A stretch of DNA of 39,161 nucleotides from a virus (lineage: Duplodnaviria; Caudoviricetes). This document shows, piece after piece, positions 1-39,161 of this stretch. Position 1 is the first letter of the stretch; each line of letters begins with the position of its first letter. Made by a program: the position numbers and the translations under genes. The notes beneath the pieces were generated by a model. It saw only the letters and a list, made by a program, of their open reading frames with translations. It did not search any database and had not been told where the DNA came from. The stretch is taken from the IMG/VR virus record IMGVR_UViG_3300013767_000191, positions 1-39,161 of that record; one strand, 5' to 3'.

Positions 1-612
1 TCATCCTGATAACCGCCGGCTCGAAACACCCGGTTCCCACGACGCTAGTGCGGGATCTTGTGGGCGGCCTTTACTGTCGACGCCGGCATCAAGCATGGCC
101 AGAGCCTGGGAGAACAGGCGAAGCCCTATAGGGGCGAGTTCTCTGCGCCACAGTGCTTGCGGCGTGTCATCCGGCCGGACGTGGCACCAGTCCTGGGCGA
201 GCACCGGCCCGGTATCCGCGCCATCGTCCAACCAGTAGACCGAACCGCCGGTAACCGGCTCGCGCATATGAATAGCCCAATGCACCGCGTCCCGGCCTCG
301 ATGCCTTGGCAACAACGACGGGTGATAGCCCAGCGCGCCGTGCGTTGCCTTGGCGCGGACTTCTTCATCTATATAGACGTGGGCATACGCCGTGAGGATG
401 ACATCACACGGCGGCACCTGGTCGGCGCTCAGGCGGCCTTGGGCGCAGCCGGCCGGTATTCCGAGCTGTTGGGCCGCCGCGTAGAGCCTGTCGTATTCGC
501 CGTCTGCTCCGATGGCTGGGCTGATGGCGATCACCACTTGGTGCCCTTCAGTCAGGCAACGTTTCAACAACTCGGCTGCCAACCACTTCTGGCCAATGAT
601 CGCTACTCGCAT
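1..612 (-). CDS. 10-formyl-THF-dependent formyltransferase/hydrolase domain protein (203 aa)
   Basis: Starts at MRVAIIGQ (ATG 612, overlapping the upstream stop at 603). Motifs GYHPSLLPRHRG and WLDDGADTGP of the formyl_trans_N fold. Confidence 0.9.
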   Translation of the reverse strand: MRVAIIGQKWLAAELLKRCLTEGHQVVIAISPAIGADGEYDRLYAAAQQLGIPAGCAQGRLSADQVPPCDVILTAYAHVYIDEEVRAKATHGALGYHPSLLPRHRGRDAVHWAIHMREPVTGGSVYWLDDGADTGPVLAQDWCHVRPDDTPQALWRRELAPIGLRLFSQALAMLDAGVDSKGRPQDPALASWEPGVSSRRLSG

Positions 613-1727
613 GCGTTCTCCCCGAGGTAACGAAAACCCTGAACCGCCCGGAAGTGGCCGCCAAAGCCGCTGCCGGCGCTGGAATGTCGCCCAAGCCGGC
701 GGTTGCTCTCTATCAGGCTCTGGCGGCTTTTGGCGTAGTTGCCGCCGACCAGTGACGCCGAGACTTGCGTCCATCGCTTGTCCCTTCGAAGCGCGGCACC
801 AAGGCCTGGATGGCTGGTGTGGAACAACGTGCGTAGCGGCCGGCCGTAGCGGTTGCTTCCCTCTAACCACCGGCCGCACAAGGTGTTGAGGAAACGCATC
901 CCAACTCCGGCGCCTTGCCACTCAGGCATCACGACCAGCCGGCAAGCCCGCGCCTCGATCAGCCCCGGCCGGGTTGAAAACGCGATGTGAGCTACCGGTT
1001 CCCCGTTGACCCAGCCCACATAGTGAGTAGAGGCAACCATCGGGGGCAGTTTCAGATAGTGATGCGGCTCAAACAGGGCATAGTCGCGCTGCTTAGCCTC
1101 GCGGATCTCAAGCTCAAAGCTTGGTCTTGGCCGAAGCCACCCCCGATGAAATTCGCCGGTACCGCTGTCGTAAACCCAATCAGGCTGAACCCAGTCCAGG
1201 ATGTCGTAGTGGCAGGAAAGGAGAACCACCTGCCCGGACGTCCGGCGCCACGCCTTGGCGAATGCGGCGGCGCCCACACGGGCGATCTGCCGGTCTACTA
1301 CCGAGCTGAACTCATCGACGACGGCCATGCCAGGCGCCTCACAAACAAGCCTGGCCAAGTTCGCCCGGAACTGTTCCCCATTGGATAGCACCGAAAATGG
1401 CCGAAGCCATGCGGGCACTGTTCCTAGCCCAACGGCCGACAGTGCGCCGGTCACTTCGTCGAATGACCCCATCGGGTCAATCGCGTCAATGATTGGCAGG
1501 TTTTTCGGCCAGCGGGGGCTGTAGAGCGTGCCAATGGCCTTGCCCAGCGTCGTCTTTCCAGAACCTGACGGCCCGACAACGACGCCAATCTTCCACGGCA
1601 GATCCTCAATCGGCAGATCGGCCGCGACGTCGACGTCACAGCCCGACTCCACGTTGAACAAGGATTTGACCCGAGCGGCCCGGTAGCTATCGAAGTCGGA
1701 ACAGTGGTGGGAAACCTGAACCTTCAT
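603..1727 (-). CDS. ABC-type ATPase fused to a GNAT acyltransferase (374 aa), at the mom position
   Basis: Walker A GPSGSGKTT, signature LSNGEQFR, Walker B VVDE, H-loop SCH. C-terminal GNAT motif A RLVVMPEWQGAGVG. ATG at 1727 in an ATGA overlap with the upstream small ORF. Confidence 0.88.
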   Translation of the reverse strand: MKVQVSHHCSDFDSYRAARVKSLFNVESGCDVDVAADLPIEDLPWKIGVVVGPSGSGKTTLGKAIGTLYSPRWPKNLPIIDAIDPMGSFDEVTGALSAVGLGTVPAWLRPFSVLSNGEQFRANLARLVCEAPGMAVVDEFSSVVDRQIARVGAAAFAKAWRRTSGQVVLLSCHYDILDWVQPDWVYDSGTGEFHRGWLRPRPSFELEIREAKQRDYALFEPHHYLKLPPMVASTHYVGWVNGEPVAHIAFSTRPGLIEARACRLVVMPEWQGAGVGMRFLNTLCGRWLEGSNRYGRPLRTLFHTSHPGLGAALRRDKRWTQVSASLVGGNYAKSRQSLIESNRRLGRHSSAGSGFGGHFRAVQGFRYLGENACE

Positions 1728-1876
1728 ACGCACACCACCCGGACTTTGTAGCCGAGGGACTTGAGCTGTTGAAAGGCGCTCTGTTGGCCTGATTCATTGG
1801 GGCAAACCACGATGACGCCAAATTGCGGCTTGTACTTGAACCCGTTACGGCCGGGGGCTTTGCGTTGCTTTTCCAT
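1724..1876 (-). CDS. Small 50-aa protein of the modification operon (not in ORF track)
   Basis: Read by hand: MEKQRKAPGRNGFKYKPQFGVIVVCPNESGQQSAFQQLKSLGYKVRVVCV. GAGG SD lies 5 nt upstream and the TGA overlaps the ATPase ATG. Confidence 0.78.
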   Translation of the reverse strand: MEKQRKAPGRNGFKYKPQFGVIVVCPNESGQQSAFQQLKSLGYKVRVVCV

Positions 1877-2039
1877 GACAGCCTCTATCATCGGCGCTCG
1901 GCGGCGCTTGAGGAATGAGGCTCACGGCCTTCTGGTGGTTGATGGCCCCGCAGCGGGGGCACTTTATTTGAACCTCGCTCGGCGGCGATATCTTCGCGAG
2001 CAACCTACGGCATTGACCACAACGTACTTCTTGCATCAT
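1845..2039 (-). CDS. com: Com-family zinc-finger translational regulator (64 aa)
   Basis: MMQEVRCGQCRRLLAK...QIKCPRCGAIN, the Mu Com CxxC...CPRC pattern, at the terminal late locus. Confidence 0.92.
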   Translation of the reverse strand: MMQEVRCGQCRRLLAKISPPSEVQIKCPRCGAINHQKAVSLIPQAPPSADDRGCHGKATQSPRP

Positions 2040-2040
2040 C

Positions 2041-2167
2041 TGCAAACCTTTTGCACTTCTGGTAGGCTCCCGACCGCTCGCGCGAGCGAGGGGGCCTAGG
2101 CTGGTTCGCAGGCTACATCTGCCTACCGGCGGCCGGCTCAGGTGCTCGAACACTTGAACCGGTCGCC
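2041..2167 (-). promoter_or_regulatory. Structured 5' leader of the com operon (three consecutive stem-loops)
   Basis: Inverted repeats at 2128-2167, 2063-2098 (core CGCTCG-CG-CGAGCG) and 2041-2055 (TGCAAA-AGG-TTTGCA over the com SD). Confidence 0.55.
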
Positions 2168-2177
2168 CTCTTTTAAC

Positions 2178-2630
2178 TCACCCCGTACACAACTCGCCCA
2201 TGGGCGGCAGCATCCATAAATGCTGCGGCGTAACCCGGCGCAGACTCTCACAGCGGTACCACGGCTCTCCCGCCTCAGCCGCTGACCAGGCAATCAGCTC
2301 GGAACAAAACCAAGCGTCCCGCTCTTGCCAGTCACGGCGCAGCCCGAGGCCGAGTATGGCCGTCCAGTCGTAGGGTTTGCCGAGCTGGCTCCGGGCTGCC
2401 GCGATGATCCGCTGAGGATCGCGGGCCGGCAGTTCGACAAGGGCTGTATCCCTTGCCCGGCTGATAGCGTCATCGAGCTTGAGCTGGCGCACGCCATAGA
2501 ACGGGGTGGCCTCGACCACTAGTTCATCTACAACTAGAGCGACGTGGCTCCAACGCGACCAGGTGGCCGCACGGATCATTGCCCCCATTGGGCTGTTAGA
2601 GCTGCTGAACAACAGGCGTATGGTGCGCAT
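2178..2630 (-). CDS. Permuted papain-like NlpC/P60 (YiiX/YebB-like) amidase
   Basis: WSHVALV, GKPYDW and WFCSEL, with His before Cys. Alternative start at 2636. Confidence 0.85.
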   Translation of the reverse strand: MRTIRLLFSSSNSPMGAMIRAATWSRWSHVALVVDELVVEATPFYGVRQLKLDDAISRARDTALVELPARDPQRIIAAARSQLGKPYDWTAILGLGLRRDWQERDAWFCSELIAWSAAEAGEPWYRCESLRRVTPQHLWMLPPMGELCTG

Positions 2631-2632
2631 CG

Positions 2633-3211
2633 TCAACCCTTCGCGTTCCCTACGCCGGTAACAGCCGTTTGGATATCCTTGATAGCATCGGCAGCGATCT
2701 GTTTAGCCTCATCAATTGCGCCCGCTGCAATCTTCCCCCTGATCAGCTCTTTCGCCTCCAAGCGCCGTTCACGGATCTGATAAAGCACCTCCGCATACTG
2801 AGCCGCTTCGGTCAGGATGCTGTCGGCGGCTTCCTGGGGCGTGCGGCCGGTAATTGCCCAAGCAGCAACGGTGCGCGGTACCGCGTCTGCCGGATAGCCG
2901 GCGTCTTTGAATGCTTGCGCCTCGGACGCCGCTCGTTCGTATTCGACTGCCCGGAGCGGATCGCCCGCAACAATCTGTCGCGCCTGGTCGGCGTAGTTAT
3001 CAATCCTTGCGCACAAGTCAGCGGCGGTAGGCACAGGCTCGCCATCATGCTCCCACTGGCCTATCCACTCACCGGATTCCTTAATTCGCGTTCCTTTAAA
3101 GCGCGGGTTCCAGCAGGGTTGCGGCAATGGCGCAATCGTCCAGTGTTTCGCCCCGGCGGAGTTGTCAGCGGCGTAGAGAAATAGCCCGTTTTGATCAATA
3201 ACGTAAATCAT
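2633..3211 (-). CDS. Tail fibre assembly/chaperone protein
   Basis: Follows the tail fibre. GDPLRAVEYERA..EAQAFKDAGY motif typical of Pseudomonas phage tail-associated proteins. Confidence 0.7.
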   Translation of the reverse strand: MIYVIDQNGLFLYAADNSAGAKHWTIAPLPQPCWNPRFKGTRIKESGEWIGQWEHDGEPVPTAADLCARIDNYADQARQIVAGDPLRAVEYERAASEAQAFKDAGYPADAVPRTVAAWAITGRTPQEAADSILTEAAQYAEVLYQIRERRLEAKELIRGKIAAGAIDEAKQIAADAIKDIQTAVTGVGNAKG

Positions 3212-3220
3212 GCTGCCCCC

Positions 3221-4711
3221 TTAAGCCGCTTGAACGCAGAAGCTGAGTTGACATTCAAACCCGCCAGCTCCGGCGGTCGACCCTGTCGCATAGTCCAGAA
3301 CAACCTCGCCGGTCGCCTCCGCTCGCCATGACAACCATCCCAACGCGAACGGACTGGTCGTCGCCCAATCGCCTGTACCGCAGACCCTGATGAGCGGCCG
3401 GAAACCTGGCGGAAGTGTGAACATTACGAGCGCTCCGGCACCGTTACTGACCCAGCGCGAGCAGTCTATTGTCACGTAGACATTGCCGTTGGCCTTCCAG
3501 AATCGACACGTGTTTCTAGGATCTGAGAAGCCATTGATGAACGCCGGCACTTGGATGTTTGGCGCGGAAAAGTTTGCGAAATTGTTGGCAATAACCTGAT
3601 TGGTAACGGCAGCGGTGTAGGTATCAGTGATCCCGTAGCCCGCCAGTGTGCTGGCTTTGTTGGCCTTGGCGTTTGGGTCAAAGTTGCCGGTGTGCCACAC
3701 GTCACGGGTCGGCGTCCAAGTACCGTCGTTTTTCACTGAGCGAATCGACACGCGCGGCTCTGGATTGCCTTGTTGAAATCCAATCTGAGCGGCATACCCT
3801 GCGGAGCCATAAGGAATATTAACTATCGATGAATACGGCGCGAGACTGGTTGGCCCCTCGTTACAGTAGTAAAAACCTCCGGGAAGACCGATGGTGTCGA
3901 TACTGGCAAGAGGGGCGACATTTGCCGCCAAGCCGTAGGCACCGATTTTAATGGCATCGGTGATTCCATAGCCTTGCAGGGTGGTTGGCTTTCCGCTGGA
4001 AATTTTGCTCCAGTCCAGGCTTGGAATATCCGCCTGCACAAGCCCCACGCTACCGACAACCAAACCTTTGGCATTGATAGTGACCTTCGCATAGCTGCCG
4101 GCAACGACGCCAATGTCGGCAAGCGCTATGGCAATGTTGGCATTCGCCGATCCATCAAATGACGCACTGCCGACCGCCGCGCCGGAGATGGAAATACTGC
4201 GTGCTGTCTCAAGCTTTCGGGCCGCTACGGCCGCTACGGCGGTTCCGTTGATCCCGAGGGCGTCAGTGATTCCGTACCCGCCAAGCGTGGTGGGCTTGCC
4301 GGTCTTGATCTTGCTCCAGTCCAGATCCGGGATGTCCGAGCTGGCCAGCGCGCCGCCGTCCGTTACCAGCCCCTTAACATTGACGGTCACCTTCTGGTAA
4401 ACGCCCGCTGCAACTCCGCTGTCTGCAAGTGTTATGGAAATGTTGGCGTCCGCGCTGCCATCGAAAGACGCGTTGCCAAACGCGGCCCCGCTGATGGAGA
4501 GCTTCCGGGCCGTCGCCAGTCTGGTGGCCTTGTATGCGGCGACAGTGCCTTCGATAAGCGCTTCGAACTTGGCCTTTAGCCAGACAGTTCGGCTCGCGAG
4601 TGCCTTGGCAGCTTTATTGGCGATCCCGTCAGGGCCACCTAATACGGGGTCGGGCGTCTCAATTTGATAGACGCCATCCGGCCACTCTGGCGGTTCGGGT
4701 AGGTTTGCCAT
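3221..4711 (-). CDS. Tail fibre protein
   Basis: N-terminal YQIETPDPVLGGPDGIAN baseplate-anchor motif, repeated KPTTLxGYGITDA units and a variable C-terminal domain. Confidence 0.92.
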   Translation of the reverse strand: MANLPEPPEWPDGVYQIETPDPVLGGPDGIANKAAKALASRTVWLKAKFEALIEGTVAAYKATRLATARKLSISGAAFGNASFDGSADANISITLADSGVAAGVYQKVTVNVKGLVTDGGALASSDIPDLDWSKIKTGKPTTLGGYGITDALGINGTAVAAVAARKLETARSISISGAAVGSASFDGSANANIAIALADIGVVAGSYAKVTINAKGLVVGSVGLVQADIPSLDWSKISSGKPTTLQGYGITDAIKIGAYGLAANVAPLASIDTIGLPGGFYYCNEGPTSLAPYSSIVNIPYGSAGYAAQIGFQQGNPEPRVSIRSVKNDGTWTPTRDVWHTGNFDPNAKANKASTLAGYGITDTYTAAVTNQVIANNFANFSAPNIQVPAFINGFSDPRNTCRFWKANGNVYVTIDCSRWVSNGAGALVMFTLPPGFRPLIRVCGTGDWATTSPFALGWLSWRAEATGEVVLDYATGSTAGAGGFECQLSFCVQAA

Positions 4712-5259
4712 TAGTTACTGCTCCCGTGGTTGTATTGACCGTCGTAGTTCGCCAAGCCGTTGTATCGAAGCGGCACAGCCTGGTAATCCAGCTGAACCAA
4801 GCGGCAACGTGTTGGGGCAACGGCGAGAAGAAGGCGGCGCAACATGGCCGCCTGGTCATTGGTGATAACTCGCTCCAGGAGGGCGACCCGATAGAGCGAC
4901 CAAACAGGCCCGCCGCCTTGGGCGGGGCTTACGCCTTCATCGATGCGGATCTCCCCAAAGCCCAATAGCCGGAACACCTCTCTGATTGCCCACGGGTTTC
5001 CCTTGAAACGGTGTAGCTCGGCGGCGTTTTTTATGAGATCGCGCTTTGCATCTACCGATTCGGCGAGTTGCCAGGCCACCTCATCCATCAACGAAAACTG
5101 ATCGGCGAGGTGCGGCAGGATTGCCGGTTTAACCAGGTCGACCAGGTAAACGAGCATCGAGTTGATATCGATCTCGTCCAGCGACTCTTGGAGCAGCTCA
5201 CAAAGGGTCGCGAAGCGCTCATCGCTCGCGAGCGCCGGGGGCAACTGTTGGTCAACCAT
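4711..5259 (-). CDS. Baseplate/tail protein, P2 gpI-like
   Basis: LPHLADQF...ELHRFKGNPWAIR pattern, between gpJ and the fibre. Confidence 0.88.
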   Translation of the reverse strand: MVDQQLPPALASDERFATLCELLQESLDEIDINSMLVYLVDLVKPAILPHLADQFSLMDEVAWQLAESVDAKRDLIKNAAELHRFKGNPWAIREVFRLLGFGEIRIDEGVSPAQGGGPVWSLYRVALLERVITNDQAAMLRRLLLAVAPTRCRLVQLDYQAVPLRYNGLANYDGQYNHGSSN

Positions 5260-6373
5260 TAGCCACACCCGCATCGATCAGCTGGATAGCGGAGCAGTTG
5301 GCCCAATGATGCGTGTCGAGCACCGACAACACGTCGGGGTACTCCAGCTCTGCCCGATAGACGCCGCTCACCTGCAGGAGAGCGGTCAACTGTTCCCGAA
5401 CGATGTCCCGGCCAAGTCCGGCCCGGCGATCCTGTGCATAGGCGAAAGCGGCCGCATGTGCAGCGGCCAACGCAGCTGCCCGATCCGCTTCCGCATAGAA
5501 AGTGAGATGAGCCTTGATCTGAAACGGCCTCTCAAGCGGGCTGTAAGCGTGCACGGTATCGCACAGTGGGCGGACTTTTTCGCCGCTGAGGCGGGTTCTT
5601 ACGCGCTCCAACAGGTCGGCAGTGGGCAAGCCTGTATTCGTCAGTGGGTAGACCGCTACGTGGCCATCCGGCTGGCCTTCATCGGGGCCGTGAACCGCTA
5701 CATCAGTAATTGATTGATGAACCGCCAAGGCGTGATAGCGGTAGGCGCCCCGGCTGCCGGCATTGCTGAACGCTTCAGGCGCAAGAATGATCCGCTCGCG
5801 GTAACGGTCGTCTTCCTCATCCTCCGCCCCATCGGCGGATGTCGTAGTGTTTGTGGCGGTCATGCCGGCCGCTGGGGCGTTGGCAAGGCTACTGATTTGC
5901 CCAGCGGCCCAGCCGTTGCCCATTACCCCGACCGTCAAGCAAGTCGCCGTGGCGCTGATGCTGGACTGCCCGGCGGGTATAACCACGTCCTGGTCACTCA
6001 GAAACACCAGTTTGCCGTCCTGAGTGCTGACCTTTGTGCCGGCACGGATCAACAGCGGTTGCTGTACCGCTGCCGGCATGTTGAAGCGCAACACGCACCG
6101 GGCCGGAACAGCCAGCAGCTTTGGGGTAGCTACCAGCTCGCCCAGGTACTCAAGAATTGGGCCTTTCGCGAACCGAACCAAGGATTGCTTTCCTCCGTTC
6201 TGAACGGCCGCCTCCACTCGGGTCACCGCATATGCAATCTGATCGATGAACAGCCGTTCCACCTGAGCGGGGTACAGGGTTTTTCCTGTCTTCTCCTCAT
6301 AGCGGGCAATCAACTTGGCCTCGGTTGCGGCGGGGTTAACGTCGATAAAAATAGGTTCAGGCAGCTCGCGCAA
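5252..6373 (-). CDS. Baseplate wedge protein J/gp47 family
   Basis: GAEDEEDDRYRERI...FSNAGSRGAYRYHAL and VRPLCDTV motifs. Confidence 0.93.
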   Translation of the reverse strand: MRELPEPIFIDVNPAATEAKLIARYEEKTGKTLYPAQVERLFIDQIAYAVTRVEAAVQNGGKQSLVRFAKGPILEYLGELVATPKLLAVPARCVLRFNMPAAVQQPLLIRAGTKVSTQDGKLVFLSDQDVVIPAGQSSISATATCLTVGVMGNGWAAGQISSLANAPAAGMTATNTTTSADGAEDEEDDRYRERIILAPEAFSNAGSRGAYRYHALAVHQSITDVAVHGPDEGQPDGHVAVYPLTNTGLPTADLLERVRTRLSGEKVRPLCDTVHAYSPLERPFQIKAHLTFYAEADRAAALAAAHAAAFAYAQDRRAGLGRDIVREQLTALLQVSGVYRAELEYPDVLSVLDTHHWANCSAIQLIDAGVANG

Positions 6374-6734
6374 AGGGCACCTCCGTCAACTGTGGAACGC
6401 CATCGGCTACCCGCCACTGCACGCGCAACGTGATCCGAGGGGCGTCGATAATCACCTCGACCTTTACGACAGAGATGCGGGTTTCCCAGCGGCGGATCGC
6501 GTCGACCGCTTCGCGCACCAGGTGCGGGGTCACCCGGTTTTCCGGCCAATCGATATAGAGGTGGAGATCGCTACCGAACTCGGGCCGGTGCGGGTCGCTG
6601 CCTTTCGGCGTGGACAGCACAATGTGAATAGCCTGGTCGATATCACGCAGGCCCTCGACAACCTCCCCCGGAGTACCAAGGGCGGGTTGCCAGTGCGCGG
6701 CGGTGATGCTGGTATAGGAAATAGGCGTCGTCAT
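6357..6734 (-). CDS. Baseplate wedge protein GpW/gp25 family
   Basis: LSTPKGSDPHRPEFGS and AIRRWETRI motifs. Confidence 0.92.
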   Translation of the reverse strand: MTTPISYTSITAAHWQPALGTPGEVVEGLRDIDQAIHIVLSTPKGSDPHRPEFGSDLHLYIDWPENRVTPHLVREAVDAIRRWETRISVVKVEVIIDAPRITLRVQWRVADGVPQLTEVPFARAA

Positions 6735-6740
6735 GCGCCC

Positions 6741-6787
6741 ATCATGCGAAAGCGGCTCGGCGGCGGCTTTTAATCGAGTTTAAAGAG
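6741..6787 (-). promoter_or_regulatory. Late promoter copy 1 (21-bp motif + 20-bp spacer + CATGAT -10)
   Basis: CTCTTTAAACTCGATTAAAAG at 6767-6787. The -10 at 6741-6746 lies 6 nt before the gpW ATG. Confidence 0.75.
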
Positions 6788-6883
6788 GGTAAGGAAAGTG
6801 CCGGCGCGGAGAAAAAACCTGTTCTCCGGGCGCAAAGCATCGTAATTTACGCGCCATAACTACAAGGACGTTTGGGGGCATAA

Positions 6884-7882
6884 GTGGGAGCTTATCGTCT
6901 GCTATTGGCCGCTCTGGTCGCGGTTTCTCATATGGGCAAGACGATCATGGGGTTAAACCCCGGCGTGGTTGCCGTGATTTCCTTCCTGATCATCAGCGGT
7001 TTCGTGATGACTTCGCTCATCGAGCGAAACTACAAGGCGCCGGAGAAAGTCGGCCTGTTTTACATGGACAGGGCCTTGAGGCTTTACCCCCAGTTCCTGT
7101 TCTACTTCTCCGCTTCCTGCGCCGTGATTTATTTCCTCCTGCCGGGCACCCCGCAAGCCGCCGATCTGACGCTCAAAAACATCGCCGCAAGCCTTCCAAT
7201 TGTGCCGCTTGGCTTCTACATGTTCGGCGCTGCCGGGGCGGAGATAGTGCCGCCGGCCTGGTCGCTGGGGCTTGAGATGTGTTTCTATCTGATGATTCCT
7301 TTCCTGATCATCTACAAGGCGCGGGGCATTGCATTCGCGCTGTCTGTCGCCGTTTTCATGGCCGCCTGTTTTGGCTACATCAACACGGATGTGTACGGCT
7401 ACCGGCTGTTGCCGGGCGTGCTGTTCATGTTCCTGTGCGGCAGCTATCTGTACCAGCCGCAGGCGAAGGGGTTGGCGATCGCGGCCGGCACGGCCGTAGT
7501 GGCGGCCTTGATGTTTGCGGCAATCATGTTGGGGGTCGTCGAGCGCCGCCCCTTCAATGCGGAGGTGACCGCCGGCATTGCGCTGGGGATTCCGGCCGTG
7601 TACCTGCTGACCAAACTCAAATACCACCGGGCCGACGAGTTGCTCGGGAACGTCAGCTATGGCGTATTTCTGAACCACTTTGCGGTGATGTACTTTTTGC
7701 GGGCCTTTTGGCCAGTGGCGTACAGCGCGCACATGGTCGCGCTGGTGCTGGCGCTGGCGTTCTTACTGAGTTGCGTCACGTATTACTACGTTGAGCGGCC
7801 GGCCCTGAAGCTACGTCACGCGCTTCGGGCCGGTGTGGAGTATGGGACAGGTCAACAGCGGGCAGGCGAAACAGCCGCTTAG
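6884..7882 (+). CDS. Acyltransferase-3 family membrane O-acyltransferase (Oac/OafA-like), moron
   Basis: Multi-TM protein with R..LA..V...H, FLIISGFVM, RALRLYP, WSLGLEMCFY, GNVSYGVFLNH and YYVERP motifs. Runs opposite to the tail genes. Confidence 0.92.
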   Translation: MGAYRLLLAALVAVSHMGKTIMGLNPGVVAVISFLIISGFVMTSLIERNYKAPEKVGLFYMDRALRLYPQFLFYFSASCAVIYFLLPGTPQAADLTLKNIAASLPIVPLGFYMFGAAGAEIVPPAWSLGLEMCFYLMIPFLIIYKARGIAFALSVAVFMAACFGYINTDVYGYRLLPGVLFMFLCGSYLYQPQAKGLAIAAGTAVVAALMFAAIMLGVVERRPFNAEVTAGIALGIPAVYLLTKLKYHRADELLGNVSYGVFLNHFAVMYFLRAFWPVAYSAHMVALVLALAFLLSCVTYYYVERPALKLRHALRAGVEYGTGQQRAGETAA

Positions 7883-8430
7883 TGCGAGTGGTGGTTGGAG
7901 TTGCCGCCCACGTCCATGATTTTGCCGGCCGCGTTAACGTTGCCGGCCACTGCCAGATTGCCACCCACCGACAGATTGCCGGTCGCGTTTACGTCCGGGG
8001 TGTCCAACGTTACCGAAGGCGCCTTGACGGTCACCGGCATTCCGCACTGGACGTCCAGGTTCTTGTCACAGACGAGCTTGGTCTGCCCGACACACACCAA
8101 TGACATGACATGTCCAGCGCGGTCGTAGATGACGGTTGTTCCGTCACTGAAGCGGATGTAGTCCGTATCTTCGTCCGTGACTGGGGGCGGTTCCTCCGTT
8201 GAGTAGACGCCGCCAAGATAGACGCCGCCGACCCCGTCCGCGTCCAGTAATACCGCTACTTGCTCATTCAGCTCGGGCATCAAGGGGCGGCGCTTCGTGC
8301 CTTGGGCATTACGCTGAGGAACGTTCAGCCAGTAGCTTTCAACGCCGTCGCGGTCAGCCAGCCGAACCCGTATGCGGCAAGTCATGTAATCAACGGCGCT
8401 GACTTCGCCGTACTCCAGTTCAACGCCCAT
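7879..8430 (-). CDS. Baseplate central spike, GpV family
   Basis: N-terminal OB fold, beta-helix repeats and C-terminal HHSH iron-binding tip. Confidence 0.92.
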   Translation of the reverse strand: MGVELEYGEVSAVDYMTCRIRVRLADRDGVESYWLNVPQRNAQGTKRRPLMPELNEQVAVLLDADGVGGVYLGGVYSTEEPPPVTDEDTDYIRFSDGTTVIYDRAGHVMSLVCVGQTKLVCDKNLDVQCGMPVTVKAPSVTLDTPDVNATGNLSVGGNLAVAGNVNAAGKIMDVGGNSNHHSH

Positions 8431-8446
8431 CAGTTGTTCCCCATGG

Positions 8447-9559
8447 TCAAGCCACCGTTTCGTGCTGAATGCCGTAGGTTGAAAGCGTCAAGTCGGGTTG
8501 GAGCTTGTCCGCCGTCAACCCGATTGACGGCGCCGATACGCGGCAGGTTGACGGCTCGACGGTATAGCCGCCGCTCCTGGTCATCCGGTGCTGAGACGAA
8601 TTGATGAGGTAATTGCCCCCCAACATGCCGGCCGCGACCAGGGTCACGACGTTTCCGCTGAACAGATTGGGCCGGCCCATGGACGACCAACTGCCGGTCG
8701 TCCTCTCGCGGTTCGCCTTGGCCAACTCCGCTTTGGCCTTCGCCCTGGCTTCATCCTCGGACGCGCTGCGCTTGCGGCTTTTTTTGGTATCGCCGCTGGT
8801 GGTGCTTTTGCTCACGCTGCTAGGCACCCCAACTGTTTCGCCGTTCTCGATCTTGTAGGCCACCAGCTTCTTTTTCGCCGGGTCTTTGTGCTTGACCTCA
8901 ACGGCCTGCGGAATGTCCTTGATCTGATCTTGCAAACTGATGCGGCTCAGATCCCCAAGATTGAAGGTGGCAACCGGCGCCGCCTTGGCCAGCTCGCTGA
9001 TCGCGTGAAAGACCAGGCGCGAGCCCGTCACCTTGAAGGCGTAGTCGTATTCCCCGGCGAGATTGCGCAAAAATTCCAGGTCGGAGTTTTGCTGAGTCAA
9101 CCGGTCGAGTTTGATCGGCTCGATGCTGCCGACAAGCTCCAGCCCTTGGCGTGCGGCGATCTGCTTGGCGACAGCGTCCAGCGTGGTGTTCTCGTAGGCC
9201 CGGTGTTCCGTGGTGCGCAGAGAGGCTTTAACGCCCGTGGCCAAGCCGTCAATGGTCACCGTGAACGGCGGTCCGCTCAGCTCAACCCGGTCGATCTCAA
9301 AGCGGCCGACCGTTCGCAGCGGCTGGCCCTCCCAGCCGATAGCCAAACTCAAGGTATCTCCGTGGCCGGGATACCAGGCATCGCGCCATTTGCCCCCGGA
9401 GTCCTCCAGTTCAACCGAAAGGCTGTCAGCCTGGCCGGTGAGAAAGTCGGTGTAGGTCAACGACAGCAGGTGCACGCTGACATTTCGGGTGATGTTGCTC
9501 TGCTGATAGGTGAGGACAAAGCGCGCCTCGGGCACCTGAGAGGGGCTTATCGCATCCAT
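8447..9559 (-). CDS. Baseplate hub, late control protein D family
   Basis: ADSLSVELED and QQNSDLEFLRNLAGEY motifs, plus synteny. Confidence 0.9.
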   Translation of the reverse strand: MDAISPSQVPEARFVLTYQQSNITRNVSVHLLSLTYTDFLTGQADSLSVELEDSGGKWRDAWYPGHGDTLSLAIGWEGQPLRTVGRFEIDRVELSGPPFTVTIDGLATGVKASLRTTEHRAYENTTLDAVAKQIAARQGLELVGSIEPIKLDRLTQQNSDLEFLRNLAGEYDYAFKVTGSRLVFHAISELAKAAPVATFNLGDLSRISLQDQIKDIPQAVEVKHKDPAKKKLVAYKIENGETVGVPSSVSKSTTSGDTKKSRKRSASEDEARAKAKAELAKANRERTTGSWSSMGRPNLFSGNVVTLVAAGMLGGNYLINSSQHRMTRSGGYTVEPSTCRVSAPSIGLTADKLQPDLTLSTYGIQHETVA

Positions 9560-9753
9560 GGCGGCAGATCCTCCGCAGAGGGCGCCGGTTCAAGAACCGG
9601 GATCGCCAAAGTCAAACCGGCGGGCAACGCGGCGGTGATTGGGACGTGGGGGTTTGCCTCAATGATCGGCATATAGCGGTGAGCGTCGCCGTAATAATGC
9701 CAGGCTAATTGATCCCAACGCTGTCCCTCGGTCGTAGTGTGTGGAATGAACAT
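9547..9753 (-). CDS. Tail protein X (LysM-like)
   Basis: TTEGQRWDQLAWHYYG...IIEANP...LPPW. Confidence 0.9.
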   Translation of the reverse strand: MFIPHTTTEGQRWDQLAWHYYGDAHRYMPIIEANPHVPITAALPAGLTLAIPVLEPAPSAEDLPPWMR

Positions 9754-10633
9754 CAGGCCCTCCTGGTGAGTACTTGCGCGGCCAGGCCCGAAAGCCGGGC
9801 GCTGGCGCCGTTCATCTTCGTAAACGCCTGATCGAGCGAGTCCTTGGAGGCGGAAAAGCGTTCGACGATGTTGCTCAGGTCGACCGGATTGAGGCTTGAT
9901 CTAGCGCCCATGACCCCGCTCAGCACGTCCTCGCCGAGGCGCGATAGATCGGTCCCGTCCTTGAGCAGGCCGGCCATGTCTTTCAACCCCTGTAGGGGCT
10001 CGATGGCGCGGGCCGTGACGCCCAATAACTGGGGAACCTGTCCGAGGATCATTGAGGGGTTGCCGCTCTTGACGGTTTCGTACAGGTTCTGGCCCGCCTT
10101 CAAAATGTTGCCGGCGGTTTTCGCGTGGCCCAGCACCATTTGCGTCGTGCTGGGCGACGGCATCAAGCGCGAAAGCAGCCCAGGGGTACCGGCCCCAGCG
10201 GCGGCCGTGCCACTTACGGCCGGATCGAGCAGGCCCGGCCGGGCAACCTTGCGTGTAAAGGCCCCGGTGTACTCTTTCAGGCTGAGTTGAACCGTAGCGG
10301 CTTGCACCTGGCCTACGGCCGTGGCGCGACGCGTGGTGTTGCTCATGTTGCAGATGACATAGGGGCCGAGGTATTCGCCGCTGCCCATCACAAAGGGCAA
10401 GGGCTCGTGCTTACTCTTGGCAAGGCGCAAGGCCCGCAGGCGTTCCTCGGGATCGCCGAGCAGCGGGTGAAGTTCAATGGTGGGTTGCATTCATCTAGCC
10501 CTTCGCCGATCCACTCCAGCAGCGGCTTGCCTTGAATGCGCGGATGTTCGGCCCAGTCGGCCGTGCCGCTCTGATCCATTCCGGTGACGCCGCCGGCAAC
10601 GGTGAATTCGATGTCCCCCAAGATGGCAAACAT
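9753..10633 (-). pseudogene. P2 GpU-like tail protein split by a 1-nt frameshift near 10482
   Basis: The N-half MFAILGDIEF...GKPLLEWIGEGLDECN continues in another frame as TIELHPLLGDPEERL. The junction reads TGC AAC CC ACC ATT GAA. Confidence 0.8.
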
Positions 10634-13299
10634 TAAGCGGTTACCTCATCTGAAGCGCCGTAACTGAGGCGGCGTTTGTCACGTATAAAACGCTCCATCA
10701 TCCGCATCCATTCGGCGTAACTGGCCTGCAGGCCCTGATTGATTTGATCCACGCCAGCGCCGGCCGGTACGTTGATTTGCGGGGAAAAGGTAAAGTTCAT
10801 TTGCCCGCCGGCGCCCCCCAATTGGCCGCCCCCAGCGGGCGCTATCATCCCGGCTCTGGAAACGCTCATTGGATTGGGCGGCGTCATGTCAACATCAGTC
10901 TGTGCCGCCATTCCGAGCGCGGCCTCCCGCACCAGGCCCGCTTGGGAGCTGATGCCGATGGCGGCGCCTTCGCTGATGTTCGCGCCGTAGCCGATGAATA
11001 CCCGGCTTGGCGACTGAATGCCCAGTTTCTCGGTGAACCAGCCCTGAATGGAGTCCCCGAACCCCAACACGGTGTCTTTCAGCGAGCCCGCCATACTGGA
11101 AATGCCATTGATCAGGCCGGTAATGATCATCCCGCCAAACTCGGAAAACTTGCCGGGCAGCTCAAACCCGAAGTAGTTCATCACAGCCGCGAAGGCGCGG
11201 TAGAACAGCCCCACCGGGGAAAAGTTGAGCAGCGTTTGCGCAATGCCGGAGATGCCGCCGCTGAAGCCTTCTTTGATCTCGGCCCATAAGCCGCTGACGA
11301 AGGTCTTGATCGGGCCCCAATAGCGGTAGATCAGGAAGGCCGCGACCGCGATGCCGGTGATAGCCAGGCCGATGGGGTTCATCAACAGGGCCCGGCCGAT
11401 CCACAACACGGCCTGCCCAACAAGGCGCAGCCCCGTGAGCAGTTGGCCGCCCAATGCCTTGCCCAGCATGACGCTGCCTCGGGCCAACCACGCCGCGCCT
11501 TTGCCCGCCGCTGTGAGCGCCGAACGAAGGTCATTCAACGCGGCCCGGCCGAGCCAACTCGCGCCACGGGCGACCGCGCCAAGCCCAGAACGTAGATCGT
11601 TCACCAGGGCGCGGCCGAACCAACTGGCGGCCCGCCCTGCGGCGCGCATACCCTGCGCCCCTTTGCCGAGGCCATTGATCAGCGGGGCAAACTTGCCGCC
11701 ATGCCAAGCCGCCTGCAGGAGCGTCCATTTGGACGACAGCGCTGTCATGGTGGTCTTCATGGCCACGAACGGCGACGCTACCAAGTTGGCCCCGTAGGCC
11801 ACGCCGATGAAGGCCATTTTGCCAAGCAGTAGGCCGCCAACGAGGCCGACGATACCCTTGATCAATTCAGGATTCTCGCCGGCCCAGGCGGAGAACGAAC
11901 GCATCAGCGGAACAACTTCGCGGCTCACATCCACAATGGCCGGCAACAACGCGTTGCCTACCGAGATGCCGATATCACTCAGGTTGTTGCGCAGCTCCTT
12001 GAGCTGCTCTTTCGAGCTGCCCATGCGCTTTGTCCAGTCCTGATCGAGGACGCCTTTGTCAGCCGCGTCCTTGCTGCCTTGTTTGATGCCGCCGAGATCT
12101 TTTTGGTTGGCCAGCGCGGGGCGTACGAATGACAGCACCTGCTGATCGGCGAACAACTCGCCGAGTTTGTAGGCCTCATCAAGCCGGCTGAGAGCGGTTT
12201 CGCGCTCTTTCTCATCCTTGATGTCCAGCGCCTTGCTGTAGGCAGCCGCAGCGGCCGGCCCCTTGGTGCCCAGGTGCTTGGTCAGAATCTTGATCATCGC
12301 CTCAGCGGGCGAAAGGCCCTCGCTGACCAGGTTCTTCATGCTGCCTTTCAGATCGATGCCGGCCTTCTCAAACGCCTTGATCGTTTCGGGGGCGGTGAGT
12401 TTCGAAAGGAAATTCTTGAAGTTGTTGGCCGCCTCGTCGTTGGTGCCGGCCCCCCGGCGGGCGATCTGCAGGGAGGCGCCGATCTCGGCGACGGCGCGCT
12501 CGCCGGTGATGCCCAGCGCGGCGAACTGGGGCGTCAGTTGGGGCAGCCACTTGGCCATGTCCGCAAGTTCGAACTGGCCGCTTTTGCCGGCGAACGCCAG
12601 CATGTTCATGGAGCGCTCAAGCCCGGCGGCGCCGATGCCCAAGTTATCATTGAGCGCGATGGCCACCGAGCCGAGGTCGTTCATGCTGGCCCGAGTGGCG
12701 GTTGCCGTTTTGGCCATCACCGGGGCGTAGGCTTCCAGTTCCTTGACGTTGGAAATGCCGCCGGCAATCAAAACGCCGGTGCCCTTGGCCACGTCGGTTT
12801 GGGTCTGGTTCCACCTAAGCGCGGCCCCGCGCATCACATCGCTGAGGCCTTTCTCCTGCGCCTCGTCGAAGCCGCCCGTGATGGCGATATCGCGGGTCTG
12901 GTCTTGGAAGTCGATGGCCGTCCGCATCGACTGAATAATTGGGGCACCAAGCGCGGCGCCGGTGCCGGCTACTTCAAGCGCCTGGCTGCGTAGATCCCCG
13001 CGTTTGCTTTTGAGGGTTTCGCCACGGGCGATGCTCGCGGTAAGGCGATCCTGTTTGACTTTGAGCTGGTCTATTGCGCGGCCGACCTGGTCGTACTGCC
13101 GGCGCAGGCGCTCAACGCCCGTGCCGCCCCGGGCAAGTGCGGCGGACAGTTCAGCGCCAATGAGTTTTTGCTTTGCGGTGAGGCCATCGGTGGCGCGGCC
13201 GAGTTGTTGTACGGTCGATTTGGCTGAGCCAAAGGCGGCGCTCAGGCTGCCGGAGACGACGGCGCCGATCTTTAGTCCAACCAGTACTTCGTTAGCCAT
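10633..13299 (-). CDS. Tail tape measure protein (TP901-core type)
   Basis: 888 aa, Ala/Gly-rich, with AGKSGQFELADMA, NPIGLAI and LGIQSPSRVF motifs and ~22-aa Trp-spaced repeats. Confidence 0.95.
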   Translation of the reverse strand: MANEVLVGLKIGAVVSGSLSAAFGSAKSTVQQLGRATDGLTAKQKLIGAELSAALARGGTGVERLRRQYDQVGRAIDQLKVKQDRLTASIARGETLKSKRGDLRSQALEVAGTGAALGAPIIQSMRTAIDFQDQTRDIAITGGFDEAQEKGLSDVMRGAALRWNQTQTDVAKGTGVLIAGGISNVKELEAYAPVMAKTATATRASMNDLGSVAIALNDNLGIGAAGLERSMNMLAFAGKSGQFELADMAKWLPQLTPQFAALGITGERAVAEIGASLQIARRGAGTNDEAANNFKNFLSKLTAPETIKAFEKAGIDLKGSMKNLVSEGLSPAEAMIKILTKHLGTKGPAAAAAYSKALDIKDEKERETALSRLDEAYKLGELFADQQVLSFVRPALANQKDLGGIKQGSKDAADKGVLDQDWTKRMGSSKEQLKELRNNLSDIGISVGNALLPAIVDVSREVVPLMRSFSAWAGENPELIKGIVGLVGGLLLGKMAFIGVAYGANLVASPFVAMKTTMTALSSKWTLLQAAWHGGKFAPLINGLGKGAQGMRAAGRAASWFGRALVNDLRSGLGAVARGASWLGRAALNDLRSALTAAGKGAAWLARGSVMLGKALGGQLLTGLRLVGQAVLWIGRALLMNPIGLAITGIAVAAFLIYRYWGPIKTFVSGLWAEIKEGFSGGISGIAQTLLNFSPVGLFYRAFAAVMNYFGFELPGKFSEFGGMIITGLINGISSMAGSLKDTVLGFGDSIQGWFTEKLGIQSPSRVFIGYGANISEGAAIGISSQAGLVREAALGMAAQTDVDMTPPNPMSVSRAGMIAPAGGGQLGGAGGQMNFTFSPQINVPAGAGVDQINQGLQASYAEWMRMMERFIRDKRRLSYGASDEVTA

Positions 13300-13314
13300 A
13301 AAGTTTGCTACGCT

Positions 13315-13581
13315 ATGGGCATGTTTGAAAAAGCCGCTCTACGCACCGCCAAGACTCTGTATGCACTGGCCATCGGCGCCGGTGTGATCTGGCTCGCCTG
13401 GCTTTGCCTGGCTCACCTGCCGTTGTGGGCGGCGGTCATCGTGTTCTGCATCGGCTTGCCATTGCTGGCTTCGGTGGCCGCCCCTATCGCAGCGGGCGGC
13501 GCTTGGTTGGCGGGATTAGCGGTTGGCCTGGCCGCGATCATTGGCCGTTCGCTTTATCGGCGAGTTCGATCCGCCGGTTGA
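13315..13581 (+). CDS. Small hydrophobic membrane protein, moron
   Basis: 88 aa with 2-3 hydrophobic segments and a basic C-terminus, antisense to the tail operon. Confidence 0.65.
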   Translation: MGMFEKAALRTAKTLYALAIGAGVIWLAWLCLAHLPLWAAVIVFCIGLPLLASVAAPIAAGGAWLAGLAVGLAAIIGRSLYRRVRSAG

Positions 13582-13696
13582 TCTCACGCCGGCAGGTTTC
13601 CACCCAACGCCAATACTCCGCCATGTCCAGCCGCCTGATTTCAGACGGCTGGAGTCTCAGCACCAGCAGTAGCGCCTCGTCCCAGGACTCCAGCAA
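13538..13696 (-). CDS. Tail assembly chaperone extension (GpE'/T-like; not in ORF track)
   Basis: Read by hand: LLESWDEALLLVLRLQPSEIRRLDMAEYWRWVETCRREINRRIELADKANGQ, with the xQPSEI..L....W motif. Overlaps the gpE 3' end in the +1/-2 frame. Confidence 0.75.
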   Translation of the reverse strand: MLESWDEALLLVLRLQPSEIRRLDMAEYWRWVETCRREINRRIELADKANGQ

Positions 13697-13955
13697 CGTC
13701 TCCTCCGCTAGCCATTTCCCGCAACACCTCGGTGGCTAACTTCGAATCGGCAATATCGAACTCGCCGAGATCTTCCAGAGTGATACCCAGCATCTTCGCA
13801 ATGAGCATGTCTTCCATCGCGCCTTCATCTTTCGTGGCGGATTGAGCGGCGCTGATGTCTTTGCGTTTGAGGCGCTTGATCGGCAGCTTTTTTAGCGTGT
13901 CGCCGTTGCCGTTTTTGAAGGGGAATTTGAGGGTGAAGCTGAGTTCGTCGGCCAT
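13641..13955 (-). CDS. Tail assembly chaperone (GpE/gp41-like)
   Basis: FTLKFPF...IKRLKRKD...LEDLGEFDIAD. Lies between the tube and the tape measure gene. GGAG SD. Confidence 0.85.
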   Translation of the reverse strand: MADELSFTLKFPFKNGNGDTLKKLPIKRLKRKDISAAQSATKDEGAMEDMLIAKMLGITLEDLGEFDIADSKLATEVLREMASGGDVAGVLGRGATAGAETPAV

Positions 13956-13995
13956 CTTTGATGCTCCAAAAGGGGGTTGCTCTAAATGAGCCATG

Positions 13996-14042
13996 AGCAT
14001 CTCACCAGGCCAAGGTGATGACTTTTAATCGACTTTAAAGAG
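13996..14042 (-). promoter_or_regulatory. Late promoter copy 2
   Basis: 21-bp motif (1 mismatch) at 14022-14042, 20-bp spacer, GATGCT hexamer at 13996-14001. Confidence 0.7.
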
Positions 14043-14066
14043 AAGCCCCGCACTTGGCGGGGCTTC
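14042..14066 (-). terminator. Intrinsic terminator after the YfbU-like moron
   Basis: 10-bp stem GAAGCCCCGC/GCGGGGCTTC with a 5-nt loop, followed by TCTTT on the - strand. Confidence 0.7.
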
Positions 14067-14094
14067 GAATCTTCTACTTACCTAAGGCGACGAA

Positions 14095-14628
14095 TCACCG
14101 GTTACTTGGATGAATTCGTGACCGCACAACCGCCTGCAACTGATCGAGGGTTAGCTCGTACGAGTAAGGTTCGCGTTGTTTTTCCAGCTCTTCCAGCATG
14201 CGTTCATAAAGATCTGTTGTAGGCATATGCGAATTTTTGATCCTACCCTTGAAGTGCGCCCACTTGCCAAGATCCTCGGTGAGGACGTGTGCAATAGAAA
14301 ACAGCTCACTCTCATTGTTTCCGTCGAAGCCAGGGAATACCACGTCGTCGGCTGAGAAGTCCAACTGAGCGCGTTCCGCCTCTGTCAGGTCTGCATAGCC
14401 GAGCTCAAGGAGTTGCCATAGATCCAACACATCCATGACGTATTTGACATTCGGCGGTGTGTCCTCGCGAAGGAACATGTTTGGGTAAGCATGTGCCAGC
14501 GCCCATCCTTCTCCGTCGCAGATCATGCGCTGGATGAAGTCTGCGTCAACAGAATCCTTAATGTTAAGCGCTTTATGAATGTCAGTGAGAAGCGTAAAGA
14601 GCAGTTGATCTTTTCCGGAAAATTCCAT
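14095..14628 (-). CDS. YfbU (UPF0304) family protein, moron (177 aa)
   Basis: VMDVLDLW...FPGFDGNNE...NSHMP...YERML motifs. AAGGA SD before ATG 14628. Lower GC than flanks. Confidence 0.82.
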   Translation of the reverse strand: MEFSGKDQLLFTLLTDIHKALNIKDSVDADFIQRMICDGEGWALAHAYPNMFLREDTPPNVKYVMDVLDLWQLLELGYADLTEAERAQLDFSADDVVFPGFDGNNESELFSIAHVLTEDLGKWAHFKGRIKNSHMPTTDLYERMLEELEKQREPYSYELTLDQLQAVVRSRIHPSNR

Positions 14629-14788
14629 CTTTTCATCCTTAAAATTACGCGGCATCAGATTGCCGCAACACATCCTATTTACGAAAACGATCAACCACAA
14701 CGAAAAAGCCCGACACAAAGGCCGAATGCGGATCACTTGAGCCGTTGATTGAGAGATTTTAGTTACAGCTTCTGCGGTGAGATCCAAG

Positions 14789-14826
14789 AAAAACGCCGCT
14801 TTCCCGTCCGGGGGTAAGCGGCGTTT
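14789..14826 (-). terminator. Intrinsic terminator downstream of the tail tube gene
   Basis: AAACGCCGCTT...AAGCGGCGTTT stem running into TTTTTCTT on the - strand. Confidence 0.75.
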
Positions 14827-14876
14827 CCTAAAGGGAACAGCATTGCCCTTTTCTATCGGGTTTCTTATTTCGCTGT

Positions 14877-15401
14877 TCAAGCCTGCCCGATATTCTGCCG
14901 GTACTTCGACAACTGATCCTGCCCGCCAACCTTGAAGATGTTGGCCAGCCAATCCAGCAGCACGATTTCCTGCCCGTTCAGAACCTGACGCACGTAGGTC
15001 GCCGAAAACGGGGTTTCGTACTTGGTCGGATCTCGCGGCTTGTGGCCCCCGAGCTGGTACTCCTTGCCGGTGATGGTCATCGTGGTGACCAGCGGCAACT
15101 CCTCGACAAGGCCGCCGCTGTTGAACACCTGGACGTTGCTGCGGCACTGCAACTGGACGCTTTTAAACGGCGTCACCAGTTTGCTGGCGGCCTCGTAGTA
15201 CAGGCTATTCCAGACGAATTTTCCCTCCAGCTTGTCGATGCCGTCCGGCAGCTCGATCAGGCCGACCATGCCCAACCCTTGAAAGTCGCTGGACACGGTT
15301 TTGATGGAGCCCAGGTCGACTTCTTCCAGCTTGCCGAAGAAGCTGGCGCCGTCGAGGTAGACGTTGGCGTTGGAAATGCGGTGCGCGCTAAAGCCGGCCA
15401 T
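14877..15401 (-). CDS. Major tail tube protein (FII family)
   Basis: ISNANVYLDG...GLGMVG...GIDKLEG. Follows the sheath. Confidence 0.92.
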   Translation of the reverse strand: MAGFSAHRISNANVYLDGASFFGKLEEVDLGSIKTVSSDFQGLGMVGLIELPDGIDKLEGKFVWNSLYYEAASKLVTPFKSVQLQCRSNVQVFNSGGLVEELPLVTTMTITGKEYQLGGHKPRDPTKYETPFSATYVRQVLNGQEIVLLDWLANIFKVGGQDQLSKYRQNIGQA

Positions 15402-16825
15402 TACTGAGCCCCCAGGTTGACCAGGTATTCCCCGGTGATTTCGGTTTCAAAAGTGCCGCGTTCGAACGGCAGCGGAATGCCCAGCTTGTAACTGAACAGC
15501 ACATGGCCCAGTTCCAGCTCCGTTTGCGGGTTACGGGCTGGGTCATACCAGCACTCGCCGCCAAGCAGCGCTTCGTCGCCGATCAATTTGCGAATCAGCA
15601 GATTGACGCTCTCGGTGATGCTGGTAATCAGCGACGTGGTCACCGGCTGGTCGACAAACTGGAGCGAGCTATAGCGGATCGACTCGTCGATAACGTCCTT
15701 GGTGCGCCGGACGTTTTCGAAGTTGCGCGTGTGGGTCACGGTTGGCCAGGCCGCCGTCCGGTTGCCCCACAAGCGCAGCCCGGTGCCGAAAGAGTTGAAG
15801 ACGGTGGTGACGCCGTTCTCATTCAGTAGGTTGACGTCACTGGACGGGTCATCGATCCGGGCGCTAAGTGGCCGCTCCAGGCCGATGACGCCGAGCAGTT
15901 CCTGGTTGGAGCTGCTCCACCAGTAGCCTTTGTCGTTATCGACCTTGGCCCGCAAGCCGGCGGCGCGGATCGACAAGGGTTGCAAGCGCTGGCCATCGGT
16001 AGGCGCGTCGTAGACCTTCACATGGGGGTAGCAGAGGCGCACGCGGTCGCTGCTGGTGTTGAAGTTGATGTCGCCGGCCGGCCCGCGCCCTGCAATGACC
16101 TGCTGAACAGTGGTTCCGATTGGTGCGTCAATGTAGGCAACGCCGCCGACTTGGGCGGCCGAGGCGATCAGCTCCACGCTCACCGAACTGAGGGTACTGA
16201 AGCCGGGCGCGATGAAGATCTTCCCGAAGTAGCCCAGCAGGTTGTAGCTGTCCTGGAACGCCTTCAAACCGGTGCGCTTTCCGGCGACGGTGACGCCGCC
16301 GATGATATCGGCCGGCGTGACTTTGCTCGGGTCTGCGTAGGCGTAATCAGCCTTGACCGGGCCGTTTACTGGAATCGTGCCGGTGGGCAAGCGTTTCACT
16401 CGGCCGGTCAGCATGTCGACGGAGTAGTCGGTGCCTTTGACGTAGGTGTTCGTACCCTCGGGCGACTTGAGGGTCAGCGTTTGAAGCGCGCCGTGCTCCA
16501 GTTGCAACAGATCATTGTCGTTGAACGTGTGCGCCTGGCCGGCCAAACTGGTGCGGTGGGCGGCGGGATCGAGGACGTTGACGACCAGCACCGTGCCCGC
16601 GCCAAAGTCGTAAATCCCTTCCAGCGCTTCCGGGATGCTGAAGCCGGCGAGGTGCGAACCGAACTGCGCCGCGTCCACTTCGTTCAAAGACTGAATCAAT
16701 TGATTGACCGGCCCGGTAGGCGCCGTGCCGACCAGGGCGATGACGGCGGATTTGACCACTTTGATCGGGCGCGGGCCGCGCTCGACTTCCAGTGTCTCGA
16801 TGCCGTGTAGATAGTTAGCTGCCAT
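15401..16825 (-). CDS. Contractile tail sheath protein
   Basis: YLHGIET, GYWWSSSNQ, GLRLWGNRT and FENVRRT motifs. Confidence 0.96.
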   Translation of the reverse strand: MAANYLHGIETLEVERGPRPIKVVKSAVIALVGTAPTGPVNQLIQSLNEVDAAQFGSHLAGFSIPEALEGIYDFGAGTVLVVNVLDPAAHRTSLAGQAHTFNDNDLLQLEHGALQTLTLKSPEGTNTYVKGTDYSVDMLTGRVKRLPTGTIPVNGPVKADYAYADPSKVTPADIIGGVTVAGKRTGLKAFQDSYNLLGYFGKIFIAPGFSTLSSVSVELIASAAQVGGVAYIDAPIGTTVQQVIAGRGPAGDINFNTSSDRVRLCYPHVKVYDAPTDGQRLQPLSIRAAGLRAKVDNDKGYWWSSSNQELLGVIGLERPLSARIDDPSSDVNLLNENGVTTVFNSFGTGLRLWGNRTAAWPTVTHTRNFENVRRTKDVIDESIRYSSLQFVDQPVTTSLITSITESVNLLIRKLIGDEALLGGECWYDPARNPQTELELGHVLFSYKLGIPLPFERGTFETEITGEYLVNLGAQ

Positions 16826-16831
16826 CGGGCA

Positions 16832-17065
16832 TTACTCCTTTTCGACTGTCTGAGGCGTGGATGGAACCTTGGCTGCGGCCTTTGCTTCGGGCGCAAGTGG
16901 TTCCAGATGTTGGAGTTCCAACAGCACCTGGGTGTATTCATGATCGGCCGGCAACTTGACGGGCTTGCCCGGCGACAGTTGCACCTCCAGCAACTCACGC
17001 TTTTCGCCAACCCTCAGCGAGACAGCGCTTTGCGGGCCTTTGTAGAGGTAACGGGACAGGTTCAT
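16832..17065 (-). CDS. Small conserved pre-sheath protein
   Basis: 77-aa ORF coupled between gp37 and the sheath. Confidence 0.7.
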   Translation of the reverse strand: MNLSRYLYKGPQSAVSLRVGEKRELLEVQLSPGKPVKLPADHEYTQVLLELQHLEPLAPEAKAAAKVPSTPQTVEKE

Positions 17066-17550
17066 TGCATTTCCTCAAATCGGGTTTCGGTCAAAAGCGG
17101 CCCGGTTTCAGGGGCCATAAACTGCAATTGAGTGGAGCGCGTGGCGAAGTCCTGGGCGTACTGCCAAACGCCGTTCATGTGGCCGATGAAGTATTCGAAA
17201 ACCGGGCGGAACGCCTGGTCGCAGTGCGGCGCGTACCAGCCGGTCAGGCGGGTACGGATGCGGTCGAGATACGGAATGACCCCGTCCTTGCCGTTGAGTT
17301 GGCGGAAGACCAACGTCAGCCGCAACGTCATGCTCCGGGCTTGAAAGACAGCGTCCGTGCTTTCCGAACCGGCAAAGGTCGATTTGCCGTAAGCCAGCAA
17401 AATCGCCCCTCGCGGGTGGTTCAGGCGGTACTGGAGCGGGTTTTCGGGAAACAGCTCGACCATCAGCTCTTCGCTGAAGGTCTCCCGCAGACGCTCCAGC
17501 AGCGCCTCCATCAGCTGCTCGGTTTGGGTTTTGGGCGGCGCCTCACTCAT
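17062..17550 (-). CDS. Mu Gp37-like tail terminator/head-tail protein
   Basis: YRLNHPRGAILLAY and GVWQYAQDF. TGATG coupling with gp36. Confidence 0.82.
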   Translation of the reverse strand: MSEAPPKTQTEQLMEALLERLRETFSEELMVELFPENPLQYRLNHPRGAILLAYGKSTFAGSESTDAVFQARSMTLRLTLVFRQLNGKDGVIPYLDRIRTRLTGWYAPHCDQAFRPVFEYFIGHMNGVWQYAQDFATRSTQLQFMAPETGPLLTETRFEEMQ

Positions 17551-17981
17551 CAATAGCGCCCCCATGTGTCCGCATCAAATTGCTGCCGGCGTGAGCGAAC
17601 GCGGATCTCGCCCGGCTCCGGCGCGGCGTGGCCCGTGGGCATGCCCAGGGTGACCACGCCGTCGCGGATGCTTTCCAGCAGCTTGATGGTGTCCTTACGG
17701 CTGTCCTTCACCGCGTCAGGCAACGCGCCCTCGGGGCGGCGCTGGTACAGCCAGTGCCGCGCCAGATACACCACCGCATCCCGCAACACGGTCGGCACCG
17801 GATCGAGCGGCAGGTTGTAGCGGCCCCGAAGGTAGCCATCCACCAGCTCTTCCGCCTGCCGCACGCCGTCCTCGATCACGTTCTCGTTGGGCGACATGGC
17901 GGCCGGGTTATCGTTGGAGAGTTGAATCAGCGTCATCTCCGGGATGGCGTTGCCGATATCGGCGCGGGTGCAGTAGCGCAT
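17550..17981 (-). CDS. Mu gp36/DUF1320 head-tail connector
   Basis: MRYCT...VDGYLRGRYNLPL...ARHWLYQRR. Confidence 0.9.
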   Translation of the reverse strand: MRYCTRADIGNAIPEMTLIQLSNDNPAAMSPNENVIEDGVRQAEELVDGYLRGRYNLPLDPVPTVLRDAVVYLARHWLYQRRPEGALPDAVKDSRKDTIKLLESIRDGVVTLGMPTGHAAPEPGEIRVRSRRQQFDADTWGRY

Positions 17982-17984
17982 GGG

Positions 17985-18965
17985 TTAACCCGCCTTCAAC
18001 TCGACCAGGGCTTCAGGGAACAGGCACATGGCCAACGGGTTAGCCTGGGCTTCCAAGTCCCAGCCTTTGCCCAATTTGCGTTCCTCGGCCTTGCTGTAGA
18101 ACGGCTGGCCGATGGTGTTGACGGTTTCGTTGTAGTTCGCCGGGGCGTTGAACATACGGAACACGCCACGGGCGACCGGGAACACCTGGGCGATATCGGA
18201 TGGAATGAAACGCTGGCCGCTGACGGTGACGTCGTACTCGATGAACTCGATGCCACCGAAGGTAAAGCCGGAGCGCATGTCGCCGCCGATACGGTCCTGG
18301 GCTTCCTGGTAGTGGGCAAAGGCGTCCTTGACCTTGGCGTGATCGGTGAACGCGTCGAACCAATCGGGCCCGCAAAAGGAGCGGAAGCCCGTGACCATGA
18401 CACCGCCCAACTTGGACTCGGCGTAGCGCTTGGCATCCAGGCACGCCTTGCGCACGTTGGTTTGAGCGTTACCCAGCGCAACCGTGATTTTCTTCTGTTC
18501 GACGTCGAACTCGTCAAACAGGTCGAACAGAACCGACCCGTCCGCGTCCAGCAGCTTGCCGCGCAGTGCGCCCACGCGCTGAAACTCACGGGTGGCCTCA
18601 ATGCTGTTTTTCAGCTCCTGCAGGTTGTCGTTGATCACGGTGGCTACAGGCGCGGTGGCGCTTTCCTGACCGAACGCGGCAACGCCCTGCAATTGACTTG
18701 GCAGAATCGGCCGGTTGAGCGGCAGGTGCAGGGTTTCAAACGTGCGGCGCTTACGTTTGCTGCCCTTGATAGGGGCCGGGTCATCATTGCGCGAGGTGTT
18801 GGGCACCAGCACCAGGCGGCCTTCGCGCTCGTCGATGATGACACTGGTACTGGTCACGCCTTTTTCGTCGAACAGCCCCATCGCGCCGACTTTGCCGGGA
18901 ATCGCGGGGAGCTTGTTCACGGCAGCGGTGAGGTTGGCGATGGTGAACATGTCTTGCAGATTCAT
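17985..18965 (-). CDS. Major capsid protein (lambda gpE family)
   Basis: LTAAVNKLP, TREFQRVGALRG, APANYNETVNTIG and QANPL motifs. Confidence 0.9.
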   Translation of the reverse strand: MNLQDMFTIANLTAAVNKLPAIPGKVGAMGLFDEKGVTSTSVIIDEREGRLVLVPNTSRNDDPAPIKGSKRKRRTFETLHLPLNRPILPSQLQGVAAFGQESATAPVATVINDNLQELKNSIEATREFQRVGALRGKLLDADGSVLFDLFDEFDVEQKKITVALGNAQTNVRKACLDAKRYAESKLGGVMVTGFRSFCGPDWFDAFTDHAKVKDAFAHYQEAQDRIGGDMRSGFTFGGIEFIEYDVTVSGQRFIPSDIAQVFPVARGVFRMFNAPANYNETVNTIGQPFYSKAEERKLGKGWDLEAQANPLAMCLFPEALVELKAG

Positions 18966-18978
18966 GGAGTACTCCTGA

Positions 18979-19347
18979 TCAGAGGGCCGTACGGGCGACG
19001 ATGCCCAAGGCAGCGAGTTCGTCCTGCGCGGTGACTTTTTGGGCTTCGGTGATGCCGGCCGGCCAAGCCAACTCGGCAAGGGCGACGACAGCGCCGCGAG
19101 CGATCACCACGCCCGGCTTGTCGCCCGCCGTGGCGTCAACGTGTTCGCCGAGTACCGCTGCGGCCTTTTTGGCGGCGCCGGTGCCGGCGAGGTCGAGCGT
19201 CTGATACTTGCCGGAGACCTTGGCCAGCACCTGCCCAAGCGGGTAGTCGGTGCCGCCCAGCAGCGTTGCTTTGTCTTTGGTCCAGCCGGGGCTGACCTCG
19301 ACCAGCAGTAAGTCGCCCAAGTCTTTGGGCTGGTTAAACGTGGCCAT
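18979..19347 (-). CDS. Head decoration protein (lambda gpD-like)
   Basis: LGDLLLVE...GQVLAK...LAALGIVAR. Immediately upstream of the capsid gene. Confidence 0.85.
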   Translation of the reverse strand: MATFNQPKDLGDLLLVEVSPGWTKDKATLLGGTDYPLGQVLAKVSGKYQTLDLAGTGAAKKAAAVLGEHVDATAGDKPGVVIARGAVVALAELAWPAGITEAQKVTAQDELAALGIVARTAL

Positions 19348-19355
19348 GGGGCCTC

Positions 19356-20375
19356 CTATCGTTTAGAGCGGGCTTCGGCGTCCGCCAGCAATGGGTTGGT
19401 GGGTTGGGTTGCGGTCTTGCCAGCGCGCTGCTTGGTGGCGACCTCGGTGAAGCTGACGCCGCCGGCCAAGTCGCTGAAGATCGCCTTCAGGCCGTCACTT
19501 AACGGCTCGCGGGCATCGTCTTCGCCGAACTCCAGCGGCGTTTCGCTCAACTCGGCGTAGTCCAGTACGGCGATCACAACCGGGGCATGTACCGGCTTCA
19601 TGCCAGCCGCCACCAGCTTCTCGGCGAACGCGACGTTCGCTGTGTGGATAGCGTCATGCGCGGCGGTACGGACGGCCTTGTCGCGTTTGGCGATGTCGGC
19701 CTTCAGGCGTTTGTTTTCCGCCTCCAAGGCGGCTGGGTCTTTGTCGGACATGCTGGTTACCTCAGGGGATCGGTTGGGTTCGGAGAAAGCGGGCTGATCG
19801 CCCGGTTCGGGCTGACGGGCGATTTCGGCGAGGCTGTCGATGGCCCACGACGGAGCCACCTGGTCGGCGGTGTCTTTGTCGAATTTGCCGATGAACCACT
19901 CACGCAAACGGCGCCACATGTCTGAGTTGAGTTCTTGGCCGTAGTCGCCGAACTCGACGACGCCTTCCTCGCCATCAGCCAGTTCAATGGGGCGCAGGCC
20001 TTTCACGGCCGGCGGCTGGGCGCCGAGAAAGCCGACATGGCGCAGGTAATACACGCCGGGCACGGGGTTGTTGGCGGCGTCGGGGTGATAGAAAGAGGCG
20101 GAGATCTTCTTGTAACTGCCCCTGGCCACTTGCTCGGCGAACGTGGCGTCGACCTGCTGTGGCTCGGCGATCAAACCTTGGGCGGTGGCCGTCAGCGACT
20201 TGATCCAGCCGGCGGCCGGGGCGTCGTGTTTGGGATGGCCGATGACCATCGGGGCTTCATGTAGGGCCGGGTCATACGCTTGCACCGTGGCGGCCAGATC
20301 GGACTCGCTAAAGTCGAAACTGACGCCGTTCATCGCGGTGTGCGTGCCGGGTTTGAAGATGTGCAGTGGTTTCAT
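19356..20375 (-). CDS. Prohead protease/scaffold (Mu gpI-like), with probable nested scaffold start at 19751
   Basis: HEAPMVIGHP, YKKISASFY and YLRHVGFLGAQPPAVKGL. An internal GAGG SD precedes MSDKDPAALE. Confidence 0.88.
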   Translation of the reverse strand: MKPLHIFKPGTHTAMNGVSFDFSESDLAATVQAYDPALHEAPMVIGHPKHDAPAAGWIKSLTATAQGLIAEPQQVDATFAEQVARGSYKKISASFYHPDAANNPVPGVYYLRHVGFLGAQPPAVKGLRPIELADGEEGVVEFGDYGQELNSDMWRRLREWFIGKFDKDTADQVAPSWAIDSLAEIARQPEPGDQPAFSEPNRSPEVTSMSDKDPAALEAENKRLKADIAKRDKAVRTAAHDAIHTANVAFAEKLVAAGMKPVHAPVVIAVLDYAELSETPLEFGEDDAREPLSDGLKAIFSDLAGGVSFTEVATKQRAGKTATQPTNPLLADAEARSKR

Positions 20376-20405
20376 GACTGTGCGCTGCGTGGAGGTGATG
20401 CGCAC

Positions 20406-20452
20406 AGCCTGGGCCTATGGGCGGCCCAGGACTTTTAATCGAGTTTAAAGAG
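20406..20452 (-). promoter_or_regulatory. Late promoter copy 3
   Basis: 21-bp motif at 20432-20452, 20-bp spacer, CAGGCT hexamer at 20406-20411. Confidence 0.72.
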
Positions 20453-20510
20453 TGCCGCGTAAAGAAACGATCCTGCTAAATTGACTTCAAGGTATGAGGA
20501 GTTATGAGAG

Positions 20511-21170
20511 ATGACAAAAAAGAAAACGGCACAACCTCCGAAGACTCCAACGTCTAAAACACTCTCCCACACTGAAGCTATGGAACGGATGGCTTCTCGT
20601 ATTCGCTTTGCGGGGAACCTTCTCGATGCCGAAGGAGGCTTGGAAAAATCAAGTTCGATTTACAAAGAGAAGTTTGTTGATCTGTTAAGCCGGCTTCCAG
20701 AGTACCTAGTCGTGGACCAATATTATTTGGCTTTTGGATTCCAGAGTCTCAGGGAATCGGATTTAAAGATTATCCGAGCTGACATGTTGATCGAGCGTGC
20801 AACTCGTTCATTTGCTGAAAGCCGAGCCGCGAGTCCTAAAGTGATCGATAGCTTGCGGCAGTACGCCGCTATTCGGAGTTTTGCGAAAGCAATGACAGAG
20901 CCAGGAGAAACGTCTTGGGTATGGATGGCAGCGAAGCACCTCTCCGATGCCCGTAACAATGTGGCTCATGAATTAGAAAATATCGAGGTCGAAAAACACA
21001 TGGCCAATTTTTATAAGGCCGTTGGAATTCCTCCTGCAGAAAATTACGAGAATTTGGAGCAAGCGGTCATCATTTTGAGCGGTCACATTTTTCAAATGAA
21101 GCAATCTTGGCTTGACCGCAAAGCCGTTTGTGAGCGGCTTTACGCTGAAAGCCAGCAACCAAGAGGCTGA
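20511..21170 (+). CDS. Low-GC moron, helical protein with a HEPN-like RxxxxH motif
   Basis: 219 aa, AT-richer than flanks, contains ARNNVAHE, antisense to the head genes. Confidence 0.7.
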   Translation: MTKKKTAQPPKTPTSKTLSHTEAMERMASRIRFAGNLLDAEGGLEKSSSIYKEKFVDLLSRLPEYLVVDQYYLAFGFQSLRESDLKIIRADMLIERATRSFAESRAASPKVIDSLRQYAAIRSFAKAMTEPGETSWVWMAAKHLSDARNNVAHELENIEVEKHMANFYKAVGIPPAENYENLEQAVIILSGHIFQMKQSWLDRKAVCERLYAESQQPRG

Positions 21171-21279
21171 TGCCACTCACGAGTATTACCGTGTGGCTTT
21201 ATAAAGCATTTACAACGTTTTTGACCCTACCAACTTGATGAACCGGAGCCACACGGCTACCCAATGGCTTCTGAGGGCC

Positions 21280-21756
21280 TCATAGGCGAGCAGCTTTTTG
21301 CAGGTGATGCAGGGCCAGGTCAAGGATCGCTTCCTCTGCTTCGGGCTGAATGACGCCCTCTGCATCCATCGGCAAATAAGGCCGGCTCGGAATGTCTCCC
21401 CAAAGGTGCGGAAATTCCGATTTGTCCCCGCCGAAGTGCATCATCGCCGCATAGGGTTTGTTACTGCCAACCAGCGCTGAGCTATCGGTCGCGGCGCTGG
21501 TGACAGAGGCCGCCAATCCGGCCGAACTGATCTGCAGGATCTGGCCGGGCCAGTTGCCGCTTTTTTCCCGGCGTGCAGTGGTGGTATCGGATAAGTCGGC
21601 CCAGTCAGGCCGCCCCTCACTTTCGAAGTTCTCTTCTGTTTGGCTCAGCAGCTCGGCGGCGGCGGCGCGCATCAGCGGCGCGAGATCGCCAACTGCCCAC
21701 TCGACTTTGCGTAAAGCGTCCTGCAGACGCTGGTGATCCATTTCAACGGTGAACAT
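21280..21756 (-). CDS. Virion morphogenesis protein (Mu gpG/tail completion)
   Basis: NFESEGRPDW, VGSNKPYAAMMHFGG and IPSRPYL. Confidence 0.9.
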   Translation of the reverse strand: MFTVEMDHQRLQDALRKVEWAVGDLAPLMRAAAAELLSQTEENFESEGRPDWADLSDTTTARREKSGNWPGQILQISSAGLAASVTSAATDSSALVGSNKPYAAMMHFGGDKSEFPHLWGDIPSRPYLPMDAEGVIQPEAEEAILDLALHHLQKAARL

Positions 21757-21766
21757 GTTGCGCCTC

Positions 21767-22597
21767 CTAAGCGGCCGCTTCTTTGCGTTTCAATGCCTCG
21801 GCCAGCCCAGTACCTGGCGCGTGATTGAAGCCCGGATCGGTGCGGAAGGTGATGGCCCGGCCTTCGGCATCGGTGGTGCGCAGGCCGGTGACCGTGGCCG
21901 TTCTGATTTCGCCGGTACGCTTGTCCGTTCCAGTCTCCACTGTTTCGGTGAACGAGCGGCCCGCGCTCGATACGACAGTCAGGCCCCGGCGCTTGACGGC
22001 CGCCTCGGTCAAGGCAACCACGCGGCAGCGGCAGTTGAACCCGTTGGGCGGGAAGATCGCCGACCAGATCGGGTCATCGTGGCGGAAGACCTGGCCGTGC
22101 AGCGCCCGGTGACTTGGCCGGGTCTTGCCGTCGAGGATGGCCACGTACATCCAGAACGGGTGCGTCTCGGCGGTTTGCTCCATTTCAGCCTTGCGGCCGG
22201 CCATGTAGGCGCTTTGCAGGTTGGTCTGGTAGATCGTCTTGAGCCGGCGCGGGCTGCCGAGTTGCACCAGCTCCCCGGCGCCTTCGCTATCGACAATCAC
22301 CTGTTGCCCCCACCAGCCCTGGGCTTCCAATGTTGGCTGCATGTTGGCGATAAACTGCTTGAGGGTATGGCCGTCCTGCAGCGCGGTTTCCAGCGCCGCC
22401 CGAATGTCGGACAGCAGATCGAGGCGCATCGCCTTGGCAACGGTGAAGGCCTGGTCGTGCGCCTGATCAAGCATGTCCTGCCAGTTCCAGGTGACCGCGT
22501 AGCCCTTGAACTTGAGGTAGGCGATAGCCTTCGCGGGCTCAAGGCCAAAGATGGCTTTCAGGTCGGTCGGGCTGAGGCGTTTATCCGGGGCGGCCAT
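21767..22597 (-). CDS. Head morphogenesis protein (Mu gpF family)
   Basis: AFTVAKAM, RLKTIYQTN and PPNGFNCRCRV. Confidence 0.93.
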   Translation of the reverse strand: MAAPDKRLSPTDLKAIFGLEPAKAIAYLKFKGYAVTWNWQDMLDQAHDQAFTVAKAMRLDLLSDIRAALETALQDGHTLKQFIANMQPTLEAQGWWGQQVIVDSEGAGELVQLGSPRRLKTIYQTNLQSAYMAGRKAEMEQTAETHPFWMYVAILDGKTRPSHRALHGQVFRHDDPIWSAIFPPNGFNCRCRVVALTEAAVKRRGLTVVSSAGRSFTETVETGTDKRTGEIRTATVTGLRTTDAEGRAITFRTDPGFNHAPGTGLAEALKRKEAAA

Positions 22598-22598
22598 A

Positions 22599-24095
22599 TC
22601 AATCCTCCCGGTCGGCGCTGGCGCTCAGCCGGCCCCAGGTATCAGCGATGAACAACAGGTTAGCGAGCTGTTGCTGAAGCGCCTCGCCATCCATTTGCGG
22701 GAACGCCTCGGCCAACAGGCCGAGCGCCTCTGAATCATCGCGGGCGCGTTGTAGCGCTTCGATGAAGGGGGCCACGGCCTGTTCGGCCTGTTGTTGCAGC
22801 GCTGCGGCAGGCAGACTATCGATGGCCTGATCGAGGGCGATCTGATCCAGTAGCGGCCGCACGGTCGCCTCGGCGAACTCCGGCGAATCGGCGGCGGCCG
22901 GCGCCAGCGCGAGATCGCCGTCCTCCAGGTTGTACGTTCGCTTCCAGTAAGCATTGGTGAACTTCACGCCGGACTCGGTCAACGCCTTGTCGCGCTGGGC
23001 CAGGGTCTTGTCGATTTCCTCCTGTTCCCACAACTCGTACAGCGGCGCCGCAACGTCGGCGCCAAAGTTGAGGTCGACGACCAGGCGAATGCACGCGTTC
23101 AATGAGGCGGCAACAATCCCGGCGTCGCCGTCGCGAATGTCCTTGGTCACCTCGGCGCCCGCCACGGCGCTGGCGCGGTTGCTGTCTTTCTCGGTGGTTT
23201 GGTTTTGCCCGAGCATGGCGACGTTGATTTCGCTCCGGCAGTACTCCAGCAATTCGCGGTAGACCTCGGCGCTGCCGGCTTTGCCGGCGGCTTCGATGAT
23301 TTGCACACTGGAATCGTCCGGGATCGCCGCCACGGCGTCTTGCACCATGGCCTCAAGGCTATCGAGCAGCAAATCAGTTTCGCTATCGGCGGCGCCGCGT
23401 GGGTGCTTGCCGATAACCCACGGGCTGCCGTATTTCTCGGTGAACTGAACCCAAAACTTCAGGCCGCCTTTCATGAAGGTCGCCGGCCAAAAGCACATGC
23501 TCAGATCCGGGAAGCCGTAGGGGTTTGCGTAAGTGGCGTCCTGCCGGGCGACGATAAAGCGCTGGGGGTCGCACAGCTCGCCGTCCTGGCCCGCTTCCTT
23601 GGAGCGAAAACGCAGTTCGTTGTCCTTATCGTAGAAGAACCATTCGGCCGGCTTGCCGAGCAGATCTTCCGGCACTAGGTTCATGCCCACCGGTTTCCAC
23701 ATCAGCTCGACGGGTTGATACCCAAACAGCGGCGCATCGAGCAGCTCGCGAATGATGCGGTCAAGGTCGAGATCGGCGAGCCAATCACGGATAAAGCGCT
23801 CGACCTTGGTGGGCGCAGCGCCACGCTTGACGCCGCGCTCCAGCGACAGCACCGAGGCCTTGCGGCGGCGGACGTTGCCGCCGACCAATGCCGAGCTGCG
23901 CAAATCGCGGTAGACCGTAATGTCTTTGCCCTGAGCCTTGAGGATCGGGTCAGGGTTGGGCAGGTTAACGCCGCTGGAGCCGCTCGCCGTAGAACGCCCA
24001 CGGGTGGCAATGTGTTGGCCAAGCGTAGAGCCGCGTTTGGCCTCGGCGAAGCTGACGAATTCTGTGGGGCTGACCCACAAACCTTTCTTGTTCAT
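22599..24095 (-). CDS. Portal protein (Mu gp29/DUF935)
   Basis: NPYGFPDL, FTEKYGSP and MLGQNQTT motifs. Confidence 0.92.
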   Translation of the reverse strand: MNKKGLWVSPTEFVSFAEAKRGSTLGQHIATRGRSTASGSSGVNLPNPDPILKAQGKDITVYRDLRSSALVGGNVRRRKASVLSLERGVKRGAAPTKVERFIRDWLADLDLDRIIRELLDAPLFGYQPVELMWKPVGMNLVPEDLLGKPAEWFFYDKDNELRFRSKEAGQDGELCDPQRFIVARQDATYANPYGFPDLSMCFWPATFMKGGLKFWVQFTEKYGSPWVIGKHPRGAADSETDLLLDSLEAMVQDAVAAIPDDSSVQIIEAAGKAGSAEVYRELLEYCRSEINVAMLGQNQTTEKDSNRASAVAGAEVTKDIRDGDAGIVAASLNACIRLVVDLNFGADVAAPLYELWEQEEIDKTLAQRDKALTESGVKFTNAYWKRTYNLEDGDLALAPAAADSPEFAEATVRPLLDQIALDQAIDSLPAAALQQQAEQAVAPFIEALQRARDDSEALGLLAEAFPQMDGEALQQQLANLLFIADTWGRLSASADRED

Positions 24096-25699
24096 GCGTA
24101 CCCCTGAGTAATGCGTTTGCCCTGACGGGGGCGGCGTGATTTGACCGACACCGGGCCTGAGCTGACTTCCAGCGTGGCAAAGTTGGCCAGCGCGCCGGCT
24201 CCGGCGAAGTCGCCGTGGCGGTAGAGATCCGGGTCTTTAAGGTCTTGTGAACGGGCTTTAACGATCATCGGAATGCCGTCCACCATTTCAATGGCGCGCA
24301 CGTCCTGGTGCAGCGAGTCATCAAGCGGCAATGTGATTGCGGCGTCCTCAAACAACTGCACGAACTTCGGCATCCAGGCGCCGTACCAGGAGCGGCTGAT
24401 CTTCACCTGCTGAATGCGGTTGTGGCCGAATTCGTCGGCGGTCTCTTCGGCCAATGTCTCCCCGCTGCCGGTGGCGTCCAGAGCGGCGCCGACAAAACGT
24501 GGCAGCCCGCGCAGGATGTAGAACAGAACCTGCTTTTGCTGGCGGGTAGGAACCTTGTGCATTTCCACTACAAACGGCACATCACGGTGCCGGGATTGAT
24601 CAACCGACATCGGGCAAATGATCGAGAAGTCGCGGTGCCGGGCGTAGTCCATGCCCAAGAAGTGCCGAAGATCGGGAGCCAACGCCTGCTGCATCAGGGG
24701 CGTCAGGTAACGTCCAATCCAGTCATCGACATAGGCCTCACGGCGGTAGACCGGCTGCAAAGTAAAGTCATCGTCCAGCGCCAGGCGCAGGACTTCTCGG
24801 CCGGGCCGCATGGCCTCATCGATCCACACGCCGGGGATGCACACGCCGTTGCCATCGCGGGGGATGGCGTCCAGTTCTTCCCGCATCTGCGCCTTGCGCG
24901 GGCCGTAGGCGTTGCGGATCTTCTTGTACCAGGCTTCCTTGTCTTCCGCCGTGGCTTCCTTGCCCGCCATGAAGCACACCCGCTCAAACAAACCGTTGGC
25001 CACGGCATCGTCAAAAGTGGCCCGGTAGACTTCAGCGCTGTCGCCGTAACGTTTGTCCCGGATGTCGTTGACCATCTGGTTGAACGCGTTGCCCTTGCCG
25101 TTGTGGGTGCTGATGATGACGATACGGCCGCCCCAGATCAGGAGCGCCGTGGCGGCATCAAGGACGGCGGAAACGTCGCGGTGAAATGCCGCCTCGTCAA
25201 TGATCACCTTACCCTGCAGGCCGCGAACGCCGGCCGGGTTACTGGACAGCGCAACGATCTTGAAGCCGGAGGCGTAGCGGATGCGGTAGGCGTTGATCTG
25301 CCGGGTGTTGCCGGCTTCGTCCTGGTCATCGAACAGAAACTCCTCAATCTCGCTGACGCCGGACGCCTGAGCCTCGGCCATCACGCGGCTGAACTTGGCG
25401 CAGTAGCCGATGAACTCAAGGCCCTTTTCCTTGGTGTCGCCGATGTAGAAGCAATCCATACCGCCCGCGACTTTTTGCGACGCGGCGGTGATGACCGAAT
25501 CCAACGCCTCGGCGAACGTGATGCCGGTACGCCGGCCTTTTTCACAGAGCTTGATCTGCGCATCAATGCCCAACCATTCCGATTGATGGGCCATCAGAAT
25601 CCCTTCAATAAGCGGGTTGTATCCCTCGGGGATCTCCCGAACGCTTGGCGGAAGTTCGTCCCATTCGATAACGCGCAGTGTACTGGCCGAGGGTTTCAT
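24092..25699 (-). CDS. Terminase large subunit (Mu gp28-like)
   Basis: EKGRRTGIT, IIDEAAFH, ISTHNG, GMDYARHRD and HGD motifs. Confidence 0.94.
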   Translation of the reverse strand: MKPSASTLRVIEWDELPPSVREIPEGYNPLIEGILMAHQSEWLGIDAQIKLCEKGRRTGITFAEALDSVITAASQKVAGGMDCFYIGDTKEKGLEFIGYCAKFSRVMAEAQASGVSEIEEFLFDDQDEAGNTRQINAYRIRYASGFKIVALSSNPAGVRGLQGKVIIDEAAFHRDVSAVLDAATALLIWGGRIVIISTHNGKGNAFNQMVNDIRDKRYGDSAEVYRATFDDAVANGLFERVCFMAGKEATAEDKEAWYKKIRNAYGPRKAQMREELDAIPRDGNGVCIPGVWIDEAMRPGREVLRLALDDDFTLQPVYRREAYVDDWIGRYLTPLMQQALAPDLRHFLGMDYARHRDFSIICPMSVDQSRHRDVPFVVEMHKVPTRQQKQVLFYILRGLPRFVGAALDATGSGETLAEETADEFGHNRIQQVKISRSWYGAWMPKFVQLFEDAAITLPLDDSLHQDVRAIEMVDGIPMIVKARSQDLKDPDLYRHGDFAGAGALANFATLEVSSGPVSVKSRRPRQGKRITQGYA

Positions 25700-26247
25700 T
25701 GCTTCACGCCCAGGAATTTCTGGCGCCAGAACATGGCCTGGTCTTCGGTCATGCCTTTGGCTTTCACCGCGCTATCCAGTTCGGCGGCTTGCTCACGGAG
25801 CAGCCGTTCGCGGGCGGCGCGCTCGATGGTCTGGCGCTCCTTCACGCTCATTGTCCGGGCCTCCATGGTGGCCTTGGCGGCGCGGGCGAGCGCGGACACT
25901 TCGGCGATGGTGACCTCATCCTTTTCATGGGCGCCCATGGCGGCCTGATAGGTCAGCGTCGAGATGGCTTCCACCAGCAGTGCGCCGGTCTTATCCGAAG
26001 AATCCTCGCCGAACGCGCCCACAAACGCCTCGGCCATCTCGCGCTGTTGGCGGGCCTTTTCGGTCAGTTCATCGAAGCCCACTTTGAAACGGCCCAGGGC
26101 GCTGCGGCTTGGGGCTTTCTCGTTGGGGAAGCGCCCCCGGATATCGGCCAGCATGTCGTCGAGTGTCATGCGGTCATCGCGCAATAGCTTCTGGATGTAC
26201 GCCTTGACCATCGGCGGCAGGCGGTTGATCGAGGATTTGCCCGCCAT
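25696..26247 (-). CDS. Mu gp27/DUF3486, putative terminase small subunit
   Basis: KSSINRLP and PSRSALGR. Upstream of terL. Confidence 0.85.
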   Translation of the reverse strand: MAGKSSINRLPPMVKAYIQKLLRDDRMTLDDMLADIRGRFPNEKAPSRSALGRFKVGFDELTEKARQQREMAEAFVGAFGEDSSDKTGALLVEAISTLTYQAAMGAHEKDEVTIAEVSALARAAKATMEARTMSVKERQTIERAARERLLREQAAELDSAVKAKGMTEDQAMFWRQKFLGVKQ

Positions 26248-26249
26248 GG

Positions 26250-26543
26250 TCAGGCCCCCGGCCGCTTGATGCCGGGGGCGCGGGCGCGGCCGGCGGCAAT
26301 GTCCTGCCCGCGCTCGGTGAGGGTCGCTACCTGTACCGGGCCGACGTCAGAAATGCTGAGGGCGCCTTGCTCAGCCAGCCATTGCAGTTCGGTTTTTACT
26401 TGGTCACGGCTAGCGGTATGGCCGTAGTTATCGAGGGCCGTATTCAGCACCGAACTGTTGGCGCGGTAGCCGGGCATTTCCGCCAGCAGCCGCAGAATCA
26501 CCAGCCGCATGTCTTGGCGCAGAAAGTCGGAATATTGGGTCAT
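26250..26543 (-). CDS. Mu gp26-like winged-helix protein
   Basis: RLVILRLL...LQWLAEQG...LTERGQDIAAGRA..PGIKRP. Confidence 0.82.
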   Translation of the reverse strand: MTQYSDFLRQDMRLVILRLLAEMPGYRANSSVLNTALDNYGHTASRDQVKTELQWLAEQGALSISDVGPVQVATLTERGQDIAAGRARAPGIKRPGA

Positions 26544-26845
26544 GTCTTCTCTCGCAGTAGGTAGTCATTGATCCGATCCAGCGAACGGGCTAAAGGGCCG
26601 AGGGCATCCTTGACCCCCGACAGTTCGGCGCGCACGGCCTTCATATCGCCCAGCAAATCGGTCACGGCGGTCTGGTCAGGGAGGTGCCGCACGTGTTCCT
26701 CCAGGGCGACAATGCGGGTTCGCAGCTCCAGCAGTTCTTGAGCGCTCGCCGCTTGGCGTTTGGTCAGCCAGGTGTAAAAACCGAGTACCGTCAGGATCAG
26801 CCACTGCACGGTTTGGAAGCCGAAGTTCATTTCATTCAGGTTCAT
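26540..26845 (-). CDS. DUF2730 (Mu gp25-like) membrane-anchored coiled-coil protein
   Basis: N-terminal TM, then RIVALEEHVRHLP and C-terminal YLL. ATGA coupling. Confidence 0.78.
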   Translation of the reverse strand: MNLNEMNFGFQTVQWLILTVLGFYTWLTKRQAASAQELLELRTRIVALEEHVRHLPDQTAVTDLLGDMKAVRAELSGVKDALGPLARSLDRINDYLLREKT

Positions 26846-27057
26846 CGAAAACCCCGTCGTGTTGAGTGTTTCAGCGCGTCCATACAATTGGCGCAGTGTT
26901 CCGTGCCCGGTTCGTTCTGGCGCCGATCCTCGGGGATCGCATCGCCGCAGGTTTCACAGCGGTAGGCGGAAACGCCGGAGCGGATGAACATCCCGCTTTG
27001 CCGCGCCCGCCGTACAGCCTCTTGGCCGTCGTCTTCCGTAAGGTCGCCTACATCCAT
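26842..27057 (-). CDS. TraR/DksA C4 zinc-finger protein
   Basis: CETCGDAIPEDRR...CANC. Confidence 0.88.
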   Translation of the reverse strand: MDVGDLTEDDGQEAVRRARQSGMFIRSGVSAYRCETCGDAIPEDRRQNEPGTEHCANCMDALKHSTRRGFR

Positions 27058-27365
27058 AGGGCGTCAGTCCTTTTCCCGTAGATCGAGCAGCCCGTTGAGC
27101 TGGGCAAGATTGGCGCGGGCCCACAGGCCGTAATCCTGGGCGTGGGCGAGGATGTCGGCCGGAGTGACTCCGCTTTCCAGTAGTTCGGCGTCAGAGCCGG
27201 GGGCGGGCCAGGCCGTTTTTTCAGCAGCGGAGGCAGCGGCGGCGGTTCTTGGGGCGGGCACGCCGAGGGCGGCGTTGAAGTCGCGCACCCAGCCAGCAGT
27301 GAACACGCAACGAGGAACAGGCTTAGCCGCAGCGCCGGGCGCCGGAATGTAGTGGGTCGAGACAT
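27048..27365 (-). CDS. Rz1-like outer-membrane lipoprotein spanin overlapping Rz
   Basis: MSRPTTFRRPALRLSLFLVACSLLAG-C lipobox, Pro-rich mature part, AGGAG SD. Confidence 0.65.
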   Translation of the reverse strand: MSRPTTFRRPALRLSLFLVACSLLAGCATSTPPSACPPQEPPPLPPLLKKRPGPPPALTPNYWKAESLRPTSSPTPRITACGPAPILPSSTGCSIYGKRTDALWM

Positions 27366-27678
27366 GGGGGATGCGCTCCTGGAGCTGACGTTTTTCTTCG
27401 GCGTGTTGGTCGATGGTGGCGTACAGCAGCGCCTCGGCTTCGTTGGCGCGGGCGACTTGCTGAAGCAACAGAAGGCGGCTTTCATTCGCCGCCGTCGCGG
27501 CCTTGTTTGCTTGTTGGCTTTTGAGGTCGGCCAGATCTGCATCGCCCAGCGATTTCGCGTACTGGAAGGCAAGCGTTGCGGCGGCTACGCCGCCGGCAAT
27601 CGCGCTGACCAGGCAGGCGAAAACGATGGCGAGTATTCGCGCCGAGCGCGGCCACACAATCGCCTCAAGCGCGGCCAT
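27064..27678 (-). CDS. Rz-like inner-membrane spanin
   Basis: N-terminal TM followed by a coiled coil, within the lysis cassette. Confidence 0.75.
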   Translation of the reverse strand: MAALEAIVWPRSARILAIVFACLVSAIAGGVAAATLAFQYAKSLGDADLADLKSQQANKAATAANESRLLLLQQVARANEAEALLYATIDQHAEEKRQLQERIPHVSTHYIPAPGAAAKPVPRCVFTAGWVRDFNAALGVPAPRTAAAASAAEKTAWPAPGSDAELLESGVTPADILAHAQDYGLWARANLAQLNGLLDLREKD

Positions 27679-27877
27679 GGCGTTGCCTCCGGCGGTTTCG
27701 GGATTTGCGGGCCCGGCGTTTGGCAGCGGCGGTGCCGGTCTTGCCTTGGCGGTAAAAGCGCACGTGCTGCGGGCCGCCCCACGTTCCGGCGGCGGCATAA
27801 GGGGCGGCCCAAGCGTGGCCGCCAAACAGGCTGGCCAGCAGCGCGCTGAATGCGCGGCCAAACAGGTTCAGTCTCAT
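27665..27877 (-). CDS. Small basic protein with a signal-like N-terminus (70 aa)
   Basis: ATGA-coupled to the holin. Ends AAKRRARKSRNRRRQRHGRA. Confidence 0.65.
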   Translation of the reverse strand: MRLNLFGRAFSALLASLFGGHAWAAPYAAAGTWGGPQHVRFYRQGKTGTAAAKRRARKSRNRRRQRHGRA

Positions 27878-28092
27878 TTGAGCGCCTCCTGATCCGGGCC
27901 CTGTTTGATCAGGCGGGCAATGAACAGAAGCAGAGCCAACCCGCTGTTGAGCGCTGCGTAAGCCTTGGGCGAAAGTTGCGCCTCCCACATCGGCAACAGT
28001 TCAAGTTGAGCCACGCCGAAGAACGCGATCAGCAGCCCGAGCTGGACGCTGTAGAGCTTGTAGCAACGGCGCCAATTGCTGATCAGCTTCAT
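27874..28092 (-). CDS. Holin (2 TM)
   Basis: MKLISNWRRCYKLYSVQ...ARLIKQ pattern, adjacent to the endolysin. Confidence 0.78.
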   Translation of the reverse strand: MKLISNWRRCYKLYSVQLGLLIAFFGVAQLELLPMWEAQLSPKAYAALNSGLALLLFIARLIKQGPDQEALK

Positions 28093-28589
28093 GCGGGCGC
28101 CCCCACAGTTTTGCCGTGAGTTGCGCCGCGTTCGATGCCCGCCAACATCAACCCATCCGCGATAATCGAATCGCCGTACCAATGGCCGCCTGGCAATGGG
28201 CCGATGCCGTTCTCATGCCGAATGATGGACTTGACCAGCGAGCGCATGACGTCAAAGTCATAGACGTCAACGCCTTCGAAGTTCGGCTCAAATCCAACGG
28301 CGCGGGCCACCGTCAAGACGTAGGCTTCGGTGTTGTTTTCGGTGGGCGGCGCCCAGCGCTCAATGATCTCGCGCACGGAGTCGATGCGGCTTCCGTCTGC
28401 GGCGAGGCGTTTGTCCTGATAAGTAATCAGCACTCGGGCAATTGCACGAATACCCCAGCGCGGGGCGGTGAACTGGACAAACTCACTGTCGCCTTGAGAG
28501 GCGGCCACGCCTTGCCAACGCACGCCTTTGGCGTGGCGAATGTTGCCGGGATTGAAGTTGCGGATTCCGCGAGGATTTTCGGGTCGCAT
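28089..28589 (-). CDS. Endolysin (RGIRNxNPGNI lysozyme-like family)
   Basis: RGIRNFNPGNIR, WAPPTENNT and IIRHENG. First gene of the late operon. Confidence 0.85.
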   Translation of the reverse strand: MRPENPRGIRNFNPGNIRHAKGVRWQGVAASQGDSEFVQFTAPRWGIRAIARVLITYQDKRLAADGSRIDSVREIIERWAPPTENNTEAYVLTVARAVGFEPNFEGVDVYDFDVMRSLVKSIIRHENGIGPLPGGHWYGDSIIADGLMLAGIERGATHGKTVGAPA

Positions 28590-28645
28590 GGGCGCCTCCT
28601 GTCACGGCGCCGCTGTTTTCGGGCGCCAGAAATACACACGCCGCC

Positions 28646-28692
28646 ATCATGGGCGGCGTGGTACAGGAGGGCTTTTAATCGAGTTTAAAGAG
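28646..28692 (-). promoter_or_regulatory. Late promoter copy 4 (lysis operon)
   Basis: 21-bp motif at 28672-28692, 20-bp spacer, CATGAT at 28646-28651 forming the loop of a 9-bp inverted repeat. Confidence 0.75.
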
Positions 28693-29284
28693 GTGTTAAC
28701 CGAACATTATCAGGTCGTGCGTCGATGTGAGGGTGATAGCTCTGTTGATCAGGCCCCCAATCGAAATATATACCCGTACTGGGCTCAGATAACCGAGCTG
28801 CCTGAGGCTCACTAATGGACAGATCAATCGCAATTAATTCATGAGGGGTCTTTTCGCCGACCAGTTTTGCGAAGATAACCAATTTGTATACGCCAGCCAG
28901 AAAGGCGAAGTTGGCACCGTCAGCGGGTAACATGAAGTGGTGATCAAAAGTAATACCTTCTTGCGGAATGAATAACCCACTACCTCTATGCAAGTCTCCT
29001 TTCTCGCCATAAACCCAGATGTTGAAATTTTGTTTGGATTCGTTTCTTTGTAACGCTACGTGAAGACTCTCAAGAACATGGCCTTTCTTCGCGGTGCTGT
29101 AGAGCAACGTGCGCAGATAGACTTTGTTCTTATTCCCGTCAAATTTCGACCCGTCCGGTCCAAAGAATATGGTCGTGGGCTGCGTCATTAAAAGCTGCCC
29201 CTTGTGGAAAAAGATTAGCCATGCAGTGGTGCCGGATATGATCAATGCTAGGCAAGAAATTGCGAAACTAAACCATGGGGCCAC
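28685..29284 (-). CDS. Accessory protein with an N-terminal TM; probable integron gene cassette
   Basis: Low GC. Begins GTTAGCC-ATTTAAGGAAGTCGCC-GTG directly after the attC R' box. Confidence 0.75.
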   Translation of the reverse strand: MAPWFSFAISCLALIISGTTAWLIFFHKGQLLMTQPTTIFFGPDGSKFDGNKNKVYLRTLLYSTAKKGHVLESLHVALQRNESKQNFNIWVYGEKGDLHRGSGLFIPQEGITFDHHFMLPADGANFAFLAGVYKLVIFAKLVGEKTPHELIAIDLSISEPQAARLSEPSTGIYFDWGPDQQSYHPHIDARPDNVRLTPL

Positions 29285-29300
29285 GGCGACTTCCTTAAAT

Positions 29301-29378
29301 GGCTAACGTGTAGGTTAGCGGGCAGGCTTTAGCCTGTCACGAGTGAGTGAGGTAAACGGTTTGAACTGCTTGTTAGGC
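29301..29378 (-). mobile_element. Integron attC (59-be)-like recombination site, 78 bp
   Basis: - strand reads GCCTAAC (R'') AAGCA GTTCAAAC ... CAGGCTAAAGCCTG ... CTAAC CTACAC GTTAGCC (R'), resembling Pseudomonas chromosomal-integron attC. Confidence 0.75.
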
Positions 29379-29408
29379 GTGACAATGAACGTTTTTTTTG
29401 ACTAGCCA

Positions 29409-29750
29409 TTACTTGAAGATTTTCATCAGAATATCGGCAACAGTAGCTATACCCACCATTGCAGCCACGGCAAATGAAGCCCATGTAGCTAAACGCTGCG
29501 AACGTTGTAATGTGAGAATCTTTAGCTCTGTATTGCGTCTATCGAGGTCGTGATATTCCCGAAAGAAACGCTCGGCTTCATGCCTTGCTGAGTGAAGACG
29601 GTGCTCGTCAGCGGCTAGTGCGTCTGGATCTCCGTAACCCGAGCCGGGTTGAAATAATTCGGAAGCAATCTGAGATGCGTACTCACTTGCGGATAACCAC
29701 CTTATACGTGCGGCCTCGACGTCGTTGTTGCTTTTTTGTAGTTCTGTCAT
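29409..29750 (-). CDS. Accessory hypothetical protein with a C-terminal TM
   Basis: 113 aa, low GC, ends ~30 bp before the attC R'' box. Confidence 0.65.
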   Translation of the reverse strand: MTELQKSNNDVEAARIRWLSASEYASQIASELFQPGSGYGDPDALAADEHRLHSARHEAERFFREYHDLDRRNTELKILTLQRSQRLATWASFAVAAMVGIATVADILMKIFK

Positions 29751-29849
29751 ATCAAGTCATTCCGCAAAACTGATTTTTGCCCACGCCAGCCAGCGAGCTA
29801 AAACTCTTACTTTGCTCGCCGGCAGCAACAAGGCTACCGCCTCGAAAAG

Positions 29850-30281
29850 CTATTGCCCTCTGATCCGCTTTTTAACAGCATCGCCGATCAACTTTAGCAG
29901 TTCGTCGCCGTTGAACAACCACCAGTCTTTGAACGCTGCCCAAGTACAAGAGCCAATCAACACCGTCGCGGCAGCGCAAACCCCCAGCTCGAGAAAGCGG
30001 TAGACGTTCATTACGGCCGCTTTATCTTGAATTTGGATCAGCATCCCCCAGGTAAACAGAACCGCCAGCACATACATCCCCAAGCGTTCATTCCATGCCC
30101 GATCTCTCAACGTTTCGCGGCAGTGCCTACAAATACTCGCGCTTCCTACAACCAAGCGCGTTTCACACCTTCCGCACGGTTTAACTGACAACTCTTTGAG
30201 CTGTTCAGGCGTCAGGTTCAGGGTCGGTTTTTCGTAGTAATCCCGCATTGCTACTCTGTTGTTTTGCCCTTCAACGCGCAT
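29850..30281 (-). CDS. Membrane protein with a CxxC-CxxC zinc ribbon, likely co-transcribed with the repressor
   Basis: CGRC...CRHC followed by two TM segments. GGGGAG SD. Starts 9 nt after the repressor stop. Confidence 0.78.
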   Translation of the reverse strand: MRVEGQNNRVAMRDYYEKPTLNLTPEQLKELSVKPCGRCETRLVVGSASICRHCRETLRDRAWNERLGMYVLAVLFTWGMLIQIQDKAAVMNVYRFLELGVCAAATVLIGSCTWAAFKDWWLFNGDELLKLIGDAVKKRIRGQ

Positions 30282-30290
30282 CTCCCCACC

Positions 30291-30722
30291 TCATTCCTTC
30301 GTAGTATGTAAATCCCTTCCCGCTACACGGTTACCTGAGCCAGACACTGTTGTTGTAGTTGTTGGCGCCTGTGCCCCCACGGCGCCGCCTGGCTCGCCCA
30401 AGATCATGCCGGCAAGCATTCGTTTCTTACTGGCCGCATCGAGGGCGCGGTATCCATCCAGCAGCATTTCCTCATCGGGCGCCAATTGCGGCTTTGCGGC
30501 CTGAACGCGTTCGCCGATCAAGACGTACTGCGCGTCCACGCCGATAACCAGCAGCTTCGCCACAAGATCGGCCGGACATTTTTGCCGGCCGGACACCACT
30601 TCTTTCAAGCGCTGCGGGCTTGGTTCGCCCGCCGCACGGGACGCTGCGGCCAGCGAAAGGCCGCAACGGTCAATTTCTTCGCGCAAGCGAAGGTGTAACT
30701 GTCCCACCAATTCTGTTGACAC
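30291..30722 (-). CDS. Prophage repressor (XRE/Cro-C1 HTH)
   Basis: RLREEIDRCGLSLAAASR...GVDAQYVLIG and LAPDEEMLLDGYRAL. Divergent from the ner-like gene. Start uncertain (GTG 30722). Confidence 0.85.
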   Translation of the reverse strand: MSTELVGQLHLRLREEIDRCGLSLAAASRAAGEPSPQRLKEVVSGRQKCPADLVAKLLVIGVDAQYVLIGERVQAAKPQLAPDEEMLLDGYRALDAASKKRMLAGMILGEPGGAVGAQAPTTTTTVSGSGNRVAGRDLHTTKE

Positions 30723-30744
30723 GGTGTAAATATCCCACCAATAT
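30692..30744 (+). promoter_or_regulatory. Early promoter with two operator repeats
   Basis: TTGACA (30716-30721), 17 bp, then CAATAT (30739-30744). Repeats GGTGTAAmTrTCCCACCAAT at 30692-30711 and 30723-30742 (18/20 identical). Confidence 0.75.
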
Positions 30745-30789
30745 GAATCAAACAAACAGCAATCATCTTTGCATCACAGGAGCCACACC

Positions 30790-31002
30790 ATGGCCACCCA
30801 TGCCAAAGCCCTAACCGCCGACCAGGTGAAAGAAAACTTCCGCCGGGTAGGCAAAACCATCACCGACTGGGCTACCGAAAACGGCTACACCCGTAACGAG
30901 GTGTACCGCGTCCTCAACGGCCAAGCCAAAGCCAACTACGGCAAGGCGCATGAAATCGCCGTGAAGCTCGGCCTCAAACCGTCAGCAGCGATGGCAGCCT
31001 AA
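30790..31002 (+). CDS. Ner/Cro-like DNA-binding protein (BcepMu gp16-like)
   Basis: GKTITDWATENGY...VYRVLNG...GKAHEIAVKLGLK. AGGAG SD. Confidence 0.88.
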   Translation: MATHAKALTADQVKENFRRVGKTITDWATENGYTRNEVYRVLNGQAKANYGKAHEIAVKLGLKPSAAMAA

Positions 31003-31005
31003 TGG

Positions 31006-31245
31006 TTACCTCGCAGCGGAAGTACGGCGAGCGTCTCGCGCTTCGACCAACTGATCGCACAGCCAGGCGAGTGTTTTCGTTGCCTCGGCCTCAATCGGTT
31101 GGCCCGGCCACTGAACGGGACGCAGGGCCTGATCAATGCGCCCCGGCGTCACCACCCCCTCAACCTCAAGAATCGCGGCAAGGCGTAACCAGCCCTGCGC
31201 CAGCGCGTTCACTTGCGCCTCTAGCCTTTCAATACGGTCGGTCAT
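31006..31245 (-). CDS. Small hypothetical protein antisense to the early operon
   Basis: 79-aa amphipathic ORF filling the gap after the ner-like gene. Confidence 0.55.
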   Translation of the reverse strand: MTDRIERLEAQVNALAQGWLRLAAILEVEGVVTPGRIDQALRPVQWPGQPIEAEATKTLAWLCDQLVEARDARRTSAAR

Positions 31246-31357
31246 TTCTCATGTCCACGTTTGCGAATGTACCCCAAAAATTTGCACCCGCTGTAATCCT
31301 TTTGCCTATGTGCAAAACGGTTTTTTGTTTGGAAGACGTCCGGCTGAGGGCATTCCA

Positions 31358-31837
31358 ATGAACCGCCGCCGCTGGAAGAACGCGCAGCCAACGTCCCTGC
31401 GCCACGCCCTTGAGCTGTGCAAGGACTTTGCGAAGGAAGCGCACAACAAAGGAGTGGATCGGATCGCGGATGAAATGGGCGTCGCGGATCACTGGTCAGT
31501 CTACAAATGGTTACAAACTGGCCGCATGCCGGCCAACCTGATCCGCCCCTACGAACGCGCCTGCGGCTGTGATTACGTCACCCGGTGGATCGCCGCCAGC
31601 GCCGGTCAATTGACCATTGCTATTCCCACAGGCCGGCACTGCACCGCGCAGGACACCCAAGCCCTGCAAGAGCTACTCACAACGGCGGCCGGCAAGTTAC
31701 TGGCGTTCTACGCGCAGAACTGCGACGCCGATGAGGCGTTGGCCGCCATTCAGGCTGCGATGGAAGGCCTCGCCTGGCACCGAGGCAACGTCAGCCAGAC
31801 CCAAACCCCACAACTCGAACTTGAGGAGCGGCCATGA
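31358..31837 (+). CDS. Early regulatory protein (CII-like HTH)
   Basis: VDRIADEMG...VYKWLQTGRMP HTH-like segment. GAGG SD. Confidence 0.75.
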   Translation: MNRRRWKNAQPTSLRHALELCKDFAKEAHNKGVDRIADEMGVADHWSVYKWLQTGRMPANLIRPYERACGCDYVTRWIAASAGQLTIAIPTGRHCTAQDTQALQELLTTAAGKLLAFYAQNCDADEALAAIQAAMEGLAWHRGNVSQTQTPQLELEERP

Positions 31838-32136
31838 AGCGCACCGCATCCAGCGCGGGCCGTGTCCTGCGTGTTCTTAAAGCATTGAAGGGCCACACGG
31901 TCACGGGACTCAGCAACGCCGAGTTGGCTCAGTTGGCCGGCGACAGTCCGAGCAACGTCACTCGGGCGGTGCAAGTCCTGATCGAAGAAGGCCTAGCGGT
32001 GAAGCTCGACAACGGCCGCTTCGCCCACTCCATCGCGCTACTGCAAATCGCCCAGGCGCACGCCGAACACATGGCCCGCCTGACCGGGCGCCTACATGAA
32101 ATCAATCAGCGGGTTGCCGCTGGCTCGACGATCTAA
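31834..32136 (+). CDS. Winged-HTH (IclR-like) DNA-binding protein
   Basis: RVLRVLKAL...LSNAELAQ...SNVTRAVQVLIEEG. Confidence 0.82.
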   Translation: MKRTASSAGRVLRVLKALKGHTVTGLSNAELAQLAGDSPSNVTRAVQVLIEEGLAVKLDNGRFAHSIALLQIAQAHAEHMARLTGRLHEINQRVAAGSTI

Positions 32137-32146
32137 GGAGAACCCC

Positions 32147-33082
32147 ATGGGACGTGAAAAAATCCAACCCGTAGAAGTCACTGACCTGCCGGTTTTGGAC
32201 GGCGAAATGTTGACGGGTAACCAGAACGCAATGGCAACCCTCCAGGCGTCGCACAGCGATGAGCGGGACATGGTCAATCAGTTGCTGGGGCAAGCTCAAA
32301 TGGCCGGTGCCTTTGAGGAATTTTCCCGCACGGTGCGGACTTCCAAATTGGCCTTCGTCAAGGAAAACAAGCTCTACCGGGCAATTGCCGGGCGTAAAAG
32401 TCCGCACGGTGCGGAAATTTTGAACGGCACCTGGGACGAGTTCTGCGCCTTGCTGGGCCGCTCGGTTGACCAGGTAGACCGGGACATTGCGAACCTTCGG
32501 ACGTTCGGCGAGGAAGCGCTCGATTCGATGTCACGCATGGGTATCGGCTACCGCGAGCTGCGCCAGTACCGCCGCCTTCCACAAGACGAACAGGCGGCGC
32601 TGATTGAGGTGGCCAAAGCCGGCGACAAAGACGCGTTTCTTGACCTTGCTGAAGAGGTCATCGCCAAACACGCCAAGGAAAAGGAAGCGCTGACTCAGCG
32701 TCTGGATGACGTCAACGCTGACTATGAAGCCCAGGGCGAAGTCATGGCGAAGAAAACCAAGGAACTGGACAGCGCCAAGCAGGAGCTGGAGAAGCACCGT
32801 AAACGCATTCAAACCGCCACGCCGGATGAGGTCATTAAAGACCTGCGCGCCGAGGTTGTAGGCCTCCAGTTTGAAGTCGAGTCCAAGATTCTCGGTGAAC
32901 TGCGTAACGGTTTTTCTCAGATGGCCGAACACGGCACCGCGAATGGGGAAGACCACCGGAGTTATCAGGCGGCTTTGATCCGTCAATTAGAGGTCACCCT
33001 CGCCGCCGTCCGCAGCGAATTCAACCTGCCCGAACACGTCGAGGGCAGCGCCCCCGTGTGGATGACGGCGGCCGAGGCCTAA
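32147..33082 (+). CDS. DUF3102-type coiled-coil protein preceding the transposase
   Basis: KLAFVKENKLYR...TWDEFC...LG. AAGGAG SD. Synteny with B3-like phages. Confidence 0.75.
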   Translation: MGREKIQPVEVTDLPVLDGEMLTGNQNAMATLQASHSDERDMVNQLLGQAQMAGAFEEFSRTVRTSKLAFVKENKLYRAIAGRKSPHGAEILNGTWDEFCALLGRSVDQVDRDIANLRTFGEEALDSMSRMGIGYRELRQYRRLPQDEQAALIEVAKAGDKDAFLDLAEEVIAKHAKEKEALTQRLDDVNADYEAQGEVMAKKTKELDSAKQELEKHRKRIQTATPDEVIKDLRAEVVGLQFEVESKILGELRNGFSQMAEHGTANGEDHRSYQAALIRQLEVTLAAVRSEFNLPEHVEGSAPVWMTAAEA

Positions 33083-33085
33083 GCC

Positions 33086-34861
33086 ATGAACCCGGTACAG
33101 ATCCAGCAGTTGGCCCAAATCGCCCAACGCGCCGAAAACGCCCCGCACGGCCAGCGTACCGCCGTCTATCAGGCGGGCGCGGCCGAGCTGGGTGTGTCCC
33201 TTCAAACCCTACAGCGCAAGCTGAAGGAAGTTCGCGTAGCAAAACCGCGCAAGCGCCGCAGTGACGCGGGTTGCAGCGCGCTGCCGATTGAAGAAGCCCG
33301 GATGATATCCGCCGTGTTGTTGGAGTCGATCCGCGCCAACAACAAACAGTTGTCCACTATCGAGCGGGCCGTAGAACGGCTGCGCAGTAACAACCTGATC
33401 GCGGCCGGCCGGTTGGATGAGCAAACGGGAGAATTCCGCCCGTTGACCAGCAGCGCGATTAACCGGGCATTGCGCGCCTACAAATTGCACCCCGAGCAAC
33501 TGTTGCACGACGCCCCGGCGGTTTCACTGGCCAGCAAGCACCCCAACCACGTTTGGCAGGTGGACGCGTCAATCTCGACTCAGTTCTATCTGGCGGGTGA
33601 CGGGGCGCGGGCGATGAACAAGGCCGAGTTTTACGACGGCAAACCCGGCAATCTCAAGAAGATCGAGCGTCAGCGGCTGTGGCGGTACGTGATCACCGAT
33701 CACACCAGCGGCACCCTTTACGTTGAGTACGTCCTCGGCGCCGAATCGGCCGAGAACCTGTGCAACGTCCTGATCAACGCCATGCAGAAGCGAGGCGAGT
33801 CAGACCCGTTCCACGGCGTGCCGTGGATGCTGATGACCGACCCCGGCGCGGCGATGACCAGCGGCATTTTCCGCAACCTCTGCCGCGCCATGTCCATCGA
33901 CCTGATCATCAACCAGGTGGGAAATGCGCGGGCAAAGGGTCAAGTTGAGCAGGCGCACAACATCGTCGAGCGGGAGTTTGAAAGCGCCCTCAAGTTTCAG
34001 GCGGCTGAAAGCCTGGAGCAGATCAACGCGTGGGCCGGAAAGTGGATGCGCTATTTCAACGCCACTTCCATTCATACCCGCACCCGGCGCAGCCGGTACG
34101 GCGTCTGGCAACTGATTCGGCAGGAACAATTGCGCCTGGCCCCCAGCGTTGGGGTGTGCCGCGAACTGGCGGTTAGCACGCCGGAGTACCGCAAAGTCAG
34201 CAACCTGCTGCGCGTCTCGTTCCGTGGCGCGCAGTTCGATGTCAGCCCGGTGCCGGGCGTGATGGTCGGCGAAAAACTGCTGATCACCCGCAACTGCTGG
34301 CGTGACAAGGACACGGCCATTGCCGTGTTGGTGGGAGACGACGGGCGTGAAAATTATCACGTCATCGAGCGAATCGGGGTGGATGAATTCGGCTTCGCCG
34401 AAACCTCCGCCACCATCGGCGAAACCTACAAGCGCCACGCCGAAACGCCGGCCCAACTGTCGCGAAAAGTGCTGGAGCAAATCGCAACCGGCACCACTAA
34501 TCAGGCGGACGCAGAGGCGGCCCGCAAGGCCAAGGCCGTTCCGTTCGGCGGCCTGATCGATCCGCACAAACACGTTACCGACACCGTGCTGCCGGCCTAC
34601 ATGCCACGGCGCGGTACCAGCCTTGACGTCAACGCCCCAACTGTCGAAGTTGCCCCACTCAGCCACGTCGAAGCCGCGAAGCTTCTGCGCCCGCGCCTGG
34701 GCAACCTCTGGACGGCGGAAACGTTCGGTTGGCTACAGCAGCGTTACCCGGAAGGAGTTCCCGAAGAGCAGCTCGACGCCGTCGAGGCTGAGCTGAAACG
34801 ACCCGTTGAGGTCATGCGCAAACCGTTCAGCCTGGTGCTGGCAGCGGTTGGAGGTGAGTGA
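33086..34861 (+). CDS. DDE transposase A (integrase-core)
   Basis: HPNHVWQVDAS, MTDPG and NARAKGQVE catalytic motifs. RKRRSDAG. Confidence 0.95.
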   Translation: MNPVQIQQLAQIAQRAENAPHGQRTAVYQAGAAELGVSLQTLQRKLKEVRVAKPRKRRSDAGCSALPIEEARMISAVLLESIRANNKQLSTIERAVERLRSNNLIAAGRLDEQTGEFRPLTSSAINRALRAYKLHPEQLLHDAPAVSLASKHPNHVWQVDASISTQFYLAGDGARAMNKAEFYDGKPGNLKKIERQRLWRYVITDHTSGTLYVEYVLGAESAENLCNVLINAMQKRGESDPFHGVPWMLMTDPGAAMTSGIFRNLCRAMSIDLIINQVGNARAKGQVEQAHNIVEREFESALKFQAAESLEQINAWAGKWMRYFNATSIHTRTRRSRYGVWQLIRQEQLRLAPSVGVCRELAVSTPEYRKVSNLLRVSFRGAQFDVSPVPGVMVGEKLLITRNCWRDKDTAIAVLVGDDGRENYHVIERIGVDEFGFAETSATIGETYKRHAETPAQLSRKVLEQIATGTTNQADAEAARKAKAVPFGGLIDPHKHVTDTVLPAYMPRRGTSLDVNAPTVEVAPLSHVEAAKLLRPRLGNLWTAETFGWLQQRYPEGVPEEQLDAVEAELKRPVEVMRKPFSLVLAAVGGE

Positions 34862-36042
34862 TGTTGAAGCTGAAAAAAATTCTACAGGAGGTGGGCCGCC
34901 CTCAATCGGCCTTGGCCGAGTCGCTGAGCCTCAGCGGCGCCACGGTCGCCCAGTTGCTGAACCACGGCCAATGGCCGCGCAGTCTGGACAGTGACGAACT
35001 ACAGGGGCGCATTCGCATGTTCCTGACCGAGTCCGGCGCCAATGACGCCGATATCGCCAACGCATTTGAAGAAGTGGATCTGCCGTGCGCCAACACGACA
35101 GATCCGGCCCTTAAAAAAGAGCCGTCCGGGGAGGACGAACCTATGTTACTGCCAAAACAGACCCTTCAGCCAAATACCCGCAAAGCCTTCGGCTTGTTCC
35201 GCGACCCCTTTGACGAGTTGCAGAGCGCCCAGGACATGTGGGTCAGCCCTGATATTCGTTACGTCCGTGAGGTCATGTATCAGACCGCCCGCCACGGCGG
35301 CTTCCTCGCGGTCGAGGGGGAATCGGGCGCGGGCAAAAGCACGCTTCGCCGCGACTTGGCGAACCGAATCGCCGAAAACAACGACCCGGTGATCATCATT
35401 GAACCGTATGTGCTGGCGTCCGAAGACAACGACGCCAAGGGCAAATCCCTGAAAAGCACCCACATTGCCGAATCGATGATGGCCGCCGTTGCGCCGCTGG
35501 CCAAACCCAAGAGCAGCCCCGAGGCGCGGTTTGCCCAGTTGCACAAGGCGCTGAAAGAATCCCACGCCGCCGGTTACCGCCACTGCCTCGTCATTGAAGA
35601 GGCCCACAGCCTGCCGATTCCTACGCTCAAACACCTCAAGCGCATCCTGGAGCTGGAGGTCGGGTTCACCAAACTGGTCAGCATCATCATGATCGGCCAG
35701 CCCGAGCTGGGCGTGAAACTCAGCGAGCGCAACGCCGATGTCCGTGAGGTTGTGCAGCGTTGCGAGCGGGTCACGTTGACGCCGATTGAAACGTCCCGGC
35801 TGGAAGACTTCCTGAAATTCCGCTTCGACCGGGCCGGCAAGGCGCTCGCCGAAGTCATTGATGAGGGCGGCATTCAGGCAATCGCGGCGCGCTTGTCTCA
35901 GCCGAAGCGTAGCGGCGGCCGCGATGAAACCGTGTCGCTGCTTTACCCGCTGGCCATCGGCAACTTGATGATCGCGGCGCTGAATCTGGCCGCGCACCTC
36001 GGCGCGTCAATCGTCACCGCCGATGTAGTCAAGGGGGTGTGA
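34858..36042 (+). CDS. Transposition protein B (HTH + ExeA-like AAA ATPase)
   Basis: GESGAGKST, LVIEEAH and IGQPEL motifs. Confidence 0.93.
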   Translation: MMLKLKKILQEVGRPQSALAESLSLSGATVAQLLNHGQWPRSLDSDELQGRIRMFLTESGANDADIANAFEEVDLPCANTTDPALKKEPSGEDEPMLLPKQTLQPNTRKAFGLFRDPFDELQSAQDMWVSPDIRYVREVMYQTARHGGFLAVEGESGAGKSTLRRDLANRIAENNDPVIIIEPYVLASEDNDAKGKSLKSTHIAESMMAAVAPLAKPKSSPEARFAQLHKALKESHAAGYRHCLVIEEAHSLPIPTLKHLKRILELEVGFTKLVSIIMIGQPELGVKLSERNADVREVVQRCERVTLTPIETSRLEDFLKFRFDRAGKALAEVIDEGGIQAIAARLSQPKRSGGRDETVSLLYPLAIGNLMIAALNLAAHLGASIVTADVVKGV

Positions 36043-36043
36043 C

Positions 36044-36361
36044 ATGGCCGCTCTGTATCTCGTAGCCCCGCCGCCAGCCCCGCCGCTGAGCATCCTCGCC
36101 GAGGAGTTCCCGAAGAAACTCGCGGCCTTCAACGATCTGACCCGCGACATGCGTGAGGCGGGAATTGTCATCAAGGCGCTGGTGCTTTCGGACAACAAGA
36201 TTTTTGTCGATCACCATAGCCTCGATCTGCTGTCACGGCGGTTTGGCCATGAACTTCGCGGCATGCGCTGCAACGCCGAGGGGCGACTTTCCCGCAATAC
36301 CGCGACGATCCGGGGCGTTGGCGTTGTCTGGTTCACCTTGGTCAAGGAGCAGGACAAATGA
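36044..36361 (+). CDS. Hypothetical early protein
   Basis: Tightly packed ORF in the early operon. Confidence 0.7.
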   Translation: MAALYLVAPPPAPPLSILAEEFPKKLAAFNDLTRDMREAGIVIKALVLSDNKIFVDHHSLDLLSRRFGHELRGMRCNAEGRLSRNTATIRGVGVVWFTLVKEQDK

Positions 36362-36840
36362 GCCAGTCACTGAACGCCTCGATTGAGGCCTTGCAAGACG
36401 CGGTGTGGACGGAGTTGCCGACCATGTCTTGGAAAGACGCCATGAAGCACGTTTCAACTGTGCTGGAGCATGTCCACCGCCCATCCGCGCCGGCCGAGCA
36501 TCTGGCGGCGGCCAGCGCCGCCATAGCTGAAAGCCGGTTTTACGATGCTGGCCGGCATCTTCGCCGGGCGTTGATTGCTCTGGACATTCGTACCGGCGAA
36601 CGCGTTGTACGTCAGGCCGAGCTGTTGGACGCCTTCGACCAGGCTCACGCGGTGATGCCGTTCCTGTGGCTGGAGATTGGCTACAACAGGGTCAGCGATT
36701 GGCTGGTCACCGTAACCGACAAATCAGGCGGCGTTGAGCGTTTGGTCGTGCAGGTCGGCGGCTTGGGCGCTGATGAAACTTGCCGACGAGCTGCGCAACA
36801 GCTTCGCCAACTTCTGGAGGGTAAAACTAATGACCAATAA
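36358..36840 (+). CDS. Hypothetical early protein
   Basis: ATGA-coupled ORF with an AGGA SD. Confidence 0.7.
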   Translation: MSQSLNASIEALQDAVWTELPTMSWKDAMKHVSTVLEHVHRPSAPAEHLAAASAAIAESRFYDAGRHLRRALIALDIRTGERVVRQAELLDAFDQAHAVMPFLWLEIGYNRVSDWLVTVTDKSGGVERLVVQVGGLGADETCRRAAQQLRQLLEGKTNDQ

Positions 36841-37456
36841 TGACGCGTTGCAAATACCGCCGGGCTACCGCGTCGATGCCCTCGGGCGCATGGTGCCCGA
36901 GGCTTCCATCAAGCCTACGGATCTGTTGCGTGACAAGGTGGTGACGGATGCTGTTGACCAGGCGATGGCTATCAGCGCGACGTTGCTCAACTTCAAAGCG
37001 CATATTTTCGGCGAAATTGATGCGCTGCTTCAGATCAGCAAAGAGCAGTACGGCGTGGTGTCACGTGGCACGAAGGGCAATCTGACTTTGCTCAGTTTCG
37101 ACGGACGCTACAAGCTGATGCGCGCCAACCAGGATCAGATTGAATTCAACGAGCACCTCCAGTCCGCCAAGGCATTGCTCGATGAGTGCGCCCATGAATG
37201 GACGGCCAACTCGCACCCCGGCGTCCGCGTCCTGATCAATGACGCGTTCCGGGCTGACCGTAACGGCGAGTTGCGGACGGCCCGAATCCTGTCGCTACGC
37301 CGGCACGACATTGATGACCCGCGCTGGAAAAAGGCCATGGAGGCTATCGGCGATGCGATCCAGGTCGCGGGCAGCCGTAGCTACATCCGGTTTTACAAGC
37401 GCGTTGGCGATACCGACCGCTACGAAGCCATTCCACTTGATTTGGCGGGGGTGTGA
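36830..37456 (+). CDS. DUF3164 family protein
   Basis: DALGRMVP, KGNLTLLSFDG and SRSYIRFYKR...IPLDLA. Confidence 0.85.
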   Translation: MTNNDALQIPPGYRVDALGRMVPEASIKPTDLLRDKVVTDAVDQAMAISATLLNFKAHIFGEIDALLQISKEQYGVVSRGTKGNLTLLSFDGRYKLMRANQDQIEFNEHLQSAKALLDECAHEWTANSHPGVRVLINDAFRADRNGELRTARILSLRRHDIDDPRWKKAMEAIGDAIQVAGSRSYIRFYKRVGDTDRYEAIPLDLAGV

Positions 37457-37457
37457 T

Positions 37458-38150
37458 ATGGACAACAACCGTACGCTCGAAAAAATCAAAAAATGCCTGG
37501 AAATGGCGAAATCCAAAACCAGCAACCCACACGAAGCTGAGATCGCCCTACGCCAAGCCCATAAATTGATGGAGTTGTACAACCTCGAAATGGGCGACGT
37601 ACTGGCCAGCATGGCGTGCGAAGTCAAAATTGCCGCCGGCTCGGACGGCGTGCCGCCTACTTGGCGCTCACGTTTGGCCCAAGTGTGCGCCCATGCGTTC
37701 GGCACGCGAATAATCATTACTCACGGCTGGCATGGCGGCGGCTTTATCTTCGTCGGATGCGCGGCGGCGCCCGAGCTGGCCGGTTACGCGTATGAAGTGC
37801 TGGTTCGGCAGCTACAGAAGGCCCGCCGGGAGTTTCTTTCCCTTCCAAAACAGAAGCGCTGCAAGCGCTCCACCAAGGTCGCAAGGGGCGATCACTTTGC
37901 CAACGGTTGGATCGACGCGGTGTATCACAAGGTCGACGAGTTCGCGGGCGTGGACGACAACGTCGCCGAAGCCATTGAGGCGTTCATGGCCAAGCACCAC
38001 CCGGATCTGGGGACTGCGGAGCTCAAGCGACGCAAACTCAAGGCCCGCGATGAAGGCGCCGCCTCAGCCGGGTATGCGGCGGGCAAGTCGGCTCAATTGC
38101 ACCAGGCGGTGAGTCATCAGCCCCGCGCACGTTTGACGGCGGGGGTATGA
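37458..38150 (+). CDS. DUF2786 domain protein
   Basis: LEKIKKCLEMAKS..NPHEAEIALRQAHKLM. Confidence 0.85.
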   Translation: MDNNRTLEKIKKCLEMAKSKTSNPHEAEIALRQAHKLMELYNLEMGDVLASMACEVKIAAGSDGVPPTWRSRLAQVCAHAFGTRIIITHGWHGGGFIFVGCAAAPELAGYAYEVLVRQLQKARREFLSLPKQKRCKRSTKVARGDHFANGWIDAVYHKVDEFAGVDDNVAEAIEAFMAKHHPDLGTAELKRRKLKARDEGAASAGYAAGKSAQLHQAVSHQPRARLTAGV

Positions 38151-38338
38151 CGATGGCCTCTACAAGCACAGGCAAACTCACGTCCGGGGTGTTGGAGTTC
38201 CAGGCGATCTGCGACCAATGCCAACGGCCACGCATCGTGGGCAACCATGCTAAATGCAGCAAGATCCGGCAGCGGATCCACGCGGCCCGGAATGAGCGGC
38301 AAGGCGGCCCGCATTCGCGGTCAGGAGGTGCCCAGTGA
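38147..38338 (+). CDS. Small zinc-binding protein
   Basis: CDQC...HAKCSKIRQ, coupled at both ends. Confidence 0.65.
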   Translation: MTMASTSTGKLTSGVLEFQAICDQCQRPRIVGNHAKCSKIRQRIHAARNERQGGPHSRSGGAQ

Positions 38339-38802
38339 AAAAAGCGCCTGCCAATCCAAACCGCCTGCCATTGATCAAGCTGATTCACGTTGCCCGGCGT
38401 GAGCTGCGTATGGATGACGACACCTACCGCCTGATGCTGGCAGGCATGAAGGGATTGGATGGCGCGACGTCCACCGCTGACTTGAGCATTCCAAACCTGC
38501 ACCGGGTTTTGGAACAGCTCAAGTTGCGCGGCTTCACGGTTCGTCCAAAGAAGGCGCAACAGCGCCCGAAGGCGGCCGACGGGCAGTCGAGGAAAATCCG
38601 GTCGATGTGGTTGACCCTTCACGACCTCGGCGCGGTGCGCGACCCATCCGAGGAGGCGCTGGCAAAGTTCGTTTTAAACATGACTGGCGTTGCCGCCCTG
38701 CAATGGCTCAAAGGCGCGCAGGCAAGCCGGGTGATTGAAAACTTGAAGCAGTGGCAGCAGCGCGTTGAGTCTGCCCCGGCCGCCGCAAAGGAGGATGCAT
38801 GA
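38335..38802 (+). CDS. gemA: GemA (Mu gp16) family regulator
   Basis: IKLIHVARRELRMDDDTYR and VIENLKQW. Confidence 0.9.
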   Translation: MKKAPANPNRLPLIKLIHVARRELRMDDDTYRLMLAGMKGLDGATSTADLSIPNLHRVLEQLKLRGFTVRPKKAQQRPKAADGQSRKIRSMWLTLHDLGAVRDPSEEALAKFVLNMTGVAALQWLKGAQASRVIENLKQWQQRVESAPAAAKEDA

Positions 38803-39161
38803 CTGAGTTTCGAAGCAAAGGCCCCGAACTGCTGACAGACCTCACCGAACACATAGCGGTTGCGCTCGTTGAGCTGGTGTCGATGGAGGAAGCCGCCGCT
38901 CGGCATGTGGCGCAGGAAGTCTCTGACCGTATGGCGGCGCACTGGGGCGGCCAGAACCTGTATTTTCCGATGGGGCTATCGGTCAAGTTGAGCCGCCGTG
39001 ATCGCCAAATCTACGACGACTTCAATGGCACCAACCACAGCGAGCTGGCGCGCAAGTACGCCGTGTCGCTCCAGTGGATTTACAAGATCGTCAAGGCAGT
39101 CCGAAAGGACGAGATAGCGCGCCGTCAGGTTGATATGTTTGCCCCGCTCACTGACGACTGA
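38799..39161 (+). CDS. mor: Mor/C family transcription activator
   Basis: WGGQNLYFP...RDRQIYDDFNGTNHSELARKYAVSLQWIYKI. Confidence 0.92.
   Translation: MTEFRSKGPELLTDLTEHIAVALVELVSMEEAAARHVAQEVSDRMAAHWGGQNLYFPMGLSVKLSRRDRQIYDDFNGTNHSELARKYAVSLQWIYKIVKAVRKDEIARRQVDMFAPLTDD

Follow-up and report, generated by a model that had tools for sequence, protein, structure and literature searches.

A four-gene cassette in the terminal region of a Mu-like phage genome

Which molecule is likely to be modified, and with which group, by a phage operon that places a Com-type translational activator and a 50-amino-acid protein ahead of an ATPase fused to a GNAT acyltransferase and a formyltransferase? The question is raised by one end of a 39,161-nucleotide stretch of DNA (here called the window, meaning the whole stretch that was analysed). 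The window belongs to a Mu-like phage with transposase A and B, a late activator and contractile-tail genes, and its late genes run towards base 1. An earlier note had described four overlapping genes led by Com at this terminal locus, among them a GNAT fused to an intact ABC ATPase and an enzyme of the 10-formyl-THF type, and all four genes were confirmed, on the minus strand, by profile matches. In particular, com (2039..1845, minus strand) encodes a translational activator of 64 aa with a zinc ribbon, a member of the Mu Com family (PF10122, E 2.8e-18; phrog_6417), and overlaps by 32 nt a 50-aa ORF (1876..1724, minus strand; phrog_28816). This ORF shares 4 nt (ATGA) with the gene for the 374-aa fusion protein, hereafter ABC-GNAT (1727..603, minus strand; PF00005, PF00583, phrog_11143), which in turn overlaps by 10 nt the gene for a 203-aa formyltransferase made up of the catalytic domain only (612..1, minus strand; PF00551, E 4.6e-20). 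Because the sequence shared by the four close relatives that were compared stops at a CA situated 117-118 nt past the formyltransferase stop codon, we place the cassette at the genome end.

A C92 peptidase-like gene lies upstream of these genes (2178-2636) and was considered as a further member of the cassette; it was rejected since it is present in 6/80 loci only. An Rfam scan of positions 1700-2300 returned nothing near a gathering score, and no sigma-70-type promoter was found in positions 1-2700.

Association of the cassette genes across phages

ABC-GNAT matched 553 viral loci, the best 80 of which made up our first sample. Among these best 80, the small ORF was present in 78 loci and com in 70, and the formyltransferase was present in 54 of the 60 loci having at least 580 nt of sequence downstream. 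Moreover, the 4-nt overlap between the small ORF and ABC-GNAT was kept in every one of the 83 loci with both genes. Given these counts, the association of the cassette genes is not due to chance.

A second, broader sample also comprised 80 loci, four of which repeat contigs of the first. Here the small domain was found in 72/80 loci, mostly on a ParB-like protein, and com in 11/80. At distant loci, ParB_N was detected in three of six upstream representatives, and terminase families in nine of 82 neighbour representatives. When 8,000 candidates were scored, 7,244 proved to be relatives, and there were 507 clusters at 50% identity (E up to 1e-30); 61 GenBank phage records carry the family. Phages of both Gram-negative and Gram-positive hosts carry the ABC-GNAT core, as do T4-like phages, and both enzymes are present in ten Gordonia phages. 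BcepMu and vB_E274 have no annotated cassette gene at the corresponding genome end (an O-acyltransferase is found there), and the cassette is therefore accessory.

Tandem Com boxes precede the 50-aa ORF

According to a passage of PMC6483171, the Com protein of Mu binds a hairpin whose loop displays the motif CC(N2-3)GAG and which lies close to the start of mom. Over residues 2-49, the com product of the window shares 60% identity with Com of B3, and two candidate binding sites lie on the same RNA. Com box 1 (1918..1930, minus strand) is an RNA hairpin inside the com coding sequence, with a 4-bp stem and a C-N2-GA loop, and matches CC(N2-3)GAG. Com box 2 (1894..1907, minus strand) is an RNA hairpin with a 4-bp stem and a C-N3-GA loop, and its CC begins 28 nt ahead of the ATG of the 50-aa ORF. 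We surveyed 79 loci with the small ORF, which correspond to 73 unique regions. At least one Com box was present in 62 of the 73 regions, as against 1.4 expected from shuffles, and two were present in 39, as against 0.01 expected; none of 219 control windows inside the fusion gene had a Com box. Com boxes were found in 66/71 loci with com and in 2/8 loci without com, and pairing was preserved, through compensatory changes, in 23 variants of their stems.

In the free fold of the RNA, the start region of the 50-aa ORF is paired. Fixing the boxes raised the accessibility of the start region in 43 of 63 loci (from 0.44 to 0.52), although this is a weak test since random blocks gave 0.49, and in the window itself accessibility fell from 0.32 to 0.24 with the boxes fixed. 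Taken with what is known of Mu, the conserved hairpins indicate that the cassette is likely switched on by Com.

Genes that occupy the com slot

Behind the same com with its two Com boxes stands mom in JD024 and dam in B3 and UMP151, all three transposable phages of Pseudomonas, and the ABC-GNAT cassette in Komp_PAO1_1 and phiE255. As judged from these genomes, the slot alternates among mom, dam and the ABC-GNAT cassette in transposable Pseudomonas phages; the dam genes of B3 and UMP151 agree with the statement of the earlier note that related phages carry a DNA methylase at this locus. (With the baseplate gene as the query for slot occupants among close kin, 26 loci were obtained.) In keeping with this alternation, cassette genes were found within 1.5 kb of Mom at none of 80 Mom loci. 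By contrast, 80 loci selected by com comprised three with the cassette, 14 with a DNA methylase (eight D12, four N6/N4 and two C5) and 63 with other cargo. This other cargo includes lectin-type and colicin-M-type bacteriocins, glycoside hydrolases and proteins without known function. (Pfam scans served to type 32 of the 77 proteins outside the cassette, and the remainder were assigned by matching N-termini.) In P. syringae, a stop codon in com left levan production unchanged, as described in a passage of PMC3899960. Because 63 of the 80 com-selected loci carry other cargo, com is, by this sampling, a general module whose slot is not tied to DNA modification. The earlier note's view of the slot is supported by the genomes with mom, dam or the cassette behind the same com and boxes; its interpretation as a whole is supported in part.

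An intact ABC ATPase fused to a GNAT that keeps its CoA loop

The fusion protein divides into an ABC-ATPase domain (residues 1-200) and a GNAT domain (residues 201-370) with a QGxG loop and an H-H-Y-L motif. Its AlphaFold2 model has a pLDDT of 90.4, and the ABC and GNAT folds were both matched at Z 13-15. The ABC motifs are near-invariant across 110 aligned homologues, as expected of an intact ATPase: Walker A K58, signature residues S115 and G117, and Walker B residues D138 and E139 are each conserved in 110/110 and the H-loop residue H173 in 109/110. In the GNAT domain, Q271, G272 and G274 are conserved in 109, 109 and 107 of the 110 homologues, respectively, and Y224, H223 and R263 in 110, 108 and 109. 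(In the second sample, 27 of 78 loci have Tyr instead of His at position 223.) We rejected a reading of the protein as part of an ABC transporter, since no permease recurs among the neighbours scanned and the ATPase shares its chain with a GNAT.

The QGxG loop of GNATs binds CoA. Because this loop is kept in ABC-GNAT and is absent at the equivalent place in 81 Mom sequences, an acyl-CoA donor is likelier for ABC-GNAT than an aminoacyl-tRNA; Mom uses Gly-tRNA, according to a passage of PMC13219725.

Two comparisons bear on the H-Y pair and R263. H223/Y224 and R263 align with H377/Y378 and R460 of TmcA (probability 70.8%, E 3.8e-5), although ordinary GNAT controls score as well. We take TmcA H377 to be the equivalent of Kre33 H545. 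The H-Y pair also aligns with the HHY of Mom in a profile match that is not significant (E 0.17), and HY is found in the corresponding region in one of 23 E. coli GNAT stretches. In Mu Mom, the H58A and Y59A substitutions abolish most activity, as stated in a passage of PMC13219725. With PF25680 (Mom), ABC-GNAT had no match at E 0.1, whereas JD024 Mom scored 4e-73. When our own profile was used, the best ordinary E. coli GNAT was matched at E 2e-7 and TmcA at 7e-3.

The earlier note had likened the fusion to TmcA. What holds of this analogy is that TmcA, Kre33 and NAT10 likewise join an ATPase and an acyl-CoA GNAT in one chain (PMC4344512, in part); their H-Y pair and motif-A Arg align with those of ABC-GNAT in a match that ordinary GNATs equal. 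The analogy is loose, however: the ATPase of TmcA and Kre33 is a RecD-type helicase domain, according to the same portion of PMC4344512, whereas that of ABC-GNAT has the ABC signature, D-loop and H-loop, gives ABC fold matches at Z ~14 and contains no RecD-type helicase domain, and ordinary GNATs match the acyltransferase domain equally well.

The 50-aa ORF and the nature of the target

The last 40 residues (162-201) of Axumite gp1, a protein of a Gordonia phage that is annotated as ParB-like, match the profile of the 50-aa ORF (E 6e-17), and eight long proteins among 270 scanned carry the domain on the same chain, in front of their ABC domain. By homology, then, the 50-aa ORF is the detached, stand-alone C-terminal domain of a ParB-like partner. 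Because the domain matches Axumite gp1, occurs in fused proteins and is present in 72/80 of the more distant loci, we regard the ORF as a real part of the machine rather than a spurious one, and its predicted roles are those of an adaptor and of a leader for translational coupling. A phage ParB-like protein has been shown to activate a DNA-modifying dioxygenase, as reported in a section of bioRxiv 2025.08.14.668559.

The isoelectric point of the GNAT domain is 10.5 and the family median is 10.2 (n=110). TmcA and one Mom have values of 9.6 and 10.0, respectively, and the median of 23 E. coli GNATs is 6.4. The basic GNAT, the alignment of the H-Y pair and R263, the ParB-like partner and the terminase neighbours are indirect hints of a nucleic-acid target, and those from the GNAT are limited by the non-significant Mom match, by the better match of ordinary GNATs than of TmcA to our profile and by the Tyr at position 223 in part of the second sample. 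A basic surface would suit RNA equally well, however, and the H-Y motif aligns with that of an RNA enzyme, TmcA, such that the target could be RNA (tRNA or rRNA) or else a protein modified late in infection, belonging to the virion, to packaging or to host defence. For this reading one might cite the nearest GNAT folds, which are those of the protein N-acetyltransferases RimI, Ard1 and Naa50, as well as the label 'acr candidate' that the small ORF carries in annotations of Porphyromonas phages. Note that the best fold matches of the GNAT domain alone are protein and small-molecule acetyltransferases in general (RimI at Z 13.8, rmsd 2.8, 133 residues aligned), and that neither Mom nor TmcA is among the best 50 fold matches of the whole protein or of the GNAT alone. 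As modelled, the GNAT fold is generic, and such fold matches are uninformative on the substrate. The position of the cassette in the mom/dam slot of transposable phages, together with the ParB-like and terminase neighbours in distant phages, as for phage DNA-modification genes, argues against an RNA or protein target, which we consider unlikely.

The formyltransferase and the acyl donor

The closest solved relatives of the formyltransferase are the ALDH1L1 N-terminal (FDH hydrolase) domains (2bw0, E 9e-28), ahead of sugar formyltransferases (2e-13), Fmt (4e-11) and PurN (2e-10), and the enzyme of the 10-formyl-THF type is thus specifically of the ALDH1L1 N-terminal type. H97, S99 and D133 are present in 40/40 sequences and G95 in 38/40; position 95 is presumably the site of the catalytic Asn of PurN and Fmt. 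Both the His/Ser/Asp triad and the motif YHPSLLPRHRG are present, as in the ALDH1L1 domain. Passages of PMC6802093 and PMC8748788 describe the transfer of a formyl group by the ALDH1L1 domain to the thiol of 4'-phosphopantetheine, and put forward HypX as a maker of formyl-CoA. The cassette enzyme differs from ALDH1L1 and HypX in having no carrier-protein or dehydrogenase domain, and the 51 sequences matched with the formyltransferase did not include HypX. Because an enzyme of the ALDH1L1 type is coupled to a CoA-using GNAT, these comparisons suggest formyl-CoA as the donor.

The formyltransferase is confined to one clade. In the second sample (with 13 loci having less than 400 nt downstream left out), it is present in 42 of the 48 loci at 45% identity or more, and hence absent from six loci of its own clade, and it is present in none of the 19 loci below this identity. 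A C-terminal GHxR motif is common to 57/58 of the formyltransferase-bearing clade. At one distant locus (L528), a CoA-transferase gene takes the position of the formyltransferase; no second viral locus with such a neighbour was found.

The optional presence of the formyltransferase would also fit a different division of labour on DNA: an acetyl or amine-bearing group would come first, put on by the GNAT, and a free amine would then be capped by the formyltransferase, much as DpdN is predicted to act on dPreQ1 and as Fmt acts on Met-tRNA. There is precedent for the components of such a scheme. The formylated DNA base fdPreQ1 and the predicted PF00551 enzyme DpdN have been described (bioRxiv 2023.04.13.536721, in part), so that DpdN, too, is a PF00551 enzyme of phages with a link to a formylated DNA base, and Mom uses Gly-tRNA. 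DpdN is, however, predicted in that part of the preprint to act on a deazaguanine side-chain amine and lies beside dpdA/que genes, none of which is in the ABC-GNAT cassette; the cassette has no gene for an amine-bearing base at all. Moreover, the GNAT retains the CoA loop that Mom lacks, and the formyltransferase stands far nearer to ALDH1L1, whose domain formylates a thiol, than to PurN or Fmt. Capping in two steps thus appears distinctly improbable. Least probable of all, and very much so, is chemistry on a small molecule or on a sugar of the cell surface, carried out by cargo linked to lysis. In its favour, much of the other cargo at the 63 com-selected loci consists of secreted enzymes or bacteriocins, BcepMu and vB_E274 have their O-acyltransferase at the same genome end, and sugar formyltransferases share the Pfam family. 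Against it, the scanned neighbours include no recurrent partner of the membrane, sugar-nucleotide or glycosyltransferase kind, the core spans phages of Gram-negative and Gram-positive hosts and T4-like phages, and the sugar enzymes score far below ALDH1L1.

Relation to previous predictions and to com-mom

That a GNAT together with an ABC ATPase acylates a DNA base has been predicted before, as the earlier note had thought possible. The prediction appears in a passage of Iyer et al. 2021 (PMC7824862), which gives QAX98348.1 as an example, cites earlier work and attributes the idea, as restated there, to Iyer et al. 2013 (doi 10.1093/nar/gkt573). ABC-GNAT is homologous to QAX98348.1, a protein of Aeromonas phage AsFcp_2 (34.5% identity, 84% coverage, E 5e-42), and it has a further homologue in phage pT24 (E 7e-47). 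Thus, the fusion and the predicted class of reaction are the same, the example protein is homologous, and the core idea is already in print. The word 'formyl' is absent from the main text of PMC7824862, and neither control by Com nor the 50-aa partner is named in its passage on this system, although the 2013 paper or the supplements may name them. Our full-text search of the literature, which covered few subscription papers and had Krishnan 2020 (ABC classification) and Iyer 2013 outside its reach, found no experiment on the cassette. What the present analysis adds is the Com boxes, the ParB-derived origin of the 50-aa ORF, and the ALDH1L1-type formyltransferase with the idea of formyl-CoA.

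With com-mom of Mu the cassette shares a com that overlaps the next gene and CC(N2-3)GAG hairpins before the start of that gene, as well as the position at the genome end and a GNAT fold with an H-Y pair (PMC6483171, PMC7261163 and PMC13219725, each in part). It differs in having three genes rather than one behind com, in the ABC ATPase and in the kept CoA loop.

A proposed mechanism

We rather favour the view that the cassette acylates phage DNA by one route or another, and, at slightly less than even credence, that it is a late operon that would acylate the bases of the phage's own DNA by an acyl-CoA route, most likely with formyl drawn from formyl-CoA. In the scheme that we propose, Com would bind the two hairpins of its own mRNA, by analogy with Mu, and open the 50-aa ORF for translation; the overlapping stop and start codons could then couple the translation of ABC-GNAT and of the formyltransferase. 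The formyltransferase would move formyl from 10-formyl-THF to the thiol of CoA, in line with its ALDH1L1-type relatives and with what has been put forward for HypX, and the GNAT would pass it on to a DNA base, at the exocyclic amine of cytosine (N4) or of adenine (N6). The ABC ATPase and the ParB-derived 50-aa adaptor may use ATP to load on the duplex or to open it, and relatives without the formyltransferase would draw on another acyl-CoA. Taken as a whole, this specific relay, from 10-formyl-THF through formyl-CoA to N4-formylcytosine or N6-formyladenine by an ATP-driven GNAT acting after replication, is doubtful. N6-acyl adenine is described as unstable in a passage of PMC13219725, which counts against base acylation. 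(Also counted against our best reading were the generic GNAT fold, the non-specific com slot, the weak folding test, the non-significant Mom match, the Tyr at position 223 in part of the second sample, the single CoA-transferase locus and the limitation of the formyltransferase to one clade.)

The role of DNA acylation would probably be to block host restriction enzymes. If the family does acylate DNA, it would represent a common and undescribed class of phage DNA armour, and a formyl or acetyl mark, if labile, could have escaped standard nucleoside work-ups. The hypothesis on the donor and the Com boxes render the question testable, and isolated carriers can be grown on common laboratory hosts, namely Komp_PAO1_1 on PAO1 and the Gordonia phages. 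Should the relay through formyl-CoA be correct, it would add a new DNA base and a new use of formyl-CoA, and the formyltransferase would be a plug-in module for the donor, one that alters which acyl mark is set by a very widespread family of phage enzymes.

A frame break in the linker of ABC-GNAT homologues

In 7 of 80 loci (L501, L502, L503, L505, L506, L507 and L509), the ABC-ATPase and GNAT halves of the ABC-GNAT homologue are out of frame with each other. In each case the break is a -1 shift that falls at a run of 7–10 A residues in the linker, about 600 nt after the start of the gene. Because the shift always coincides with this run, the sequences suggest programmed slippage, which would yield both an ABC-only protein and the fused protein. 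The window's own ABC-GNAT gene lacks a run of this kind.

QAX98348.1, which PMC7824862 cites alongside Tenacibaculum phage pT24 as an example of a GNAT+ABC system predicted to acylate a DNA base, is encoded by Aeromonas phage AsFcp_2 (L086:2399-3577), and the pT24 homologue is split into two genes by its annotation. The N-terminal part of P0210, a distant ABC-GNAT homologue, carries a Hint/LAGLIDADG intein. At a single locus, a CoA-transferase gene (L528:4076-4639; PF01144, E 2e-34) that is truncated by the contig end overlaps the 3' end of a distant ABC-GNAT gene, at the usual position of the formyltransferase.

Other genes of the window

Between com and the tail-fibre assembly gene lies a permuted papain-like C92 gene (window 2178-2636, minus strand), which is present in 6 of the best 80 of the 553 viral loci matched by ABC-GNAT. 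A 219-aa ORF (window 20511-21170, plus strand) sits amid the head genes on the opposite strand and is possibly a moron; a PHROG search with this ORF returned no match.

com, its cargo and the 50-aa ORF

Clear but unannotated com homologues were found in phiE255 (L083, about 2686-2865) and Komp_PAO1_1 (L087, about 3695-3928). Among the 80 Pseudomonas-type prophage loci selected by com (L208-L287), 78 carry at least one Com box (a CC(N2-3)GAG RNA hairpin). The cargo behind com and its tandem boxes in these loci is highly diverse, and includes lectin-type and colicin-M-type bacteriocins, cellulase, alginate lyase, DUF642, DUF6242, gp25 and a recurring unnamed protein of about 106 aa. The 'acr candidate' gene of Porphyromonas phage008a (L082:2876-3004) is homologous to the 50-aa ORF that follows com in the window (E 5e-19), a relationship that argues this label may be wrong.
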